From a virus, in the IMG/VR virus record IMGVR_UViG_3300045988_090463, positions 1 to 64,000 of that record: a DNA stretch of 64,000 nt; one strand, written 5' to 3'. The position numbers were made by a program, and so were the translations under genes. Position 1 is the first letter of the stretch, and every line of letters begins with the position of its first letter. The notes under the pieces were generated by a model. That model worked only from the letters and a program-made list of their open reading frames with translations, ran no database searches and was not told where the DNA came from. Of the stretch, positions 1 to 64,000 are shown piece by piece.

Positions 1-204
1 TAACATCAAGCTTAATTTACTGTAACAAGGGCAAATTCTTGTATGATCGAAAATATCTTCCAGTAAAACGCAATGTGGAAAAAGCTGTTTTACCTCATAG
101 ATATGCTCTTTTTCTTCCCCACCACGTTCTACGTATTTGATTCTTTTGCCAACATGCAAATCAAACGTTTTACTTATATATGCTTTAAGCCCATATATGT
201 TCAC
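1..204 (-). CDS. hypothetical protein, partial (runs off left edge)
   Basis: Open - strand frame from GTG 204..202 to position 1. No motif recognised and the RBS is weak. Confidence 0.3.
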   Translation of the reverse strand, partial: MNIYGLKAYISKTFDLHVGKRIKYVERGGEEKEHIYEVKQLFPHCVLLEDIFDHTRICPCYSKLSLML

Positions 205-427
205 TTTGCTCATTTTTGTGCACCAATCCTTCCTTAAAAGCCACTATTGCAGCTTCCTTACTGTGATGTATTTTTGTAATGGTTTTACATTCTGTGCATT
301 CGCACCAATATAAATCTCCTCCATAATGCCGGTTATAATCTGCGAAAACATGAAAACGATTCCCACATTTAGGGCAAATCCTACTTTTGCCATTTTCAAC
401 ATTAATTCCCATTCTTTCATTAAACAT
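185..427 (-). CDS. Lar-like zinc-ribbon protein (restriction-alleviation-like)
   Basis: CPKCG and CECTEC cysteine pairs plus C-terminal SKEAAIVAFKEG. Start placed at ATG 427 behind GAGGAA; the track ORF extends to 514. Confidence 0.4.
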   Translation of the reverse strand: MFNERMGINVENGKSRICPKCGNRFHVFADYNRHYGGDLYWCECTECKTITKIHHSKEAAIVAFKEGLVHKNEQSEHIWA

Positions 428-761
428 CGAACATTTCCTCATCTTCATCGTCAGAATCGAAATCTGACGTTTCTTCACAATCGGTTGATTTATTTCTGGA
501 CATATTCTTGCCACGTTCCACCAGTTCCGCTCTCTGCTCTTCTGTTAATTCTCTTGGCGCTCGTAGTTTCACGTACTTAACTGGGACATGAGCAAATATG
601 GAACCATCTTTGTTCGTAGCCAGAATCTTCACATCTTCTGGATGTTGTTCTGCAAGCTTCAAGACTCTTCCTTTCATTTTACTGCCGTTATGTGCTGACA
701 CTTCTGCGTACTCACCACCACGAATCCACGCGATGCTACATTCATTGCAATTCTCTGCCAT
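420..761 (-). CDS. hypothetical protein with acidic C-terminus
   Basis: 113-aa ORF ending DFDSDDEDEEMFDV, packed tightly against its neighbours. Confidence 0.6.
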   Translation of the reverse strand: MAENCNECSIAWIRGGEYAEVSAHNGSKMKGRVLKLAEQHPEDVKILATNKDGSIFAHVPVKYVKLRAPRELTEEQRAELVERGKNMSRNKSTDCEETSDFDSDDEDEEMFDV

Positions 762-763
762 GC

Positions 764-1219
764 TTAATCCTCGCTTTCCCCAAATCCAAATTCTTTATTT
801 ATATTTATGGAATCAAATTCAAGTTTAATTCCCATTGTTTCTTTTGCTTCTTGGTATGCTTTTTCAATTCCAACTTCTTCAATGTGTTCTTTGGCAGAGT
901 TTAGGTTTTCTAAGAATCTCTGATTGGATTTTGTAAATCCCCATGTTTTCTTAATTGCAAACAAACTGATAAGAACATTTGCAACTGCGATATAATCCTC
1001 TGCTTTCCATAGCTTTTCTTGTGATTCTGAAATCAGTTCTTCCGATATTTCCTTGCGCATTTCATCTTCACGTTGCATCAGATACAATTTTAAGGACTCA
1101 ACTCTTGCACTTGTCACCTTTGAAATTTGTTCCAGACTGAAATTGCTGAAATTGTACGGTGCATTTAAGCGTGTTTTCTCAAATGCTTTCTGCTGCCTTC
1201 TTCTCTCTGCCCTGTTCAT
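764..1219 (-). CDS. hypothetical protein
   Basis: 151-aa ORF in the operon. Its ATG overlaps the upstream stop (ATGA). Confidence 0.6.
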   Translation of the reverse strand: MNRAERRRQQKAFEKTRLNAPYNFSNFSLEQISKVTSARVESLKLYLMQREDEMRKEISEELISESQEKLWKAEDYIAVANVLISLFAIKKTWGFTKSNQRFLENLNSAKEHIEEVGIEKAYQEAKETMGIKLEFDSININKEFGFGESED

Positions 1220-1311
1220 GCTCTCACCAATCCTTTCAGCATTTGTGAAATATCATCAGCGGTCATATCGCCATTCCACTGTTCATTCTCGAAAACACTA
1301 TATATTCTCAT
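1216..1311 (-). CDS. small hypothetical protein (31 aa)
   Basis: Below the track cutoff. ATGA overlaps at both ends suggest translational coupling. Confidence 0.35.
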   Translation of the reverse strand: MRIYSVFENEQWNGDMTADDISQMLKGLVRA

Positions 1312-1577
1312 ACTTCTTCCACCTTCTGATATTCATATCCAACAAGGCGGAACGCTCGTGGAGTATTCGGATGTGCAGTAGCAATCAATCCATCAAGTTC
1401 AAGCTGCCTCATATGTCGTTGCACAGTTGCTTTTGATATGCCAAGGTTTTCGGCAATTTCTTTAAATGACGGCGCGTATCCATATTTTGTAAAATATCTG
1501 ATAAGAAACAGATAAATTTCTTTTCTGTTCTCTTGTCCCTCGAGATACTTTCTTTCGGTGTTATATTTACTTACCAT
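1308..1577 (-). CDS. winged-helix DNA-binding protein (LexA/MarR-type N-domain only)
   Basis: YAPSFKEIAENLGISKATVQRHMRQLELDGLI. Start moved to ATG 1577 behind GAGGT. Confidence 0.6.
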   Translation of the reverse strand: MVSKYNTERKYLEGQENRKEIYLFLIRYFTKYGYAPSFKEIAENLGISKATVQRHMRQLELDGLIATAHPNTPRAFRLVGYEYQKVEEV

Positions 1578-1719
1578 AGTTACCTCATTTCTTTTAACCT
1601 CTGGGTTCAGATCGCGCTCATATGCCAAGGAAGTTGCATGAATCAGTCCAAACCCAGAGGGCGTGCGCATATTTAGTTGTAATTATTTGGGATTTTGTCT
1701 GCCAGAATCGGCAGCTTTA

Positions 1720-2310
1720 TCATTTGTAAGATTCTTCATCAAGAAGATTGTTGAATTTTTCAAGTGCCTTTATAGACACCTTGTTGTTTGATTTCTCTGG
1801 TTTGATTGATACATCTAAGTGAGTATCAATGATATGCTTTAATTCTCTTGCAAGGGTTGTTTTTCCTTGCTTGATTCCATCTCTATAGCCTTTGGCTGGT
1901 TTGAATTCATTAATCTTTTCTTTCCCCTCGCCTTGGCTTCCAGATGTCTTGTTGTATCTGCATTGATAACCTTTCTTTGTATATTTCAGAATCCAGAACT
2001 GCTCCATTTTATCAAGCTGTTCTACCGGATAATGAATGAAATTAATTTTCCATCCAAAAGGATTATCTTCACTGTAGAGCCCTCTTTTCTTTATGGATAA
2101 GTCAATGTGCTGATATCCAGTGAGATGTGAACACATCCTCTGAATTATATGTACTGCCTGCCCGATATAAAAAAATGGGATTCCGTTTTCATCTACTCTG
2201 GTAAGAAAATATATGCCACTTTTGTTATCCAATTTGGGATTGACTTTTAAAAGCCTTTTCTTATTGCTTGCTTCGATAGCCTTAACCTGACGAAGCTTTT
2301 TATAGTCCAC
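1720..2310 (-). CDS. GIY-YIG nuclease domain protein
   Basis: GIYFL..(13)..FFYIGQA..IIQR..SH motif series at the N-terminus. Confidence 0.7.
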   Translation of the reverse strand: MDYKKLRQVKAIEASNKKRLLKVNPKLDNKSGIYFLTRVDENGIPFFYIGQAVHIIQRMCSHLTGYQHIDLSIKKRGLYSEDNPFGWKINFIHYPVEQLDKMEQFWILKYTKKGYQCRYNKTSGSQGEGKEKINEFKPAKGYRDGIKQGKTTLARELKHIIDTHLDVSIKPEKSNNKVSIKALEKFNNLLDEESYK

Positions 2311-2316
2311 CCGGTA

Positions 2317-2745
2317 TCACTCCTTTTCAATCTGGTCAATAAGTTTCTTGCACTCATCTTTGACATAAGCAAGTGAACAGATTTTGAAATCCGTTTCGAA
2401 GCCGAAAGACTCTCTCCAGAAGTATTCCATTGTATGAAAAAGTCTTTTAAAGTCTGGGTCATCTCCAAAATACTGCTTTGCTGCATCAACATCATATCCA
2501 TCAAAACAATGAGCACAATTAAATCCAATCCACCATGTATTATCATCGTTGTAATCATATAGTGATGGTTCTGCATAAGTAACTCCGCCATGACAGTTAA
2601 GATAGCCTAAATCGACAACTCTTTTCTTTGCTAACTTGTGGCTGTAAGGTACTCCAACATATCCGCATCTGTATGCTCCGGGCATAAACAGAACTACACA
2701 TGGATAACCTTTATAATCAAATTTACACTCTAAAACTGGTTTCAT
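2317..2745 (-). CDS. hypothetical protein
   Basis: The track ORF starts at 2811. ATG 2745 behind GGAGCGG is more plausible. Cys/His/Trp-rich, no family recognised. Confidence 0.5.
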   Translation of the reverse strand: MKPVLECKFDYKGYPCVVLFMPGAYRCGYVGVPYSHKLAKKRVVDLGYLNCHGGVTYAEPSLYDYNDDNTWWIGFNCAHCFDGYDVDAAKQYFGDDPDFKRLFHTMEYFWRESFGFETDFKICSLAYVKDECKKLIDQIEKE

Positions 2746-2910
2746 TTTATTCGCCGCTCCAATCAAATCTCTGCCCACATTTTGAGCAGTAATCAATGTC
2801 TGTTCCAGCAAGAATTCCTGGTATGTGGGTAGTTATAAATACGTTCCCACATTCGCAGCATTTCCATACTGAGCAAGTGTTTTTAAGAAAATCTTCATTT
2901 GTTAATTTTA

Positions 2911-3384
2911 CTACTCTGTAGCTATTACATCACATCCAATAAACATCAATTCCTCATGCTCATCTGTTCCGTATCCAACGGATCTTCTCCCAACTTTAAA
3001 ATGAATATTTTTTGTGTAAACTTTAATTCCCTCATTTTTATCCATATAGTCAGAAACAACCATTTTCAGAAATTCTTCGTTTAAGAAAATTTCTTTTTTA
3101 ACTATCGGGTTTTCTCTTGGCATAAATTCAAGCCATGTAACTACGCCTTTGTATTCTTTTCCTTGCTCGTCAGCCCATTTACCATTTCCAATGTATGCAA
3201 GCATGATAATTTTTTCGGAATTTTCCAGTTTTACATAATACAAACATGCAGTATCATCAATTGGAGCTTCTGGAAGTGAGTCATTTACTGAACGCCATAC
3301 ACTAGGTGAAGGAATTGTTTTTCCTGTTTTACGTTCTACATACTCATGTCCTCTAATTACATAGTGTTTGAATTTTCTTGACAT
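2911..3384 (-). CDS. DUF551-like phage protein
   Basis: Central W.SV.DSLP ... KGVVTWLEF pattern resembles DUF551. Confidence 0.45.
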   Translation of the reverse strand: MSRKFKHYVIRGHEYVERKTGKTIPSPSVWRSVNDSLPEAPIDDTACLYYVKLENSEKIIMLAYIGNGKWADEQGKEYKGVVTWLEFMPRENPIVKKEIFLNEEFLKMVVSDYMDKNEGIKVYTKNIHFKVGRRSVGYGTDEHEELMFIGCDVIATE

Positions 3385-3397
3385 TAATTTTCTCCTT

Positions 3398-4180
3398 TCA
3401 GAACGGGCATAAATTCAAGTCAACTTCCAGTCCAGCCCGTCCAATCTGAACTAGAACATTATTTCCTGTGACTTCCTGTATTTCTTTCTGTATTTTACAG
3501 GCATCTGAAGCCTGGCCACTTAAATGTACCAGTGTTACCGTCCGAAGCGATTCTGTGCGATTTTGCTTAATGAATTGCTTACAAGTTGATAAAGAGCAAT
3601 GCCCTTTTAATCGGTGAGCATAATTGACTTCTGTCTTGTCCACCAATTCTTCGCAGTAGTTGCATTCAATAACTAGATGTTCAATCTCTATCCTACGGAA
3701 ACTATATATGCAATACTCGAAATCAGTCATATACAGAAGTTTCCCCATTTCCTTATGCTCCACCAGATATCCGTAGTTCGAGCAAGGGATAAGCTGCTTT
3801 GTATCCTTATCGTATGTCGTATGTGGGAGATTGAACGGAATCACATTAAACGAACCAACTCTAAATGGATGTCTTTCTGGAACACCTTTCATTAGTTCAC
3901 CTGTTCGGATGTTCATGTCCTCAACTGTCTCGTCATTGGTGTAAATCTGAATGCCTGCATCCAAGACTTTCTTCATATTGTAGCAATGATCAAAATGCCG
4001 ATGCGTCAAGATGCAACCTGACACGTCTGATATATTATAATCAATCATCTTCAAGATGGCACTCCATCGTTTTACACCGCATTCAATAAGAAGTATTTCT
4101 CCGCTGGATGAGATTAAGGAATAGCAGTTTCCAGTTGAACCAGTCCCGCAACATCTAAATTTCATAAACATCAACCTCAT
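3398..4180 (-). CDS. metallo-beta-lactamase-fold hydrolase
   Basis: HRHFDHC (HxHxDH) motif plus later His/Asp ligand positions. The real start may be ATG 4165. Confidence 0.75.
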   Translation of the reverse strand: MRLMFMKFRCCGTGSTGNCYSLISSSGEILLIECGVKRWSAILKMIDYNISDVSGCILTHRHFDHCYNMKKVLDAGIQIYTNDETVEDMNIRTGELMKGVPERHPFRVGSFNVIPFNLPHTTYDKDTKQLIPCSNYGYLVEHKEMGKLLYMTDFEYCIYSFRRIEIEHLVIECNYCEELVDKTEVNYAHRLKGHCSLSTCKQFIKQNRTESLRTVTLVHLSGQASDACKIQKEIQEVTGNNVLVQIGRAGLEVDLNLCPF

Positions 4181-4789
4181 ATTTCCATATATATCCGCCA
4201 GCTTGTCTTCGAAAATTCCCTTTTTTATCGTATGGGGTCTTATTTGCTACTGAAGAATGTTTCTACTGCACACTCCGGTTTCTCTTTGAGCATCTTTTGC
4301 GTTGTAAAAAGCATTAATAATTTTCCCATTTAAATCTAATTGTAATATTTTTCCTTTAAAAAAATAATTATCCTTTTTCTTTTTCCTCCTATCTCTATCT
4401 CCATATTTTGCAGTGTACCTATTTCGATTATAACTAATCATTCCATCTAGCATATGCGGATTCTCTTTCAACGTTAATGCGTAATGGTCTTTTGCTGAAA
4501 TTATTGATAAATTTGTTACTTTGTTATTTTGTTTATTTCCATCTATGTGATGCACATGGTAACCTTTCGGAATTTCTCCTATAAAATGTTTGGCAACTAA
4601 TGTATGTATTCTAGTTGTATGGCATTTATTTTTATCATCATATAAATTTACCGTAAGATACCAACCATTTTTGTCTTTATTTGATGTTATATATCCTTTC
4701 GAGTTCTTTTTAAAGCTCTTCATTCTTCCCATATTTGAAATTTGATATAACCCTTCAAATCCATCAATCCATTTCCATTCTTCTTCTAT
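4155..4789 (-). pseudogene. HNH/NUMOD4 homing endonuclease, disrupted
   Basis: HNH core HVHHIDGNKQNN. NUMOD4-like EEWKWIDGFEGLYQISN lies in frame upstream of the first ATG (4732) with no start codon back to stop 4793-4795. The conserved tail VANKTPYDKKGNFRRQAGGYIWKY is in the -1 frame after TAG 4247-4249. Confidence 0.6.
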
Positions 4790-4896
4790 AGCTCATCGCC
4801 CCCATAGTTGTATTCAAAACACAATTTCCTTTAGTACTTCCTGTTGAAATTACTCGCATGAACAAATGACATCACCTCGCTTTCCATGAACTACAT

Positions 4897-5100
4897 TTAT
4901 GCTTCTAAGATATTTTCAACTTCATCTATGGCTTTCTCTAAATCGGAATAGGCATATGGTATGTCCTTCCCTCTATTTAGACTCTCTAACTCCGCATAGC
5001 TTACTTTGCACATGCTGTCTCGTATTAATTTGAGTTCCCTCAACGTAAGTTCAATGGTTATTACCTGTTCCCAGTCCCTCTTGCTGTCTACTCTCTTCAT
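4897..5100 (-). CDS. hypothetical protein
   Basis: 67-aa ORF overlapping the upstream stop. Confidence 0.5.
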   Translation of the reverse strand: MKRVDSKRDWEQVITIELTLRELKLIRDSMCKVSYAELESLNRGKDIPYAYSDLEKAIDEVENILEA

Positions 5101-5447
5101 ACTTCATCATCCTCCGGGAATCTGAACACGATGTTTGCCGGTTCGAATTTCACATCTGGGCTGTTAACCATTGTTTTGATGATTCCAAAACCTCTTGCAG
5201 CCATTTTTATACATTCCTCGCAATCGTCATCGCTCATTTCAACGTTTTGCGCAAGAAACATTCCTGCATACACTTTATGCAACGCTTTCATAGCTTTTTG
5301 GGCTTTTTCATCTGTCGAATAACGAGCCATGACTGTTCCTTTTTCACCAACTATCGGCACATATACTCTTATGATATTTTCTGTTCTACTTAATGCTGCG
5401 ATTTCATAAGGAACATCAAATTCCCCATTCTGACTAATTAATCTCAC
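5097..5447 (-). CDS. hypothetical protein
   Basis: 116-aa ORF with GTG start behind GAAAGGAG. Confidence 0.55.
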   Translation of the reverse strand: MRLISQNGEFDVPYEIAALSRTENIIRVYVPIVGEKGTVMARYSTDEKAQKAMKALHKVYAGMFLAQNVEMSDDDCEECIKMAARGFGIIKTMVNSPDVKFEPANIVFRFPEDDEV

Positions 5448-5575
5448 TTCATTCTCCTTTCAATTTCTAAATCCATACTGTGGCATAATTTAATGCAGTC
5501 CCCATGAAGCATATGATTCTTGCATGCTCCGTATTTTTCATTGAATTTTTCTATCGACATCTTCCCGTCATTCAT
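5444..5575 (-). CDS. small Cys/His-rich hypothetical protein (43 aa)
   Basis: Fills the gap after the RT gene. Its stop overlaps the next start. Confidence 0.3.
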   Translation of the reverse strand: MNDGKMSIEKFNEKYGACKNHMLHGDCIKLCHSMDLEIERRMK

Positions 5576-5602
5576 TGCCCGTACCCATCTTCGGATTTTT
5601 CT

Positions 5603-6463
5603 CTATGTTTTTCTTTTCTTATCGCCACGCAATTTTCTGATATATTTTCCTTTATCAGTCACGTAATGATGAAAGCCCAGATAACACAAGCCCATGCGAA
5701 ACGGTACAATTTGTGATTTAGGGTTTAGTTCCAGTCTAAGGCTTTCAATCATCATTCGGATTGCTTCAAGAATTTCTCTGGCATCTTCTTTCGTTTTACA
5801 AATCACATAAAAATCATCGTTGTATCGTCCGTAATATGGATTTCCAAATTCAATCGTTATCATCTGATCCAGTGAATGTAAAAGCAACAATGCGTACTTT
5901 TGATTTACCTGATTTCCTAATGGAAGCCCGGGATTACCTGTACTGTCAATAAACAAATGGTTCAACCAGACTGTAAAATCATCATCAAAGTAATAATCCA
6001 AAACATCTTCCATGATTTCATGGTCTATGCAATAAAAGTATTTGTGAATATCACATTTTACAATCCAACTATTCATTCCATTTTTTTTATAGAAATCCAA
6101 CATTTGATTTCTTAACCCGTCCATTGCCATATGTTGCCCTTTTCCTTGCTGCCCGGCAGTGTTCCATTTAATCAGGATATTTTCAAGTTTCGGTGTCAGA
6201 ATGTAATCAGAAAAGCATCTCTGCACTACTTTATCCTTAAATGCACATGATTCTATCGTGCGCTCTTTTGGCTCATGAATTTGAAATTTATTATACGGAT
6301 TTATGGTATACGTTTGACTTTCCAATTGTTCCTTCAAGAGATGAATGCCTTCAAGAGACAAATTAGAAAATCTTGCAGTACCTGAATTAAATTTCTTACC
6401 GCTCTTAACTTTTTTGTAAGAACGATATAAATTCTCAAAATTTGCAACAATTTCTTTATCCAT
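5603..6463 (-). CDS. DGR reverse transcriptase
   Basis: RT motifs including LPLGNQVNQ (DGR-type IGxxxSQ-like box) and YGRYNDDF (YxDD). Lies directly downstream of a TR that matches two VRs. Confidence 0.85.
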   Translation of the reverse strand: MDKEIVANFENLYRSYKKVKSGKKFNSGTARFSNLSLEGIHLLKEQLESQTYTINPYNKFQIHEPKERTIESCAFKDKVVQRCFSDYILTPKLENILIKWNTAGQQGKGQHMAMDGLRNQMLDFYKKNGMNSWIVKCDIHKYFYCIDHEIMEDVLDYYFDDDFTVWLNHLFIDSTGNPGLPLGNQVNQKYALLLLHSLDQMITIEFGNPYYGRYNDDFYVICKTKEDAREILEAIRMMIESLRLELNPKSQIVPFRMGLCYLGFHHYVTDKGKYIRKLRGDKKRKT

Positions 6464-6567
6464 TTATTTTGTTCCTTTATATTTGTCCATTGCGGAAAGG
6501 TTATGCATTTGCTTGTATCTTTTCTGATTTCAGCTTTACGCTTACTCTGTCTGCATGTGATCCATGT

Positions 6568-6636
6568 TGGGCGAACACCATTTTCGTTGTTGTAATTGTT
6601 GTTGTTGATATAGCCCGAAGGGGAAACAACGGTATT
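6568..6636 (-). repeat. DGR template repeat (TR)
   Basis: 69 nt. On the - strand it reads AAT ACC GTT GTT TCC CCT TCG GGC TAT ATC AAC AAC AAC AAT TAC AAC AAC GAA AAT GGT GTT CGC CCA. It has 23 adenines, mostly in AAY codons. Confidence 0.85.
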
Positions 6637-6658
6637 CGCAGTGCGTAACCTGTGAAAA

Positions 6659-7030
6659 TTATCTTTTTCTGTCTTTTGTTCTCCATGAAATAGTCATGTA
6701 CTTTATATCTTTTACCATTTGCGACCATGCTTCCATTCCACCGGAATTGATAATTCCTAATTCATATGAAAGTTCTATAAAGTACATCAACTCATCACAA
6801 TGAGTAATGGCTTTTGTTTGAAGTTCTAATCGCTCTCTTTTATAATCTTTCAGATCAGTTCGGTTGGCTTCAAATAGTGACTCATAAATTTCCAATGCTT
6901 TATTTTGCATTTTATCTACAAGTGAAAACCTGTATTTTTTCGGGTATCGTCTGGCATTACTCGTAACTATTAATGTATGCTTTGCAAGTTACTTGGCCTT
7001 TATTATTACCTTTAAATCTTCATTCGCCAT
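6659..7030 (-). pseudogene. avd: DGR accessory variability determinant (avd), interrupted by in-frame TAA
   Basis: ATG 7030 overlaps the target-gene stop (TGATG). The product MANEDLKVIIKAK-TAA(6989-6991)-LAKHTLIVTSNARRYPKKYRFSLVDKMQNKALEIY... has the size (123 codons) and PKKYRF box of four-helix-bundle Avd. Only 83 aa follow the next ATG (6910). Confidence 0.7.
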
Positions 7031-7635
7031 CAATCATCATTTCCTGATTCAAAGATTGAAGAAGAAAAGATACAAACTGGGCGAACACTATTATCGCCGT
7101 CGCAAATGAGGTAGTCGATACAGCCCGAAGCGGAAACAACGGTAATTGTTGTGCTGTAATCATTTACTGGTGTACTCCATGGCGTAATCAACCACCACCA
7201 TTTCAACATGTTCGGCAGCAATTTACGATATTTCCGGTACTCATCCACAGTCAAAAGTGAAATCCTATCTTTACAATGTCCATATTCTGTCTGACCGTCC
7301 ATAGAAAGTAAATCTCGATCAAACTCAATAACTGCATCCTCTCCAAGCTCGTCCGTAATTTTTTTAAGAAAACGAGTATTTAACTCATTTCTCAGTTTAC
7401 TCGAAATCCAGTTATTTGAAGCTGAATCAAATGTTCTTTCTTTTCCATCAAATCCATTCAAAATGGCAAAATATCCTTTTTCTGTTTTATCCAGGATCAG
7501 CCATTCCATACCAGCAAGTTCAATAGCTTTTCCGATTTCCGGCTTTCCGATGTACTTTTTCTTGAATTCCGTGAATTCTTTACTTAATCTGGATAATTCA
7601 TCCTCAAAATATTTCAGATTTTTCTTCATAATCAT
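7030..7635 (-). CDS. DGR variable (target) protein 1
   Basis: 201 aa with a helical N-terminus. The C-terminus WWWLITPWST...TVVSASGCIDYLICDGDNSVRPVCIF contains VR1. Paralogue of 7632..8237. Confidence 0.8.
   Translation of the reverse strand: MIMKKNLKYFEDELSRLSKEFTEFKKKYIGKPEIGKAIELAGMEWLILDKTEKGYFAILNGFDGKERTFDSASNNWISSKLRNELNTRFLKKITDELGEDAVIEFDRDLLSMDGQTEYGHCKDRISLLTVDEYRKYRKLLPNMLKWWWLITPWSTPVNDYSTTITVVSASGCIDYLICDGDNSVRPVCIFSSSIFESGNDD
7078..7146 (-). repeat. DGR variable repeat VR1
   Basis: Aligns to TR without gaps. 12 differences fall at TR adenines and 2 at non-adenines (7089, 7131). Confidence 0.8.
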
Positions 7636-8237
7636 TCCTCCGCCTTAGATACAAAGATATTAGATTTTAAGATACAAACTGGGCGAACACCATTTACGAC
7701 GCTGCAATCGCCGTTGTAGACACAGCCCGAAGGGGAAACAACGGTACAGGTTTTCTCCAATCCACGTTCTTTCGTTGACCATGGTGATAATGTCCAATAC
7801 CAGTCGTTTAAACACGGATTCGGTGTGATATCTGTATATCCGCGTGCTTCATCAAACGTAATCGGTCGAATTTTACAATCAACAGTCCCTAATTTCTGTC
7901 CATCCGCAGTGATAATATATGCTGTGTGTGTCTCGATATTTCCTGCCCCGAATTCTTCTTCGAAGTCTTTCAGGATTTCAGTGTCACACAGTTTCTTTAC
8001 CTTTGATGTTTTGTAATCTGAGGTATCACCAAACTCTACATTTTCTTTCACCAGATCGAGTGAAATAATTTTCGTTGTATATACATACTGTTCCAGAACC
8101 TTGTATTTACGCTTTCCAGTGGTCTGAAAAACATCTCCACGTTTCAGCATTGACAGTGCAACCTTGTCAGCTTTTTCCTGTTTTTCCAGCAGTTCAACGA
8201 GTTCCTTGGCTTTCTTTAAAATTTCTTTATTGTTCAT
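7632..8237 (-). CDS. DGR variable (target) protein 2
   Basis: 201 aa. The C-terminus WYWTLSPWST...TVVSPSGCVYNGDCSVVNGVRPVCIL contains VR2. ATGA overlap with target 1. Confidence 0.8.
   Translation of the reverse strand: MNNKEILKKAKELVELLEKQEKADKVALSMLKRGDVFQTTGKRKYKVLEQYVYTTKIISLDLVKENVEFGDTSDYKTSKVKKLCDTEILKDFEEEFGAGNIETHTAYIITADGQKLGTVDCKIRPITFDEARGYTDITPNPCLNDWYWTLSPWSTKERGLEKTCTVVSPSGCVYNGDCSVVNGVRPVCILKSNIFVSKAEE
7680..7748 (-). repeat. DGR variable repeat VR2
   Basis: Aligns to TR without gaps. All 13 differences fall at TR adenines. Confidence 0.85.
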
Positions 8238-8238
8238 A

Positions 8239-9183
8239 TCACATCTCCTCCTGTTTCATAAAATCCGGAATTTCTGGTTCTTTACCTGCTGCCGGAACTG
8301 GTTCTTTCTCGGCAGTCTTTACGACTTCTGCGACTGTTGGCTGTTTAGGCTGTTCTTCAATTGCCATTGGTTCTGGGATGAATTCCTCTTTATTGGCGTG
8401 CTGTTCGATTTCATATGCAACATCAGCTGCAAAAGCGTCATTTCTTGAAACTGTTTCTGTATCATCGTCCGCTTCCTGTACGAAAACATCACCATGAGTG
8501 TTGATGATCTGCTTTAAGGCACGATTGATAACGGTTTTCTTTGCCATCTGATCAGTGAATTTCTGGTGTGTGCCATTCCCATTTTCCTTGTATCCGAAGC
8601 CCTGTGACCAAGCTTGCTTAATCTGTTTGATGTTCATTACTTCCAAATGCTTCGCCCCATCTTCCATCAGCACAACTGCGTATGCTCCAAGGATTTTTTC
8701 GTTATCAATATTCATAAAATCCTGTTCGTGAGAATCCAGAACCTTATTTCCATCTTCAATATGATATTTGAATTTGTCTCCTTGGTAGATGATCTCTGCG
8801 TGAATATCTTTCATTCCGTATCTTCTGGCAATCGTCATATTTCCGAAATATGATCTCTGGAACTGACACTGTCCGCTGTAAGCGATGAAATACCCCTGTT
8901 TTTTCTGTACCGAAAGTCCCAGTGTCGCCATGTTCATAAGACTGTTTGCGATGCTAATCTGGCTACAAGATTCCAGAATTGGTTTGTTATTCCTGTCTTT
9001 CGTTTCCTTGAGAACTAGATATGCCCCCATAAGCGCATTGCTCAAGTTGTAGTCTTTTGGGAACGAAAGACCATATTTACATTTTTCTTCAAGCTGTTTT
9101 GTCAATCCGTCAATAAACTGATTGTTAATTACAACTGCTGCCTGCTGTTCTCCTACTGTTGCTACCTGTGTTTTGTTTGCCAT
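8239..9183 (-). CDS. recT: RecT-family single-strand annealing protein
   Basis: 314 aa. SIANSLMNMATLGLS ... GYFIAY ... KFTDQMAKKTVINRALK matches the RecT family pattern. Confidence 0.8.
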   Translation of the reverse strand: MANKTQVATVGEQQAAVVINNQFIDGLTKQLEEKCKYGLSFPKDYNLSNALMGAYLVLKETKDRNNKPILESCSQISIANSLMNMATLGLSVQKKQGYFIAYSGQCQFQRSYFGNMTIARRYGMKDIHAEIIYQGDKFKYHIEDGNKVLDSHEQDFMNIDNEKILGAYAVVLMEDGAKHLEVMNIKQIKQAWSQGFGYKENGNGTHQKFTDQMAKKTVINRALKQIINTHGDVFVQEADDDTETVSRNDAFAADVAYEIEQHANKEEFIPEPMAIEEQPKQPTVAEVVKTAEKEPVPAAGKEPEIPDFMKQEEM

Positions 9184-9484
9184 TTTAATTCTCCTTTTAT
9201 TTTTTTATACTTCCCTCAGGCACATACATAGTGAATTGAAATTCAAAATAAAAATCTATGCTACGCTGTTCTAATCTTTGTTGTGTTATTATGTAGTGTC
9301 CTATTTTAGTGAAACCTCAATCCATCGTGAATGTACCTGAGAGTTATGCTCAGTGGCATATGAAACAGGATGAAGTAACTTGTCTTTTTCTGTTTTTTCC
9401 TTTTCTGTCCTGTTCTGTATTTGCTTGAAATTTTCTATATATCCGGGCGTTCACCCGGATTCATATGCCACCGAAAATCTCTTA
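9184..9484 (-). repeat. non-coding tract with CA-rich boxes (left arm)
   Basis: No ORF with a start. Boxes at 9266-9300 and 9381-9424. Long-range stem 9215-9225 / 9331-9341. Confidence 0.6.
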
Positions 9485-10168
9485 TTAAATAATAGTTACA
9501 TTTTCTGGATTAATGTGATATCTGCCGTTTCCGTTTGCTCGCTGTGTTCCGATTCCGATATACTTTCCGCTGGTCTCGATCAGCTGTAAAACTGTCTCAT
9601 GTGGAAATACAATGTCGGGGCAAGATACTTCAATAATAGTTCTCCAATTATGAAATACATTGCTACTGCAAAGAACCGGGCTTGCACTGATTCCAGATGT
9701 AGGAACGATATTGCTAACCACTTCAACATCACTAAATGTAACTGGACAAATAGATCCTGCCATTGAAAGAGAACGCTTGATGTCTGTTCCTTTCTTTCCG
9801 GTTGAATCCTTAAAGAACGTAATAAATGTCTCAGTAAATGCTTTCTTAAATGCCTGTGTAAGAATGCAAGGGCGATTATCTTTCATATATGATTCCCATT
9901 CTTCCTGCGTGTAAAGAGAAATATCTTCATCGTGAAATTCAATCGGTTTTTCCCAGTGAATGCCTGTAATCAAGCCCTCCCAAATATTTTTTGACTGGTT
10001 ATAGATTTCTGGCATTTTTGTTCCTTTATCGTGCGCCTGTTTCCAACATTCAGCCTGTTCGTAGTAACGACTTCTCTTATGGAGAATCAGGTCTGTATCA
10101 CCGATAAGTTCCAGTTTTAATGTTGTTTCTTTTAAAGGTTCGATTGTAAATGTTTTTGATTTTGCCAT
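9485..10168 (-). CDS. hypothetical protein (227 aa) embedded in the CA-box array
   Basis: Start ATG 10168 behind GGAGGG; the track extension to 10366 crosses repeat DNA. C-terminal IGIGTQRANGNGRY glycine loop. No family recognised. Confidence 0.65.
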   Translation of the reverse strand: MAKSKTFTIEPLKETTLKLELIGDTDLILHKRSRYYEQAECWKQAHDKGTKMPEIYNQSKNIWEGLITGIHWEKPIEFHDEDISLYTQEEWESYMKDNRPCILTQAFKKAFTETFITFFKDSTGKKGTDIKRSLSMAGSICPVTFSDVEVVSNIVPTSGISASPVLCSSNVFHNWRTIIEVSCPDIVFPHETVLQLIETSGKYIGIGTQRANGNGRYHINPENVTII

Positions 10169-11208
10169 TGTGTTTTCCCTCCGAATTTTATGATTTGATT
10201 TATAGTTTCTGTTTGCGCAAACACTCAAACGGACTAATCTGCAATAATATCTGTTATATAATGTCGTGTTCTGTCGTATATTATTCTGTTCTGTCATGAA
10301 TTTTTTTATGTTGCGGAATAATCCGCTTGAATCTCTGCGCAAATTCCAGATATACTTAGCTGACAATAGAAAACGTGTCTTGTGTTGTGTTATTGTTTAC
10401 TGTATTATTTTGTTCTCACATATAAGGTTTTATGGTTTCCTGTTATGACAGTTTCTACTGCCAGTTAAATACATCTGTGTTGAATGCTCGGTAGGTAACA
10501 TGAATTGTCTTGCAGTGTCATATACTGTGTTATTCTGTATTGTCCTATGGTATCGTTTAGTATCCTGTGTGACATTTTTCATGCCACCTACCCAAAATTC
10601 AAATTTTGGAGAACTGCTTTGCAGACGATATAAAGGTCATATTTTTGTCGTATATTTTGCTATCGTATACTTTGCTATCATATGATGTCGTGTGGTGTTC
10701 TATGTTGTTTTGCTTTGACGGTTATACCGTCTGTAAAACAGCCCTCCGTTGAAGTGTTGTGTTGTATTGTTCTGTGCTGCTATTTCCTGCTATAAGATTT
10801 TTTATCCTATAATAAGTGTTCACAACACTCGTCACTCTGCACAAAAGAAAGAGATACTGCACTATACTGAATTATTTTATTTTGTTTTGTTGTGAGTTAT
10901 CCTGTCTTTCTGCTTATGCAGACTGATAAATGCTGTGGTTTCCTACGCTCATAAACCTGTAAAATTAAGCGAATATTTTGTTTTAACCTATTTTGTTGTG
11001 TTCTGTATTATCGTGTGATGTATTTCATTTGCCCATTTTACAGGCATATCAACGTAGGAAGTTTGCCGCTACTGCACTCATAAACCTACAAGAATACAAG
11101 TTTTGCATAATATGCTGTTCTATTGTGCTGTATCGTGCTTTGTTGTGCGTTGTTGTGTTCTGTGCTCCTACTCCTGTAGGAATATCAGCACAGTAGCAGC
11201 TTTGACAT
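10169..11208 (-). repeat. non-coding tract with at least 8 CA-rich boxes (right arm)
   Basis: 1040 nt without a credible ORF. - strand ACAGAACA / AACACAACA boxes alternate with hairpin-capable unique segments. Confidence 0.65.
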
Positions 11209-11655
11209 TTAATTAATCATTTCCCATATTTCTTCGTATTCCGAGATATTCTGGAATTTCTGCTTTATTGCCAGAAGTTCACTCCTGCAACGTTCTACAA
11301 GTGCTTTGTATTCGTCTGGTTTATTTAAAATCAGCTTTGTTGGTTTATATCCAGATGAACCGTCAGTTTTGTAGAAAACTCTGATTGTTGTCGGCTCCGG
11401 TTCTTTATCTGGCTTTATCTCGACGATTCTAAGATTTCTTACAACCGATCTGGCTTCCTGTACTCTCCATTTCTCGGCAGCTTCGGTATCGTCCCATGTA
11501 AAGCACTTGTGAAGTTCAGTATTGCTATCTCTTGCTTTGTCAAGAATCTGCTGTGGCGTAGCTGATTCTAATTCATCACAGATTTCCATGATCTCATCTG
11601 CACATTTCTGTGCATCGGCTTTAAATCTATATGTTCCCCAAGTTGCTAACTGCAT
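11209..11655 (-). CDS. hypothetical phage protein
   Basis: 148-aa ORF with a good RBS context. No family assigned. Confidence 0.6.
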   Translation of the reverse strand: MQLATWGTYRFKADAQKCADEIMEICDELESATPQQILDKARDSNTELHKCFTWDDTEAAEKWRVQEARSVVRNLRIVEIKPDKEPEPTTIRVFYKTDGSSGYKPTKLILNKPDEYKALVERCRSELLAIKQKFQNISEYEEIWEMIN

Positions 11656-11677
11656 ATTTCCCCTCCCTGTACTTTTA

Positions 11678-11908
11678 CTACTCGCAATAGCTTCTACTGC
11701 AAAACGGGCATCCTGTAATCAGATGATTTCCGGCACTTTCCACCGAAATACCATGTGTTTTCTTGCCGTATCTGGTTCTTCCATTTTCGGAATAGATATT
11801 CTGATGGCAGTCCCAACAAATACCATTGTCCGGTGCAAAACACGGATATTTTTTCTTATCACAGAACTGTTCTTGTGCCTTGATAGCTTCTGAAATATTG
11901 TACGTCAT
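11678..11908 (-). CDS. Cys-rich zinc-binding protein
   Basis: CWDC...CPFC plus further Cys/His residues. 76 aa. Confidence 0.55.
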   Translation of the reverse strand: MTYNISEAIKAQEQFCDKKKYPCFAPDNGICWDCHQNIYSENGRTRYGKKTHGISVESAGNHLITGCPFCSRSYCE

Positions 11909-11909
11909 G

Positions 11910-13886
11910 TTAGAATTCCTCCACTTTCAACTCGTTGTCAGATACCTTCAAGTAAATAACCTGCTGTTCCATTTGAGGGAATCGTTCTTCATTCACAGAT
12001 TCCGCATCGTCAATCCAAATTGGAAGTTTCAATCCGTTCAGTTCCTGTAATCCTGCCACAAGGTCAATGTTGCACAGAATCTGATCAGAGTGATTCAATC
12101 CATCAAAATATCCGATTCCGTCACAAATCATCTTGCAAACTTCCACCGGCTCACCGTCCTGCGTATAGTCCAAAAATTGAAACTGAAAGTGCTTGAAATG
12201 TGGATTGATAGCTTCCGCAAGCTTCTGATTCTTTTTGATGGAAAATTCTTTCAACATGTCAAGTTTCTGCTGAATATCGGAATCTTCCTGTCCTAATTTC
12301 TTTCTGTCCGCATTTAGTTGTTCGAGAGTTTCTGCCTGTTTCTGAACTGCCTGTTTTGCCATCTCAATTTTTGTTTCGATTCCTGTAAGTTCCTTTTCGG
12401 CAGACGTTCTTTCTGCCTGAACTGCTGCCTTTTCCTCAGAATTATTAGTCAGTCCGTCAAGCTGTTCCTGTTTCTTCTGGATTTCTGCTACAACTGCCTG
12501 ATACTCTTCGTTTCCAGACACGTCTGGATCCGCAATGCTTTCTAATTCTTTGCTAGTTTTTGAAATTTCGGTCAAAAGGATTGCAATGCTTTTCTTAGAT
12601 GCCTCAATATTTTTTTCCAGCTGTTCTCTCTTGATTTCGGCTTTTTTCTTTTCCTCTACTGTTTTTTTACCTTCTTCATTGATTTCTCTGAGATTCTGCT
12701 GTTTTGCATTCTCGAAATCTGTTTTTTTGTCCAACTCAGCTTTGATTCTCTCCTGCTTTTTCTGTTCGAATTCTGCTTTAAGTCGTTCCATTTCGTCTGC
12801 CGGAAGAACCTGACCACAAGTCGGGCAAATGGCAACCGTAGGGTCGAATTGTTCATTCTGAATATCTTCCAGTTTAGAGCTGTTATCATATTCTGCCGCA
12901 TACTGTGCTTTATATTTTTTCTGTAACTGCAAAATCATCGACTCAAGGCGTTTTGGATTTTCAGTTTTGGACAATTCGTTTTCAAGATTACGCAGATGAT
13001 TTTCTTCTTTCATCTTTTCGATTTGCCTGTCATTTAATAAGGAAACGATTTTTCTCTTTTCTTCCTGTAATGCTTCTGCTGCATTTGAGACGATTGCATC
13101 TCTGGACTTCTTAAGACCTACAATTTCATAGGAAAGTTCATCGTATGCTTTTCCAGAATCACTCAGCCGTTGTTCTTTCTGTCTCAGCTCGCTCAGATGA
13201 TTTAAAACTTGTCCTCTCTTTTCTTCAAGGACTGTTGCGTCTGGTATTCCTTGTTCCTTTAAGGTATCAATCTCAACCTTTTTGACGTCAATTTTCTTCT
13301 GGATATCTTTTCTGTCTTTGTTGAGTTTTTTCACAACTTCCTCGACAGAATGATTCTTGATGATTTCCGAAACTTCTGGATTGTCCTGCAATACTTTATC
13401 CGCATTGAACCCTGCCATCTTTTCAAGCGTTGCTCTGGCACTTGCTGTTGATTTTCGAAGTTCATTCAGGAATACTCTGGCATTGCTGCACATCATAATG
13501 GTTTCTGGGTCTGCAATTCTTTTTAAGAAATCTTTGTATTTTGTCTGGTTATAATCGAACCCATCAACCTGATATTTTGTGGTGCTGGAAGATTTACCCT
13601 TCTTCGTTTCCTTACGGATCATGGTTTCTTCTCCATCAATCAGAAGTGTGAGTTCTCTGGATACGACACCCTCAACTTCTTCTCCGTCTTCTTTTCTTCT
13701 GACATTATTCGGAGATGTACCGTCTGCAAGCTTTCCGGTTAGTATGTCAAAATATGCGTCCATCAACGTTGTTTTACCCTGGCGATTCTTTCCGAAAACC
13801 ATCGTTCGTGGTGCAAACTGATACTCCGCAGACTCAAACTTCTTGTAGTTTTCAATATTAAGCTGTTTCAATTCTACTGTTTTCAT
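11910..13886 (-). CDS. Rad50/SbcC-like AAA ATPase with coiled coil and CxxC hook
   Basis: Walker A GKNRQGKTT, about 400 aa of coiled coil with central CPTCGQ, and Walker B LPIWIDDAES. Confidence 0.75.
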   Translation of the reverse strand: MKTVELKQLNIENYKKFESAEYQFAPRTMVFGKNRQGKTTLMDAYFDILTGKLADGTSPNNVRRKEDGEEVEGVVSRELTLLIDGEETMIRKETKKGKSSSTTKYQVDGFDYNQTKYKDFLKRIADPETIMMCSNARVFLNELRKSTASARATLEKMAGFNADKVLQDNPEVSEIIKNHSVEEVVKKLNKDRKDIQKKIDVKKVEIDTLKEQGIPDATVLEEKRGQVLNHLSELRQKEQRLSDSGKAYDELSYEIVGLKKSRDAIVSNAAEALQEEKRKIVSLLNDRQIEKMKEENHLRNLENELSKTENPKRLESMILQLQKKYKAQYAAEYDNSSKLEDIQNEQFDPTVAICPTCGQVLPADEMERLKAEFEQKKQERIKAELDKKTDFENAKQQNLREINEEGKKTVEEKKKAEIKREQLEKNIEASKKSIAILLTEISKTSKELESIADPDVSGNEEYQAVVAEIQKKQEQLDGLTNNSEEKAAVQAERTSAEKELTGIETKIEMAKQAVQKQAETLEQLNADRKKLGQEDSDIQQKLDMLKEFSIKKNQKLAEAINPHFKHFQFQFLDYTQDGEPVEVCKMICDGIGYFDGLNHSDQILCNIDLVAGLQELNGLKLPIWIDDAESVNEERFPQMEQQVIYLKVSDNELKVEEF

Positions 13887-14500
13887 GCTGTTTTATCCTC
13901 CAACCAATATGCTGAAACTTCATAAGCCGTTCTTTTTTCAACCTCAGTTTCAACTTTTTTTGTGTATTCTCGGCTCTGTATTCTTCCTTGCAAAAGAATG
14001 TTATCTCCAACTTCGCAACCGCCAATATATCTGGCATCTCTTCCCCAGCAAATGCACGGTATGTAGTCAGATATTCCATGTGGTCGGTTTACTGCAAGAA
14101 GGATATCTGCGATTTCTCTTCCGTTTGGTGTCTTTCTGTATACTGGCGGTTTACAGATAAATCCGTCTAAAAGAATATTGTTGGTGTGATATGTGCCTTC
14201 CTCTGCAAACTTAATTTCTCTTGCGAAAACAAAGAGAATTAATTTACTGTGTTTGTCATCGTGCTTGTTGTAAGAACGGAACTGTCCGTAAACTTCAACC
14301 ATTTCTCCGGTATAGTCCTGTGTTACATCAATAAGCCTTTCGGATACCATAACTGGAAGAATATCCTTTGTATCGCTCAGTCGTTTTGCCGATACCTGCA
14401 TTGTGTAAAACTTTTCTCCATATGTTTCATGGCTAAATTCAAACTTGGATTCAATTGTCCCAATCAGTGTTGCCTGATTGTTTTCTAAAAGTTTATTCAA
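13883..14500 (-). CDS. OB-fold single-stranded DNA-binding protein (two OB-like halves)
   Basis: SSB-like strands in both halves (ATLIGTI...VYGQFRS; LLDGFICKPP...LLQGRIQSREY). Sits in the recombination module. Confidence 0.6.
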   Translation of the reverse strand: MNKLLENNQATLIGTIESKFEFSHETYGEKFYTMQVSAKRLSDTKDILPVMVSERLIDVTQDYTGEMVEVYGQFRSYNKHDDKHSKLILFVFAREIKFAEEGTYHTNNILLDGFICKPPVYRKTPNGREIADILLAVNRPHGISDYIPCICWGRDARYIGGCEVGDNILLQGRIQSREYTKKVETEVEKRTAYEVSAYWLEDKTA

Positions 14501-14690
14501 CTCCGTTTACCCACCTTTCTATCTGCATTAAAATAGGAAGGGATATCATTGAAGACACCATTGCGCTTAAGCAGAACATCTTAAGTACATCCATTTTCGT
14601 CATCCACCAGAGTAATAATGCAATCGTGGAAAATGTTCCAACCTGTGCCATCACTCCGATAAAATACATTCTTTTCCTCATATCCCTCAC
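14493..14690 (-). CDS. small membrane protein
   Basis: Two hydrophobic helices. GTG 14690 or ATG 14681 start. Confidence 0.45.
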   Translation of the reverse strand: MRDMRKRMYFIGVMAQVGTFSTIALLLWWMTKMDVLKMFCLSAMVSSMISLPILMQIERWVNGVE

Positions 14691-14848
14691 TTCTTTCTTT
14701 TTGTTGCTGCTGTTGCAAGTAAAGCTACTGATAGTGCTACAACTGCGACTTCCAGACGTTTTGTTTTTGCCGCTTGATCTGCGATGATTTCGCTTGCAAG
14801 GCTCTGATTTGTAGTTACGTTTTCGGTGTGTTTTGTGATTTTAGACAT
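14687..14848 (-). CDS. small C-terminally anchored membrane protein (53 aa)
   Basis: Below the track cutoff. AGGAGGG RBS. VAVVALSVALLATAAT helix followed by KRKK. Confidence 0.45.
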   Translation of the reverse strand: MSKITKHTENVTTNQSLASEIIADQAAKTKRLEVAVVALSVALLATAATKRKK

Positions 14849-14978
14849 AAAAAATGCCCTCCTGGTATAAATTTTCTTTTCAAATACAGGAAGGTGTGTT
14901 ATACTTTACCTGTATTTAACTTACCCAATTAAGTTAGATACGTGCTTCGGTTGGTGTTCCTGCACCGCCGAGGCAACC

Positions 14979-15146
14979 TTAGTCTTTTTTCGGAATGTAG
15001 CTGATACCCAAAATTAAATCTACATCTTCTTTATCAATAAGATTTGAATTATCTGCGTTCAGCATTGCTTCGAGTGCGGCTACTCTCCCTGCCAGAAAAG
15101 CAAATTCTTCGCCCATGTTTTCCGGTACATATTCGAACTTACTCAT
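14979..15146 (-). CDS. small hypothetical protein (55 aa)
   Basis: ATGA overlap with the upstream gene. Below the track cutoff. Confidence 0.4.
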   Translation of the reverse strand: MSKFEYVPENMGEEFAFLAGRVAALEAMLNADNSNLIDKEDVDLILGISYIPKKD

Positions 15147-15400
15147 TTTCCCTCCATTAAAATTTTCTCAAGATGCTTTTTGACTCTGATGAAATTCTCT
15201 TCTTCCTGATAGCCATTTTCCGAAATGTTATACATAACTCCTTTTTGATCGCCATCAAAAAATTCATCGTAGATACTAACGCTCACAAATCGACCGTGTT
15301 CATAATTTGTAACACTGAAATTTACAGTCGTGAGATTTCTTTCCTGCACTTTCCTGCATAACTGATACAGGGTATCTATTTTTGTATTAAAACCACTCAT
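15143..15400 (-). CDS. hypothetical protein
   Basis: Start moved to ATG 15400 behind AAGGAG. Confidence 0.5.
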   Translation of the reverse strand: MSGFNTKIDTLYQLCRKVQERNLTTVNFSVTNYEHGRFVSVSIYDEFFDGDQKGVMYNISENGYQEEENFIRVKKHLEKILMEGK

Positions 15401-15450
15401 GCTATACTCCTTTCTGTGGTATAATCTTCTATGGGAAGGAGGTGTGACCA

Positions 15451-15672
15451 ATGGATATTAACCAAATTGCTCATGATCTGGCTGTTGCTAAATTATGTGC
15501 TGAATTACCGGGAAATCTGGATAATCCTCATATCTGCCAGAGATACTTCAAATACCGCGCAGAATTTGTTGATCTTCTGGATTCCCATGATGAAGATTAC
15601 TTTCTCAATGAACTTGATAAAGAGAAAGTAAAGAATTTCAAAGCTGTCAAACAGCCTAGCGTCGAGAACTAA
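15451..15672 (+). CDS. hypothetical protein on the opposite strand
   Basis: 73 aa, GGAAGGAGG RBS, own extended -10 TGgTATAAT at 15417-15425. Confidence 0.55.
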   Translation: MDINQIAHDLAVAKLCAELPGNLDNPHICQRYFKYRAEFVDLLDSHDEDYFLNELDKEKVKNFKAVKQPSVEN

Positions 15673-15881
15673 TTACATTTGTTGGATGTGTTCCGCGTTA
15701 TTCTTGTGATGTGGAGCACATCCTCCAAAGAAAACTGAACTTTGAAGTCATATTCACCTTCTGTCCAACTACACTCCACAATACCTTTTCCTTTAGTTCC
15801 AATTTCTTCGTACATTTCGGGCGGCATATGCAATTCTTTGCCATTTCTGAACTTGATAATTGTTTCATCGGCACTCTTCAC
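15669..15881 (-). CDS. hypothetical protein
   Basis: GTG 15881 lies 7 nt after GGAGG and avoids overlap with the Bro gene. The track ORF reaches 15956. Confidence 0.45.
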   Translation of the reverse strand: MKSADETIIKFRNGKELHMPPEMYEEIGTKGKGIVECSWTEGEYDFKVQFSLEDVLHITRITRNTSNKCN

Positions 15882-15892
15882 TTTCACACCTC

Positions 15893-16600
15893 CTACATTG
15901 TCATCTGGGCATTGCAGTCGCGAATCATCATCTTTGTGTTGGTACACGGTGTCCATCCTTTGATGTATTCGACTGCTTCCTGGTATCTCAATTTCGGAAT
16001 GTTATTTCTGGCATTTACATCGAAGTAAGTCTTTACATCCCTGTTGCATTCTGCAAATACCTTTTTTCCAATTTCATCATAGGCATTGGATTTCTTTCCA
16101 CCCAGAACCTCGATCACCACCTTGGAAACTAGATCACTGATGTACTTCTGCTGACCGTAATCAATGGTCATGGTATTCTCAAGTTTCTCGATTCGCTCCT
16201 CATGATCTTGATTCCCCTGAGCCAACAACTGAATCTGCTCTGCTGTGGTCATTGGTTTCTGATAAGAGCCTGTCTTACGGATTGTTGGGAGGACTTCACT
16301 AGTTACCCAGTGTTTAAATCTTTTAGCTGATTCAAGTTTGCTTCCGAAGATTAAAGCGTATAAGCCAGATTCGTTGATGAGTGCTGTTTGAGTTTTTACC
16401 ACATTCCCATTTTGGGAATCTGCTTCAAGAACCTTTAAAATTCTGTCTTCTTCTTCAACATGAACTGAAACTGCTTTACTCGCATTGGAATATCCAAGTG
16501 CTAATGCCACATCTTTTCCAACGAACCAAGGTTCATTGTCAATAGTCACTGTTCGAATTTCTCCGAACTCTGCTGAATTGAAAATCTGTAATTTGTTCAT
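15893..16600 (-). CDS. Bro-N / ORF6C-type antirepressor
   Basis: N-terminal FNSAEFGEIRTVTIDNEPWFVGKDVALALGY (Bro-N) and a helical C-domain. Confidence 0.8.
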   Translation of the reverse strand: MNKLQIFNSAEFGEIRTVTIDNEPWFVGKDVALALGYSNASKAVSVHVEEEDRILKVLEADSQNGNVVKTQTALINESGLYALIFGSKLESAKRFKHWVTSEVLPTIRKTGSYQKPMTTAEQIQLLAQGNQDHEERIEKLENTMTIDYGQQKYISDLVSKVVIEVLGGKKSNAYDEIGKKVFAECNRDVKTYFDVNARNNIPKLRYQEAVEYIKGWTPCTNTKMMIRDCNAQMTM

Positions 16601-16661
16601 ATATCTCCTTTCTGTTGAGTTTGACTTCTTATCTCTTTATAATGTAAGTACAGGCATCGCC

Positions 16662-16868
16662 ATGCCGAGTAACTTGAAAGGAGATAAGAATTTGATATTG
16701 CTTCCTTACATGGATGGTTTTTACCGCTCTGGTGAAAAAGTATCCGAAACTACTGTTTTCGCTTGTTGTAATTGCAATTCCAAAAGAACTGTAAAATCTG
16801 GTAAGTCCATCCCTAAGTGTTCAAAATGCAACGATTATACCTATTGGTTTAAAATCGTAACGCTTTGA
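16662..16868 (+). CDS. zinc-ribbon protein
   Basis: CCNC...CSKC pairs. TTGAGT-17-TATAAT promoter at 16615-16643. Weak RBS. Confidence 0.4.
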   Translation: MPSNLKGDKNLILLPYMDGFYRSGEKVSETTVFACCNCNSKRTVKSGKSIPKCSKCNDYTYWFKIVTL

Positions 16869-17092
16869 TTACTTTCAATATCTGCAAACATTGTTTCTGG
16901 GTGATATTCATTCTTTAAATCACTGTTTTCATAATCTATGGATATCACTTGGAAGCAAATGCTTGCACCGTTTTCGGTATTAAATACTTTTAAGTACTTA
17001 TTCCCACCTTTTGAAAAGCACATCACTCTTGTTTTGTCAGGAACTCTGATGATTTGTGGCAAGAATAAATGCTTGATGATTCTTTTTAGCAT
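16841..17092 (-). CDS. hypothetical protein
   Basis: 83-aa ORF downstream of cro-like gene. Confidence 0.5.
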   Translation of the reverse strand: MLKRIIKHLFLPQIIRVPDKTRVMCFSKGGNKYLKVFNTENGASICFQVISIDYENSDLKNEYHPETMFADIESNQSVTILNQ

Positions 17093-17113
17093 TATTCTCC
17101 TTCCTAATTCAGT

Positions 17114-17317
17114 TTAATTGAATTTATTAGGCACAAAAATAAAATCCATAGGGATTCCAGAAAGTTCACTCATTTTTCTAAGCTGAGATAATGTAGGCTC
17201 GGTCTTTCCTTTCTCCCAGTTAACCACTGTAGCATTAGAAATACCGAATATTTCAGCCCATTCTTTCTGGTTGTACCCAGCGTTAACCCGAACTGCTTCT
17301 AATGAAATTTTTGGCAT
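17114..17317 (-). CDS. Cro-like XRE-family HTH regulator
   Basis: YNQKEWAEIFGISNATVVNWEKGKTEP helix-turn-helix. Divergent from the cI-like gene. Confidence 0.8.
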   Translation of the reverse strand: MPKISLEAVRVNAGYNQKEWAEIFGISNATVVNWEKGKTEPTLSQLRKMSELSGIPMDFIFVPNKFN

Positions 17318-17348
17318 TTGCTCATCTCCTTTCTTAACTTCTGGGCTT

Positions 17349-17436
17349 ATTATAATTCATTCTAATTGAATTGTCAACACGGAAATTCAAAATAATTGAA
17401 TTTACTATTGAATTTAATTTGATTGTGGTGTAAAAT
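17349..17436. promoter_or_regulatory. divergent switch promoters with AATTGAATT operators
   Basis: - strand TTGACA(17377-17372)-17-TATAAT(17354-17349). + strand TTGAAT(17408-17413)-17-TAAAAT(17431-17436). AATTGAATT boxes at 17364, 17394, 17406 (variant), an inverted copy at 17383, and one at 17116. Confidence 0.7.
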
Positions 17437-17463
17437 ACTAAGTGTAAGGAGGATAAAATAATA

Positions 17464-17832
17464 ATGACAGATGAGGAACAAAAGAGGATATTTTCAAACA
17501 ACCTTAATAGGTATATTTTGAAAAGCGGGAAGCAACAAAAAGAAGTTGCCGAAGCCATCGGTGCAAACACCTCTACATTTAATATGTGGTGTAAAGGTAA
17601 TTCTATGCCGGGCGCCGGAAAGATTAGGGCTTTGGCAGATTATTTCCGTATAGGGATGTCAGACTTAACAGATTTGAAAGAGAAGCAAGATCCTGACATT
17701 GAATTCGGAGATGTAATTACAAAAATCGAGCAGTCAGACCCTCGTTTCAAAAGAATTATTCTTGAATACGATAATCTGCCGCCCGACAAAAAAGATTTGC
17801 TATGTGATTTTTTTGAAAAATTCGTTTTTTAA
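17464..17832 (+). CDS. cI-like XRE-family HTH repressor (no peptidase domain)
   Basis: KQQKEVAEAIGANTSTFNMWCKG HTH. 122 aa with no S24-type Ser/Lys domain. Confidence 0.75.
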   Translation: MTDEEQKRIFSNNLNRYILKSGKQQKEVAEAIGANTSTFNMWCKGNSMPGAGKIRALADYFRIGMSDLTDLKEKQDPDIEFGDVITKIEQSDPRFKRIILEYDNLPPDKKDLLCDFFEKFVF

Positions 17833-17954
17833 GATGTAAGGGTGGGAATTATTTTCCTGCCCTTTCTTCGCTATATACTCTTTTTACGCATCCATAAATG
17901 AATTTTATCATTGATTCATTGTGTATCTTCTGTACCATCTCAATAATCTCTTTC

Positions 17955-18380
17955 TTATAATCCATAAATAACCCTCCCAATCGAAACTTTACTACAGTAT
18001 ATGTCTGGGCAATGGGAAATATGATTTGAACATTTATTTTTATCATATTTTCCGTAAGTCCAATGAAACAGGACACATGGATTAATATTCGCCCTTGCAA
18101 ACTGCCAGAGATAGACCGGAATATTTGTGATTTCAAATATGACCTTTACTTTCACAAATATAAAGTTCGTTTTTACCGGATTTTCTGTGATTTCTACAAT
18201 ATCGTTCGTTCTTAGAATCTCTTTTATGCTCTGGCTTAAAGTTGAATGCTTGCACATATCATCTGCCAAGCGGATGAAGCTTTTACGTAAATAATCTTGA
18301 TTGCACATCGGCAAGTGAATGATGTAGCTTGCAAAGAAGATTACTCCTGCTGTGATCAGCAATCTCTCAATCTTCCTCAT
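17955..18380 (-). CDS. membrane-anchored hypothetical protein
   Basis: N-terminal TM LLITAGVIFFASYIIHL. 141 aa. Confidence 0.45.
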   Translation of the reverse strand: MRKIERLLITAGVIFFASYIIHLPMCNQDYLRKSFIRLADDMCKHSTLSQSIKEILRTNDIVEITENPVKTNFIFVKVKVIFEITNIPVYLWQFARANINPCVLFHWTYGKYDKNKCSNHISHCPDIYCSKVSIGRVIYGL

Positions 18381-18565
18381 AATATATACCTCTTTAGTCT
18401 ATAATTTATGTACTTAGTTATACCACTTTTTGTGCAAATAAACGGGCAAAACGATAAAACTGCATTTTTAATGGATAAAAATATGAAAAATATTTCGGTT
18501 TTGACTATGCTATTGTCGATTCTTGCGGTATAATATATGCAAATTTTACCAAGGAGGAATGCACC

Positions 18566-19084
18566 ATGAGAAGAAAACTTATAGTTGCAATGCTGTCAGG
18601 AATTTTATGCGCTTGCCCCATAGAAGTCTATGCAGACGCTGAAATGACTCAAGAAGAAACAGACATGAATTCTTTATCAGAGGAAGAATACAAGAAAAAA
18701 TGTACCGAAATGTGGTATGAAGATATTACTTTCTCAAAGAAAAGTCTGGAAGGTCAGTTTGTCAAAATAGATCTTTACGTTGAAGGCACTGCAACAATAG
18801 ACCCTTATGATTTAATGATCTCCGACAAGACTGAAAAGTATAATCTTAGCAGTAATTGCAGTCTTGTTGGCATTTATTCAAAAGATACCGACAGCTACGG
18901 AAGCGGCAATGACGTGGGTATTCTATACTCCAATGATTATGATTTCAAAAATACAGACTATGTTCCAGGGACTTACTTGACACTTTATGGGGAAATTATT
19001 GATTATGGTATCGACTATTGGAGCGGTCACAATTCAGCGTGGTTTATGCCAAAATATATCGAAAACGTGAGGGATGTTAAATGA
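18566..19084 (+). CDS. secreted hypothetical protein
   Basis: Signal peptide MRRKLIVAMLSGILCACPIEVYADA. GGAGG RBS. Confidence 0.6.
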   Translation: MRRKLIVAMLSGILCACPIEVYADAEMTQEETDMNSLSEEEYKKKCTEMWYEDITFSKKSLEGQFVKIDLYVEGTATIDPYDLMISDKTEKYNLSSNCSLVGIYSKDTDSYGSGNDVGILYSNDYDFKNTDYVPGTYLTLYGEIIDYGIDYWSGHNSAWFMPKYIENVRDVK

Positions 19085-19230
19085 GGAAAAGAAAGAAAAT
19101 AGATAAAGTGACTCAAAAGATAAAATGCCCTGCTCTTACTTGTCGTAGTGCTAATGTTCAGATCGTTAGTAAAGGATTGTTCTCCACAAAATACCAATGT
19201 AAAAGTTGCGGTCGTATTTTCAAAGGATAA
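19081..19230 (+). CDS. small zinc-ribbon protein (49 aa)
   Basis: CPALTC...CKSC. ATGA overlap with the upstream gene. Confidence 0.45.
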   Translation: MRKRKKIDKVTQKIKCPALTCRSANVQIVSKGLFSTKYQCKSCGRIFKG

Positions 19231-19238
19231 ACAGCAAC

Positions 19239-19270
19239 GAGCCGAGGATTTTACTCCCCGGCTCTTTTTA
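19239..19270 (+). terminator. intrinsic terminator
   Basis: GAGCCGAGG..CCCCGGCTC stem followed by TTTTT. Confidence 0.6.
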
Positions 19271-19478
19271 TGGCAAAACCTGCATTCACGATCACATCTC
19301 CTCCCCAGAGTAATCTGGCAGGCTGTACCAACGTATTAAGATGTCGATTTTTTTCGAACTTCTGCTGAACTATTTACACATTTCCGTTTCAGTGCTACTA
19401 TATTACCATAATTAATTGATTAGATGAGGATAATCTGATGAAAGTTGAAGCGTAGGCGATAAACGGAAGGTGATTACT

Positions 19479-20177
19479 ATGAAAATTGCTATTTGTGACG
19501 ATTGTGAACTACAGGTTGAGTATTTTAAGCATCGGATTGAACCGTTTTTGAAGCAAAACGGTGACCGGAATTATACGATAGACGGTTATTTCAGTGGGGA
19601 ACCCTTGATAGATGATGTTAAGGACGGAAAATGGTTTGATATGATTGTCTTGGATGTAATACTTAAAAACGAAAATGGCGTGGATATTGCCAAAGAACTC
19701 CGAGAGTGTGGATATAAGGGCAAAATTGCTTTCTGGACAGCTCACAAGGATTTTGTTTTTGATGCGTTGGATGTTGAATTTACGCATTATATCATCAAGG
19801 GAAATGAACACGGAAGAATGTTTTCTATGATTGACAATACCTTGAGTGATATGAAACACAAGATGCTCACAATCAGACACAGAGATTGCATTATAAGGAT
19901 TCCATTGAACAAAATCGAGTACCTCGAAGCACGGGATAAGCAAGTTTTTGTTCATTGCACGAACGGGATTATGCACAGTATGTATGCAACTTTAAAGTCG
20001 GTTGAGTCTTACCTTGATAAACGGTTTTTGCGTTGCCATAAGTCATTTGTTGTAAACATGGATTATGTGCAAAAGCTGGATTCTGATTTTACGATGTTTT
20101 CCGGGGATAAAGTGTTGATTCGTAAGAACGGATATGCGGATATTAAAAATCAATATTGGGAATACATTATTAAGTGA
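19479..20177 (+). CDS. LytTR-family response regulator (orphan)
   Basis: REC domain (MKIAICDD...LDVILKN) plus LytTR domain (IEYLEARDKQVFVHC...LRCHKSFVVN). No kinase gene nearby. Confidence 0.8.
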   Translation: MKIAICDDCELQVEYFKHRIEPFLKQNGDRNYTIDGYFSGEPLIDDVKDGKWFDMIVLDVILKNENGVDIAKELRECGYKGKIAFWTAHKDFVFDALDVEFTHYIIKGNEHGRMFSMIDNTLSDMKHKMLTIRHRDCIIRIPLNKIEYLEARDKQVFVHCTNGIMHSMYATLKSVESYLDKRFLRCHKSFVVNMDYVQKLDSDFTMFSGDKVLIRKNGYADIKNQYWEYIIK

Positions 20178-20183
20178 AGCAAA

Positions 20184-20226
20184 AGAGATGGTCTGTCAAG
20201 GAAGAAACAGACCATCTCTTTTTTTG
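20184..20226 (+). terminator. intrinsic terminator (also faces the endolysin gene)
   Basis: 13-bp stem AGAGATGGTCTGT/ACAGACCATCTCT followed by TTTTTTT. Confidence 0.75.
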
Positions 20227-20286
20227 AGTCCATGCTTAAACTCTGGGGAGGAGTTGAATTATGGTATATTTATTATATCACACTTG

Positions 20287-21954
20287 TTACACTTTGCAAA
20301 TATCTTTTGCAGCCACAAATCCGTAGTACTTGCCTGCAATGCGGACATAGTGCCATGAAACACCGTTTGTTGCTTTCTGAGTGAAATTCATCACGTCAAC
20401 AAGGTTGCCTCTCACAAGCTTAGGCCATTTCTTAATAGACGGATAGTTGCCACCGGCCCACGTGCGTACAACCGTAGATGCCGCAGATACTTTTCCGACA
20501 AAGAGACGCTGCGTCTTGTTCTGCTTATTGGTGATTGTAGTCGGTTTGCTTTTAGCTCTGTCAACTTGCAGATACTTAGTTGCCGCCCATCCAATGCCGA
20601 TTCCAGCAACTTTAATTTTCGTCCACATACCGGATTTCTCGCCGTTAATTTCTACACGATTTCCCTTGTTGATCTGTCCGAGAACATATCCGTTCGGTGT
20701 CTCGCGGATGTACAGGTCGTCAACCGTGGATGTGGCTGTGCCGGTTGCTTTCCATGTTTCTACAACAGGTTTCTCTTCTCCCCATGCAATCCAGATATAG
20801 CCGTCGATTACCGGATCACTGCGAAGATAGCGTTTATTTCGGCAGGATCCGCCGTTTGCAATGACTCCTGCTGCACTTGAAGTGTTTCCTTCGTTGGTGT
20901 AGATGTACGTATTGCTATAAGAGCGGACAGATCCGATGTGAGAGCCATCACGGAAGATAACAAGTGCTCCATCTTTTGGCGTGCTGTGCCATGTACCATT
21001 TTTCTTCGCCCAGTTGGTGATTGACACACAGTTGTAAAATCCACCGCCCATGATCTGTAATGCTTTTGTAATACCTAAGACTTTCGCCAACTTCCAGAAC
21101 TGATATACCGCGCACCATGGCTGCCCCTGACATCCCGGCTGCCCCCAAGAATTTACATCACGGGCAAATTTGGTGTAGTTATTGTATCCGGCATTTTTCT
21201 GGAAATCGTCAAGATAAGCGTTTGTGCGTTTTTCCAGATACGGTTTATTGCCGCCATTGTTTGCATAATAATCACCGAGTTCTGTGAATTTTTGTAATTT
21301 TGTTTTCGCCACTGTCATTGCCTCCTTTTTTGCATATTTTCGAATCATTTCGATGACTTTCTTTTGCCTTGCCGTATAGTCACCAACCTGATTCGGTCTC
21401 GGGTCTGCTGGATCTGTACACAATGCTGCATAAATGGTTTCTGAAGTATAAGGCTTTTTGGTCTTACTCAGGATCCTCTGTAATGCAGATGCGCCGCCCT
21501 GATGAATAATGTTGATGCATTCCATCATGGCATCGTCCGGCATGGTTCCGTATTTCTTCGTGATACTTTCAGAATATTCGGCAATCTGTTCTTCCATCAG
21601 CTCATCCTGACACTTGATACCGAGATTGGAACTGATGATAGAAATGATACATTTCGCTTTTGCGGATGACGGGGAAATCGCATAGGTAGACCAGTTCTTT
21701 TTCAACAGGTCAGATTCAAGCCCCTGAGTGTCCATTTTTTTGAATAGTGCCGGATTTCCTCTCTGTATTTTCTGCAAGAGTCGTTTGGCTTCACCTGCAT
21801 ACCACTGACCAGCTCCGATAGTAATTGCTTTTTCGTTCGGAGTGTTTGCACCGGCACCAATGAACGCATTGTAACGTTGTTTTCCATATACCTGTCCGCC
21901 GGTTTCGACCGCATATAAGATTTTCCTAAGTACTGCGATATTTTCTTTTAGCAT
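20287..21954 (-). CDS. multidomain endolysin (CHAP/NlpC-type amidase plus two SH3-like repeats)
   Basis: GQPWCAVYQ (catalytic Cys) ... DGSHIG (His) ... TNEGN. C-terminal SH3-like repeats. Additional N-terminal domain of about 200 aa. Confidence 0.75.
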   Translation of the reverse strand: MLKENIAVLRKILYAVETGGQVYGKQRYNAFIGAGANTPNEKAITIGAGQWYAGEAKRLLQKIQRGNPALFKKMDTQGLESDLLKKNWSTYAISPSSAKAKCIISIISSNLGIKCQDELMEEQIAEYSESITKKYGTMPDDAMMECINIIHQGGASALQRILSKTKKPYTSETIYAALCTDPADPRPNQVGDYTARQKKVIEMIRKYAKKEAMTVAKTKLQKFTELGDYYANNGGNKPYLEKRTNAYLDDFQKNAGYNNYTKFARDVNSWGQPGCQGQPWCAVYQFWKLAKVLGITKALQIMGGGFYNCVSITNWAKKNGTWHSTPKDGALVIFRDGSHIGSVRSYSNTYIYTNEGNTSSAAGVIANGGSCRNKRYLRSDPVIDGYIWIAWGEEKPVVETWKATGTATSTVDDLYIRETPNGYVLGQINKGNRVEINGEKSGMWTKIKVAGIGIGWAATKYLQVDRAKSKPTTITNKQNKTQRLFVGKVSAASTVVRTWAGGNYPSIKKWPKLVRGNLVDVMNFTQKATNGVSWHYVRIAGKYYGFVAAKDICKV

Positions 21955-22027
21955 TCTTTTGACCTCTCTTTCTATTTCAGCTCACTACCTCACACAGAGG
22001 TAGACAGCTGTTTCTGTACGTGCCAGT

Positions 22028-22474
22028 TTAAGAAACTTTCGTGAACTGTAAAATATCAAATGTACCAGCGCCAGAATGACTTTCACTCCAGCAACCAAAC
22101 CATGCATACAACTTGTTTCCATTAACCTCATATTTGGTGCAGATAAGCCAGCCAGTGCTTCGGCAGATGGGGATACATATTGCGTCATCACTGACTTTGT
22201 TGAATGTGGCCGTTTTTTCACTTGTAATCGAACCAGCGGGCACATCAGCAACTGATATGGTCACAGTATCAACCCTCGCCAGTACATATTTCCCTGTCAA
22301 ATTCGTGTTTAGCAAATTAATTCCCAGCTTCTCTTTCAGCCATGTAATCATATTCGCAACTGTAAGTTTTTTCAGTGTATTTCCACTAAACGTTCCGACC
22401 GGTATCAAATCGGTGTCTGCTAATTCTTCCACACTTGCCAAATTGTTTAATGCATCGGTCTTTAATGATTCCAT
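22028..22474 (-). CDS. tail fibre-associated / receptor-binding accessory protein
   Basis: Position after the fibre gene. No TM segment, so not a holin. Confidence 0.4.
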   Translation of the reverse strand: MESLKTDALNNLASVEELADTDLIPVGTFSGNTLKKLTVANMITWLKEKLGINLLNTNLTGKYVLARVDTVTISVADVPAGSITSEKTATFNKVSDDAICIPICRSTGWLICTKYEVNGNKLYAWFGCWSESHSGAGTFDILQFTKVS

Positions 22475-22478
22475 GCAA

Positions 22479-25400
22479 TCACTCCTTTCTTATCAACTTT
22501 TTAATTTCTTGAATCTCTTGCTTAAGACTATCTATTTCTGTTTTCTGTTTCTTTATCATGGCGAACATAGCCGGTATCATGATTCTTTCGTTCCAGTTTT
22601 CAGTTTTCCCGTTTATATGGTCTACTGCCAGCGGAAAATATTTTTCAACATCTTCTGCAATGAACATTGGAAATTCAACGCCGTTTCGTTCGTCACTCTC
22701 ATCAATGTACCCGTCTTTGTATTTTGCCATTCTAGGGCAAATACCATACAGATTTTCGACAAATTCCTTTGATAGCTCACCGCCGAGCACTTTATATCTT
22801 TTGGATGATGAGCTGAATTTCGAAATCTGATATGTATTCATATTAATATAGGCGTTATATCCGGTTGTTACGGTTGGATATTTATAAACGCTACAACCCT
22901 CTCGCAGAAGCATCGGTTTATGTATCTCTATATCGTCATTTTTCTTAAATTCTGCAACTCCATTAACAGTCAAATTATCAAGAGTAGCTTCCCCCTTGTA
23001 GCATCTAAAACTATTATAGATAGTTGTATAATAATAATCACTTACAATAGGAGTATATGGATTTGTTTTCGAATCAATGCCATTAGCCAAGTAAAACTCA
23101 ATTTGAGATTCTGCCATTATTTCCGTTACATAATAACCGTCTGATTCGTACCAATATATTCCGATATCAAGATATGAAAGAATAGCTCCATCCCATTCCG
23201 ATAATCTCAAGCCATTTTTATTTGGATTAATAAATTTTAGTTCTTTGTTATTTAAATCATCACCATATAATAAACCTCTGTTTTCAAGAGAAAGTATCAA
23301 ATTTCCATTCTTATCATAATTTTTCAGTATACCGTTTCCGTTGTTTACACCGCCCAATGAAAGTTCTCCGCCGAGTGCTGCACTGAAACTTATGAACAAC
23401 CTTCCATTTTTGTAATACAACCCATTCCACTTTCCGTCATCGGTAAGGATTTTTACAATTTCCGTTTGCGTCAGCGCGTCTACATCAAGTACCACTGCAA
23501 CGCTCTGCATATCGTACATATTTACAGTTCCGCCAGCCTGATACAGTCGGCACCTGATATTTGTAATATCTCGCGGAATACCTATCGTAGTACCATTTCC
23601 ATCTGTGATCGTCTGCCCTGTTTCATCGGTCAGGATTGTATACAGGTAATGTTTTACCGTATTTTCATCGGACGAACTGGTATATATGGTATTCCATGTA
23701 GTGCCATCTGCGGTTTCTTCAACTACAAACCGTCCTGAGTACGGATGTCGCTCTGCTTCGTTGCCATCGCGATAGTATGCTTTAAATTCCAGAAAATTCG
23801 GACTGATTACTTTGTCTGAACCGCGTTTCAGGACATTGCAAGACGGCTCAAGGATATACGTCCTTCCGGGAATCCCCTGTGCACCAGCTTTTATTTTTGA
23901 TACGGTAAATCTTTTTGCAACTGACAAATTATCAAGATATGTAGCTTTTATATCTATCCATCCATTATCAGCAGACAATCCGGTAACATTGTATATATGT
24001 GTTGCATCACTCCAAGATCCTGTGATACTGTCAGATTTTGTAATCGTATAACTGCAGTCATTTGTGATGTCTGACGAACCATACATTACCGTAGCTTTGG
24101 TAGATACAGTTGGAAAATCTGTAATATTTCCATCGGCATCAGTCGCAATTGTCTGTATGTCATTAGACAGCTGTAAAGTCATGTTTTGAGCTTTTAATGC
24201 AACTTCATCAGAGTATTTCTTGCTCTCCTCTAAATTATCTGCCAAAGCTTCAGATACTGTTTTCGCACCAATTAATACGCAATCGCCACTAATATATACT
24301 TTTTTAGTATCCATATCTACTTGAAAAAGTAGATTTCCATTGGAATCTTTTACCGTGATTGCGCCAGCGTTAATCCATTCAGCGTTCACACCAACTGCAT
24401 TCAGGATTCTGACAATGGTATCGCCGTCAACTGTCATGCCACCATTCCAAGTCTGTCCACCATCGGTAGATACTCCCCATGCTTCCGAGGTCATCTTCCA
24501 GATAGCTTTGGATTCTGCCAGAGTTGGTTTGTCATGCAAATAAAAGATTTTGCTTCCATTTTCCTGCGGCTCAACAGTAGTATAAACTCCTGTTGCTGAA
24601 TCAATTCTTTTTCCAAATTCTTCAAGAGCTTTTTCTCTCTCGGTTTTTTCCTGCTTAACCATATTTCTTGCAGCAACAAATGCCTGCGTCGTCTGGGAAT
24701 ATCGGGTGCTGCTATTTTTAGCAGCGCTTTTGGCATTACAAGCTATCTTCTGACCGGATCCCGGTTTCAATGTAGTTGTGGTAAGTAGAGATGTGTATAT
24801 TTTTCCATTTCTATCCACAATAATCAGTGAATCTCCGGCTTCCAGAGCCACATCTGTAGGGCACTCGGATTCAAATGGTCTAAATCTCATGCCAATGCAT
24901 TTTTCGGAGATTATTGAAGCAATCGTCTGTCCATCGCCAACACGAATTAATTTATTACCAGAAATTCCAAGGACATATCCCTCTGTACCAACCATGTAAG
25001 TTTGCGGATTATCAGAAGAGGATTCGCTGTATTCAGTTACTTTCACGCCTGTGATTATTACATCTGTATGATGCGGTGTAAATCCATAGGTGGTTTCTAT
25101 TTCAGAAATGTTACCTTTTTCGTCAGTTGCAAAAAGCCTCAGAATCCCATCATTTTCAAGAAGCGTACCATTGTCAGCCGACAACACACCATCTGAGTTC
25201 GAGAAGTTAAGATTAACGTTGCTTCCGTCCTGTGTTTTTAATACGCCAAGTTCATCAACTGTAAGTTCTTCTTCATTGACAGAACCGTACCAATTGATGC
25301 ACAATCTGCCATATTCATCGCATTTCATCCACTGGCAGCCAATCTGCGCAACCCACTGTAGAACCTGGCGAAATGTTAAAGCTTCGTCATTTGGACGATT

Positions 25401-25931
25401 TTGCACAATGTAATCATCTCTATAAAAGTTTAAAGTTTGCAAAGTAACTCCACATATCTCGCAGGCATCTCGTACAATCTGCCCTCTTGTTGCCGGATAC
25501 TTCAATTTGCTGTCTGAATAGTTCCGATCAAACTTATGTATATTATCTTCGCATGTAAGGTCTATGGTAACTGTTTCATCTTCTGGCTGTTCAACTACTG
25601 TTGCTGTGCAAATGCGAATTTTTTCTGTAGTCCCATCATCAAATTCCATACCGACATAGCAGATAACTTCTGCTCCGTCAAAATCATAATCCGAATATTT
25701 CCCATCAAAGTTATTAATGCTCAAGGTCAGCACATTGATGATTGTTGAACCAATATCAAAGCTACTATCCCCGGACACGGAATCTTCAAACGAGAATCCA
25801 TTTGCCCACAGATCAGCACTGGCCAGATTAAGAACTGTTCCATCTTTGAGGGTAATATCCGCATATTTGATATACTGCACGTCCATACCAGTATTCACTT
25901 TTTCTTTCCATTTGTCTGATAAAATCCTCAT
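22479..25931 (-). CDS. tail-associated protein / tail fibre with C-terminal intramolecular-chaperone domain
   Basis: 1150 aa. The N-terminus is siphovirus distal-tail-like. The C-terminal ...YGICPRMAKYKDGY...FIAEDVEKYFPLAV... plus coiled coil resembles peptidase S74-type chaperone domains. Confidence 0.7.
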   Translation of the reverse strand: MRILSDKWKEKVNTGMDVQYIKYADITLKDGTVLNLASADLWANGFSFEDSVSGDSSFDIGSTIINVLTLSINNFDGKYSDYDFDGAEVICYVGMEFDDGTTEKIRICTATVVEQPEDETVTIDLTCEDNIHKFDRNYSDSKLKYPATRGQIVRDACEICGVTLQTLNFYRDDYIVQNRPNDEALTFRQVLQWVAQIGCQWMKCDEYGRLCINWYGSVNEEELTVDELGVLKTQDGSNVNLNFSNSDGVLSADNGTLLENDGILRLFATDEKGNISEIETTYGFTPHHTDVIITGVKVTEYSESSSDNPQTYMVGTEGYVLGISGNKLIRVGDGQTIASIISEKCIGMRFRPFESECPTDVALEAGDSLIIVDRNGKIYTSLLTTTTLKPGSGQKIACNAKSAAKNSSTRYSQTTQAFVAARNMVKQEKTEREKALEEFGKRIDSATGVYTTVEPQENGSKIFYLHDKPTLAESKAIWKMTSEAWGVSTDGGQTWNGGMTVDGDTIVRILNAVGVNAEWINAGAITVKDSNGNLLFQVDMDTKKVYISGDCVLIGAKTVSEALADNLEESKKYSDEVALKAQNMTLQLSNDIQTIATDADGNITDFPTVSTKATVMYGSSDITNDCSYTITKSDSITGSWSDATHIYNVTGLSADNGWIDIKATYLDNLSVAKRFTVSKIKAGAQGIPGRTYILEPSCNVLKRGSDKVISPNFLEFKAYYRDGNEAERHPYSGRFVVEETADGTTWNTIYTSSSDENTVKHYLYTILTDETGQTITDGNGTTIGIPRDITNIRCRLYQAGGTVNMYDMQSVAVVLDVDALTQTEIVKILTDDGKWNGLYYKNGRLFISFSAALGGELSLGGVNNGNGILKNYDKNGNLILSLENRGLLYGDDLNNKELKFINPNKNGLRLSEWDGAILSYLDIGIYWYESDGYYVTEIMAESQIEFYLANGIDSKTNPYTPIVSDYYYTTIYNSFRCYKGEATLDNLTVNGVAEFKKNDDIEIHKPMLLREGCSVYKYPTVTTGYNAYINMNTYQISKFSSSSKRYKVLGGELSKEFVENLYGICPRMAKYKDGYIDESDERNGVEFPMFIAEDVEKYFPLAVDHINGKTENWNERIMIPAMFAMIKKQKTEIDSLKQEIQEIKKLIRKE

Positions 25932-25934
25932 GTT

Positions 25935-26297
25935 CTACCTCTCAATAACATCAAAACTGATAGATTCAGTCCTTTGGTTTCCGACCCACCACCATTTAAC
26001 AGGCGCACTCCTGTCGCCAACATAAAACGTTCTGGTTTCGTATTTTCCAGACATCATATCTGGATATGTAATTTGGATGTACTCGGGATTGAACGCTTGG
26101 AGAATCTTAGCTGTAGTAGCCCAATCTTTACCGTTCCACTGCAAAGCTAATTTCCTTTTTTGCGCTACCCTGTTTTTATGCATGACAGAGTCATCAGATC
26201 TTCCTGATTTTGCCGCTGATACGTCCTGTAATCCCCATGTGTAGGAAGACGGGCAAGGCATCGAGACATCGTTTACTTTTAAAAATATTTCTGCCAT
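25935..26297 (-). CDS. small distal tail component
   Basis: Start ATG 26297 behind GAGGTG. Position immediately before the large tail protein. Confidence 0.5.
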   Translation of the reverse strand: MAEIFLKVNDVSMPCPSSYTWGLQDVSAAKSGRSDDSVMHKNRVAQKRKLALQWNGKDWATTAKILQAFNPEYIQITYPDMMSGKYETRTFYVGDRSAPVKWWWVGNQRTESISFDVIER

Positions 26298-26310
26298 ATA
26301 ACACCTCATA

Positions 26311-26341
26311 AAAGAAAAAGCACCTTCCCGAAAGAAGATGC
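26311..26341 (-). terminator. intrinsic terminator closing the inserted cluster
   Basis: GCATCTTC-TTTCG-GGAAGGTGC followed by TTTTTCTTTT on the - strand. Confidence 0.7.
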
Positions 26342-26418
26342 TTAATTACACGAAAATAGCGTCTATCGCTCTGATAGACGCTCTATGATTCTTTATTCTA
26401 TCACATATACAAGGTGAG

Positions 26419-26442
26419 ATTCAGTAAGAAAAAGTTATATTA
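26419..26442 (-). repeat. intergenic box, copy C
   Basis: - strand TAATATAACTTTTTCTTACTGAAT. Related to the boxes at 37185 and 49181. Confidence 0.6.
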
Positions 26443-26799
26443 ATGTTTCTTTTGGATATCAGAAATGAATCTTTCGAATTGCTCTTTGCAAAATGTCTCA
26501 TAATCCGTATTCCTCATAAGAAGTGCCCGATTCTTTAATTCTTTCAGTGCCTGCAAAAACATAGGTACATCTTTTTCCTTTACTTTGCAGATTACGACAA
26601 CATAATTTTTCTCTCTGTGTTTGTAGTCCCCGCAGAATTTTACTCGGACTTTATTCTCTATAAAAATCCGATCAGCAAGAAATCCCATTGTGTCTATGTA
26701 GGCAAATTGTTTGTTCCTGAAAAAATGACTTCTTCCAAGTTCAATATAATTAGTCTGCATTTCTATATACCTCTTATTAATCCAATAACGTAGTATCAA
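26440..26799 (-). CDS. hypothetical protein
   Basis: 119-aa ORF, last gene of the inserted cluster. Confidence 0.5.
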   Translation of the reverse strand: MILRYWINKRYIEMQTNYIELGRSHFFRNKQFAYIDTMGFLADRIFIENKVRVKFCGDYKHREKNYVVVICKVKEKDVPMFLQALKELKNRALLMRNTDYETFCKEQFERFISDIQKKH

Positions 26800-27409
26800 T
26801 AATCTGGAAGTTTGCCCTGTGAATATAAAGGGCTTTCCCGTCGATCATAAGTTTTGTCATTTTAGGTAATTTCTTCGGAATCTTCCAATACACCTCGTCA
26901 CCAGAATATGCTGTGATAGGTTGTCCGAGTTGCGATTTAATAACTACCACTCGGGATTTTCCAAAATAATTTTTATATTGGTTTACGATTCCGGCAATAT
27001 ATGTATTTTCATCAATCTTTCCGGTGGATTGACTGTAAATATCTGTCTGTTCAAAATCTACATCCGGTTCCAATCCGTCTTGCTCGAATATACAGGTGTC
27101 TCCGCAGCTCTGAATTTCTTTTCCGTCAATGTTGATGGTAATTACAGACGACATTTCATATCCAGTAATCACAGAACCGTCACTGTCGTATGATGTTGTT
27201 TTGACCGGATTTCCTTTTACGTTGATTTTGTCCCCGATTGTAGTCATAACCTTTTCACCATAGTTGTCGTATGTATGGATGGTATATCCATTTCCAGCAA
27301 GATCGCCTTTGATATCATTGAGCGTATCGTCCAACAGAGCACATCCTGTAGCCCCCGTAACGAGGAATAAACATAAAATTGCAAGTAGCACATTTTTGAA
27401 TTTTTTCAT
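26777..27409 (-). CDS. lipoprotein
   Basis: Signal peptide MKKFKNVLLAILCLFLVTGATGC with a lipobox-like Cys. Confidence 0.7.
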   Translation of the reverse strand: MKKFKNVLLAILCLFLVTGATGCALLDDTLNDIKGDLAGNGYTIHTYDNYGEKVMTTIGDKINVKGNPVKTTSYDSDGSVITGYEMSSVITINIDGKEIQSCGDTCIFEQDGLEPDVDFEQTDIYSQSTGKIDENTYIAGIVNQYKNYFGKSRVVVIKSQLGQPITAYSGDEVYWKIPKKLPKMTKLMIDGKALYIHRANFQIIDTTLLD

Positions 27410-27410
27410 T

Positions 27411-27740
27411 TTACCACTTCTCCTTTAACTGATTAATTGGTGTTCCAGCTACTCCGGCACTTTCTCCGCTGTCAGTAGCTTTGAAATACGCACCTTTGAT
27501 TTGTGGATACATAAATTCGAACATCAAATAATTCGCAGCATCGCAAAGATACTCCGTGTTACCAGTTTTCAGATATTTTTTGACACACATATCATGAGAT
27601 TCTATGGCATTTACCAATTTCTCGCCGAAATTATCTTTTGCAGTGCCGTATTTGTAAAAACTGACTTCTACTCGATTTTGTCTCAGTTCGTCAAATCTGT
27701 CTGAATACTCTGCTGGCATTTCTTTTCCAAGTCTACTCAT
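27411..27740 (-). CDS. all-alpha MazG-like NTP pyrophosphohydrolase-like protein
   Basis: DAANYLMFEF-type helix resembles phage MazG-like proteins. Weak call. Confidence 0.35.
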   Translation of the reverse strand: MSRLGKEMPAEYSDRFDELRQNRVEVSFYKYGTAKDNFGEKLVNAIESHDMCVKKYLKTGNTEYLCDAANYLMFEFMYPQIKGAYFKATDSGESAGVAGTPINQLKEKW

Positions 27741-27852
27741 TTCTTTCTCACTTTCTAATTAATTACTGTATCGTTTTCCATCTAAAATCCATTTGAAGCA
27801 TCTATGTGAGGAAATAATCGCCCTCTGTATTTAAAATAGATTTTAGGCTGTT

Positions 27853-28140
27853 TTATTCAATGAATATCTGTCCTTCATATTTTTCAAATCTGTACTTCTG
27901 TGAAATATCTGGATATTTTTCTTTATCAACCAAACTGTAAAACATTTTTTGTGGTCTGGCATATAGTTTTCTTTCTCCATACAAAGCACGGTAAATTATC
28001 AGCGGTTCGTCTGTCTCTGTATGCTTTGCTTCGCCGACAATCTTATACAGGTAATCATTGCTCCGCAAATCACTGACGGTTTCTCTCTTGAAATGTTTTA
28101 CTATGTCCCCCGGTTCAAACAATGGTCTGTCTATTGGCAT
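27853..28140 (-). CDS. DUF1653-like protein
   Basis: GDIVKHFK...[33 protein letters not shown] pattern. Confidence 0.6.
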
Positions 28141-28144
28141 ATTT

Positions 28145-29173
28145 TCATTCCTCCCGTTTCTGTTTCACGCGGTTATACAAAATGTTCTGTGTCCTTTCTG
28201 TGAAGAACAGCCAGATACGATAATCGCAACCCATACCGTTATTCTTCCCAATGTCAGAGCCGAAATATTCGTCCATCATGTCCAGATAATACCCCGGCTC
28301 ATCGTCCTCTTCGACTATTCCGTCTTTCACCATATCCAAGTCAGCATTTCGAATCATACTCAGGAACTGGTCAAGGTCATTTGCGTAGACTATCGGATGT
28401 CGTTCTCCTCGATACTGTTTGAACTTTTCAAAAAACTGTTTGACCAATGCCATAGTCAGGCAGATGTCGTGGTCTTCCAAAATATCTTCTTTGTCCCCGT
28501 ACAGAGAATTAAATCCATTGTACAGGATTGTCGGTAGTTCTTCGTCTTTGTAATCGACAGAGCGATTCTTTTTCGCATGTGCGTACCGTTCCTGCTTCTG
28601 CTCTTTCGTTCTAGGTGGTATATTATTAATATTTATATTATTATTAAGAGCAGAAGTCTTTACTCCTTTACCAGACGATGGTAAAGTCTTTTCCTCTGCA
28701 CTTGATAAAGTACAGTCTTTATCTGTATCAGTAATTGATTTATCAGTAGTTGATATATCAGTTCTTTTATTATGGGGGTGATGTTCTACCTCTGGGACTT
28801 CTAGGGCTAGGGTTTCTATACCTTGAAAAAAAGCCTCTTGATTATTGTTATTGTCAGATACCTCATGCGGAGTTTCGTAAATGTTATAAATGTACTCAAA
28901 CTTAGATCGTCCCTCTTCTTTGCAAGGCTTTTTCTTATCCACAATAAGATACCCCGTTGCTTTTAACTCTTTTATGGTTGATTTCACTGCCGTTTCATTT
29001 TCCTTTAAAATTGCACATAACCCGGGAATAGAATAGTTCCAAGAATCCGGTAATGAAAACATTACAGATAAAAGCCCTTTTGCTTTTAAACTCAAATCCT
29101 TATCTCTAAGATGATGATTACTCATCAGCGTGTAATTCTTTGTTTTGTGTACTCTAAATACTGCCATAATCAC
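28145..29173 (-). CDS. replication-initiator-like wHTH protein (DnaD/RepA-like N-domain)
   Basis: [43 protein letters not shown] matches the N-domain seen in Firmicute plasmid/ICE/phage initiators. Confidence 0.6.
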
Positions 29174-29892
29174 ACTGCCTCCCTTTCTGAATTATTAAGT
29201 GGAATTTCACTGAAATCTCGAAGTATATCTATTCCACTATGAAACAGTTCGGAAGAATCTTCTGTTTTGCAATCTTCATTAAGAACCGGATTATTTTCAG
29301 CGATAAGTAATATTTCCAAAATGTTTGTATCTGCAATATTGTTCACTGTATAAAACATTACTCGGGTAATTTTTGCTGAGTTTTTTCGTTCCCTATAAGA
29401 TGACGTGATTCTTTGCGATAAATCAATTGATTTTCCAATATATAAAATGGTATTGTCTTCGCCAATAAAAGCGTATATGCCATGAACTTTATACAAATTA
29501 TCACACAAAAACAGCATTGATTCTATCGGAAAATCTTTACTACACTCAACGACATCTTCATTGTTCTTTTCTATAATGGATTCTCTCCATAATATCCGTG
29601 CATATGCGTCTTTATTTTTTGATATAAAGTCAGATACATCACCATATCGACTATTCTCATCAAATCTTTTGTATCCATAACAAGCCCGTGAAATTGCATT
29701 AGCATAATCAATTTGACGAACACTCGCTTTTTTCCAATTGCATTTTTTATATTCCTCTTCGTGTTCTCTGATAAATTCACTGACATCATAATAACTATCG
29801 CTTTCACTAAAAGCTGCTTCAATATTCAGCGCATCAGCAATTGCTCTGGCAAATTTTAATTGTCTTGGGGAAACTAATTTTCGACCGTTCAT
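29170..29892 (-). CDS. GIY-YIG domain protein with duplicated N-terminal helical motif
   Basis: GIYAFIGEDNTILYIGKSIDLSQR (GIY-YIG). Duplicated SPRQLKFARAIADAL / SVRQIDYANAISRAC. Start ATG 29892 behind GGAGG. Confidence 0.6.
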   Translation of the reverse strand: MNGRKLVSPRQLKFARAIADALNIEAAFSESDSYYDVSEFIREHEEEYKKCNWKKASVRQIDYANAISRACYGYKRFDENSRYGDVSDFISKNKDAYARILWRESIIEKNNEDVVECSKDFPIESMLFLCDNLYKVHGIYAFIGEDNTILYIGKSIDLSQRITSSYRERKNSAKITRVMFYTVNNIADTNILEILLIAENNPVLNEDCKTEDSSELFHSGIDILRDFSEIPLNNSEREAV

Positions 29893-30022
29893 ATAGATAA
29901 CCTCCATGTCGTTAATGTGTGACTGCCTTGTAGCCACAGATCCATGATTTATAAAAACAACAGGCAGGTGCATCATGGAATTGCACTTGTCCCCCGTCGG
30001 GTTAGCCTGTTGGTTTTACCAA

Positions 30023-30083
30023 ACAAAAAAGAGCACACCAAAGAATCGTGAGGTTTTTCCCTCGTTTCATCTTTAGTGTGCTC
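30023..30083 (-). terminator. long-hairpin intrinsic terminator after the tape measure gene
   Basis: GAGCACAC...GTGTGCTC stem followed by TTTTTTG on the - strand. Confidence 0.6.
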
Positions 30084-30140
30084 TCTTCAACAAATGTAAT
30101 AACTATTTCTCGTTTAGTATATCAAATTCTACCGCAAAAA

Positions 30141-33100
30141 TCAATATGCCGGGGACGGATTCATACGGTAATCTGTATTATTTTGAGCTTTTGTGACAAT
30201 TCGCGCCAGTTCACGTTCGTTCACCTTGATGCTGTTCATGATGTACTCTGGTGAAGAACCACCAAAGCCCCCATTGTTCATCAAAGCAGTAACTACTCCA
30301 CGCTCGACAGCTTCCATGATCTCATCTTTCGTAAGCCCCATGTTGCCGTCATATCCAGACATGATGCTGTCGGCAATGGATTTCATGGCTTTACGATTTT
30401 CCAAAGGAAGAACGGCTTCCTGTCCTGCTTCGCCTACACCAATGACAGATGCATTTTTGAACAAACCACCTTTTGCATACCAGTTTACACCAGAATCCCA
30501 TCTGTAGGACATACTATTGCCACTTGCGGATGCACTAGAATTCATGTAGATATGTGGTGTTTTGATATGGACAGACTGCAATCCATTTGATAATTCTTGC
30601 GCTGCATTTCGACCGACATTGTACAGTCCGTTCAAACTTTTCGATATATTATTGGCAAGTCGAGTGAAATATTTTGACATAGCTGGAACTTTGCTGCTGA
30701 GAACAGAATCCAGAGTATCAATAATTTGCCCCTTTCCGGTGATACGCTCTGCTGCTTTTTCCCATTTCTTTGTCATAGTATTATACTGTGATGAAAAATG
30801 GGATTCTACAGTTTTCTGCATTTCTCCCAGTTTCAAGTTGGCTGCTTGCTTCATTGAATCAAGGTTTTTGGAAACCTCTTTTGCAGAACTTCCCCATTGC
30901 GTTACAGTTGCCGTAGTGACTCCCTGCGAAGATTCAGTGGCTTTTGAATGAATTGCCTCATAATCGCTCATGGCAGTACTCTTCATATGACCAGTAGCTT
31001 TTGTTACCGCACCTGCCGCATCATTGAAATCTCTGGTGGTATTCCATCTAATTTCTGATGTTTGCTTAGACACAGATTCTTTTGCGGTCTGAACTGCATC
31101 GGGGAATGTTTCTGCAAAAATCTTTGCAACAGATTCCGTATTCAATCCCATTTCTTTTGCGGTTGCCATGATGTTTTCATAAGCTCCCTGAGCTGTGCCA
31201 CTTGCATTAGGCATATCGTATAATGCGGTATTAAGTTGAGTCTGTTGGTCAGAATTTAATCCCAACTGAGTAGTTAACTTCGGAAGGACTTCTGCCAACT
31301 CATCAACAGAGTATTTGCTAAGATTGAGACTACCTGCCATATTCGTTGATTTATCACCTAATGTTTTGATAGATTCTGATAGAATATCAAACATATCATC
31401 CGTGATAAGTCCTTGCTGATACAAAGAAGAAAATGCCTGTTCTGCCTGATCTGATGTCACTCCCATTTCTCCGAGTTTGTCAATTATCTTCTGAGTTGCC
31501 GCAGATTGCTCTTCTGCTGTCATTCCTTCTTTTTCGAGAGATTCTTTCAAGTTCCAAATTTCCGTTGCAGAACCAGATATTATGTCGCCACGTTGTTGTA
31601 ATGTCTGAATGAAATTATCCATGGTATTGCCAAATGTGGTTCCTACTCCATTGCCGCCTTGCATACTTTCTACCATACCGGCAATTTTAGAAGTTGCATA
31701 AACCGCCGCTGCACCTACACCAACAATTAATCCCGCTGTACCTACCAATGGTCCCAACTCTTTTGCCAGTGAAGCGAATTTCCCACCAGATGTTCCTGCC
31801 GCTTCGCCCAGTCCGTCAAGAACTTGTGTTGCTTCGGATGTTCCTTGTCCAAGAATACTGGATAATTTTTCGGCAATAATATCAGCGCTTTCTTTTGCCA
31901 TGATTTTATCACCGATATGACCGATAAGTTTTCCGACAAGTGTTCCGATTCCTGTGATATCTGCGATTTTTACAGCAACAAAAGCTGTTGTAAGACCGGC
32001 TGTGATCTTTCCGGACAATCCGCTTTCCCACAGTCCAGACATTGCTTCGCCAAATCCGCTTATAAGCAATTTGGCGGCTGTTGCAAGTAATTTTCCCCAT
32101 GGAAGTTGCCCGATAAAATCGCCAATGCCTTCTCCAAGCTTTCTGAATGTATTAGGAGTTAATGCATCTGTCAGGGCATCGCATAAATGGCTAAGGAAGT
32201 CTCCGAGAGCCTTTCCATTCTCTTTCCAGTGCATATCGGATATAAATTTGGAAATCCCATCGCCAAGATTTTTAGTGAAGTCATCCCAATTGAATGTTGC
32301 TGTAAAGCTTGCAAGTGCTGTAAATGCGCCGTTTATTCCAGTTGTTAATGCACTAGCAATTTCTGTAAAATTAATTTTCTCAAATACGCCATTAAGGGCA
32401 TTTCCGATATTAATTCCGATTTCGTCATATTTAAGATTTGAAACAAAACCATAGAAAATGTGCCAGCTCTTCATAAAGTTATTACCAATCAAATTTCCAA
32501 GATTAGTCCAGTCAACTTCACGAGAAAGCCCCATGATGCCTTCTGCGAATTTCTTGCCAAGGTTTTTAAAATTCGTTCCCTCAAGCAACTGATTGGCTGT
32601 ATTAACTATTGTATTAATGCCGGCTCCTACTGTACGTCCCATCAAATCCCAGTTGATATTATCAACAAGGCTGTTGAAAGTCTGGGTGAACGCACTGGTA
32701 AATTTAGTGATGTAAGGGCCTACGTTATTCCAGTTAATGAAATCATAAAGCTTTTGCATCCCCCAGTTGATGCCGTCAGCCATGATTTTTCCAAGACCTT
32801 TCCAGTCTTTTCTTTTAAAGGCATTTACAATGGCATCTGCCATTTCATTTGCCCTGTTGGACATCTTTTTAAAAGCTTCGTCCCATGCTTTTTGATATGC
32901 AGATAAAGCATCATCTAATGCAGCATCAAGCGCTGGAAGATGTGATGCGCCACCGCCAGAGCCAGAAGATGGATTACTTGTACTACCAGAATCAGAATTG
33001 TCATTAAGCTGATTCAGTTGGTCAAACGCAAGGACTGACAATGTTTTTTCGAGTTTTTTTGCGCTGGTATTGGCATTGTCAATCGCACCACTGGCATTAT

Positions 33101-34895
33101 CCATATTATCTGCAATATCTCCAGTATCTACAGAAATACCACCAGTAGATGATACAAAGTTTGACAGTTTGATTCCAAGCAATTTTGCAATATAAGCAAA
33201 CATTCTTTGTAATGCGATTACGATTGCATTGATATACGGAAGAACTGTTTGCAGTATAGGAATGAATAAGGAACCTATTGTTCTACCAAGGGATGCAAAG
33301 TTAGCTTGAAGCATACGAATCTGATTTGCCGGTTGATTGATCGTGTTTGATAAATCAGCCCATGCATACTTAGAGTTGTTCAGCAAGATAATCGTTCTTA
33401 GAATCGTTTTATCTGCCTGAGACAAATTCGATATGCTGGTATTAATTCCAAGATTATATAGTTCCTGTTGCATGTTGGCATTACGGATATTGATGCCGTA
33501 CTTGTCCATTGCACGGCTCATACCAGTCAAGCCAGATGCCATGTCCTGCCATACATCCTCGAAGTCCATGTTTCGTACAGAAGCAAGGTCAGCACCAATC
33601 ATAGTGAGTGCATTAGACAATTTTAAGGCAGTCTCTGATGTATCGCCCATAGATGATGCCATCTGTGCAAATGTTGCCTGATACTGCATTGTCTTTTCTG
33701 GGTCAAGTCCAAGACTGGCGGTATTGGTTCTAGTCAGTTCGCCAGTATCTGAAATTTCGAATCCTGTCAGTTTCTGTGAAAGCTGTTTTGCTCTTTCTTG
33801 GAATGAATTTGCATACGCTTCAGCAGATTTTATGCCACTTTTCTTCCATTCGTCAGTGTCGATCCCTTCTGCCACCTGATTGAATGCAGAGTTGAAGTAG
33901 TTCAGCGTCTCTACATAGTTCATTGCGGATTCTACTGGCGATGTCAGAACATCTAATGCTCTTTTTGCGAGGAAACCTTTGGCGTAAAGAGCACTCAACT
34001 TATTTGTTACCGAACTCAGAGGATTTGACAATCTTCTTATTTTTTCGCCAGCTTCAGAAGATGCATTTCCAATACCTGCGATTGCAGATACGGCTTTTCC
34101 GCCTAAAGAAATAGCTTTTGAAGCAAATTTTTGAAAAGCATTTGTCAGCCCATGGATTACAGTACTTGCTTTTGAACCTAACGAAGAAAGCGTGTTGAAT
34201 GAATTCGAAACGCTATTTGTGGCACGCCCTACTTTACTTCCAGACGATGCTAATACTGCAAGTGCTTCTGTCATTCTTATTGTGCTCGAACTGATATCTG
34301 GTGCGCTTTTCATTGCGTCAAAAAACTTCAAAACCTCTTGTGCAAGAGTTGATAATTGACTTGCAGTCTTTCCAGTTTTATCTCCTGCACTAGCTAATTT
34401 TCCAAGAGAAGTAATAAAAGCATTGGTGGATGCTGATACCTCGCTCATAGAGCTTAATTTAGTGGCTGCATTATTTAAACCTGTCGCAAGATTCGGAAGT
34501 TCCTTTGATACATTGCCGATATACTGTCCTGTACCGGCAAGTTTAGCTATAGCGGTTGTGAACCGGCTAACGCTCGGAGAAACATCTGGAATAGCATCAA
34601 GTTTCTGCATCTCGGTAAGAATTTCGCCTAATTTCCCTGTATCAAACTGACTAAAATCAGATTTTCCAAGACGATTGATAGCGTTTATAGCCGCATTCAA
34701 TCCATTTGCTTTAAAATTCACACTACCTAAACTTTTTAAAGAATTGGAAAAATTATTTAACCGACTTATGTCAAGATTTCCAAGGGCAGTGTTTAATGTA
34801 TCTAATTTTTTTACAAGGTTATTAATAGACCGTACCGCCTGAGTTGTGCTACTGCCTATTTGTATATTGAGGGTATCTATGGTATTATCGGCCAT
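30141..34895 (-). CDS. tail tape measure protein
   Basis: 1584 aa of Ala/Ser/Gly/Leu-rich helical repeats, located after the G/GT chaperones. Confidence 0.85.
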   Translation of the reverse strand: MADNTIDTLNIQIGSSTTQAVRSINNLVKKLDTLNTALGNLDISRLNNFSNSLKSLGSVNFKANGLNAAINAINRLGKSDFSQFDTGKLGEILTEMQKLDAIPDVSPSVSRFTTAIAKLAGTGQYIGNVSKELPNLATGLNNAATKLSSMSEVSASTNAFITSLGKLASAGDKTGKTASQLSTLAQEVLKFFDAMKSAPDISSSTIRMTEALAVLASSGSKVGRATNSVSNSFNTLSSLGSKASTVIHGLTNAFQKFASKAISLGGKAVSAIAGIGNASSEAGEKIRRLSNPLSSVTNKLSALYAKGFLAKRALDVLTSPVESAMNYVETLNYFNSAFNQVAEGIDTDEWKKSGIKSAEAYANSFQERAKQLSQKLTGFEISDTGELTRTNTASLGLDPEKTMQYQATFAQMASSMGDTSETALKLSNALTMIGADLASVRNMDFEDVWQDMASGLTGMSRAMDKYGINIRNANMQQELYNLGINTSISNLSQADKTILRTIILLNNSKYAWADLSNTINQPANQIRMLQANFASLGRTIGSLFIPILQTVLPYINAIVIALQRMFAYIAKLLGIKLSNFVSSTGGISVDTGDIADNMDNASGAIDNANTSAKKLEKTLSVLAFDQLNQLNDNSDSGSTSNPSSGSGGGASHLPALDAALDDALSAYQKAWDEAFKKMSNRANEMADAIVNAFKRKDWKGLGKIMADGINWGMQKLYDFINWNNVGPYITKFTSAFTQTFNSLVDNINWDLMGRTVGAGINTIVNTANQLLEGTNFKNLGKKFAEGIMGLSREVDWTNLGNLIGNNFMKSWHIFYGFVSNLKYDEIGINIGNALNGVFEKINFTEIASALTTGINGAFTALASFTATFNWDDFTKNLGDGISKFISDMHWKENGKALGDFLSHLCDALTDALTPNTFRKLGEGIGDFIGQLPWGKLLATAAKLLISGFGEAMSGLWESGLSGKITAGLTTAFVAVKIADITGIGTLVGKLIGHIGDKIMAKESADIIAEKLSSILGQGTSEATQVLDGLGEAAGTSGGKFASLAKELGPLVGTAGLIVGVGAAAVYATSKIAGMVESMQGGNGVGTTFGNTMDNFIQTLQQRGDIISGSATEIWNLKESLEKEGMTAEEQSAATQKIIDKLGEMGVTSDQAEQAFSSLYQQGLITDDMFDILSESIKTLGDKSTNMAGSLNLSKYSVDELAEVLPKLTTQLGLNSDQQTQLNTALYDMPNASGTAQGAYENIMATAKEMGLNTESVAKIFAETFPDAVQTAKESVSKQTSEIRWNTTRDFNDAAGAVTKATGHMKSTAMSDYEAIHSKATESSQGVTTATVTQWGSSAKEVSKNLDSMKQAANLKLGEMQKTVESHFSSQYNTMTKKWEKAAERITGKGQIIDTLDSVLSSKVPAMSKYFTRLANNISKSLNGLYNVGRNAAQELSNGLQSVHIKTPHIYMNSSASASGNSMSYRWDSGVNWYAKGGLFKNASVIGVGEAGQEAVLPLENRKAMKSIADSIMSGYDGNMGLTKDEIMEAVERGVVTALMNNGGFGGSSPEYIMNSIKVNERELARIVTKAQNNTDYRMNPSPAY

Positions 34896-34941
34896 TAAAG
34901 CACCTCCTTTTAATCAAAAAAATAAAGGGCAGACAAGACTT

Positions 34942-35768
34942 TTAATCCTGCCTGCCCTCGTCATTATTACCATGATTCAACTCAAAATTTGCTTGCATGA
35001 GTTGCAATGTCATGAGCAACCTGTCACGTTGCCGTTTCTTTTCTGCTTCAGAAAGATTCTCTTCATCCTCTTGCTTTTGCTTTTCAGCTGTTTGTGAAAA
35101 TGGCTCTTTAAGGTATTCAGCCTTTGACTTTTTACCAATAAGCACATTTGCAACCGCAGTCTGAACTGCACACATTGTGTACATGTTGAACTGCCATGCT
35201 TCTGCATCTGATACTTTACGTTTCAAGTTGTAGGCTTCCATGTATGGTTCTAAATCATATGGTGTGGAATCCCAAAACTTTTCCTCAGAAACGCCAATAG
35301 ACAAATAAAGTGGAAGTAGCTTTTTATGGACTACTTCAGGAAAGCTCAGCTCTTCTTCTTGTGATCCTGCGGAGTCTTCGGAAGTTTCTTTTCTTCCTCC
35401 GATTTCTCCTCCATTGCTTTTACCATTCCGGATAAAAAACCGTTCTTCTCAAGCTCCTTGCTTGCTTTTTCAAATAAAATGAATCCATTCTGAGGATTTT
35501 CCTCTGTGGATTCATCTTCGTAATCATCCAGAAGGTCACATACCTTTTCATATGCAACTTTCTTTTCCTCTTCGGTTTCATACCCAAATTCATCTTTGTG
35601 TTTTCTTTGCAGTCCTGCCAGAATCAGTTCTGGAAGCATTTTAATCATATCTTTCGGATTATTGATTGCCCCCATAGAAGACACCTGTGTAAGAATGTCC
35701 GACTGAGTAAGCACTCCGTATCCGAATTTTACTTTGTATGTTTTATCATTTACTGAGAAACTAAACAT
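34942..35768 (-). CDS. tail assembly chaperone GT fusion (-1 frameshift product)
   Basis: The -1 frame is open from the slippery site through 34942. The track ORF 34942..35304 is its distal part. Confidence 0.65.
35346..35768 (-). CDS. tail assembly chaperone G
   Basis: 140 aa, acidic, between the major tail and tape measure genes. Confidence 0.7.
   Translation of the reverse strand: MFSFSVNDKTYKVKFGYGVLTQSDILTQVSSMGAINNPKDMIKMLPELILAGLQRKHKDEFGYETEEEKKVAYEKVCDLLDDYEDESTEENPQNGFILFEKASKELEKNGFLSGMVKAMEEKSEEEKKLPKTPQDHKKKS
35433..35439 (-). promoter_or_regulatory. -1 programmed frameshift slippery heptamer T TTT TTA
   Basis: In the zero frame GGT TTT TTA. The -1 frame has no stop from here to 34942. 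Confidence 0.65.
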
Positions 35769-35792
35769 GAATTATCCTCCCTGATCTACATC

Positions 35793-36272
35793 TTATTCAG
35801 CAGCCGCTGTCGGCTCAATTTTGGTATCCAGTCCCTTATATGTATTGATGATAAGAGAAATAGACATGGTTGCTGCTTCGTTCTGTGCAATTTCTGGCAT
35901 TGGAATTTCGCGACCGCATTCCGCAATAACAAAGAATGCGTCGGACATATCCGGGAACGACACCTGAAACCAGGTTGCCAGTCCTGTAGTTTTTGCAGTC
36001 TTAGAATCTTCGTACAGTTTTTTAATCTGTTTAACAGATTTGTCTGGATCCATGATGAATTCAATTTCCCATGTACCACCAGTATCCTGTCTACCAGCTG
36101 CATACTGAGTTATATAATCTTCCAGCGCAGAAACGTCAATCTGTTCTGTGTCAAGAGAAATACCGCCGATGGAAGAGGGTTCTTCCAGCTGTGTGAATTT
36201 GGTAGGTTTTGTGTCTTTCACGGTTTCAACGGCATATGAAAATTTCACACCAAGTGTAGTTAATCGTGCCAT
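35793..36272 (-). CDS. major tail protein
   Basis: 159 aa, strong RBS, position upstream of the chaperones. Confidence 0.65.
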   Translation of the reverse strand: MARLTTLGVKFSYAVETVKDTKPTKFTQLEEPSSIGGISLDTEQIDVSALEDYITQYAAGRQDTGGTWEIEFIMDPDKSVKQIKKLYEDSKTAKTTGLATWFQVSFPDMSDAFFVIAECGREIPMPEIAQNEAATMSISLIINTYKGLDTKIEPTAAAE

Positions 36273-36314
36273 TATTCGGCTCCTTTCTGCCTTTCGGCTA
36301 TAAATTATTACAAT

Positions 36315-36336
36315 AAAAAAGAGCCTTAATGGCTCT
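36315..36336 (-). terminator. intrinsic terminator after the holin gene
   Basis: AGAGCC-ATTAA-GGCTCT followed by TTTTTT on the - strand. Confidence 0.6.
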
Positions 36337-36384
36337 GGTTCTAGTACGTAACCCTGTACCGGGAGATAAAAGGATCACCTCCTT

Positions 36385-36678
36385 CTAGTCTTCTTTGCTT
36401 GCCTGCTTTACGATCTGATTTACATAATTACTAAGTCCTGCAACGAGGATTCCCTGTGTGATTGCGGTAAAAATTGCCATTGCGATTTCCTGCGCGCCAG
36501 ATATAGCGCATGTAGCAATAACATAAATTCCACAAATCAGAATGCCTAAAGCACCAAGGATTGCCGGGATATATTTGTCCGGTATGACTTCGGACTTTTT
36601 AATACCCATTCCGATAAAGTACAGTACAACCGCAACAATAAGAAGTTCCGGTTTCACGTAATTCATAATCTGCTCCAT
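36385..36678 (-). CDS. holin (phi-LC3/SPP1-type, three TM)
   Basis: 97 aa. Three hydrophobic helices and a charged C-terminus KQASKED. Confidence 0.65.
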   Translation of the reverse strand: MEQIMNYVKPELLIVAVVLYFIGMGIKKSEVIPDKYIPAILGALGILICGIYVIATCAISGAQEIAMAIFTAITQGILVAGLSNYVNQIVKQASKED

Positions 36679-36695
36679 ATTTTCTCACTCCTTTC

Positions 36696-37097
36696 CTAGA
36701 GTAATGTACCGGTATAAATCCGGCTATATCTGCTAACAACACGTTTTATGCTGTTATCAGCATTATTCTGTCTTACAGGCCCGTATATCCTACGAAACCC
36801 CATGTCAACCATGGCCTTGTGGCTGGCATCGTCAATTTCATATACTTTTGAAGAAGCTTTTGAACCAGTCGCATAGGATTCTGATTGGAAAGATGGTGTT
36901 GTCGCGCACTCATCCCCCTCAAGATTGCCACGTGATGTTGGATTTCCAAGCAAGAACAAACGTGCGTAAACCCTTTTGTTTGAAGCTATCGTCTGACTTT
37001 CGTCATTAGAAAAGTTCCCTTTTCCTATAACGGGTTCAATAGTTGTTTTCCATCGTTCAAATACGTCTGAAACTGGATTTTTCACTACATCTGGCAT
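36696..37097 (-). CDS. tail completion / head-tail joining protein
   Basis: Start ATG 37097 behind AAGGTGGTGA. The track start 37175 lies inside the intergenic module. Confidence 0.45.
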   Translation of the reverse strand: MPDVVKNPVSDVFERWKTTIEPVIGKGNFSNDESQTIASNKRVYARLFLLGNPTSRGNLEGDECATTPSFQSESYATGSKASSKVYEIDDASHKAMVDMGFRRIYGPVRQNNADNSIKRVVSRYSRIYTGTLL

Positions 37098-37124
37098 CTC
37101 TGTCACCACCTTGTTTTGAGCATA

Positions 37125-37153
37125 GAAAAAGCACCCACCATTCCGGTAGATGC
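37125..37153 (-). terminator. intrinsic terminator (module B)
   Basis: GCATCTACC-GGAAT-GGTGGGTGC followed by TTTTTC on the - strand. Confidence 0.6.
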
Positions 37154-37184
37154 TTTTATATCTTACAGTATACATAAAACAGAC

Positions 37185-37212
37185 GTTATATTCAGTAAGA
37201 AAAGGTGTTATG
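37185..37212 (-). repeat. intergenic box, copy B
   Basis: - strand CATAACACCTTTTCTTACTGAATATAAC. 26 nt identical to copy A. Confidence 0.7.
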
Positions 37213-37215
37213 TTT

Positions 37216-37734
37216 TTATGCAGAAAACACTTCTTTTGCTATTCTGCGGATATTTTGCATAATTTCTACGCTTGCTTTGTACACGGGCATTGTAGCCTCC
37301 GTACCGTAAGAACGTACCCATTCGCCAGAATCAGAGACATATACCCACGATTCATTTTCTCCTTTACCCTGTCCGTAAGAACCAATAGTATATCCAAATT
37401 CTTCTCCTTTTGGATGGGGGCTTGTTCCTGCCGGAGTGTTGTACGAAATACCTGCACCGAATTCTATGAATAAAAGCCCAGAACCCTCGCACACAAGAGT
37501 TGCCTGCGCGTAATTTCCGAACCTGTTGATTTTGATGTAGGTATTGTGGTTTTTATCAGAATCTCCCTGTGCCAACATAATATTTTCGTCTATGACAGGA
37601 ATTCCCAATTCGCAAAGTCTTTTAAGAAATACTTCATTTTTATCGCGAAGGCTGTTTTGATATGCTTTCAACTCTTTGATTGCATTTCCAATAGATTTTT
37701 GACTCAGATTGCATTTGATTACTCGTCCGCTCAT
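37216..37734 (-). CDS. HK97 gp10-like tail component
   Basis: 172 aa. Position and general pattern only. Confidence 0.4.
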   Translation of the reverse strand: MSGRVIKCNLSQKSIGNAIKELKAYQNSLRDKNEVFLKRLCELGIPVIDENIMLAQGDSDKNHNTYIKINRFGNYAQATLVCEGSGLLFIEFGAGISYNTPAGTSPHPKGEEFGYTIGSYGQGKGENESWVYVSDSGEWVRSYGTEATMPVYKASVEIMQNIRRIAKEVFSA

Positions 37735-38117
37735 TCTTCTGCACCTATCTTTTTAATTCCATATCTAGCCAGATTTCCTCTTTGCGTATCAAGAATTTTC
37801 TTCAAACGGTAATCTGGCGGTGTTGTAGGAATACCATCTTCCAGAACCAGATTTCCCAATGTGTCAACCTGTGGCACGGTATCAATCCAAAATACATCTC
37901 CCTCTTGCGGATGAAAAGAACGGTTAAAGGAAGTAATGTATCTGTCGTAATCCGGCACGATTCCTGCCGATATTTCCTCTGGTGTTCCTGCGGTAGATGA
38001 TACAGAAAACTTAAAGCTTTGCGGTTGACTGTATGTCGGTACGGTATCTATTCCCTCAAGTGTTTCGGTTACTCTTGACCAGTACACGGTCTGTTTCTGT
38101 CTTTTTAATCCTCTCAT
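37731..38117 (-). CDS. head closure / head-tail adaptor protein
   Basis: Start ATG 38117 behind GGAGAA. Called by position. Confidence 0.4.
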   Translation of the reverse strand: MRGLKRQKQTVYWSRVTETLEGIDTVPTYSQPQSFKFSVSSTAGTPEEISAGIVPDYDRYITSFNRSFHPQEGDVFWIDTVPQVDTLGNLVLEDGIPTTPPDYRLKKILDTQRGNLARYGIKKIGAEE

Positions 38118-38266
38118 AATACTTTCTCCAATGCAAAAAAAGGAGAACATTTCTGCTCTCTCCTAAATGGTTGATTGTTTATTTTATTTCAGTTTCGCTC
38201 TGCATTTCTTCAGATTTATCCATATCAGAATCTGCATTGTGGTTCGCTACATTTAGCCCTCTTTAG

Positions 38267-40120
38267 TTAATACCAATATCCTAACGCCTTGCCTTTGTCA
38301 TAGACAGCTTTTGCTACTATTTGATAGTACCAGTAATTCCCATGAACAGAATCACTTCTTAAGCAAGATGGAATAGTGCCTTTTTCAATAAGTGCCTTAT
38401 CATCTTCCGAAGGGGTGATGTTTGCACCGATGCTGTTTGCGTAAGCAATTCCATTTTTACAGATATAATCTCTTATATTCAAATAATTAGCACCAAATTC
38501 AGCATAAAATTCTTGTTCTCTGACAGCATTTCCACTTGATGTTCCTGTTGGTAACGATATCACAATATGTTTTTCATTACACATAGATTTTGCTCTATCT
38601 TTTGCACTTCCTTGCGTGATGTATTTACCATCATGCAATGGTGCATCATTCTGCCCCATCCAAATGATTTTGATAGCATTATCAAACTCTTTGTAGGCAT
38701 TAGTTATGATTGGAGTTCTACAAACAAGAGTTTTTTCTTCTCCATTTTCTTTTCGTGTAAAGTAATAAGCAAATGTAGAACCTTGCACTGTTTCTCCTGT
38801 ATCGGGGTCTGACTGTCCACTTGAAATTAAGGTTCTTGTAATTTTTCCTTCGATGCCGCCAATAGATACAGGATTTACTCCACTATGGACATCATCAACT
38901 GCAATGTTGTAAGAAAGGTTATCTTTGAGATAAGTCCATGCGTTTACAGTATTATCCCAAAAATAATCCTGTTCCTGTCCATGTAAGTAAATCCTTACTG
39001 CTGTAATCTCCGCTGGAATTGTAAATGGTTCTGCACAAATTTCATTGTGCCCGCTTCTAGCGGAAATCATCCAAGATGGTTCACCGCCAACACCTAAATT
39101 GATAACCGGTTTGTTTAACATTCTGCTTAATATACTCGGGTATGAAGTGTCTTTATTTACATCACTACTCGGTTTTCCTCTGTCACTTCCAGTACCTTGT
39201 GTTAGTGAATCACCCCAACACACAATTTTTTCTTCTTTAAGATTTTCCTCTGATTGCAAATAAAGTATTTCAATACTATTATCAGATATAATATTTATAC
39301 CATCAAAATTATTTAATAGACCACCAACACCGTGTTGAACATCACCAACGAACGAACTATAGCCAGTAGATATATTTTCTTTATTTACGAAGATGTTATA
39401 CCACTCTATTGCAGAATCTATTAATACAGTACCGTTTAAATTTGCATAAAACATAAATACTAAATAGGTGTCTGAATTTAAAATGAGCTTTGTCACCGAG
39501 CTTTGTTTATCCATCGAAAGCTGAATACTTGAATATTGATTGTGCGTTATATTACCATCCTTATCGCATAAAGATATATAAATAAATCCTATGTTTCCTG
39601 TTGCAGATCCGCTTAATAGTTTAAATGAAGAACCACACATATACGTCCCGGCCTTTAAAAATATAGGTTTAGACGTTATTTGTTTAAACTTTTCACCTGC
39701 TTTCACGGTAGCACTTAATTTATCTTTCACAGCAGTTATATTTGATAATGATGCTGAAAAACCTTGTATGCCAACATCTGCGATACAAGGAAACATATTT
39801 TTATAATAAGACATGACACGACTGTCTGTTTCGCTGTTCCATTTTATTTTAGATAATGGTTTCAAATTATTAAAATCAGAGCCATTGTTCCTGTATAATG
39901 TACTGAATGAACCAACAAAGTCGTTTAATTCACCTATGTCTTCCTTTAGTGAATCAGTTTCTGTCTTTACTTCCTTAAATTTGTCCCCTACTACTTTGGA
40001 GTCGGCAAATGCTCCCTCGACGCTCAAAGTTTTATCTGCGATAGGCTTGTCTGCTAAGCCTGGATACCCAATTGGAATATCTCCGTTTTGAGTATGGATT
40101 TTTAAAATTGATCCTGCCAT
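38267..40120 (-). CDS. SGNH/GDSL esterase fused to an N-terminal fibre-like domain
   Basis: Block I VCWGDSLTQG, block III IWMGQNDA, block V DSVHGN. 617 aa. Confidence 0.75.
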   Translation of the reverse strand: MAGSILKIHTQNGDIPIGYPGLADKPIADKTLSVEGAFADSKVVGDKFKEVKTETDSLKEDIGELNDFVGSFSTLYRNNGSDFNNLKPLSKIKWNSETDSRVMSYYKNMFPCIADVGIQGFSASLSNITAVKDKLSATVKAGEKFKQITSKPIFLKAGTYMCGSSFKLLSGSATGNIGFIYISLCDKDGNITHNQYSSIQLSMDKQSSVTKLILNSDTYLVFMFYANLNGTVLIDSAIEWYNIFVNKENISTGYSSFVGDVQHGVGGLLNNFDGINIISDNSIEILYLQSEENLKEEKIVCWGDSLTQGTGSDRGKPSSDVNKDTSYPSILSRMLNKPVINLGVGGEPSWMISARSGHNEICAEPFTIPAEITAVRIYLHGQEQDYFWDNTVNAWTYLKDNLSYNIAVDDVHSGVNPVSIGGIEGKITRTLISSGQSDPDTGETVQGSTFAYYFTRKENGEEKTLVCRTPIITNAYKEFDNAIKIIWMGQNDAPLHDGKYITQGSAKDRAKSMCNEKHIVISLPTGTSSGNAVREQEFYAEFGANYLNIRDYICKNGIAYANSIGANITPSEDDKALIEKGTIPSCLRSDSVHGNYWYYQIVAKAVYDKGKALGYWY

Positions 40121-40130
40121 GAACTACCTC

Positions 40131-40463
40131 CTAAAAAATAAGTACACCATCATCATTTACAGTTGGCAAAATAGGGTTTTCATTCAAATAATCAGATATA
40201 ATTTCTTTTACCTGTTCTTCCGTGATGTCACCGATTGACCCAAGTGAATCCCATGAGGTTCCATTCCACACAACATTCATTCCTGCGCCACCGTAAATTG
40301 ATTTTTGCTCAATATTGTACATATCGCCAACAGACGGACTCAAAGGAAGTAGATCGGATGTCACTACACTGCCTTTGTATAGAATTGGATATTTTAACTT
40401 ATTTTCCATATTGCTTACTTTACTAAGCAAAAGTGCGTATACTTTTTTTGCTGTTAATGCCAT
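40131..40463 (-). CDS. hypothetical virion-associated protein
   Basis: GDMYNI...VWNGTSWDSLG motif, common in fibre-associated proteins. Confidence 0.4.
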   Translation of the reverse strand: MALTAKKVYALLLSKVSNMENKLKYPILYKGSVVTSDLLPLSPSVGDMYNIEQKSIYGGAGMNVVWNGTSWDSLGSIGDITEEQVKEIISDYLNENPILPTVNDDGVLIF

Positions 40464-40467
40464 GTAA

Positions 40468-40716
40468 TCAGCCTCCTAATTTGTACCATGTATCAGTTGG
40501 TTTGTGATATTCGTATAATTCGGACGTATCAAGACATAATGCTGATGAACCGCTTTGTACGTAATGTGGAAGTTTCGCCACGTCCTTTGACAGCCCTTCA
40601 TAATCACGAACCATACCTCTTGCATCCGTACACACCCAACTGCCTAAATCCGGCAACTCGTCGCCAGGATTATACTTGATGCCGTCGAAAATAACTGTGT
40701 TTTCTGCTTTTGCCAT
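40468..40716 (-). CDS. hypothetical protein
   Basis: 82-aa ORF, tightly packed. Confidence 0.5.
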   Translation of the reverse strand: MAKAENTVIFDGIKYNPGDELPDLGSWVCTDARGMVRDYEGLSKDVAKLPHYVQSGSSALCLDTSELYEYHKPTDTWYKLGG

Positions 40717-41103
40717 CTATGCAATCATCCTTTCTGCCCCAACAGGAGCTACATAAGTGAATTTGTTCCCTAATATATCTCTGGCTGTACCAATGACAAA
40801 TTGTCCGTAGTCTGCCAGAATATTGCACACAAATTCCTCTGCATCCACCCAGTATTGCTTCTTGACCATGTGGTGAAGTTCTGGTAACAGACCGTAGCTG
40901 AACATCACGCAATGCCCTAATTCATGGATAAACACACGGTTCAGAAGTTCCCCATATAGATTATTTGCAATCGAAATTGTCATTGTGGAATAATCCGATA
41001 CCGCAAGTGTTCTCTGCCCTGTACGGTCAATCAGAACATCATCATGGGGAGAAACAAAGTGAACTTTCCATAAGTCCCCATTCATGTAAAATTGTCTTAG
41101 CAT
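40717..41103 (-). CDS. small HExxH zinc metalloprotease
   Basis: FIHELGHCV motif. 128 aa. Confidence 0.65.
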   Translation of the reverse strand: MLRQFYMNGDLWKVHFVSPHDDVLIDRTGQRTLAVSDYSTMTISIANNLYGELLNRVFIHELGHCVMFSYGLLPELHHMVKKQYWVDAEEFVCNILADYGQFVIGTARDILGNKFTYVAPVGAERMIA

Positions 41104-41181
41104 GGTTTATCACCATCCTTTTCTCAAATAAAAAGTCCCTGTCACATTTCTGTAACAAGGACTAAATTTAATTCTTATTTG

Positions 41182-41808
41182 TTAATTCATCTGCTGTATC
41201 AGACGAGTTAAGTCAGTTTTCATCGACTGCCTGAGTGTTGCGTCTGCATCTGACCACATCTCTGTAAGATTACGGATAATGTCAGATGTATACTCTTTCA
41301 TGGAATCATCCATTTTTCTCTTAGATTCTGTATCATTGGAATCATGGTAATGCCTGCGATTCTCACTGTATCTGTCATAGCTTTCGCCATATCTGGACTG
41401 CTTATGGTTCATTCCATCCATTCTCATATCACTACGATCTGGATGATAACCCATGCGGTACATATTACGTTCAAACTCTGGATTGTTCAGATACTCTTCC
41501 ATCCAGTCATCATCTTCCATGTACAAATATGGTTTATATCCCATACGACTTCCTTTGCCTTTCGGGGCAAATCTTCCATTGGAATAACGATACCTGTCAT
41601 ATCCCATGCGTCCAAGATACTTTTCTTCCTGTTCACATTCGTCCATAGCTTCTACGATTCTGTAATCCTTATCTGCACAAATCGCACACTTTACGGATTC
41701 CATGCAGTCTTTCAAATCGTCCCAGTCTTGAGCGCTGAGATTATCAAAGCCATGTGTTTTGGCTTTTTCCATAGCCCATTTTCCCATTTCCATTGCAACT
41801 TTATGCAT
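41182..41808 (-). CDS. hypothetical protein with RMGY repeats
   Basis: GRMGYDRY, SRMGYKPY and YRMGYHPD repeats. Asp/His/Met-rich. Confidence 0.55.
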   Translation of the reverse strand: MHKVAMEMGKWAMEKAKTHGFDNLSAQDWDDLKDCMESVKCAICADKDYRIVEAMDECEQEEKYLGRMGYDRYRYSNGRFAPKGKGSRMGYKPYLYMEDDDWMEEYLNNPEFERNMYRMGYHPDRSDMRMDGMNHKQSRYGESYDRYSENRRHYHDSNDTESKRKMDDSMKEYTSDIIRNLTEMWSDADATLRQSMKTDLTRLIQQMN

Positions 41809-42233
41809 TACAGTGCCCCCTTTCTAACAGCCTGTGTAACAGGTGCTTCTGTCGTTGGGGCTGTACCATTAATTGCTGTCAAATTGTTGCTCGGACTACA
41901 AGCCGGATTTCCTAACATCTTGAATACTCCGCCAGTTGCACTTGTAGCTACTCTGGTTGCGTACTTCGTTCTGGTTCTTATTCCACAAGCCGTAATCTGT
42001 GCACAGCAACGATTCTCTAGCGGATACAAAGTTGTTCCTGTTCCTATCTGAATCATTACCGGAGCAGTAATTGTAGTGGCTTCTGGTATACTTTGTGCAA
42101 CAACAATACAATATTTCTCTCCATTGTTGTAACTGCCTGCTGGGAGTGTGATTACAAGATTACCTCCTGTAAACGCAACAGCTTGGCTTATTACAAGACG
42201 GTTGCAGAGCTTACAAACATTTTTACAACTCAT
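41808..42233 (-). CDS. Cys-rich beta-type hypothetical protein
   Basis: Start ATG 42233 behind GAGAGG. CKNVCKLC ... CCAQITAC. Confidence 0.55.
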   Translation of the reverse strand: MSCKNVCKLCNRLVISQAVAFTGGNLVITLPAGSYNNGEKYCIVVAQSIPEATTITAPVMIQIGTGTTLYPLENRCCAQITACGIRTRTKYATRVATSATGGVFKMLGNPACSPSNNLTAINGTAPTTEAPVTQAVRKGAL

Positions 42234-42311
42234 ATTTCTACCTCTCAATCAAAATAAGAGGTGAGCCGTAACCCACCTCTTAGAATTAGTCAACCTCTAA
42301 GGGTGAGTTAC

Positions 42312-43121
42312 TTAGCAACAACCGTTGCCATATGTATTACATCCTGCGTATGCATATGGAGCTGGAACCTGGAATGCAGGAATCGGAGCCGGGTTGATTG
42401 CATTGATTAATCTCTGAGCCTGTGCGTACATCTCTGTTGTAAGCAATGCGGACTGACGATCCTGAGATGCAGCACGTTTCAGATCAGAGTTCTCTGCCTG
42501 TAATGTTGCAATCTTATCGTTAGTCAGGAAGTCAAGGATTGCTCTTGTGTTGCTGTTCTGGTTTTCCAGAAGGTCTCTGGTGTTGTTGTTCATTGTGTTC
42601 TGGAGAGCACAAGTGTTGGTAGCAAGGTTGTAGTTGATACCCTGTATAGCTTCTCTTGTTTCACAGCAACAGTTTGCTAACTGAGACTGTAATGCGTTGG
42701 TATTCTGCATACCGGCTACAGTATCAGCATTGATAGCCTGCTGAACGCCGTTGAAGCCTTGAAGCATTCCGACATTCATGCCATTAAAGCCACTCTGCAT
42801 GGTATTGTTAAGAGAATATGTGCTGTCACAGATACCCTGCTGAATACCTCTGATACCATTCTGAATATCATTAAGGGCGAATTCCTCATTAATATCTGAA
42901 CGGGTAGCCCATCCTTGGAAGCCGGCACCGTTCGCACCGTTTCCACCATTGCCACCGAAGCCGCCGCCCCAGCCGCCAAAACCTCCCCATCCAAAGATAG
43001 CAAAGATCAAGACAAGCCAGATAAGTGAAAAGCCATCACCGCCCCACATATCATTGGCGCGATTATTAGAGCCTGTAGCGGCAGCAATGTCGCTAAGACT
43101 GTAATTAGAACCATTCATCAT
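42312..43121 (-). CDS. Gly/Trp-rich membrane protein with Asn/Gln-rich repeats and Cys-rich tail
   Basis: IWLVLIFAIFGWGGFGGWGGGFGGNGG (YjcZ-like), CCCE, and C-terminal GCNTYGNGCC. Confidence 0.6.
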   Translation of the reverse strand: MMNGSNYSLSDIAAATGSNNRANDMWGGDGFSLIWLVLIFAIFGWGGFGGWGGGFGGNGGNGANGAGFQGWATRSDINEEFALNDIQNGIRGIQQGICDSTYSLNNTMQSGFNGMNVGMLQGFNGVQQAINADTVAGMQNTNALQSQLANCCCETREAIQGINYNLATNTCALQNTMNNNTRDLLENQNSNTRAILDFLTNDKIATLQAENSDLKRAASQDRQSALLTTEMYAQAQRLINAINPAPIPAFQVPAPYAYAGCNTYGNGCC

Positions 43122-43217
43122 GTTTTTAGTCTCCTTAAATATTATTTACAATAGGAGACATCCGCGGCTGTCGTCCCAAATTGTAGCGATTTTTAATCAC
43201 CCAATTATGGGGAAGTG

Positions 43218-43463
43218 TTATAATCCAAGGAATTTCTGGATAATTCCATCTGGAGATAAATGTTTTTCATTGAATACATTTTGTTGTATTTGATGTAGCT
43301 GGTCTGCATCACCTTTTTTATATAAATCCAAAGCATTTTTCAATGTTGGATTGTTTCCTGCAAATTTACTCATGTCGTTCATCATGTTGTCAACACTTCC
43401 GAACCTCTGAGAAATCATTTTCTCGAATTGCTTTTTCATCATAGCGTTTGGGCTGAAATTCAT
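43218..43463 (-). CDS. hypothetical protein
   Basis: 81-aa ORF. ATGA overlap with the upstream gene. Confidence 0.5.
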   Translation of the reverse strand: MNFSPNAMMKKQFEKMISQRFGSVDNMMNDMSKFAGNNPTLKNALDLYKKGDADQLHQIQQNVFNEKHLSPDGIIQKFLGL

Positions 43464-43966
43464 CTCTGCTTACCTCCGTTCTGCTGTTTTGCAGGCTCCG
43501 ATGTTCCCGATATAAATGTCGGAAACATGTCTTTGATTCCAGAAATTTCAGCACATACATCGTTTCGAAGCTGATTAATCATAGCAACTAGATCAACCTG
43601 CTTTGGTTCTTCCTGTTGCTGCTCTGCTTCTGGATTGACAAGTCGGTAAACAAAAATTTTGCTTCTTCCGTCTGCTTGTAATTGTTTTCTGTAGACTTCT
43701 GTACCATCTGTTTTTGGATAATAAACAGGATTTCCAGACATATCTACATCTTTTGCTTTTACAGTATCAATGCCATCAACCATCTGCCCTTGAAGCATCG
43801 GCATTTGCTGCATTTGTTGTACAGGCTGCTGCATCTGCATTTGTCCATATGGCATTGCCTGTTGATAGTTATTCTGTAATTGTGCCAACCTGTCTTGATA
43901 CGGCTGTATTTGTCCGTAAGGGTTGCTCATCATTGGCTGTTGCGGATAATACGGATAACCTGCCAT
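43460..43966 (-). CDS. Gln/Met/Pro-rich low-complexity protein
   Basis: Start ATG 43966 behind GGAGGA. PYGQMQMQQPVQQMQQMPMLQGQ. Confidence 0.55.
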   Translation of the reverse strand: MAGYPYYPQQPMMSNPYGQIQPYQDRLAQLQNNYQQAMPYGQMQMQQPVQQMQQMPMLQGQMVDGIDTVKAKDVDMSGNPVYYPKTDGTEVYRKQLQADGRSKIFVYRLVNPEAEQQQEEPKQVDLVAMINQLRNDVCAEISGIKDMFPTFISGTSEPAKQQNGGKQR

Positions 43967-44121
43967 AATCTGTTCCTCCTGTCCGGGATTCAAGAATCAT
44001 ATCCATATCATCTATAGAACGATGCTTTTCCCATATGCCCTCGTAAGGGTTTCTTAATATAATCATTACGTTTTCTCCTATGATTATATTATATAGGAAG
44101 GAACGCTGTATTTGAACGTCA

Positions 44122-44376
44122 CTATTTCGCCACATTTCCGCCATTATACAAAGAAAAGCCCCGAATATACATCGGGGCAACTTTGGCAATTTTTTGCTTT
44201 ATTTTTTTATTGATTCGGTCTATGGTTCTGGGACTGTATTCCATTAATTCAGATGCTTCCAATAATGTTTTTTCGTCATAAGCCCGTAATCGAAATAATT
44301 TTTCTTCGCGTGAATCAAAACCTGCTTCTTGCAAGTAAAATTTTCTTTCATCTTCTGAAAAATCTGCATAATTCAT
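44122..44376 (-). CDS. sigma-70 region-4-like HTH protein
   Basis: LLEASELMEYSPRTIDRINKKIKQKI. 84 aa. Confidence 0.5.
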   Translation of the reverse strand: MNYADFSEDERKFYLQEAGFDSREEKLFRLRAYDEKTLLEASELMEYSPRTIDRINKKIKQKIAKVAPMYIRGFSLYNGGNVAK

Positions 44377-44415
44377 ATAACTCCACCGTCCTCCCTTACA
44401 AGTGGAATCAATTTG

Positions 44416-44727
44416 TTACATAGGAAATACACCGCTCAACATAAATCCTACAACTGCTCCCACGACTGCCGTTATAATGCATACAATAATAGTGTCATAA
44501 CGTTTGCCAGGGACTGCCATGAGGATTTTTAAATTGTTGTTCATTTCATCGACTGTTTCTTTAATATGATCTAAGTCATTGCTATACAGGGCGGTCTTCT
44601 GTTCGAGCTTATTAATTCTTGAATAAAATTCTTTGTGCCTTTCAGACTGCTTTTCCTGCATATCATGAATACTTTTTTCAATTTCTTCGAAGCGGTGATT
44701 GTTAAAGCACTCATGTTCACATCCCAT
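44416..44727 (-). CDS. XhlA-like lysis-associated membrane protein
   Basis: Coiled coil followed by the C-terminal TM IIVCIITAVVGAVVGFML. Confidence 0.55.
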   Translation of the reverse strand: MGCEHECFNNHRFEEIEKSIHDMQEKQSERHKEFYSRINKLEQKTALYSNDLDHIKETVDEMNNNLKILMAVPGKRYDTIIVCIITAVVGAVVGFMLSGVFPM

Positions 44728-44838
44728 CGCTTTTCCTTTCTTTCACTCCCTATAAGATTTTTTGCTCTTTCCCTACTTTAATGAGCAACCCTGCAATGTA
44801 CCGGGAGGAAAAACACATTGCGTTCCATCCCATCTTTT

Positions 44839-45165
44839 TTAACTCAAACTTCCAGCAAAAGGAAAAACACCATGATTAATATAAATTTCGGTTTCAGATT
44901 CCCAACTTCTATTTACAGAAGATTCAGAATGTGATTCTTGGAACTCAGCCCCCTGCTTCACAAGAAAATAGAGGGCTAAATCAAATATGCAATCATAGCA
45001 TTTTTCCATGTCACTATCTATTTTTTCATTTGTATAACTTAAAGGATAGTTTCTCTTATTCTTGAACGAACGAATTGCCCGTTTTACGGCAAGAGAAATC
45101 ATTTCAGGTGGTTCTGTGTCATCGGTCAGATAGTTTGCCAAATCGTTTATAAGCTCTTCGTTCAT
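44839..45165 (-). CDS. head-tail connector (gp6-like)
   Basis: 108 aa. Position after the capsid gene and a helical pattern. Confidence 0.55.
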   Translation of the reverse strand: MNEELINDLANYLTDDTEPPEMISLAVKRAIRSFKNKRNYPLSYTNEKIDSDMEKCYDCIFDLALYFLVKQGAEFQESHSESSVNRSWESETEIYINHGVFPFAGSLS

Positions 45166-45175
45166 CCAAAATCAC

Positions 45176-45280
45176 CTACCCTTGCTGAACTAATATTTCA
45201 GAAATGATACCAGCCTTATTTGTTGAGGTCAGGGCATAGCCATTATCACTTGCAAGCTGTCTTAACTGTGGTACAGTCAT
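45176..45280 (-). CDS. HeH/SAP (Rho-N-like) domain ORF, start uncertain
   Basis: MTVPQLRQLASDNGYALTSTNKAGIISEIL. The same frame stays open upstream into the capsid gene end, with no start codon. Confidence 0.4.
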   Translation of the reverse strand: MTVPQLRQLASDNGYALTSTNKAGIISEILVQQG

Positions 45281-45378
45281 ATTAGACAGCTCACTTTCTG
45301 TGTATTTATGTGTTGGTTCTTTGACTTTAACACTTGCTACAGACGGTGATTGGCTGTTCTCATTGAGACTATGCCCGC

Positions 45379-46416
45379 TTATTCCCCCGCTTTGGTACCG
45401 ATTACGATACCGCCGTTAGCTTTTGGTGCAACAGGAACGAACATGCCGGATGCTTTTGTCCATACTGCAACTGGATCCTGTGTAGCCCACATGGAAAGTG
45501 TTACGAAAGAACGATTTTCTTCCTGAATGAACTGTCTGTATTCAAGTTCCTCTGGTGTAACACCCCAGAGTCCGGTACCGAAAGAACCATTTGCTTCGGA
45601 TTCGTACAGGGTAAATACATCTTCCTTGAAGTATCTGCCGGTTTTCAGCGTTCCATCTGCTTTTCTGTATCTGAATTTTTCATCACAGCGATCAATAGTA
45701 AAACCATATTCCTGCATGATGAGATTTACAAGTTCCTGCTTTGTCAGGAGTCGTTTGTTTGCTGCTCCCAGAACCGCTGTCTGCATAGCAGTGTTATTTC
45801 TCATGTAGTTAATCATCTTGAGGGATGTAAGTGCTTTGTTTACAACAAAACCGTTGTCCTCTGCGACTGCTACCATCTTCTGAATGTCGCCCATGATGTC
45901 CGCATCTGGTTTAGACCAGTCCGTAAGAGCGACCTTTGCACCAGTCGGTACGCCGTAATCAATATTCAGATCTACATTGTTCTCTTTGACTTTTACGGCA
46001 CCTGTAGAAAGGAACTGTCCTTTCATAACATTCGCTCTGGCAACAACACCTTCAAAAAGGTTAGCTGCATCATCAAATACAAAGTTTTTCAGTGCTTCAT
46101 TATCCGGCACACCGTTTTCAATTGCCTGCTGTAATCTTTCGGACTGATTGATTTTTCTCTTAATAAAGAGTTTTTCAGTCAGAACTTTTTCGAAGCCCGG
46201 TCTTGTTCCGATTTCTGCTTCAGTATCAAGCGCATGAACGAATGCCACTTCTGGCAGTCTCTGTCCAGCCATAAGTCTGTAGTATTCAGCTTTCAGGTAC
46301 TGAGTTTTAACATCTGGAAAAATGGTATCAAGGATACCAGGTCTTTTAACACTGAAATCCTGAGAGAAGTTAAGTCTTTCTTCCTGTGTAATTGATTCTA
46401 ATACATTAAATGGCAT
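45379..46416 (-). CDS. major capsid protein (lambda gpE-type)
   Basis: 345 aa, follows the scaffold and decoration genes. N-terminal pattern resembles capsid-E family proteins. Confidence 0.75.
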   Translation of the reverse strand: MPFNVLESITQEERLNFSQDFSVKRPGILDTIFPDVKTQYLKAEYYRLMAGQRLPEVAFVHALDTEAEIGTRPGFEKVLTEKLFIKRKINQSERLQQAIENGVPDNEALKNFVFDDAANLFEGVVARANVMKGQFLSTGAVKVKENNVDLNIDYGVPTGAKVALTDWSKPDADIMGDIQKMVAVAEDNGFVVNKALTSLKMINYMRNNTAMQTAVLGAANKRLLTKQELVNLIMQEYGFTIDRCDEKFRYRKADGTLKTGRYFKEDVFTLYESEANGSFGTGLWGVTPEELEYRQFIQEENRSFVTLSMWATQDPVAVWTKASGMFVPVAPKANGGIVIGTKAGE

Positions 46417-46429
46417 CTGTTATACCTCC

Positions 46430-46774
46430 TTAAAATTCTGGGTCTGTAGTGGTTACGAAAACAATTCCCGCTTTTTCAAGTTCTGCCTTTGCGGTAGTAT
46501 CGACTACTGCCGGAAGTCTCTTTTCAAGAACACGTCCTGCAACAATTACGGAAATTGGTCTCTTTACATCGTCTGTCATATCAACCTCTTCAAATACGAT
46601 TCCTTTTGCACCGGTTGCATTTGTCGGATATACAGAACCTGCTTTGATGATCTTCTTAGTTCCAACGGTTTCAGCATTTGTCTGTTCTGCTGTATAGGTT
46701 TTAAGTACCAGTCCTACCTCGGATTCGAGGATATTAGGTGTGGATTCGTACTGCTCTGTTTTCATAAAAGCCAT
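46430..46774 (-). CDS. head decoration protein
   Basis: 114 aa, immediately upstream of the capsid gene. Confidence 0.55.
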   Translation of the reverse strand: MAFMKTEQYESTPNILESEVGLVLKTYTAEQTNAETVGTKKIIKAGSVYPTNATGAKGIVFEEVDMTDDVKRPISVIVAGRVLEKRLPAVVDTTAKAELEKAGIVFVTTTDPEF

Positions 46775-46797
46775 AATCTAAATCTCCTTTACTTGAA

Positions 46798-47439
46798 TTA
46801 AATATTTACCGGTGCGTTATCGTCCGCCGGTTTGATTTCTGGGTTCATTCTTGCTGAGTACGCTTTTGCATATTCAGATGCATCACTTTTCTTTGTCTCG
46901 TTACTGTCGCCAGCTCCACCACCCGGATTAGGCGTGTTTTCAAGGGCTTCTTTTTCCCATGCAGCTTTTGCAGTATCGAGAGTTGTTTTATTTACTTCGG
47001 AAATTCCATCAACAAAAGTCTGTGCTTCTTTGAGTGCATCTTCTTCATTCATATTGGAAAATGCTTTGATTGCTCCTGCGTAGGCATCACCTTGCATTCC
47101 TGCATTAGCAAAAATGGAAGTGATTTTTCCTGTCAGTGCTTCTCTCTGGGAAGTTGCAAGTGCGGATTCAAGGTCAGAAATTCTTTTCTCGTTTGCAGCT
47201 TTTTCTTTCTGACGTTCAAGTTCTGCTTTTTCTGCATCAGTCATGTTTTGCTGTTTCAGCTCATCAAGTTCTTTTTGCAGTGCTTCTGCCTTATCAGCTT
47301 TTTCTTTAAGGGAAGTGTTTTTGTCTTTTTCCTTTTTTACTTCTCCTGTGACGGAATCAAGATATTTGGTCACCTGTTCATCAGATGGTTCCTCAATTCC
47401 CATACCGATAAGTACTTGTTTTGCCTGTTCTCTTGTCAT
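46798..47439 (-). CDS. scaffolding protein
   Basis: Start ATG 47439 behind AAAGGAG. Lys/Glu/Ala-rich coiled coil. Confidence 0.65.
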   Translation of the reverse strand: MTREQAKQVLIGMGIEEPSDEQVTKYLDSVTGEVKKEKDKNTSLKEKADKAEALQKELDELKQQNMTDAEKAELERQKEKAANEKRISDLESALATSQREALTGKITSIFANAGMQGDAYAGAIKAFSNMNEEDALKEAQTFVDGISEVNKTTLDTAKAAWEKEALENTPNPGGGAGDSNETKKSDASEYAKAYSARMNPEIKPADDNAPVNI

Positions 47440-47545
47440 GAAATCTCCTTTCTTCCAGACCAACACACTTTGTTCACACGGTTCGCTCCGCACATGATCT
47501 GTGCCCGATTTGCGCTCACGGGCTGTTGCAATATTTTTGAGTATT

Positions 47546-47577
47546 AAAAAAGGAATCTCAGTTTTCCAAGATTCCTT
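47546..47577 (-). terminator. intrinsic terminator after the portal gene
   Basis: AAGGAATCT..AGATTCCTT stem followed by TTTTT on the - strand. Confidence 0.65.
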
Positions 47578-47599
47578 AAATAATTAATGTAAAAATCGT

Positions 47600-49087
47600 C
47601 TATTCTTCACCAGTGGAAGAAATTGTTGCTGATTGATTTTGAATTGATTTCTGACTAAAATCTTTAATCAATTCTTGTGCTTTCTTCATTTCTGCGTCTG
47701 GGTTTGCCAGTTCGGGATAAACAGTTCCAAGATATGGTAAGCTCATTTCATATACCTTTTGCGGATCGCTGAATAATCCACAAGTAATCAATGCAATAAG
47801 CGGGTGAATTTTATTCTTGAACAGATAATCAAGTGCCTGTGCTTTAACAAGCATGTTATCTGTTGGGTTTCTGGTGATTTTGACATCAAAATCTCTGGTA
47901 GAAATCTTGACATCATTGGAGGTTTTGCGAATGATGTTGAGAATAATTCTGACAGAAGCTTTTTCGGCTTCTTTTGTGAATGCTTCAACAAGTTTGGCAT
48001 CTCGCTCTGCAAAATCCCATCCATTACGTAAATATACAGCATTACCAGTATCACCACCGGTGTTGCTCTGGCGGTTTGGCATTGCTTCTACAATCAGCAT
48101 ATTATTGTAAATGTCGTCTTTAGCAACTTGGCTCTCCGACTGGTTTAATTCCGCAGTCATCAAGTCAACATCTGACTGAACACCGTTTCCAGCATCTTTT
48201 ACAGATATTGCTCCTAGCTTGACCATTTTCAAAAATTCATTCTCGTCAACTTCACAGTTTTTGAATTTCATAAATGCTTGAACAAACTGTTCAACACCGT
48301 TTAATCTATCCGACTGATACTTGTTGATCGCATCAAATGCTGTAATTGCAATTTCGACATCAGATAGCCGGTCATGGTTGTTTGGATACTCGATAATTGG
48401 GATTCCGCCAAAGCCATTAATGCCGCTGACGGTTACTTGTCCGTTCTTTATCTTGAAATATTGATTTGAAGAATAGCAAAGATAATATTGCTGATTCTCT
48501 TCATCTTTCAATATTTGAACAGATAGCATTGCTTTTCCTGTGTTTCTGGAATAAACAATATAAACATCTCCCGGATACGGAATAAAAATTCTAAATGGTG
48601 GTAAATCACGGTCTTTTGTCCAATCGTCTTCTCGTAGAATTGCTTTGTATGCAGTTCCTACGGCACTCTGGTATATTCCAAGCTGAATATTTCGGGCATC
48701 CGCATTTGCTTCGTCCAGATAATCATTCAGCAGGTCGACCTGCTCATTTATCTTTTTATCTGCTTTTTTCTTTTTGCAGACATATTGAATAGGTTCTCCA
48801 TATATTTGTCCTGCCTTAAACTTGACAACTTCCAGAGCGTGATTTTCGACAACTCTGTTATTTACTTCCGGTCTCACAAGCTTTTCCCGATATAAGATTG
48901 GTTGGTCGCCTTTGTAGTACCGATAAAGATAATTAATCATCATTCTGTTTCGATTATGTGTGCCAATCGTATCAGATAGAACTTGAACAACATTTTCGGT
49001 AGTAATTTGAGCTACGCCAGTGTAGGCAGTTTTTCTGCCAAAATCGCCTTGGCATAGGTCAACAAAATTGCTTTTGTTTCTTCCCAC
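47600..49087 (-). CDS. portal protein (SPP1 gp6-type)
   Basis: 495 aa. GTG start 8 nt after GGAGG. N-terminal YLYRYYKGDQPIL pattern. Confidence 0.8.
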   Translation of the reverse strand: MGRNKSNFVDLCQGDFGRKTAYTGVAQITTENVVQVLSDTIGTHNRNRMMINYLYRYYKGDQPILYREKLVRPEVNNRVVENHALEVVKFKAGQIYGEPIQYVCKKKKADKKINEQVDLLNDYLDEANADARNIQLGIYQSAVGTAYKAILREDDWTKDRDLPPFRIFIPYPGDVYIVYSRNTGKAMLSVQILKDEENQQYYLCYSSNQYFKIKNGQVTVSGINGFGGIPIIEYPNNHDRLSDVEIAITAFDAINKYQSDRLNGVEQFVQAFMKFKNCEVDENEFLKMVKLGAISVKDAGNGVQSDVDLMTAELNQSESQVAKDDIYNNMLIVEAMPNRQSNTGGDTGNAVYLRNGWDFAERDAKLVEAFTKEAEKASVRIILNIIRKTSNDVKISTRDFDVKITRNPTDNMLVKAQALDYLFKNKIHPLIALITCGLFSDPQKVYEMSLPYLGTVYPELANPDAEMKKAQELIKDFSQKSIQNQSATISSTGEE

Positions 49088-49114
49088 TGCCTATACCTCC
49101 TATTTTTAGACATG

Positions 49115-49142
49115 AAAAAAGCACCGAGTTTTCACCCGATGC
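49115..49142 (-). terminator. intrinsic terminator (module A)
   Basis: GCATCGGG..CTCGGTGC stem followed by TTTTTT on the - strand. Confidence 0.6.
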
Positions 49143-49180
49143 TTTATACATTTTCATCATATATTATACATAATTGGAAA

Positions 49181-49206
49181 GTTATATTCAGTAAGAAAAG
49201 GTGTTA
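49181..49206 (-). repeat. intergenic box, copy A
   Basis: - strand TAACACCTTTTCTTACTGAATATAAC, overlapping the stop of 49204..49626. Confidence 0.7.
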
Positions 49207-49626
49207 ACTTTTGAAATTAAGCATTTCTTTTACGTAATTTACTGCTTTCCCGTGGAATTGTTTAATATATTCTTCATTGTATTCCATTTCATCTGCAATG
49301 ACAGTTAGCTTTTTTCCCTCTACGTATCGTTTATACAAAAAATTATAATACTGGGGATTTTTTACAGACTCTATAATATCTATAAGTTTCTGTTTTTTCT
49401 CCATAAGCTCCACCACATTGTCAGCTAGTTCTCGCTGCGCATCCACCAATTTTGCAATTGTATCGCCTATTTTATCTTGGCTTCCAGAAGTCTGAACACG
49501 TTCAATGCCATACGTCGAAGCACTAATGCTAGTAGCAAGCAATTTCAAGTGTTCGATTTCTTCCAGTTTGTTATTTATAATTTTTTCGTATCGTTGAATT
49601 TGATTCAGATACTCCTTTATATCCAT
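49204..49626 (-). CDS. ArpU/RinA-like (sigma-r4-like) late transcription regulator
   Basis: Start ATG 49626 behind GGAAGGAG. YNFLYKRYVEGKKLTVIADEMEYNEEYIKQFHGKAV HTH. Confidence 0.55.
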   Translation of the reverse strand: MDIKEYLNQIQRYEKIINNKLEEIEHLKLLATSISASTYGIERVQTSGSQDKIGDTIAKLVDAQRELADNVVELMEKKQKLIDIIESVKNPQYYNFLYKRYVEGKKLTVIADEMEYNEEYIKQFHGKAVNYVKEMLNFKS

Positions 49627-49627
49627 G

Positions 49628-51322
49628 CTATCTCCTTCCCCACATAAAATTCTTAGTTGCTGTAACTTCTGCAAATCGTTTTTGAGTCAGAGTTATCATA
49701 AGTTGTGTAACACCATCTGGTGCATCGTCGTGATCGTTGTCGCCAATATACACAAAAGTGGTCAACTGTTCCATTGCTTTTGAATATTCCTTGTTTTGGT
49801 ATTTAGGTGCCAGAAATATGAATCTTCTTTTAACATCTCCAGAGTACTGATTGATTTTTTCTTTTTTAGCTTGCTTTGATGGAGCTTTTGTGCTGGTAGT
49901 GCTACAAGCATATCCATGTTCTTTTAGTCTTCCGCTGACATAATAAGCATACATATCGCCACCATTGTTAGCTTCGAAATTGATAGATTGGATCTCATTT
50001 CCCATAATTCTTCCGACAACCAGTGGAAGTGTGACTTCCTTCGGACCTGTATTAAAAATCCAGTCATAAATGTATACATCTCCGTTTTCAAATTCCGCAC
50101 CAACCGGCATGGACAAACTATCACCACCGCCCCACGCAACGTCACAAGCAGATACGTTCTTTACAAATCCGCCCTCTGGAAGAATTCCATTGTAATATCT
50201 TAGTTCATCTTCTGCGAACATGATTCCTTCACGCAAGAATGGTTTCTGTTGATATTTAGCCTCCCATTCGTTAGCATCAAGTCTGGCTTTCATATCTACA
50301 TAATACTTCGTAGAAAAACCAACTCCATAATCATATTCAAAGTTTGATTCACCATCGTCATTCAAGGCAGGAATCTTACGGAACCGATACAATGGATTAT
50401 CTCGATTGAGTTTTTCAATTTTGCCTAATGGGTCGTACAGATTCCATCTTGTTCCAACCATCAACTCTCTTGCCCCATCAATTTTACGGTCAACCATTTT
50501 GTTCAGATACTCTTGATAGGTATTCTCCAAACGAGTAGGGCTTAAAGAATGTTGCCTGTCTCGAACAAGGTCATCTACATACAAATATCCATCAGACGAA
50601 ATATCAACAGCACCCGTCCATGTTCCCTCGATACCGCGACAAGTCATTGTGGCGAATCGGTCTGGCTTGTCCAAATTTATCTCAAAATCATCGGCACTTT
50701 GCTTTTGCAATTTTGATTTTGGAAATATCTCACTGTAAGTGTATTCTTGTGTGCTTATGAGATTCAGAAGCTCACCATAGAAACCCTTGGCCAGTTTTCC
50801 AGAGTGACCGCCCATTGCATTGTGGCTGTTTGGTCGTCTTCCCATTATCCACGACATAAAAAATATGCACATAGTACTCTTACCAACACGACTTGGTAAC
50901 GATAGACCGTAAAATTCAATTATCCTATCTTCCAAATCCTGTAAATCTTGAGCGACTACTTGGAGTGTTTTCTTTCTTGGGATATAAAACTTTTTGCTGT
51001 CCGGTCTATTCTTCTCCATGTATAACAAATAACTCTCGAACGCCCATGGGGCTTCCAACAATAAATACTGCCAGTAAATATCATCAAAATTACCGCTTCC
51101 AGTCAGTGCCGCGTTTCTTGCCGCAGTTGTATGAGCGTATCGACTGACTTTCATTGCCATATTCCGTGCATCTGGATTATCCTTGAAAGGAAGGTCAATA
51201 TTCATATTTAAAAGTAAATCAAGGCAGTCTTTCTGGTTTTGATAGACCGTCATATCGCCATTAATGATTTGATTTAAAATTGCCCGATACCATTCAAGCG
51301 AGCCTTCTGTGAATTTTTGCAT
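49628..51322 (-). CDS. terL: terminase large subunit
   Basis: 564 aa. Walker-A-like PSRVGKST. Acidic nuclease motifs in the C-terminal half. Precedes the portal gene. Confidence 0.8.
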   Translation of the reverse strand: MQKFTEGSLEWYRAILNQIINGDMTVYQNQKDCLDLLLNMNIDLPFKDNPDARNMAMKVSRYAHTTAARNAALTGSGNFDDIYWQYLLLEAPWAFESYLLYMEKNRPDSKKFYIPRKKTLQVVAQDLQDLEDRIIEFYGLSLPSRVGKSTMCIFFMSWIMGRRPNSHNAMGGHSGKLAKGFYGELLNLISTQEYTYSEIFPKSKLQKQSADDFEINLDKPDRFATMTCRGIEGTWTGAVDISSDGYLYVDDLVRDRQHSLSPTRLENTYQEYLNKMVDRKIDGARELMVGTRWNLYDPLGKIEKLNRDNPLYRFRKIPALNDDGESNFEYDYGVGFSTKYYVDMKARLDANEWEAKYQQKPFLREGIMFAEDELRYYNGILPEGGFVKNVSACDVAWGGGDSLSMPVGAEFENGDVYIYDWIFNTGPKEVTLPLVVGRIMGNEIQSINFEANNGGDMYAYYVSGRLKEHGYACSTTSTKAPSKQAKKEKINQYSGDVKRRFIFLAPKYQNKEYSKAMEQLTTFVYIGDNDHDDAPDGVTQLMITLTQKRFAEVTATKNFMWGRR

Positions 51323-51329
51323 AAAAATA

Positions 51330-51368
51330 GAGCCAGACCTCCTTTCTTTTTAGGATTTAGTCTGGCTC
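51330..51368 (-). promoter_or_regulatory. hairpin plus U-tract abutting the terL start
   Basis: GAGCCAGAC..GTCTGGCTC stem followed by TATTTTT-ATG. The AAAGGAGG sits in the loop and 3' arm. Confidence 0.5.
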
Positions 51369-51396
51369 TCATGTGGCTCTTTGACTGATTTATTTA

Positions 51397-52350
51397 TTAT
51401 TCAGCATTCTCATCGGCTGTCATATCTCTTGTATCTACGATGGTAGGAGTGTTACTTCCCTGAATCTTCGGAACTTCACCATTCCATTTATCAATTTTCT
51501 GTTTTTCAATCAGTTCAGGAGTAAGTGATTCTGCAATTTTTCTATTTGCTTCCGCTTCGGCTTCAGCTTTAATCTTAATAGCTTCAGATTTGCCTTCTGC
51601 ATCAATTTTGGCTTGTTCTGCCTGAATAGCTGCTTTTTCTTTTTCCTGTTCAGCAGCAATCAGTGCAACTTCTTTATCTTTATCGGCTTGTACTTTGGCT
51701 GTTTTAGCTTCAATATTGGCCAATTCAAGCTCTTGCTGTGCATTTACTTTCTTTTGGATTGCAGCTTGTGTTTCATCATCAGTGGAAATAGAAGTAAAGT
51801 TTACTGTATCAATAATGATTCCGTATGGTTCAAACTTCCGTTTAAGATATTCGTCAAGTGCTTCATTCAGTTCCTGACGCTTATCACCGAAAACATCTGT
51901 TACTGGATACTTCGCAGTTACTTCCTGCGTCCAGGCTTTCATTTTCGGCTTGATAAAAGTATTTTTTACAGATTCCCCAGATTGACCTTTGAACTGAGTA
52001 AATACATCAGTTACTCTACTCTGATCGAATTTATACGAAAATTCCAAATCAACTAAAAGAGATTTGCCATCTGCCGTTGGTGTCTTGAAACTTTCGTCTT
52101 TTGGAGAATCGCCTTTATCTTCCGATGTAAGATAAGATTGTTCGATTCCAACAGAATACAGTGAAGTTTTTACTGTAGGTGAAATCAAATGCCATCCCTG
52201 CGTAAGTACGTTATTGGAGATTCCCCCGTTCATTTTGTACTCGACCGCAATGTAACCGGCTGGAACCTTTACACTACACTTTGCAACGCATATAAGTCCT
52301 GCAATGATCACAACAGCTAATCCAATTCCACCTAAAAGTCCTTTTTTCAT
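51397..52350 (-). CDS. SPFH/band-7 domain membrane protein
   Basis: N-terminal TM, SPFH-like core, then an Ala/Glu/Lys coiled coil. Confidence 0.7.
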   Translation of the reverse strand: MKKGLLGGIGLAVVIIAGLICVAKCSVKVPAGYIAVEYKMNGGISNNVLTQGWHLISPTVKTSLYSVGIEQSYLTSEDKGDSPKDESFKTPTADGKSLLVDLEFSYKFDQSRVTDVFTQFKGQSGESVKNTFIKPKMKAWTQEVTAKYPVTDVFGDKRQELNEALDEYLKRKFEPYGIIIDTVNFTSISTDDETQAAIQKKVNAQQELELANIEAKTAKVQADKDKEVALIAAEQEKEKAAIQAEQAKIDAEGKSEAIKIKAEAEAEANRKIAESLTPELIEKQKIDKWNGEVPKIQGSNTPTIVDTRDMTADENAE

Positions 52351-52511
52351 TCTTTGTCCTCCTCATTTTGACTTTCATCTTTATTTAGCTCATCAATAGC
52401 ATTTCTGCCAATGTGATTCAATAATTTACCTAGCGGTTGAAATAATTTGTAAAGTAGAAACCATACTGCTACTGCTCCACATATCACTAGAAATATAAAT
52501 ACTGGATTCAT
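52347..52511 (-). CDS. small membrane protein
   Basis: Start ATG 52511. One TM, VFIFLVICGAVAVWFLL. ATGA overlaps at both ends. Confidence 0.5.
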   Translation of the reverse strand: MNPVFIFLVICGAVAVWFLLYKLFQPLGKLLNHIGRNAIDELNKDESQNEEDKE

Positions 52512-53098
52512 AAATTCCCCTTTACTGGCCATTCAAAGCCAAAATCTGAACGTTTGATTTTGCATTGTGGGCTTCCGTCTTTCCAGAAAACTAATCCTTC
52601 TATCTCGTGTTCAGAAAGATATTTCTTGATTCCCTCGAATGTTCTTTCGACTTCAACGATTTCTTTGCCGTGTTTTATCAAGGCATCGTAATCATCATTA
52701 TACGGATTGCCATGAAAATGTTTTCCGTAAGCTTCATATGTGCCATCCGGCAATTTAAGACCTTGATTTGTCCACATTGAAGTTACATAATATGCTTCTA
52801 CAAACCACTTATCAGACGGATTATTCTCATCAACCTTTACCCATCCCGGCCAATGACCTGTAATGGAATCTGGCTCACAACAAGGGATAAATCCCTCTGG
52901 TGGTATTTTACCTTTCTTGCAGTCGTATCGTTTATAAAATTTTCCGTCAATTACTGCACAACAAGAGCCGTCATATTTAACTGTTGCAATTCCTTCTTCT
53001 TCAAGCACCCATTCCATACCTGGATGCACTTTTGGAAGAACCTTTACAACCTTATGGTCTTTAAATTCTCGCTCAAATAATGTTGGTATCTTTTTCAT
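52508..53098 (-). CDS. minimal ATP-dependent ligase (RNA/DNA ligase nucleotidyltransferase)
   Basis: Motif I VKYDGS, motif IV EGLVFW, motif V CKIKR. 196 aa. Confidence 0.65.
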   Translation of the reverse strand: MKKIPTLFEREFKDHKVVKVLPKVHPGMEWVLEEEGIATVKYDGSCCAVIDGKFYKRYDCKKGKIPPEGFIPCCEPDSITGHWPGWVKVDENNPSDKWFVEAYYVTSMWTNQGLKLPDGTYEAYGKHFHGNPYNDDYDALIKHGKEIVEVERTFEGIKKYLSEHEIEGLVFWKDGSPQCKIKRSDFGFEWPVKGNL

Positions 53099-53102
53099 TT
53101 AC

Positions 53103-53423
53103 TCACCTCACAATACTTCTAAGTGAATCCCACCACTCATCTTTTTCTTCTATATCTTCTTCTCGTTTATATTGAATTTTTATTTTATATAGTCCAGAAT
53201 CAGATACGTGTGGCTCAACATGTAAGAATTTGAATTTCTTTTTAAGATATCCTATTTCAAAAACACATTCTTTTGGAAAAACAGTATAAAGTGTGACAAA
53301 TTCTACAAAAATAATTCTCTTATCTTTTTCATGGTACACATCAATATTTGCCAACGCATCGACAACTTTTTTGTCTTTAGCAAAAATCTTTATTGGAAAA
53401 TTTACTACAAAATATTTGCTCAT
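53103..53423 (-). CDS. hypothetical protein
   Basis: 106-aa ORF. Confidence 0.5.
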   Translation of the reverse strand: MSKYFVVNFPIKIFAKDKKVVDALANIDVYHEKDKRIIFVEFVTLYTVFPKECVFEIGYLKKKFKFLHVEPHVSDSGLYKIKIQYKREEDIEEKDEWWDSLRSIVR

Positions 53424-53432
53424 ACATTAACC

Positions 53433-53609
53433 TCAATCTGGAATACCTAATTGTTTGTAAGTAAATACCGCTGTATATTTCTTTCCGCATTTGCAGCAAG
53501 TTTCTGTAATAGTGCAAGTTTTTTCTTTGTCATTGCATTTTGATTCTGTATCCGAACTTTTGAACTTGCATCCACCTGTCAGAATACATTTAATCTGTTT
53601 TGTGTTCAT
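53433..53609 (-). CDS. small Cys-rich protein
   Basis: Start ATG 53609 behind AAGGAG. 8 Cys in 58 aa. Confidence 0.5.
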   Translation of the reverse strand: MNTKQIKCILTGGCKFKSSDTESKCNDKEKTCTITETCCKCGKKYTAVFTYKQLGIPD

Positions 53610-53850
53610 CTTGTTCTCCTTGCAAAACTTTTCTGATGCAATCCTCAACAAGTATAAAGTCTTTATATGACATACGCATCTCGCAATTGTAAAAATGCTT
53701 TCCAATTTCATTTACAATTAATTTATAAATTCTAAACTTGGTTTCTTCCGAAAGTTCGTCAAGTTCCACAGGTTTAGTCTTTTGAAGTTCTTCCGCATCG
53801 CTGCCGTCTGTTTCAATTTTTGAACACGCGCAATCATAACAAGTACTCAT
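53590..53850 (-). CDS. small Cys-containing hypothetical protein
   Basis: 86-aa ORF. Confidence 0.5.
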   Translation of the reverse strand: MSTCYDCACSKIETDGSDAEELQKTKPVELDELSEETKFRIYKLIVNEIGKHFYNCEMRMSYKDFILVEDCIRKVLQGEQDEHKTD

Positions 53851-54080
53851 ACATTCACCTCAAACTCTTTCTTGCAGTTGCTACCCTTGCATTTCAATTT
53901 AAGATGCCGAATTTTTGTCTCTGGGCTAATTAGAAGTGCTTTCTTCTCGCAAAAAGGACAACAATACCACAGTTTGCCATTGATATTCTTTATTAATGCC
54001 CGTCCGTCCCACGGCTCAGGTGGATTCATTGCCTGAGAGAAATCTATTCCCTCTGATTCAAATGCTGATTTGATGCTCAC
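53847..54080 (-). CDS. cysteine-rich KTR-like zinc-ribbon protein
   Basis: CCPFC...LKCKGSNCKKEF pattern. Confidence 0.5.
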   Translation of the reverse strand: MSIKSAFESEGIDFSQAMNPPEPWDGRALIKNINGKLWYCCPFCEKKALLISPETKIRHLKLKCKGSNCKKEFEVNV

Positions 54081-54349
54081 TTAAATCTCCTATTCTTTTT
54101 ATGCTTAATGCCTTTACGTTTCCGTTTAAGATAAATTCTCATTTTACTTCTTACGTTCTTGCTGAATTGATTGTTGAATTTTCTTTTTCTCTTTCTTCCG
54201 GCAATCTGTCTTATTTTGTGCTTTCCATGCATTTTAAGATAATTGTTGTTATACGAAGCAATGCATGTTTTAAACGCTCCTGAAGAAAAATATAGGATTT
54301 GAGCGACTCCTATCCAAGGGCTGCTAAGTAAATATGCATTATCTTTCAT
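54077..54349 (-). CDS. basic protein with NNYLKMHG..AGRK motif
   Basis: Shares the C-terminal motif with 54339..54773. Lys/Arg-rich tail. Confidence 0.5.
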   Translation of the reverse strand: MKDNAYLLSSPWIGVAQILYFSSGAFKTCIASYNNNYLKMHGKHKIRQIAGRKRKRKFNNQFSKNVRSKMRIYLKRKRKGIKHKKNRRFK

Positions 54350-54773
54350 GCTTCCTCACTCCTTTGCGTCCTGCAACTCTGCGTGCTACAGGTATTCCAT
54401 GCATTCTCAGATAATTATTTGATACGTCATATTCTCCATTGGCTTCAATCCCGTAAATCAATGTCTTGTTTTGTTCCACATCATAGAACGGTTCTTCCAA
54501 TATTAGTTTTTTGGTTGTTACTTTCACGCAACCATTTTTATATCGTAAAGCATCAACAAGCATCTGTTCGTTCGATTGTTGCGTAAATTCATTATTAAAA
54601 AAAGCTCTCTGTTTGCATATAATATGTGCAGCACCAGAAAAAGATAGTCCTTTTTTCGACAGTCTTTTAATTGTTTCAATTCTTCCTCTTGTGCAAATCG
54701 GAAACTCCCATTTATTAAGCGAAACCGATTCTTTGATTTTTATCACTCCATCTTTTGTCTTAAACTCTTCCAT
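54339..54773 (-). CDS. hypothetical protein with NNYLRMHG..AGRK motif
   Basis: 144 aa, paralogous C-terminal motif. Confidence 0.55.
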   Translation of the reverse strand: MEEFKTKDGVIKIKESVSLNKWEFPICTRGRIETIKRLSKKGLSFSGAAHIICKQRAFFNNEFTQQSNEQMLVDALRYKNGCVKVTTKKLILEEPFYDVEQNKTLIYGIEANGEYDVSNNYLRMHGIPVARRVAGRKGVRKHER

Positions 54774-54907
54774 ATCATCTCACCCCATGAACCTTTCTTA
54801 GATTTGCATATCGGTCAACTATTACGTCCAATGCTGTTTGAAGCTGATTGATTGTGATGCAATCGGACTGATGCTGATCACTGTACCATTGTTTACTGTG
54901 CTCCGTA

Positions 54908-55099
54908 TCAGATTAGAGAAGATATCAGTGGCAATTGCGTATCCCAAACGCCTTTTATAACTTCTCTGGTTTGCAACTCATTTGTATATGCCATAACAAT
55001 CGAATTGGCTTTTTCGAGTTTTTTTTCGAGTTCTTTGTTTTTGACTGCAAGTCTTTTATTTTCCTTTTCCAATTCCAAAATTGTTTTGTTTTTCAACAC
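54908..55099 (-). CDS. small coiled-coil protein
   Basis: 63-aa Lys/Glu/Leu heptads. Confidence 0.45.
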   Translation of the reverse strand: MLKNKTILELEKENKRLAVKNKELEKKLEKANSIVMAYTNELQTREVIKGVWDTQLPLISSLI

Positions 55100-55121
55100 C
55101 GTTCACCTGAAATTCATTCCA

Positions 55122-55361
55122 CTAAAATTTTGTAAACATTTCCATATCGTAATTGTTACGGATATAATCTACACAGTCGCACAGTTTCTTACGCAAAACT
55201 AAATCTTCTGCGATATCTGGATGAATCACATACAGTAAACAACTTCCCTTTTTTCCGTCCTCTTGAAACTTCTTCCAGTCAAACATCATTGTGAACAATG
55301 GAATCCTCGTGAGATTTTTTGTCTTGTGTTTTATGTAAAGATTGCAGAGTTTCTTAATCAT
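55122..55361 (-). CDS. hypothetical protein
   Basis: Start ATG 55361 behind AGGAGA. Confidence 0.5.
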   Translation of the reverse strand: MIKKLCNLYIKHKTKNLTRIPLFTMMFDWKKFQEDGKKGSCLLYVIHPDIAEDLVLRKKLCDCVDYIRNNYDMEMFTKF

Positions 55362-55372
55362 GGTATCTTCTC

Positions 55373-55582
55373 CTATCTTGTAGACCACGTAACTATTTTA
55401 TTCTTGCACTGTGGGCATATGATATATTTCTGCTTACGTCCACGTTCAGATGGCATATTTGTAGAAAGCATCTTTTCTATGCATTCTTCTTTAACATCTT
55501 CTTTTTCATCGTACTGCAACACTGCTCCGCATTTTCCGCAATTTATTCTTTTTAATGTTCCGGGAACTAAAATTTTAATCAT
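55373..55582 (-). CDS. zinc-ribbon protein
   Basis: CGKCG ... CPQC. Confidence 0.5.
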   Translation of the reverse strand: MIKILVPGTLKRINCGKCGAVLQYDEKEDVKEECIEKMLSTNMPSERGRKQKYIICPQCKNKIVTWSTR

Positions 55583-55588
55583 TTTATA

Positions 55589-55873
55589 TCACCATATTCC
55601 TCTATCATTATCTAATTCTCCAAGAATGTTAGGTTGACAATCTTTTTTGTCAAGTAATGTGACCTTTGCGTTATAAATCGTCTTAATCCTATCAGATTCG
55701 AGAAAAAATTCACTATTAAATTCAGTTTTGCAGTTTGTACAAATCCATTCTGCATCAGTTCTCAAACCTGCAGCATCTACGTCGCCACCAAAGATATCCG
55801 CTCCTGTATTGATTACTACTCCTCCGCAAAATGGACATTTACGTTTGTCTCGTAACGATAAATTATTTTCCAT
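55589..55873 (-). CDS. zinc-ribbon protein
   Basis: CPFCGG ... CTNC. Confidence 0.5.
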   Translation of the reverse strand: MENNLSLRDKRKCPFCGGVVINTGADIFGGDVDAAGLRTDAEWICTNCKTEFNSEFFLESDRIKTIYNAKVTLLDKKDCQPNILGELDNDRGIW

Positions 55874-55877
55874 AATT

Positions 55878-56045
55878 TTATTTTTCCTTGCCCTCCCTGT
55901 GCTTTATCTGACACTTGATCATCTTTGCTATATTCTCACGTTCCTGTTTTATTCCATGTCCCTGTCGAAACAACTCGCATTCGAGAATATTTCCGCACTT
56001 GGAACATTCATCGTTGATTTCTTTGCCTGCTATTCGCATTTCCAT
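55878..56045 (-). CDS. small Cys-containing protein (55 aa)
   Basis: Below the track cutoff. CSKCG..C. Confidence 0.35.
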   Translation of the reverse strand: MEMRIAGKEINDECSKCGNILECELFRQGHGIKQERENIAKMIKCQIKHREGKEK

Positions 56046-56305
56046 CCATCCTGTACCATTTTAGGCTTGTATATTTTCTCGGTGTATCCCTCGCCGTTAC
56101 ATAAGTCGCAAGTAACTTCTATTTCTTTGTAATCATCGCAACACTCCCAGTATTGTGCACGATTTACTCTTTTGATAGTAGTTCCACTTCCGCCGCACTT
56201 CGGGCATCTATGAATTTTATTTCCTTGTATTAGACTTACAAGACCATTAAGAGTCGTTTCTCCACCGTATACATTTCTCAGACGTATCGCTTCATGAATT
56301 TTCAT
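56030..56305 (-). CDS. DnaJ-type CxxCxGxG zinc-finger protein
   Basis: CPKCGGSG and CDLCNGEG repeats. Confidence 0.55.
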   Translation of the reverse strand: MKIHEAIRLRNVYGGETTLNGLVSLIQGNKIHRCPKCGGSGTTIKRVNRAQYWECCDDYKEIEVTCDLCNGEGYTEKIYKPKMVQDGWKCE

Positions 56306-56438
56306 TATTTACACCCTCCCAACATTCACAACTATCATCAAGACATCTAAAGTCTGCACAATATTCACTGTCACCATTGAAACAAACCCATGTGAAGTCA
56401 TCATGTCTTCTGCAATTCTTACAACATTTTTCTTCCAT
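56292..56438 (-). CDS. small Cys-rich protein (48 aa)
   Basis: 9 Cys. Below the track cutoff. Confidence 0.35.
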   Translation of the reverse strand: MEEKCCKNCRRHDDFTWVCFNGDSEYCADFRCLDDSCECWEGVNNENS

Positions 56439-56455
56439 AAGCCACATCCTTAAAC

Positions 56456-56513
56456 AAAAATTCCAGTACACGGACTTGAACCGTAACTAGCCACCCAACG
56501 TGGAGTACTGGAA
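56456..56513 (-). ncRNA. tRNA-like element lacking an anticodon arm, followed by a U-tract
   Basis: 9-bp closing stem TTCCAGTAC/GTACTGGAA encloses CCAC-GTTGG-GTGG and ACGG-TTCAAGT-CCGT (T-arm-like), then TTTTT. Confidence 0.4.
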
Positions 56514-56573
56514 ACCATTCATAGAAAGGTAAGATAAAAATGAAATCCTTCCAATGATTGCAGTTCATTGGAA

Positions 56574-56656
56574 CGGTGCATCCGTGATTCGAACACGGAC
56601 AACATTTCTGTTGGAAGACTTAGCAAGTCTCTCTGTTACCATTACAGCAATGCACC
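56574..56656 (-). tRNA. tRNA-Ser(GCU)
   Basis: Manual cloverleaf: GGTGCAT acceptor, anticodon loop TTGCTAA, long variable arm CAAC-AGAAAT-GTTG, T-arm CCGTG-TTCGAAT-CACGG. Confidence 0.7.
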
Positions 56657-56734
56657 ACTTAACTAACCAAATCTGATTTTATTGTATCGTCAAAAAATCA
56701 AAAAAAACGGTGGGAACCTTATTCGCAAGAGCTA

Positions 56735-56759
56735 CGCCCACAAGTGGAATCGAACCACT
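56735..56759 (-). other. isolated T-arm plus acceptor-3'-strand-like fragment
   Basis: AGTGG-TTCGATT-CCACT followed by TGTGGGC-G. No matching 5' acceptor strand or anticodon arm found within 250 nt. Confidence 0.35.
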
Positions 56760-56992
56760 ACGCTGCACCTAACTCGCTCCGTATGTTTTATATAAGAAAA
56801 CCAGAAAGAAAACCACTTCTCTATCCTGCTATACACTGTTTGGAAGAACCATTTCAAGCACGTTCACTTATTGACTACTAGAGGAAATTCACTTTGCCGA
56901 TAAGTAATACATACTCGGAACTCGGCCAACATTCTGCCATGTATTACCCTGTGCTTTTCCTACCACCAAACTTTCAGTCTCCAAACAGTGAA

Positions 56993-57076
56993 TGGGAGAA
57001 GATGGAGTCGAACCATCCGAACCACAATGGCAACAGATTTACAGTCTGCCCCGCTACCTCTACGGAATATTCTCCC
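56993..57076 (-). tRNA. tRNA-Tyr(GUA)
   Basis: GGGAGAA acceptor, anticodon loop CTGTAAA, long variable arm, T-arm GGATGG-TTCGACT-CCATC. Confidence 0.75.
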
Positions 57077-57390
57077 AAAACCCGGATTCCCGGGTTAGCA
57101 ATATGTTTATCGTGTTATGCTTTCCACTAGGCTGTTTTATGCTGTGTCAGTCACACAGAGTTGTTTCGGATATTATTATGCCTTTTTGGGCTATTTTATG
57201 CTTCTTGAAAACTCCCTTGTCATCAATGCGCGCTTGTGATGGCTTATTGAAACTAAGAAACATTCATCGGACGGGAAATCAGATCAAGCACAAGCCTATG
57301 CCGTTACATATCTTTGCTCATTCTGATTCACATACGCTCATCCGAAAGTTTTTTCTGCCCATAAAACGGATGGGCAGCATATGGAAGAAA

Positions 57391-57463
57391 TGGAAATTCT
57401 GAGATTCGAACTCAGGACTTCCCGGTTATGAGCCGGGCGTTCTAACCACTGAACTAAATTTCC
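57391..57463 (-). tRNA. tRNA-Met or Ile2 (CAU), elongator type
   Basis: Canonical cloverleaf GGAAATT/AATTTCC, D-arm GTTC-AGTGGTTA-GAAC, loop CTCATAA, T-arm CTGAG-TTCGAAT-CTCAG. Confidence 0.85.
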
Positions 57464-57685
57464 TGAGTAGAAAATATTACCAGCACCTCAAAGCCATATT
57501 TTCTACTGTTGCGATTCTTTGCCACCAGTCGCAACAAAGGCTCCCTTTTTTGGTTTTGCTGTCACCTATACGGGAATCCCATCCGGGACGTTTGAAGCCC
57601 CTTTAGGCAGCTCCGTTGAGCTAGATGGGTATCGGAGGGTCTATGTGAAATAAACCATTGCCAGGTACATGCGCAACCCGACAAA

Positions 57686-57757
57686 TGGGGCTAGTGGGAT
57701 TCGAACCCGCGAATACAGCAGTCAAAGTGCTGTGCCTTACCACTTGGCGATAGCCCT
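57686..57757 (-). tRNA. tRNA-Gln(UUG)
   Basis: Anticodon arm CAGCA-CTTTGAC-TGCTG, T-loop TTCGAAT. Has an A1:C72 and a C50:A64 mismatch. Confidence 0.7.
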
Positions 57758-58036
57758 AAAATCTTTCTCCCACTCCGCACCATTACAAAAGCAGGAGAAA
57801 GAATTGTGTGTGATATAATTACTATTTCTGCAATGCAAACAATATATATGTGGAGAAAATCGAATTTAATATAATCGACTACAGAAATTTTTTTACACTA
57901 AGTTGGATGTAAAGAATATTTGCTTGCGTACCGCTCCACAATCGGGCAAGCGTATCCTTCCGGTTTGATTATAGGTTTAACCCGTTCTATGATAAAAAAC
58001 GGAATAATCCTCGCAGGAAATGCTAAAAGCATATTT

Positions 58037-58216
58037 TTACCTCGCTGTGCAGATTAATATGGTATTCAGAATGAGTCCTAATTCCAACACTGTAAAGAAG
58101 AAAGTAGAAAACATCGGTATTTTCTTCTCACTAATTTGCGTCATGAGGAATGCAGTTAACGTTGTGAATACTATTATGTTAATCGCTACTGCAATGATCG
58201 TTAATGGTAATCTCAT
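58037..58216 (-). CDS. small two-TM membrane protein (59 aa)
   Basis: GGAGAGG RBS, ATGA overlap with the upstream stop. Preferred over the + strand ORF 58020..58235. Confidence 0.45.
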   Translation of the reverse strand: MRLPLTIIAVAINIIVFTTLTAFLMTQISEKKIPMFSTFFFTVLELGLILNTILICTAR

Positions 58217-58647
58217 TTTTCCTCTCCAATCATAAAATTAAGTATCTTCTCTGCGATTTCTTCTTCCGGCTCAAATGGTAATCCACAGTAATTGTAATGC
58301 TCTAAGGCCGATTTTAGGCTTGCTTTGAATCCACGGTAAATTTCCCCGTGTTGTAACAGTTCATGCCTTAAAACTGAAACTGCATCAGTAATTGATTGAG
58401 AAGTGAAACTAATTTGTGCCAAGCACTCCATTTCAATATCCGGCTCTGCCACCATCTCGAATACAAATGTCGGAAGCTCGTCAACAGCAACATGGAAATC
58501 AACAGACTTTACTCTTGGGACTTCATGTCCGTCAATAAAGCACTGTGTCCCCATCCAGTTATACGGACTCGGATTTATAATTTTCACAACAGGCATCTTT
58601 GCATCCCCTTTCCTGTGCTTTGCAATACGCCAGAAGATGTTCTGCAA
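58213..58647 (-). CDS. hypothetical protein
   Basis: Track ORF. ATG 58596 behind AAAGGGG is a likely start. Confidence 0.5.
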   Translation of the reverse strand: MQNIFWRIAKHRKGDAKMPVVKIINPSPYNWMGTQCFIDGHEVPRVKSVDFHVAVDELPTFVFEMVAEPDIEMECLAQISFTSQSITDAVSVLRHELLQHGEIYRGFKASLKSALEHYNYCGLPFEPEEEIAEKILNFMIGEEK

Positions 58648-58927
58648 TCTCCTGAAGCTGATTTGAGTCGTATTTCGGGCAAGTTAATGGTCCTTTATCC
58701 CCTAAGTCAACACTTACTTCGGCATTAATCAGCATCGTTGCTACATCAATCGGTTTATCTGGAAGCATTAAATCGTCCTGATTCTTCTTGCCACCGATAA
58801 CGCATTCGATTCTGTCGGCTCTTACCATTGTGTAATTTTTTATTTTATTAAAATCCGGTTTTTCGTCCGTTAAGATTGCTTTTCCATTCTCAGTGTATAC
58901 ATAATAAACTTTCTTGTTACTATTCAT
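58559..58927 (-). CDS. hypothetical protein
   Basis: 122-aa ORF. Confidence 0.5.
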   Translation of the reverse strand: MNSNKKVYYVYTENGKAILTDEKPDFNKIKNYTMVRADRIECVIGGKKNQDDLMLPDKPIDVATMLINAEVSVDLGDKGPLTCPKYDSNQLQEIAEHLLAYCKAQERGCKDACCENYKSESV

Positions 58928-59370
58928 GCTTCCTCTACCTCCCCAAAATATTTCTTGTATAATTCATAATCGTTTTTGCCGATTAGGGCTTTAACTGTGA
59001 GTTCTTGTTCTATGCGAAGATTACTATACGTAAAGATTGTTTTCAAAACCTGTATACAATAACTTCCAACATCAGTGATTATTCCGCTTTCGGTCTCGAT
59101 TCTCTCTTCAGCTGAGAACCAATGCCTATTCGAAGTTAAGAAATAAACCCTTTGCGTGCTTACTCCAAACGATATATGTTCCAAGCTTGATTCGTCCGTA
59201 AAAACCTTTTTTGCAGATTCTGTATCGTACAACATTTCATTTTCAAGAACAGCTTTCTTGTGATGATATTCATATACATTGTCATGCATTAAAGGTTTTT
59301 CAAGCGGATGCACGTCAAATTCTCCAGAAAAGCCTTTTTTATATTTAAAAAAATTTTTGAATATCGACAT
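58924..59370 (-). CDS. hypothetical protein
   Basis: Start ATG 59370 behind GGAAGAGG. Confidence 0.5.
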   Translation of the reverse strand: MSIFKNFFKYKKGFSGEFDVHPLEKPLMHDNVYEYHHKKAVLENEMLYDTESAKKVFTDESSLEHISFGVSTQRVYFLTSNRHWFSAEERIETESGIITDVGSYCIQVLKTIFTYSNLRIEQELTVKALIGKNDYELYKKYFGEVEEA

Positions 59371-59374
59371 TTGC

Positions 59375-59530
59375 CTACCTCTTCCGAAAATATTCTGCCA
59401 GGGCTTCACGAGTGATCTGTGACACGCTCTTGCCGGTTCGGTTCTTCTCAGCTATGAGTTTTCGTTCTAGCTGGTACGGAATACGAATTCTGATTGATTC
59501 GCCCTGAGGATTGCTATAGGTTTTTCTCAT
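59375..59530 (-). CDS. ribbon-helix-helix protein (51 aa)
   Basis: PQGESIRIRIPYQLERKL...SVSQITREAL. Paralogue of 60716..60871. Confidence 0.55.
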   Translation of the reverse strand: MRKTYSNPQGESIRIRIPYQLERKLIAEKNRTGKSVSQITREALAEYFRKR

Positions 59531-59534
59531 ATTG

Positions 59535-60701
59535 TCACACCGCCTTTCTCGGACGGCCTTTCGCCATTTTAGGAGTATTCAATGCTTCTTCTACAGTCAT
59601 GCCTTTTTGATTATGCCTATAATTAAATGTTTCTACAGAAATTCCGTATTGCTTACAAATATCAGATTTCGGTACCATTTCCCCTCCGAACAAAATCATC
59701 GCCGTCTTTTTCTTGTTTTTTCGTTTCTTCCATTCGGAAGGAGGTCTTTTATTTTTCTGTTGTTCAACATTAGTAATCCATCGGCAATTGTTGGGTTCAT
59801 AATTTCCGTTTACGTCTATTCTGTCAATCGTGCATTCTCCAAACGGAGCATTTTCATCATATCCATGTTTATAGGCCCATTCTTTGAATATCGAATAGTC
59901 ATGCCATTCATCGCATAATTTAATTCCACGTCCGCCATAATTGTAATAGTTAGAAGCAGTAATGGACTCGCATCTTCGCTTTATATCCTGCCACACATGA
60001 TACAGGCGATCATTACTTCCACCATGGGTTCGGCTAGAATCACTATGACGACATCCACAACTTTTTACCATCCCTGAAACTAATTCAATCGGTCTTACGT
60101 TCTTAATATTCCCGCAATCACACCGGCATTTAAACCTTTTAATTTCACCAGGATCATTTATTCCTATCACCGTTAGGAAACCAAAATGTTTCCCGATATA
60201 AGTTCCATCGTATTTAATATTCGAAAAATGTTTATGGCACTTCTGATCTTTCCACTTCCCTGCATGCATCATGCTAAAAGAAACATCTTTAAATGCTCCG
60301 CATTCTCTACAAACCATACGAATCTTAATAGGATTCTGTTCTATTATTTTTGAAGCAGTGTAATCTCCATACTGTTTCCCTATTTCGGATTCAAGTAGGT
60401 CTTTTTTAATTTTTCGAGATTTTTCAAGCTCTGCATTTCGTCTTTTCTTTCGACATTTAGGACATGCCTTTATAAGTTCACTCCATTTATTTCTGCCTTT
60501 TATCATTCCTCTCTGGATTTCATTTCCGCATGTAACGCATTTAAGTTTAACTACTCTGGCTTTAGTATATGGATTGTATGAAATATCAATAATTTTGTAG
60601 TCACCATTTACTGTGCCAATACGCTTTTGATAATATTCAATCATTTGAGAAATATTTTCTTTGCTAATTCCGTATGAAACTAACTCTTCTACGCTGTTCA
60701 T
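59535..60701 (-). CDS. HNH-like (H-N-N variant) multi-zinc-ribbon DNA-binding protein
   Basis: YGGRGIKLCDEW...TIDRIDVNGNYEPNNCRWIT..EQ..N core, several CxxC pairs, and a C-terminal HTH-like tail. Confidence 0.6.
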   Translation of the reverse strand: MNSVEELVSYGISKENISQMIEYYQKRIGTVNGDYKIIDISYNPYTKARVVKLKCVTCGNEIQRGMIKGRNKWSELIKACPKCRKKRRNAELEKSRKIKKDLLESEIGKQYGDYTASKIIEQNPIKIRMVCRECGAFKDVSFSMMHAGKWKDQKCHKHFSNIKYDGTYIGKHFGFLTVIGINDPGEIKRFKCRCDCGNIKNVRPIELVSGMVKSCGCRHSDSSRTHGGSNDRLYHVWQDIKRRCESITASNYYNYGGRGIKLCDEWHDYSIFKEWAYKHGYDENAPFGECTIDRIDVNGNYEPNNCRWITNVEQQKNKRPPSEWKKRKNKKKTAMILFGGEMVPKSDICKQYGISVETFNYRHNQKGMTVEEALNTPKMAKGRPRKAV

Positions 60702-60715
60702 CTTCGGACACTCCT

Positions 60716-60871
60716 TTAACTTAACTTCTGAGTTATTAAATTTCGAATGATTTGTGAAATACTCAGCCCTGTTTGAAATGATTCCCTTTCAAGTTTTGCT
60801 CTCATATCATCAGTGATACGAATACGAATTGATTCACCTTTGGGATTGTTAGTTGGTCTTCCTTTTGGCAT
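60716..60871 (-). CDS. ribbon-helix-helix protein (51 aa)
   Basis: Start ATG 60871 behind AAGGAG. PKGESIRIRITDDMRAKL...SISQIIRNLI. Confidence 0.55.
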   Translation of the reverse strand: MPKGRPTNNPKGESIRIRITDDMRAKLERESFQTGLSISQIIRNLITQKLS

Positions 60872-61270
60872 ATTGCATCTCCTTATTATGTAGGACAAAA
60901 GTAATAAATCAGATTTACTCAGAGCACTCATTAGGCCGTTCGGGGCATCCATATACACCCCCCTCCCGGGTCTGTCTCTGGTGACGCTGACCGGGCAACC
61001 CTTTGCCCCATGGGTTCCCGTTGTCCCGGTCTAAACGCTGCTTTTCGGATGCCTTCGGCAGTGATCAAGGAAATTATAATGCATATCAATTTTCAGAATA
61101 TTACATCTATTTAATAAACACTTGTTTTTTAAATAGACTGCTATACATCATGCACAAATTCAACTGTTATATATGTGCATATTTACTAAATACTGCCATG
61201 TCTACCGCTTTTCGGCCTGTTTGTTCGTCATCTGCGTACATTTCAACGATCTTGTGTACGTTCCACGCTG

Positions 61271-61879
61271 TTATAACTCCGGCTTTTCCATCTCTGGAAG
61301 CTCCAGAACATCCTTGTACTTGTCTGCGATCTGCTGCGCTGTCTGCTGTGGTATACCCTGTTGCTGTCCTACTTGTACTGGTGCTGTCTCAGCCATTCCG
61401 TAAGCTGCTTTTGCAACGAATATCAAGTTGGCATTTGTGCCGGCCTGATTATTGAGCCGGTTAATCGTGCAATTCTTGCAAATATCGAACCATTTTTTTA
61501 CCGTGTCGCCATGTGGCGAGGCGGTTCTGTATTGCCCATTCATCCAACATGTAAAAGTTCTACGTTCTATTCCCACTAAAAAGCTAAATACTTCTAACGT
61601 CGGTAGCACTCCATATCTAGTGCATATTCTGACATATATATTAAATATACTGTCTAACAGTTCTATGTTATTATTACTAGGTTTCTGTATTTTATCGGCT
61701 ATATAAAAAATCATATCTACGAAACTATCAGCAATAACAGATCTATATTCTTTCTGTGTATCATAATCTTCTGGCGATACCTGTAATACAGTGCTTATAT
61801 ATTCGTCCACAAGTCTATATATATCACTCTCATATACTTCAATTCCCTGATCTGTTATAACTGTATTATTATTCTTCAC
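61271..61879 (-). CDS. terS: terminase small subunit-like protein
   Basis: LEVFSFLVGIERRTFTCWMNG (HTH) and NANLIFVAKAAYGMAE, typical of Terminase_2-type small subunits. Confidence 0.55.
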   Translation of the reverse strand: MKNNNTVITDQGIEVYESDIYRLVDEYISTVLQVSPEDYDTQKEYRSVIADSFVDMIFYIADKIQKPSNNNIELLDSIFNIYVRICTRYGVLPTLEVFSFLVGIERRTFTCWMNGQYRTASPHGDTVKKWFDICKNCTINRLNNQAGTNANLIFVAKAAYGMAETAPVQVGQQQGIPQQTAQQIADKYKDVLELPEMEKPEL

Positions 61880-62273
61880 TGTATCACCTCGCTTTATAAC
61901 GTTAATCTATAAAAACATTGCAAATAAAAAAGCACAGAAAAACATGTGAGCCATTGTTTCGGCTCCTGTTATCCTGTGCAAAATGCGTTAAAAATATATT
62001 CCGTTTTCGTGTCTATTAACAGTATTAACATACAAGTTGTTATTCTGTCAACTATTTTTTAAAATTTCTAGTTAATCTCATATAACACCATATACTATAT
62101 CTATGTATATTATTATACTATATCTCTATATACTGTATATAATTATATATAATAATTATTATTAATCAACTCTAACCTTAGGGAATCTATGGAGGGATAA
62201 TAAAAGATATTAACATACAGTAGTGTACTGGTAATCTATTAATATATAATATATATATCCCTATTAGGCACAT

Positions 62274-62386
62274 AAAAAGCCAGACCTTCCGGCGCTGATC
62301 CGACATGATCTGGCTGCAAATTATCGTTATTTTTTTCGCGTCAGCTGCTCCAACTATCCCTCCATGAGTTCCCCGCGGCCGTCGTT
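62274..62386 (-). ncRNA. candidate small RNA (about 110 nt)
   Basis: Promoter TTGACT(62422-62417)-18-TATACT(62398-62393). Terminator AGCCAGA..TCTGGCT plus TTTTT at 62315-62274. No ORF. Confidence 0.4.
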
Positions 62387-62481
62387 GGTGTGAGTATAGC
62401 GCACTATCGAATCGAAAGTCAAGTGCAAAAAAAATAAATTTTCCTCTTGACAACTTCGTGCGTACTGTGTTATATGTGTTA

Positions 62482-62621
62482 TAACAGCTTTGGCGGTTGG
62501 CTGTTAATGGGCGTATATTATGCGCTATCTCTCCAAAAGCCGCCATAAGTATGCTATTCAATTTATTGAATGCATTTCTATGAGAGAGTAACCAACGTTC
62601 GTTGTTGGTTACTCTTTTTTT
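62482..62621 (+). ncRNA. candidate small RNA (about 140 nt)
   Basis: Promoter TTGACA(62447-62452)-17-TTATAT with upstream TG. 11-bp terminator stem 62586-62614 plus TTTTTTT. Only 13- and 23-codon ORFs, none with an RBS. Confidence 0.4.
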
Positions 62622-62802
62622 GTTCTTCTCTATACAATTTTCTTTCGTTCAATAGTTTTTGCAAGTCGCAATTGCAGCCACGCCGAATGTCCACTTCGTA
62701 TCTTCTAATTTGCAACTGTTTTTTTCTGCAATAATCTGAACATACATTCGAAGACGTGCCATTCCAAAAAGATTTTCCACAATATCTGCAAATTTTTATT
62801 TT

Positions 62803-63114
62803 TTAATCCTCCCATTTTGTTTTCTTTCCAAGACCATGAATATATTTTTCGGTTGCTTCTATAAGTTCCACGTTAGTACATCCAAGCCCGGCCATGTAAT
62901 CATTTCCAGGATTGCAATGATTTTCGCAAAAATCAACTATCTCAGACCAATTACCAGTTTGATAATATGCAATCTCTTCGCCGCCATCGTATTCTATCTG
63001 GATGTTATACCAACACGGAGTTTCTGTAATTCTGTAGATCACATCTTGATTGTCCTTTTTCAAACTTTTAAATTTGTTCTCAAGCCACTCGATTGAGTTA
63101 TATTTTATTGCCAT
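62803..63114 (-). CDS. hypothetical protein
   Basis: 103-aa ORF behind AAAGGAGAG, driven by the promoter at 63171-63199. Confidence 0.55.
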   Translation of the reverse strand: MAIKYNSIEWLENKFKSLKKDNQDVIYRITETPCWYNIQIEYDGGEEIAYYQTGNWSEIVDFCENHCNPGNDYMAGLGCTNVELIEATEKYIHGLGKKTKWED

Positions 63115-63170
63115 GTTCTTTTCTCTCCTTTTCTCTGTGAAGTTTTTAGTTGCTTTCTTTAACTGTCTTT

Positions 63171-63599
63171 ATTATAGCACTTATTAAACTATGCGTCAAG
63201 TATTTTATTGAACTATTCTATTATTTTTTCATTCTTTCTATCTCTTTCTGGATGCACTCCAGGACAAACGCCGACATTTTTACGCCTTTGAGTTCGGCTG
63301 CTCTTTTTACGTCTTCCTTGGTTCCCTTTGGTGCCATTACTGTTATACGGTCGTACTTGTCTTTTTGATATTGTGCAATATATGAAAGTTCCTTTTCTTT
63401 CTCTTTAAATGCCATTTATTAGCCCTCCTGTTATTGTTTGCTTTGATTATATCATTTATTAAACTATGCGTCAATCGGCTGTGGGTTTTTATTTCGATAT
63501 TTTTTTATTTCCTATTATATGTGCAGAAAAACACTATTTTAAAAATAATATATTTTATTAAACTATGCTATTGACACTATTATTAAACTATGCTAATAT
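63171..63599. promoter_or_regulatory. three consensus-like promoters, each carrying the 14-bp box TTATTAAACTATGC
   Basis: Boxes at 63181-63194, 63456-63469, 63555-63568 and 63580-63593. - strand TTGACG-17-TATAAT occurs twice (63199-63171, 63474-63446). + strand TTGACA-17-TAATAT at 63571-63599. Confidence 0.7.
63221..63415 (-). CDS. ribbon-helix-helix (Arc/CopG-like) regulator
   Basis: 64 aa. KYDRITVMAPKGTKEDVKRAAELKGVKMSAFVLECI fits a beta-strand plus two helices. Confidence 0.5.
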   Translation of the reverse strand: MAFKEKEKELSYIAQYQKDKYDRITVMAPKGTKEDVKRAAELKGVKMSAFVLECIQKEIERMKK

Positions 63600-63710
63600 A
63601 TAACCATCAACAGAGAACAAAAAAAGCCCGGCAGACTTCCAAACCAAACCGGGCACCAATCAAAAAAAAGAAAGGTAACCCCATTATAACAGGGGCAAAG
63701 GTGAAAAGCA

Positions 63711-64000
63711 ATGGCAAAGAGAGAGCTTATGAAAAGAATCGAGAATGAAAAAACAAAATCAGCATGGAAAAAAGGTGTTAAAAATTACGCTTTGGACTTA
63801 GTGGATGGTTTGGAACTTGACGAACTCCCAGAAACTTGGGAAGAATTAAAAGCATTATTGTTAAACGGTGCAGACGGTTGGTTGCAGTATAGTTGGGGTG
63901 GTTGTGCTCTTATCTACGATGCGGATATTGCAAAAGCCCTTTGCACTCCGTCAGAACTCAAAAAGACACGCAACGGCGAACGCAAACCAAACAGTGGCGA
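63711..64000 (+). CDS. hypothetical protein, partial (runs off right edge)
   Basis: ATG 63711 behind AAAGGTGAAAA, open to the window end. Driven by the + promoter at 63571-63599. Confidence 0.5.
   Translation, partial: MAKRELMKRIENEKTKSAWKKGVKNYALDLVDGLELDELPETWEELKALLLNGADGWLQYSWGGCALIYDADIAKALCTPSELKKTRNGERKPNSG

Follow-up and report, generated by a model that had tools for sequence, protein, structure and literature searches.

A BPP-1-like diversity-generating retroelement with premature stop codons in avd and the reverse transcriptase gene of a gut phage

The diversity-generating retroelement (DGR) of BPP-1, arranged as mtd-avd-TR-brt, lies beside tail genes and diversifies one tail-fibre target, Mtd, by adenine-specific mutagenesis from a template repeat (TR) of 134 nt. 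A template:primer duplex has been published for this system (PMC6182149; 10.1101/2023.10.23.563531), a pairing of the primer with the IMH, the flank of the variable repeat (VR), has already been proposed by Naorem et al. in 2017 (PMC5703328), and the stem-loop or cruciform that follows the IMH aids homing without being strictly required (PMC12875486). In Firmicutes phages of the human gut, DGRs with DUF6273 or C-type-lectin-like targets have been described from the Faecalibacterium phages Lelie, CP11, Roos and Pioen (PMC11792537), and the gut phages nd4 and nd12 carry DGRs with two targets (PMC10743442). Inactive DGRs form a category of their own (Roux et al., 10.1101/2020.04.01.020958), and silencing through mutations that impair the reverse transcriptase (RT) has been discussed (10.64898/2026.02.18.706561).

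We analysed a DGR cassette in a window of 64,000 nt, the term standing here for the whole stretch of DNA examined, which comes from a tailed phage of ~76 kb of the human gut. The cassette resembles BPP-1 in the order target, avd, TR, spacer, RT, in the adenine specificity of the mutagenesis, in an RT homologous to bRT and in an Avd that is a four-helix-bundle homologue. The putative primer strand, Sp47-57 here and Sp47-56 in BPP-1, lies at an almost equal distance from the initiation site and in both systems matches the IMH better by complementarity than it does the IMH*, the flank of the TR. Unlike BPP-1, the cassette sits in the early/recombination module, has two small tandem DUF6273-type targets (about 200 aa) and a TR of 69 nt, carries LGxxxNQ in place of IGxxxSQ in its RT, shows neither a GC-rich stretch nor an evident stem-loop after its VRs, and bears nonsense mutations in avd and RT. 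Likened by their described features, the gut Firmicutes phage DGRs share its habitat, its host phylum, DUF6273 targets with the VR at the C-terminal end of the domain and the ability of one TR to serve two targets, and their tgt2 proteins are likewise small and single-domain with short flanking helices. They combine a large with a small protein, whereas the two targets here are close paralogues of equal size, and the window copy appears inactivated. As in silenced DGRs, the VRs keep their adenine signature and are constant between samples, and the machinery is disabled; in contrast to those cases, a single phage family here displays its lesions directly and in series, from nonsense and frameshift mutations to the loss of avd by recombination and the deletion of avd-TR-RT. 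We consider it highly probable that the locus is a phage DGR of the BPP-1 type whose machinery is genetically off in the window, both VRs being frozen alleles.

Organization of the cassette

The features of the cassette are collected in Table 1. Their order on the minus strand (target 2, target 1, avd, TR, RT) is that given by the preliminary description, as are the coordinates, the reading and the 23 adenines of the TR, which we derived again from the sequence.

Table 1. Positions of the cassette features in the window
Feature	Position	Strand	Remarks
Target gene 2	7632-8237	-	201 aa; ORF; N-terminal helix and DUF6273-type domain
VR2	7680-7748	-	near C-terminus of target gene 2
IMH-like flank of VR2	7665-7679	-	GTTTGTATCTTAAAA; complementarity to Sp47-57
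Target gene 1	7030-7629	-	199 aa; ORF reaches 7635; paralogue of target 2
VR1	7078-7146	-	in target gene 1
IMH-like flank of VR1	7063-7077	-	GTTTGTATCTTTTCT; complementarity to Sp43-57
avd	6659-7030	-	123 codons; in-frame TAA at codon 14 (6989-6991)
TR	6568-6636	-	non-coding, 69 nt; reads NTVVSPSGYINNNNYNNENGVRP
Spacer (Sp) RNA, TR to RT	6464-6567	-	104 nt
IMH*-like TR flank and hairpin H1	6554-6566	-	part of spacer
Hairpin H2	6532-6542	-	part of spacer
Primer-strand-like motif Sp43-57	6511-6525	-	AGAAAAGAUACAAGC; part of spacer
Candidate priming adenosine Sp58	6510	-	part of spacer
Hairpin H3	6486-6496	-	part of spacer
DGR reverse transcriptase	5444-6463	-	339 codons; in-frame TAG at codon 287 (5603-5605)

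Firstly, we examined the repeats. The TR begins 22 nt past the avd stop codon and ends 104 nt ahead of the RT start, and the 23 adenines among its 69 nt fall mainly within AAY codons. A gapless tally by TR base gave the same numbers as had been noted before: VR2 differs from the TR at 13 positions, 13 of 13 being TR adenines (hypergeometric p = 3e-8), and VR1 at 14 positions, 12 of them TR adenines (p = 9e-6), the other two being C->G (Pro->Ala) and G->A (Gly->Ser). An independent repeat search recovered the identical three-copy family of TR, VR1 and VR2. The last letters shared by the three copies are GTTCGCCCA, beyond which both VRs continue with GTTTGTATCTT and the TR with ACATGGATC, again as described; each VR ends 10-15 codons before the stop codon of its target.

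Secondly, we compared the targets. Their paralogy, asserted by the preliminary description, is borne out by BLASTP (E = 3e-23, 35% identity across 127 aa); the length of 201 aa also holds for target 2. For target 1, to which the same length had been given, the start is most likely the ATG at 7627-7629, predicting a protein of 199 aa, since GGAGG stands 8 nt upstream and the same start is called on all related contigs. Both proteins match phrog_9958 (E = 3e-46 for target 1, E = 1e-23 for target 2); the match to Pfam DUF6273 is over the gathering cut-off of 23.5 bits for target 1 (26.6 bits) and under it for target 2 (20.7 bits). DUF6273 is matched by 57 of 71 members of the target family, and the protein database holds more than 3000 variant clusters of the target 2 type. 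The assignment of DUF6273 to the CLec fold is taken from the literature only (PMC10743442): a profile search of the targets against PDB sequences gave nothing significant, and the pLDDT of two AF2 models of target 2 was 44.7 and 65.3, falling below 50 over the VR region and the C-terminus. A Foldseek search of the low-confidence model against the PDB gave no match with E < 1, a result that is uninformative because the C-terminal domain is not modelled with confidence.

Thirdly, we assessed the affinity of the RT and of Avd. The motifs noted earlier in the RT are present (GLPLGNQVNQ and RYNDDF). DGR RTs carry the signature [I/V/L]GxxxSQ instead of QGxxxSP (PMC7826257); the RT of the window reads LGNQVNQ, which keeps L, G and the final Q, has N for the usual S and is clearly not QGxxxSP. 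Over 12 aligned RTs, L182, G183, N184, Q185 and Q188 are invariant, while N187 stands outside the invariant or nearly invariant columns. In the alignment with bRT, R74 corresponds to R68 and I181 to L182 of LGNQVNQ (bRT residues from PMC7826257). The preliminary description had made its case depend on whether the RT groups with DGR, group II or retron RTs. By PDB sequence match it groups with the DGR RTs: the top match of an orthologue is BPP-1 bRT (8ub7_A, E = 8e-26; 100% identical to the annotated BPP-1 brt gene), followed by a group II RT (7uim, 7e-11) and a retron-type RT (5hhj, 3e-10). That the RT belongs instead to a group II intron or a retron, the repeats being ordinary ends of paralogous genes, has a negligible probability. 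Some homologues are named accordingly and the best NCBIfam match is a group II RT/maturase, but NCBIfam has no DGR-RT model and this match (102.9 bits) is far under its 300-bit cut-off, so that it was not used for classification. In addition, bRT is ahead by 15 orders of magnitude, an Avd homologue and the TR lie directly upstream of the RT, and the third repeat copy is non-coding with mismatches restricted to its adenines. The TR/VR mismatches, their tally over the family (see below) and the PDB comparison effectively refute this reading.

The cassette has an accessory avd gene. Its start overlaps the stop codon of target 1 (ATGA), and its read-through translation matches NCBIfam DivGenRetAVD (E = 7e-10) and Pfam PF05635 (E = 3e-6), both under the curated cut-offs; the DivGenRetAVD and 23S_rRNA_IVP/bAvd matches extend across the avd stop codon. 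Orthologues are named 'Avd-like protein' or 'four helix bundle protein' in the databases, and a search of the PDB with the Avd sequence alone found no relative.

Stop codons in avd and the RT gene

The element had been described as complete, with an RT gene ending at position 5603. Neither point survives. Position 5603, where the 286-aa ORF stops, belongs to a TAG inside the gene: the frame runs on to a TGA at 5444-5446, and orthologous RTs of 339 aa have Gln (CAG) at position 287. Similarly, the in-frame TAA of avd reduces its longest clean ORF to 83 aa (6659-6910), while the orthologues have CAA at codon 14 and run uninterrupted for 123 aa. Each stop is a single C->T change at a Gln codon (CAA->TAA in avd, CAG->TAG in RT), and neither gene is uninterrupted and translatable in the window. 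Of the earlier interpretation, the DGR identity, the gene order, the two diversified paralogues and the IMH/IMH* reading stand on independent evidence, namely the affinity of the RT, the Avd profile match, the adenine-restricted variation of the relatives and the unequal complementarity of the primer motif to the VR and TR flanks; the completeness is not supported.

The intact avd allele is found on about 480 contigs, the exact 83-aa remnant on 19-31 and the exact 286-aa RT product on 7. Although each stop differs from the relatives by one base, as a sequencing or assembly error in a phage with an intact DGR would, this recurrence makes such an error very improbable; the stop-bearing products, that of avd on at least 23 contigs, were assembled independently and are found in JGI, ENA, Logan and nr, and a sister ENA contig (L003/L036) is 100% identical to the window over the whole cassette, both VRs included. 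Stop-codon recoding occurs in some gut phages, and a reassigned code in which TAG and/or TAA specifies an amino acid would leave both genes intact. We give this reading hardly any credence: it requires the recoding of two distinct stop codons, both sites are occupied by ordinary Gln codons in relatives of 94-98% identity, and the code is taken as standard because table 11 leaves structural ORFs of 1584, 1150, 658 and 617 aa unbroken and none of the four tRNAs of the phage is a suppressor.

The premature stops in both helper genes suggest that the window holds a copy, silenced not long ago, of a DGR system that is otherwise common and well understood; VR1 and VR2 would then be frozen alleles. 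On the sequence comparisons, recent inactivation is the best account of the window element.

Variation and lesions among the relatives

We analysed the variation of the repeats in related genomes, which the preliminary description had proposed as a test. In some 40 related contigs we counted 723 mismatches between VR and TR, of which 693 lie at TR adenines. In an alignment of 119 target-2 sequences (118 database variants and the window's own protein), entropy peaks only at TR-adenine codons; the polymorphism is thus confined as expected of a DGR. Among 35 loci with an intact avd we found 34 distinct VR pairs, so that a genome whose genes are intact almost always has VRs of its own; together with the adenine bias, this argues that the family is an active DGR. 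The six loci with a broken avd share three VR pairs, and lineage by lineage their VRs are identical between samples. The exact target-2 protein of the window recurs on at least 26 contigs, and the window lineage shows no apparent ongoing diversification. A megablast of the cassette against GenBank phages gave no match.

Relatives carry further, independent lesions of avd, namely a frameshift, a second nonsense codon and a loss through recombination between VR1 and TR, as well as RT frameshifts and a 1.5-kb deletion of avd-TR-RT. We found the avd TAA14 allele in three or more lineages, in each of which the VRs track the lineage's own, differing TR at non-adenine sites; either recombination has spread the allele or homing outlasted TAA14. 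One target-2 allele recurs with 100% DNA identity in backbones that have otherwise diverged, and the DGR that accompanies it is dead or deleted in almost all cases.

These observations bear on whether the DGR still works weakly or under certain conditions, with the TAA of avd and the TAG of RT being read through so as to throttle mutagenesis, for example by near-cognate decoding by the phage tRNA-Gln(UUG), encoded at 57685-57758, which would restore the wild-type Gln residues. The nature of the two changes, the fit of the VRs to their own TR variants in the TAA14 lineages and the recurrence of the double-stop genome on 7 contigs all agree with such a device. We nevertheless judge it improbable: the intact avd allele is much commoner than the remnant, the frameshift, the 1.5-kb deletion and the VR1xTR deletion of the same family are beyond read-through, VRs are shared across samples in broken-avd lineages and almost never in intact ones, and a search for a read-through context or a suppressor tRNA found neither. 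A genetically silenced machinery therefore stays our preferred reading.

Two further proposals, in our view rather doubtful, can be made. The single C->T alleles that turn Gln codons into stops might be easily reversible or leaky switches. The repeated independent knock-outs and the shared target-2 allele could together reflect positive selection to end hypermutation once a good binding variant has arisen, the frozen allele then spreading by recombination.

Spacer RNA, homing direction and significance of the family

We analysed the spacer between TR and RT, which also contains the RT Shine-Dalgarno AAAGGA. Compared with the related contig L001, it has 0 differences over 104 nt while the flanking genes differ by 2-3%, and its conservation extends to cassettes whose RTs are of ~45% identity. 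Folding by minimum free energy of the TR and spacer RNA of the window was no better than for shuffled sequences (z = -0.5), and its small hairpins were revealed only by comparative analysis: they covary, with 96.6% of cells paired against at most 48% when slid, and five pairs are changed on both sides. A search of the spacer against Rfam gave a weak RT-2 match (25.3 bits against a gathering cut-off of 40), which was lost on a narrower slice and is therefore not relied on.

The preliminary description had read the diverging continuations of VRs and TR as IMH versus IMH*, and the pairing with the spacer fits this reading. The VR1 flank forms 15 contiguous base pairs with Sp43-57 and the VR2 flank 11 with Sp47-57 (AAGAUACAAGC), each including one G:T, against a contiguous run of 3 bp between the TR flank and the motif, with 6 of 11 positions paired in the window lineage. 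The longest run averages 10.5 for VR flanks and 5.3 for TR flanks in a set of 66 unique combinations, and the VR flank has the longer run in 61 of them. At variable positions, the flanks pair with the spacer of their own lineage better than in all 5000 shuffles. The sequences of BPP-1 give the same asymmetry, in keeping with its published template:primer duplex and with the model of Naorem et al. Synonymous-site conservation in target 2 is unusually high over about 10 codons past the VR; in some relatives the TGT of the VR flank is replaced by TGC, and their spacers do not change to compensate. When the 80 nt of DNA after each VR were folded, there was no stem-loop of the BPP-1 type (z = -1.5 for VR1, +1.2 for VR2) and no G+C-rich hairpin. 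These complementarities support a directionality signal in which the primer strand would favour the IMH-like over the IMH*-like flank; the TR flank probably also serves as a partner for priming, as in the template:primer duplex of BPP-1. We had at first entertained the spacer/VR-flank complementarity as a new mechanism, an idea dropped because it is already in Naorem et al. 2017 (PMC5703328), and given that proposal for BPP-1 the pairing is counted only as corroboration.

In intact relatives, the RNA bound by Avd and RT would comprise the 3' end of avd followed by the TR and the spacer, and the Sp47-57 segment of the latter would fold back as the primer strand. Synthesis of the cDNA would start at the last A of the TR with misincorporation opposite adenines, and the RNA-linked cDNA would replace VR1 or VR2 in the two paralogous 200-aa DUF6273-type proteins. 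The direction from TR to VR would be set by the primer RNA, which pairs far better with the 3' flank of the VR (IMH-like) than with that of the TR (IMH*-like). The priming site and RNA-guided homing, like the loss of activity in the window, are what we infer from these comparisons.

As a DGR, the element of the window is ordinary, a decayed copy of a known system, and phage DGRs with DUF6273 targets and two-target cassettes are already described from the human gut. It calls for caution in annotation, as a textbook adenine signature between TR and VR does not equal a live element. Since relatives are found at every stage from intact to deleted, the family is a natural series on how and when hypermutation stops, a question raised by current theory. 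The family also appears to offer independent comparative support, including some covariation, for a published idea in which the cDNA carries its RNA primer along and this primer would recognise the IMH through base pairing, which bears on the route by which DGR cDNA reaches and enters the VR.

Architecture and setting of the cassette

The preliminary description placed a complete diversity-generating retroelement (DGR) at 5603-8237. The locus is indeed a DGR, of a kind already known, whose two targets are tandem paralogues (E = 3e-23), and it belongs to a very abundant gut-phage family; its completeness did not hold, since the accessory gene avd and the reverse transcriptase (RT) gene are interrupted by a TAA and a TAG, respectively. 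A repeat search of the window recovered the same three-copy family, and gapless alignment reproduced all earlier repeat figures. The template repeat (TR) has 23 adenines in 69 nt; the variable repeat VR2 differs from it at 13 positions, 13/13 at TR adenines, and VR1 at 12 adenines, with two further changes, C->G and G->A. With adenine at one third of TR positions, this bias has p = 3e-8 (VR2) and p = 9e-6 (VR1). Homology ends at GTTCGCCCA, after which both VRs read GTTTGTATCTT versus ACATGGATC in the TR. The ~20 nt 5' of VR1 (7147-7167, GATTACAGCACAACA) also resemble the TR upstream region (6637-6656, GGTTACGCACTGCGA) with a 1-nt indel, which may be a remnant of a once longer TR/VR homology.

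Components of the DGR cassette in the window
Feature	Position	Strand	Remark
DGR cassette	5444-8237	-	order: target 2, target 1, avd, TR, RT
Target 2	7632-8237	-	
VR2	7680-7748	-	in target 2
Target 1	7030-7629/7635	-	
VR1	7078-7146	-	in target 1
avd	6659-7030	-	ATG (7028-7030) overlaps target-1 stop codon
TR	6568-6636	-	69 nt
RT gene	5444-6463	-	

Both targets match phrog_9958 and, weakly, Pfam DUF6273, a match found in 57 of 71 diverse family members; the literature places DUF6273 among the C-type-lectin-like targets of DGRs in gut Firmicutes phages, two-target cassettes included (PMC10743442, PMC11792537). AF2 models of the target fold reached pLDDT 45 and 65, their C-terminus being disordered, and Foldseek with such a low-pLDDT model gave no matches.

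The window comes from a tailed phage encoding a large terminase, portal, major head, tape-measure and tail proteins and an endolysin-like protein. The DGR lies in an early/recombination module (3398-4180, 4247-4732, 8239-9183), with RecT upstream and, on the downstream side, genes for an HNH endonuclease and for a metallo-beta-lactamase-fold protein. The tail genes are at least 12 kb away, which would be unusual for targets of 200 aa that serve as receptor-binding proteins. In relatives, the metallo-beta-lactamase-fold protein has weak precomputed matches to the anti-Pycsar Apyc1 family. The phage has few + strand stretches; one of them holds a LytTR-type response regulator (19470-20177, +; receiver and LytTR DNA-binding domains). 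A host among the Lachnospiraceae is suggested by a Blautia obeum record that names an orthologous Avd.

Two nonsense codons in an active family

The 286-aa RT described earlier is not the whole gene: it ends at a TAG (5603-5605), beyond which the frame stays open for another 52 codons, up to the TGA at 5444. The extended 339-aa product aligns end to end with hundreds of homologues of 339-342 aa, and position 287 is Gln in the closest seven (P0001-P0007) of twelve aligned homologues. The best solved relative of an intact orthologue is 8ub7_A (E = 8e-26), which matches the brt gene annotated in Bordetella phage BPP-1 at 100% identity; E-values for group II and retron-type RTs are weaker by 15 orders of magnitude. 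In this alignment, bRT R74 corresponds to R68 and bRT I181 to L182, a residue of the motif LGNQVNQ. Measured against the DGR signature [I/V/L]GxxxSQ (PMC7826257), this motif is a variant in which N replaces S. In avd, the TAA occupies codon 14 (6989-6991), and alignments to the Pfam and NCBIfam Avd profiles run across it. A 94% identical contig, L001, has CAA and CAG at the two sites, with gene calls of 123 aa (avd) and 339 aa (RT); both lesions are thus single C->T changes.

Assembly noise was ruled out as the source of the stops: the exact truncated RT is present on 7 contigs and the exact 83-aa Avd remnant on at least 23 (about 20-30, from independent sources), and an ENA contig matches the window at 100% identity across the whole cassette. 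Overall, the intact avd allele dominates (480 contigs versus about 20-30 with the exact remnant). The window uses the standard code, with structural ORFs up to 1584 aa under table 11, and no suppressor tRNA was found among its four tRNAs (Ser-GCU, Tyr-GUA, Met-CAU, Gln-UUG; 56573-57758, - strand). We keep leaky read-through as a minor rival because Gln is replaced at both stops and the phage carries tRNA-Gln(UUG), the cognate of both codons turned into stops. Inactivation is the preferred reading: the window's copy is probably inactive, a DGR caught in this genome after inactivation of both avd and RT.

The family itself is, judged from its repeats, active. About 40 related loci were fetched via intact RT proteins and IMG/VR; mismatches between VRs and their own TR fall at adenines in 693 cases and elsewhere in 30, and among the 35 loci whose avd is intact there are 34 different VR pairs. 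VR polymorphism outside TR-adenine columns had been named as grounds for rejecting the DGR, a test that the element passed: across 119 target-2 sequences (118 database orthologues and the window's own), entropy is high only at codons with a TR adenine and near zero at VVSPSG and GVRP. One IMG/VR locus, L043, holds three VR-type copies, two mutually identical and one matching the TR with zero mismatches but bearing a VR-type flank; this may reflect duplication at the end of the contig or a VR that has just homed and is still unmutated.

Where avd is broken, lineages have VRs in common between samples (6 loci, 3 VR pairs), and the window's VRs are identical to those of its ENA sister contig. The exact target-2 protein occurs on at least 26 contigs. 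Contigs with the window's target-2 allele show one of three states: the cassette with both nonsense codons, a deletion of 1.5 kb that runs from avd codon 9 to RT codon 326 (window 7004..5487, junction GGTAAT|GCCA), or an intact DGR, the last in L039 alone; L034 has a different deletion. The 1.5-kb deletion (L035, L037, L038, L040) is an illegitimate event that removes avd, TR and nearly all of RT. The target-2 gene is DNA-identical (606/606 nt) among the window, L034, L035, L038, L039 and L040, mostly linked to a dead or deleted DGR, and neighbouring genes are only 89-99.9% identical or altogether different; the pattern resembles that of a frozen allele which recombination has moved or a sweep has carried through the population.

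Lesions in other relatives are independent of the window's: avd lacks 1 bp at codon 7 in L009 and L012, has a TAA at codon 36 in L010, and is gone from L019 through homologous VR1xTR recombination (junction equivalent to window 7078..6638), where the target-1 gene ends in pure TR sequence. L059 and L062 carry an RT frameshift (A7->A6, GAYAAAAAAGAAA) at codons about 283-297 (window about 5600-5625), in the lysine-rich stretch that also holds, a few codons off, the window's TAG; possible causes are real slippage, slippage in transcription and assembly error. One caveat to inactivity is that the codon-14 TAA allele is present in three lineages whose TRs differ, each with VRs matching its own TR, so that either recombination carried the allele from one lineage to another or homing outlived its origin.

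Spacer RNA and homing direction

The 104-nt TR-RT spacer is identical in the window and L001, with flanking genes differing by 2-3%, and is recognisable down to about 45% RT identity. Compensatory changes occur in each of its three small hairpins (96.6% of cells paired versus at most 48% with the partners slid). At 6474-6500, an upstream ACCUUU can pair with the RT Shine-Dalgarno AAAGG, enclosing hairpin H3 (95% conserved, without covariation), and may occlude the ribosome-binding site.

A nearly invariant spacer motif, Sp43-57 in the window (AGAAAAGAUACAAGC, 6511-6525), is complementary to the sense strand directly 3' of each VR, the first paired base following the last templated A. Contiguous pairing reaches 15 bp at the VR1 flank and 11 bp at the VR2 flank, versus a run of only 3 bp at the TR flank. 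In 66 unique combinations drawn from 21 spacer lineages, the longest run averages 10.5 for VR flanks and 5.3 for TR flanks, and the VR run is longer in 61/66, supporting the earlier IMH versus IMH* reading of the two flanks. Own-lineage pairing at three variable positions exceeded all 5000 shuffles, which is suggestive and carries no probability, the sequences being related. Synonymous-site conservation is unusually high over the 10 codons 3' of each VR. The primer-pairing motif TTTGTATCT stands twice within 35 nt 3' of VR2 (7670-7678 and 7647-7655), the second time in another reading frame (Phe-Val-Ser); the second copy in target 1 is degenerate (CTTTGAATC).

The asymmetry recurs in BPP-1, where Sp47-56 can pair at 10 contiguous positions with VR 118-127, and with TR 118-124 only over the published 7 bp, mismatch included (PMC6182149; 10.1101/2023.10.23.563531). 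Unlike in BPP-1, no stem-loop of its kind was found after the window's VRs. Pairing between RNA primer and IMH has already been proposed to set directionality (Naorem et al. 2017, PMC5703328), and the predicted spacer/VR-flank pairing corroborates that model in a distant DGR clade. The locus offers a natural series of DGR decay and comparative support for the proposed RNA-guided target recognition.

What the first reader, a model, noticed from the sequence alone, without database searches (positions are those of the whole stretch)
9184..11208. 1.3 kb of same-orientation CA-rich boxes alternating with hairpins, flanking a single ORF
Between 11209..11655 and recT, the only credible CDS is 9485..10168. 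The other 1341 nt have no - strand ORF with a start codon, and the + strand ORFs there are Cys/Val/Leu runs created by TG repeats.
- The - strand shows at least 10 C/A-rich tracts. Their + strand coordinates are 9266-9300, 9381-9424, 10261-10297, 10375-10419, 10515-10545, 10635-10714, 10751-10780, 10871-10898, 10991-11020 and 11106-11168.
- The tracts are built on ACAGAACA / AACACAACA. On the + strand there are six exact TGTTCTGT copies plus at least four one-mismatch variants, all in one orientation.
- They alternate with unique foldable segments: palindromes GTTTGCGCAAAC (10211-10222) and CCAAAATT..AATTTTGG (10592-10609), GCGGA..TCCGC (10313-10326), and a long-range stem 9215-9225 / 9331-9341.
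- A box CTCATAAACCT is duplicated at 10948-10958 and 11077-11087.
Candidate readings are replication-origin or partition iterons, or a processed multi-unit non-coding RNA or protein-sponge RNA. Neither is established.
Basis: seen in the sequence. Interest (0 to 1): 0.7.

Follow-up and report, generated by a model that had tools for sequence, protein, structure and literature searches.

The report
Phage VIPR guide-RNA array, A-type
The "CA-rich boxes alternating with hairpins" are ten guide-RNA units of a phage VIPR system, a CRISPR-like RNA-guided DNA-recognition system first described in a 2026 preprint, and here it uses a repeat code not given in that preprint's text and appears aimed at the recombinase genes of sibling phages.

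Summary
The 1,341 noncoding bases hold ten long hairpins on the minus strand, the sense strand of the flanking genes. Each closes a 59-81 nt A-rich loop.

- **Loop structure.** The loops are phased pentanucleotide repeats, A-Y-A-N-N, with 9-15 units each. A1 and A3 are conserved and the NN pair is hypervariable.
- **The enclosed ORF.** The only ORF inside the array (9485-10168) is a RAMP protein. Its best match among solved structures is the SUSP1 Vipr protein.
- **Known system.** This fits VIPR (bioRxiv 10.64898/2026.04.26.720920): a Vipr protein plus vrRNAs of 9-16 pentanucleotide repeats, which read double-stranded DNA through the NN pairs with a 1-nt skip.
- **Test of the rule.** In each of two locus sets, 26 guides reach at least 90% NN match at skip 1, against 0 for shuffled guides. 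Skips 0 and 2 give nothing. Hits fall on codon positions 1-2 of recT/SSAP, vipr and ATPase genes of sibling phages.
- **Window guides.** H10 matches an alternative SSAP allele 19/20. No guide matches the window itself.

Differences from the published text: the anchor is AYA rather than GGY, guides are closed as hairpins, and the candidate accessory protein (148 aa) has no fold match. Iterons and a protein sponge are not supported.

The parts
11209..11655 (-). 148-aa protein, the candidate Vipr accessory protein (Vap) of this clade
   Evidence: A homolog lies upstream on the same strand, with the array between it and the RAMP gene, in 77 of 80 distant RAMP loci. The other neighbours are not conserved: ATPase 17, recT 15, SSB 5 and the 76-aa protein 2 of 80. 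It matches phrog_15946, of unknown function. The AF2 model has pLDDT 88 but no PDB fold match.
11065..11200 (-). vrRNA-like unit H1. Stem 11200-11167 / 11098-11065; loop with 11 A-Y-A-N-N units (tract 11103-11169).
   Evidence: RNAalifold on 71 homologs. 31 pairs, 10 of them compensatory. Folds alone at -53 kcal/mol, z -7.4. Phased units.
10940..11060 (-). vrRNA-like unit H2. Stem 11060-11037 / 10963-10940; loop tract 10971-11033 (10 units).
   Evidence: (I2); z -6.0. The inner stem covaries with the loop allele: AAAAU/AUUUU against AUUGA/UCAAU.
10832..10926 (-). vrRNA-like unit H3. Stem 10926-10913 / 10845-10832; tract 10854-10912 (9 units).
   Evidence: z -4.8. Absent in some relatives.
10752..10830 (-). 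vrRNA-like unit H4. Short stem 10830-10821 / 10761-10752; tract 10745-10814 (11 units). The weakest hairpin.
   Evidence: z -4.5. The 3' arm overlaps the tract, and the unit is absent in some relatives.
10607..10748 (-). vrRNA-like unit H5. Stem 10748-10716 / 10639-10607; tract 10639-10721 (13 units, the cleanest phasing).
   Evidence: 30 pairs, 8 compensatory; z -6.7. 13 of 15 units are A.A. Example of compensation: 10745/10610 is AU in 36 sequences and UA in 30.
10480..10602 (-). vrRNA-like unit H6. Stem 10602-10578 / 10504-10480; tract 10494-10580 (15 units).
   Evidence: 23 pairs, 8 compensatory; z -5.0. Compensation: 10599/10483 AU 54 and UA 17; 10598/10484 AU 54 and CG 17; 10588/10494 GC 59 and UA 12, none with any broken pair.
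10346..10478 (-). vrRNA-like unit H7. Stem 10478-10453 / 10371-10346; tract 10369-10425 (10 units).
   Evidence: z -5.4. 10475/10349 is GC in 41 sequences and AU in 29.
10212..10343 (-). vrRNA-like unit H8. Stem 10343-10312 / 10243-10212; tract 10245-10317 (12 units). It ends about 45 nt before the RAMP start codon.
   Evidence: I1; 27 pairs, 7 compensatory; z -7.5.
9485..10168 (-). vipr-like gene: a 227-aa single-gene RAMP protein embedded in the array
   Evidence: AF2 model pLDDT 76, pTM 0.72. The top 50 Foldseek PDB hits are all Cas7-family RAMPs: Csm3, Cmr4, Cas7-11 and type VII Cas7, with E down to 4.5e-7. The C terminus carries a G-loop, GIGTQRANGNG, fitting GhGxxxxxGxG. The family profile's best PDB sequence hit is the SUSP1 Vipr protein 36pp_D: E 2.1e-3 with the close-family profile and 7.3e-7 with the wider profile. 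In 79 of 80 distant homolog loci, periodic tracts lie on the gene's own strand, almost all within 1 kb upstream of it.
9350..9474 (-). vrRNA-like unit H9, downstream of vipr. Stem 9474-9450 / 9374-9350 with an inner GC hairpin at 9443-9462; tract 9368-9440 (12 units).
   Evidence: (I3); z -6.9. Its best skip-1 match is 20/24, to EFAIEGDGNDSL in sibling phages. That is below the 90% threshold and so only suggestive.
9213..9343 (-). vrRNA-like unit H10, just upstream of recT.
   Evidence: z -4.8. Its NN code GG CT TA AC AC GA GA GC GC GA matches 19/20 at 1-nt skip to GGCCTTTACACTACGGAAGAAGCTGTCGAA (GLYTTEEAVE). That sequence lies in the alternative SSAP allele of sibling phages, L012 5556-5585 and L338 18567-18596.
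8866..8895 (-). Site in the window's own recT (codons GYFIAYSGQC) that is matched by a guide of a sibling phage
   Evidence: The guide at L005 4727-4786 matches 18/20 NN at 1-nt skip, in frame with NN on codon positions 1-2. The same peptide motif, spelled with different wobble bases, is matched in L325 and L327.

Best explanation
The interval is the guide-RNA array of a VIPR (Viral Interference Programmable Repeat) system.

**Shown here**
- The minus strand, sense with the flanking genes, folds into ten hairpins. Eight lie upstream and two downstream of a RAMP gene (vipr, 9485-10168).
- Each hairpin loop is a run of 9-15 phased pentanucleotides, A-Y-A-N-N. A1 and A3 are nearly invariant, and the NN pair is close to maximal entropy.
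- The same arrangement, 148-aa gene then tracts then RAMP gene, recurs in 221 phage loci. These include RAMPs only 27-50% identical to one another.
- The NN dinucleotides, read with one skipped base between them, match genes of sibling phages far more often than guides with shuffled unit order. The matches are in codon register.

**Inferred from the VIPR preprint, not tested here**
- The array is transcribed and cut into roughly 100-nt vrRNAs.
- Vipr subunits polymerise on the repeat tract, one per pentamer. They hold the AYA anchor and present the NN pair.
- The ribonucleoprotein binds double-stranded DNA whose sequence reads NNxNNx..., and represses it.

**Likely role.** In this phage family the targets found are the allelic recT/SSAP genes, the vipr genes, the SbcC-like ATPase and the 148-aa gene of related phages. 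The likely role is therefore interference between co-infecting sibling phages. Skipping the wobble base makes a guide robust to synonymous escape.

**Window guides.** Guide H10 targets an alternative SSAP allele, and H9 probably targets another sibling gene. The targets of H1-H8 were not found.
For: **Protein**
- Foldseek's top 50 hits are all Cas7-family RAMPs.
- The C terminus carries a RAMP G-loop.
- The best sequence-profile hit in the PDB is 'SUSP1 Vipr protein' 36pp_D, at E 7.3e-7 and 2.1e-3.

**RNA structure**
- Eight hairpins come out of RNAalifold on 71 homologs.
- 96.8% of cells form canonical pairs.
- 47 pairs show double-sided change, against 8-15 in controls with the partner slid by 1-3 columns.
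- G-U pairs number 1697 and A-C mismatches 259 on the minus strand. On the plus strand's own best fold the numbers are 468 and 517.
- Alifold energy is -362 kcal/mol for the minus strand and -253 for the plus strand.

**Repeat code**
- In 97 non-redundant loops, A autocorrelation is 1.38 at lags 5 and 10. The Fourier z-score at period 5 is 30 for G.
- Over 542 guides the median is 11 units. Entropy per unit position is 0.73, 1.54, 0.25, 1.92 and 1.96 bits.

**Linkage**
- In the 64-kb window the tracts occur only here.
- All 141 family loci carry tracts, most with 8-11, and none lies on the antisense strand.
- 79 of 80 distant RAMP loci carry tracts, 262 on the sense strand and 0 on the antisense strand. 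Almost all lie within 1 kb upstream of the RAMP gene.
- The 5-nt periodicity is also seen in those upstream regions without using the scoring matrix.

**Targeting rule**
- Guides with at least 90% NN match, real against shuffled: skip 0, 3 against 2; skip 1, 26 against 0; skip 2, 2 against 2.
- Replicate on 1.34 Mb of new loci: skip 1, 26 against 0; skips 0 and 2, 1 against 2 each.
- 12 of 13 distinct target sites lie in long ORFs on the sense strand, with NN on codon positions 1-2 and the skip on the wobble base.
- One match is 24/24, to the vipr motif GDGDLVLNKMND.
- No window guide matches the window above the level of shuffled guides.

**Published definition of VIPR:**
Against: - The anchor trinucleotide is A-Y-A. 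The preprint describes GGY (YNNGG) and the variants NNNGG, YNNNG and NNNNG.
- Similarity to the characterised SUSP1 Vipr is weak and limited to 60-100 C-terminal residues. Pfam's RAMP model is hit by only 2 of 27 members, at E about 0.01.
- No expression, processing or binding data exist for this locus.
- Closing each repeat tract in a long hairpin is not an architecture named in the preprint. In the distant loci only about 41% of tracts have clearly pairing flanks.
- Eight of the ten window guides have no target. Nine-unit cores of H5, H6 and H8 gave no exact hit in IMG/VR. The two metagenome hits for H5 look like chance matches in GC-rich DNA.
- Nearly all matches are to the sense strand, whereas the preprint reports both strands.
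- Sequence identity to the sense strand could in principle reflect where guides come from rather than what they target.
Confidence: 0.87

Rival explanations
1. Protein-sponge or assembly-scaffold RNA. Each closed loop of about 65 nt, made of 12-13 A-Y-A triplets spaced by 2 nt, would wrap round a ring-shaped oligomer, either a host regulator or a phage protein such as RecT. This is how the trp leader's 11 (G/U)AG repeats wrap TRAP. On this reading the NN positions are mere spacers.
For: Strict 5-nt phasing, and loop medians of 58-68 nt closed by a stem. The array sits in a recombination module next to recT and SSB. The TRAP analogy rests on textbook knowledge, not on a test made here.
Against: The NN 'spacers' match genes of sibling phages at 1-nt skip: 26 guides against 0 for shuffled guides, found twice, in codon register. 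Pure spacers would not do that. The conserved partner across distant phages is the RAMP together with the 148-aa protein. RecT (15/80) and SSB (5/80) are not conserved partners.
Confidence: 0.05
2. DNA-level element: iterons of a replication origin or partition site, with hairpins extruded from single-stranded DNA.
For: Same-orientation short repeats that are strongly enriched. Location in the replication and recombination module. G-T wobble is also tolerated in single-stranded DNA, so the strand asymmetry alone does not exclude folding of the minus-strand DNA.
Against: - The repeat-bearing tracts are hypervariable between close relatives, whereas iterons must co-evolve with one initiator.
- There is no GC-skew switch at the site.
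- The element travels with a RAMP RNA-binding protein across unrelated phage backbones that lack the replication genes.
- The tracts are always sense with that gene: 0 of about 1,600 tracts lie on the antisense strand.
Confidence: 0.02
3. Anti-defence decoy: an RNA anti-CRISPR or nuclease decoy. Together with a Cas7-like protein it would form aberrant complexes with host type III CRISPR components, or it would soak up an ACA-cutting toxin such as MazF.
For: The protein resembles Csm3/Cmr4. ACA, ACAG and AGAAC are enriched in the loops. RNA-based anti-CRISPRs are known from the literature, but this idea was not tested here.
Against: The period is 5 nt, whereas Cas7 backbones use 6 nt (established structural knowledge). 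No CRISPR repeat similarity was found: there is no Rfam hit, and the one CRISPR-DR match scores 15.9 bits against a gathering score of 50. The NN code matches sibling-phage genes rather than being arbitrary.
Confidence: 0.03
4. Cis-regulatory leader of the downstream genes, for example a series of Rho-loading (rut) sites or RNase III sites that time recT expression.
For: G-poor unstructured tracts of 60-80 nt on the mRNA-sense strand. Long stems that would be RNase III substrates. Both points are inference.
Against: The tracts are A-rich (50% A, 17-19% C) rather than C-rich. The 5-nt phasing and the coded NN positions are unexplained. The array is linked to the RAMP gene, not to recT.
Confidence: 0.02

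Closest known systems
VIPR systems (Vipr protein plus vrRNAs), bioRxiv 10.64898/2026.04.26.720920 / PMC13142463; characterised examples are Escherichia phage SUSP1 and a Pseudomonas fulva prophage (type II)
   Same: - Phage-encoded, stand-alone RAMP with a G-loop.
- Long intergenic regions flanking it, on the same strand, that hold arrays of roughly 100-nt units.
- Each unit holds 9-16 pentanucleotide repeats: a conserved trinucleotide plus a hypervariable NN.
- NN pairs match DNA with a 1-nt skip, and the skip falls on codon wobble positions.
- Targets lie in competing phages and include other VIPR systems.
- No self-targeting.
- A small accessory gene lies next to the system.
   Different: - The anchor is A-Y-A, not GGY. 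The alternatives named in the text (NNNGG, YNNNG, NNNNG) all keep a G.
- Each repeat tract is closed by a long covarying stem formed by its own 5' and 3' flanks. The preprint describes a 3' tail with a pseudoknot instead.
- No hammerhead ribozymes were found (no Rfam hit).
- The candidate Vap is a 148-aa protein with no fold match.
- Nearly all matches found are on the sense strand.
- The protein is only distantly similar to SUSP1 Vipr.
CRISPR arrays with class 1 Cas7 backbones (types I and III)
   Same: A RAMP protein that polymerises on a guide RNA. A multi-unit array with a conserved part alternating with a hypervariable, target-specifying part. Periodic interruption of guide-target pairing.
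   Different: - The conserved parts are ten different stems, not one repeat.
- The variable parts are low-complexity 5-nt repeats, not contiguous spacers.
- The period is 5 nt rather than 6.
- No cas1/cas2, Cas10, Cas5, Cas6 or Cas11 gene lies within about 4 kb of the array; the rest of the window was not annotated.
TRAP with the trp leader of Bacillus (11 (G/U)AG triplets with 2-3 nt spacers wrapped round an 11-mer ring)
   Same: About 11-13 trinucleotide anchors spaced every 5 nt on single-stranded RNA. This implies an oligomer that binds one triplet per subunit.
   Different: The anchor is AYA, and GAG is depleted in the loops. The spacers carry information. The partner protein is a RAMP, not a TRAP-like beta-sandwich. 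The neighbouring 76-aa protein is Cys-rich and looks like a zinc ribbon.

Membership tests
VIPR system | A Vipr protein: a RAMP homolog outside any CRISPR context, with an RRM core and a G-loop | tested here: met
   Foldseek's top 50 hits are all Cas7-family RAMPs. G-loop GhGxxxxxG(h/x)G in both alleles. The best PDB sequence hit is SUSP1 Vipr 36pp_D, at E 7.3e-7 and 2.1e-3. No cas gene lies within about 4 kb.
VIPR system | A thumb domain, and a single RRM with no second RRM domain | tested here: inconclusive
   The 227-aa model has one beta-alpha-beta core plus a beta-hairpin at 147-173. No residue-level superposition on a Vipr or Cas7 thumb could be made with these tools.
VIPR system | vrRNAs made of 9-16 tandem pentanucleotide repeats: a conserved trinucleotide alternating with a hypervariable NN | tested here: met
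   Median 11 units (range 8-23) over 542 guides. Entropy per position is 0.73, 1.54, 0.25, 1.92 and 1.96 bits. Periodicity statistics.
VIPR system | Repeat consensus YNNGG (GGY/NN) or one of the published variants NNNGG, YNNNG, NNNNG | tested here: not met
   The consensus is A-Y-A-N-N, and no position conserves G: G makes up 7%, 2%, 1%, 37% and 19% of the five positions. Published variants are listed. Figure S17 of the preprint, which shows the logos per type, could not be read.
VIPR system | vrRNAs encoded in the intergenic regions flanking vipr, on its strand | tested here: met
   Eight units upstream and two downstream in the window. The same holds in all 141 family loci and in 79 of 80 distant loci, with no tract on the antisense strand.
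VIPR system | The NN dinucleotides specify a DNA target with a 1-nt skip, and the skip is usually the codon wobble base | tested here: met
   This is a sequence-match test only. Skip 1 gives 26 guides at 90% or more against 0 for shuffled guides, in each of two locus sets. Skips 0 and 2 are at background. 12 of 13 sites are in frame with the skip on the wobble base.
VIPR system | vrRNAs are expressed as RNAs of about 100 nt, co-purify with Vipr, and the ribonucleoprotein binds and represses double-stranded DNA | not testable with these tools
   This needs small-RNA sequencing, pull-down and binding or reporter assays.
VIPR system | An accessory vap gene in a minimal two-gene locus | tested here: inconclusive
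   A 148-aa gene is syntenic in 77 of 80 distant loci. It has no detectable DNA-binding, nuclease or helicase domain and no fold match. Whether it equals one of vap1-6 could not be checked.
CRISPR array | Near-identical direct repeats separated by unique spacers of similar length | tested here: not met
   The conserved blocks are ten different stems. Only H1 and H2 share a box of about 25 nt. There is no significant Rfam CRISPR-DR hit.
Replication-origin or partition iterons | Sequence-conserved repeats bound by one initiator, functional as double-stranded DNA | tested here: not met
   The repeat-bearing tracts are the hypervariable part. The conserved signal is strand-specific pairing with G-U wobble.
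Any Rfam 15 RNA family | A covariance-model match at the gathering score | tested here: not met
   No hit in the region at the gathering threshold. Only chance-level hits appear at E up to 10.

The most novel reading that the evidence does not exclude
This is a VIPR type not covered by the seven described so far, with these features:
- The Vipr subunit grips an A-Y-A anchor instead of GGY.
- The guides are presented as stem-closed loops.
- The accessory protein is a 148-aa protein with no fold match.

It would be used by a large family of roughly 80-kb human-gut phages to silence each other's recombinase (SSAP/recT), vipr and ATPase alleles. That could itself drive the allele replacement seen at recT and vipr.
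Probability: 0.55. Interest if true: 0.78.

Novelty: new variant of a known kind. Interest (0 to 1): 0.68.

Why it matters
VIPR is a newly reported RNA-guided DNA-recognition system, proposed as the ancestor of the CRISPR RAMP proteins. So far it has been characterised only with GGY-anchored guides from Proteobacteria phages.

- **A second anchor.** An A-Y-A-anchored clade would show that the "anchor plus NN" code is separable from the identity of the anchor. It would give a second, orthogonal protein-RNA pair for programmable repression.
- **A natural data set.** This work collected 542 guides, many with identifiable targets. They can be used to study how guides are made and exchanged.
- **Biology of the phages.** Sibling gut phages appear to aim their guides at each other's recombination genes and at each other's VIPR genes. 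The wobble-skipping makes guides insensitive to synonymous escape. That offers an explanation for the cassette-like replacement of recT and vipr alleles in otherwise near-identical genomes.

Tried and rejected
**Searches that found nothing in the interval**
- tRNA genes.
- Rfam families, at the gathering threshold and at E up to 10.
- GenBank phage DNA.
- GTDB genomes, searched for the RAMP.
- An excess of sigma-70 promoters or intrinsic terminators.

**Ideas rejected**
- *Relation to the neighbouring DGR.* Its template repeat is also AC-rich. But it is not picked up by the periodicity scan, and the tracts have no variable-repeat partner.
- *TRAP-like 76-aa neighbour.* The protein is Cys-rich and looks like a zinc ribbon, and it is not conserved with the array (2 of 80 loci).
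- *RecT or SSB as the loop binder.* Neither is syntenic in distant loci.
- *Gram-positive Hfq (AN)n motif.* The periodicity is 5, not 2.

**148-aa protein.** The model is good but has no fold match.

**Literature.** Searches on CA-rich phage RNAs, Cas7-like phage proteins and pentanucleotide-repeat binders gave nothing relevant. The PDB profile hit then supplied the name Vipr.

**Targets of the window's upstream guides**
- Nine-unit cores of H5, H6 and H8 gave 0 exact hits in IMG/VR.
- An 11-unit H5 core gave two metagenome hits in GC-rich DNA outside any sensible reading frame. I judged these to be chance.
- There was no excess of matches in 1.58 Mb of structural-gene regions of related phages.

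**Not done**
- The second genome-contig scan was not used. GC-rich NN patterns give chance codon-periodic hits in a collection that large.
Full report
**1. Observation**

The interval lies in a minus-strand operon. In order, the operon holds:
- SSB (13883-14500)
- an SbcC/SMC-like ATPase (11910-13886)
- a 76-aa Cys-rich protein (11678-11908)
- a 148-aa protein (11209-11655)
- 1,040 noncoding bases
- a 227-aa ORF (9485-10168)
- 300 noncoding bases
- RecT (8239-9183)

The motif count is real. There are six exact TGTTCTGT copies, against 0.22 expected from dinucleotide shuffles (0 of 1000 shuffles reach six). Twenty copies have at most one mismatch. All are in one orientation and none is on the other strand. 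AC-rich 30-mers on the minus strand cluster here within the 64-kb window.

**2. Anatomy**

Related phages are abundant in IMG/VR. I collected 141 loci, mostly from contigs of about 80 kb. All keep 800-1,250 nt of noncoding sequence between the 148-aa and 227-aa genes, in 76 distinct versions. These align over their full length.

Conservation alternates.

RNAalifold on 71 homologs folds the minus strand into eight consecutive hairpins. Each closes a large open loop. Two more hairpins lie in the 300-nt spacer.

The structure is well supported:
- 96.8% of 191 pairs x 71 sequences are canonical.
- 47 pairs show double-sided changes, against 8-15 for controls with the partner slid by 1-3 columns. 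Some swaps are clean, such as 10598/10484, which is AU in 54 sequences and CG in 17 with none broken.
- G-U pairs outnumber A-C mismatches 1697 to 259 on the minus strand. On the plus strand's own best fold the counts are 468 and 517.
- Alifold energy is -362 kcal/mol for the minus strand and -253 for the plus strand.
- Each window hairpin folds alone with a z-score of -4.5 to -7.5.

The folding strand is therefore the one transcribed with the genes.

**3. The loops**

Median loop length is 58-68 nt, and composition is about 50% A. In 97 non-redundant loops, A autocorrelation peaks at lags 5 and 10 (1.38) and dips at lags 1, 4, 6 and 9. The Fourier z-score at period 5 is 30 for G, and no other period stands out.

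Phasing the loops gives a unit A-Y-A-N-N. Over 542 distinct guides, entropy per position is 0.73, 1.54, 0.25, 1.92 and 1.96 bits, and the median is 11 units per guide.

A scan with this matrix finds ten tracts in the whole window. All are on the minus strand and all lie in this interval. In the 141 loci it finds 8-11 tracts per locus as a rule and none on the antisense strand.

**4. The ORF inside the array**

The 227-aa protein has no significant Pfam, NCBIfam or PADLOC hit, and only a weak match to a PHROG of unknown function (phrog_4652, E 8.4e-6).

Its AF2 model (pLDDT 76) matches only Cas7-family RAMPs in the top 50 PDB hits: Csm3, Cmr4, Cas7-11 and type VII Cas7. Two alleles that are 28% identical align end to end, and both finish in a RAMP G-loop.

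The family is small: 167 representatives at E <= 1e-3 among 1.84 billion proteins.

Eighty loci holding distant homologs (27-50% identity, many different phage backbones) were fetched:
- 79 carry periodic tracts, 262 on the RAMP-sense strand and 0 on the antisense strand. Nearly all lie within 1 kb upstream of the gene.
- The 5-nt periodicity is visible there without using the matrix.
- A 148-aa homolog is syntenic in 77 of 80 loci. RecT, SSB, the ATPase and the 76-aa gene are not.

The conserved module is therefore: 148-aa gene, then array, then RAMP gene.

**5. Identification**

A profile of the RAMP family hits one solved structure, "SUSP1 Vipr protein" (36pp_D). E is 7.3e-7 with the wider profile and 2.1e-3 with the close-family profile.

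The name led to bioRxiv 10.64898/2026.04.26.720920. That preprint reports the following:
- VIPR systems are phage-encoded.
- They consist of an ancestral RAMP (Vipr) plus vrRNAs of about 100 nt, encoded in the intergenic regions around vipr.
- Each vrRNA has 9-16 YNNGG repeats (conserved GGY, hypervariable NN) followed by a structured tail.
- The ribonucleoprotein recognises double-stranded DNA through the NN pairs with a 1-nt skip, usually the wobble base of a codon.
- It represses competing phages, and some guides target other VIPR systems.
- Seven types are described, with repeat variants NNNGG, YNNNG and NNNNG.

**6. Test of the mechanism**

I took positions 4-5 of each unit as the code and searched 1.94 Mb of fetched loci plus the window, with all tracts masked. 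The control was guides with the order of their units shuffled.

| Skip | Guides at >= 90% NN match | Shuffled control |
|---|---|---|
| 0 | 3 | 2 |
| 1 | 26 | 0 |
| 2 | 2 | 2 |
| 3 | only homologous arrays | - |

The result repeated on 1.34 Mb of newly fetched loci: skip 1 gave 26 against 0, and skips 0 and 2 gave 1 against 2 each. The two locus sets come from the same phage family and recover mostly the same target genes. In 1.58 Mb of structural-gene regions there was no excess.

Twelve of 13 distinct sites lie in long ORFs on the sense strand, with NN on codon positions 1-2. The targets are:
- three different SSAP/recT alleles
- the vipr gene itself: GDGDLVLNKMND matched 24/24, and GKNLWEGLITGI
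- the SbcC-like ATPase
- a 148-aa homolog

For the window specifically:
- H10 matches an alternative SSAP allele 19/20.
- H9 reaches 20/24, which is only suggestive.
- The window's own recT (8866-8895) is matched 18/20 by a sibling's guide.
- No window guide matches the window above the shuffled level.

**7. What remains open**

Nothing here shows expression, processing, binding or repression; those steps are inferred from the preprint.

The locus departs from the published description in several ways. The anchor is AYA. The tracts are closed by hairpins, which is clear in this family but seen for only about 41% of tracts in distant loci. The 148-aa partner has no fold match. Whether this clade falls inside types I-VII could not be decided, because the figures and data tables are not held.

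The targets of H1-H8 were not found.

**8. Verdict**

This is a real, strongly structured feature. It is neither an origin nor a passive sponge. It is the guide array of a VIPR-like system, best filed as a new variant of a very recently described kind.

Noticed in passing
window 5603-8237 (- strand): A diversity-generating retroelement (DGR) lies just downstream of recT. It has a reverse transcriptase (5603-6463), a template repeat at about 6536-6634, and two variable repeats (7046-7144 and 7648-7746). The variable repeats sit at the 3' ends of two tandem 201-aa DUF6273 genes. Its AAC-rich template repeat is not detected by the pentamer scan.
   Followed up: partly
L062 5479-6120 compared with window 9485-10168: The vipr gene has been swapped as a cassette. 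The array of L062 is 93% identical to the window's, and its recT is 99% identical, but its RAMP is only 28% identical.
   Followed up: partly
L012 4992-5813, L031 4949-5782, L065 6245-7051, compared with window 8239-9183: At least three unrelated SSAP/recT alleles occupy the same slot in sibling phages. They share only a C-terminal acidic tail (...IPDFMKQEEM / ...IPSFMSQEEM). The guides found here hit the allele-specific parts of these genes.
   Followed up: partly
protein P0318 (1063 aa): A distant family member is a fusion of a ResIII/DEAD-box helicase with a C-terminal RAMP-like domain at residues 930-1062. The preprint mentions helicase accessory genes in some VIPR types.
   Followed up: no
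L142 2626-3453 (NCBI GCA_029782595.1): P0079 is a 275-aa RAMP with an internal duplication of about 48 residues. Its locus shows three tracts upstream.
   Followed up: no
window 29942-30012 (- strand): A match to the Rfam family int-alpA RNA (52 bits, gathering score 35.8) lies at the 5' end of a block of minus-strand genes.
   Followed up: no
window 56573-57758 (- strand): A cluster of four tRNA genes: Ser-GCU, Tyr-GUA, Met-CAU and Gln-UUG.
   Followed up: no
window 11678-11908 (- strand): A 76-aa protein with seven cysteines, including CxxC pairs, that looks like a zinc ribbon. It matches phrog_20040. It is conserved in the close family but is found in only 2 of 80 distant VIPR loci.
   Followed up: partly
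all skip-1 target sites: In the first locus set, 25 of the 26 guides scoring at least 90% match the coding (sense) strand of the target gene. The preprint reports targets on both strands. The bias is unexplained. It could reflect how guides are generated rather than how they act.
   Followed up: no
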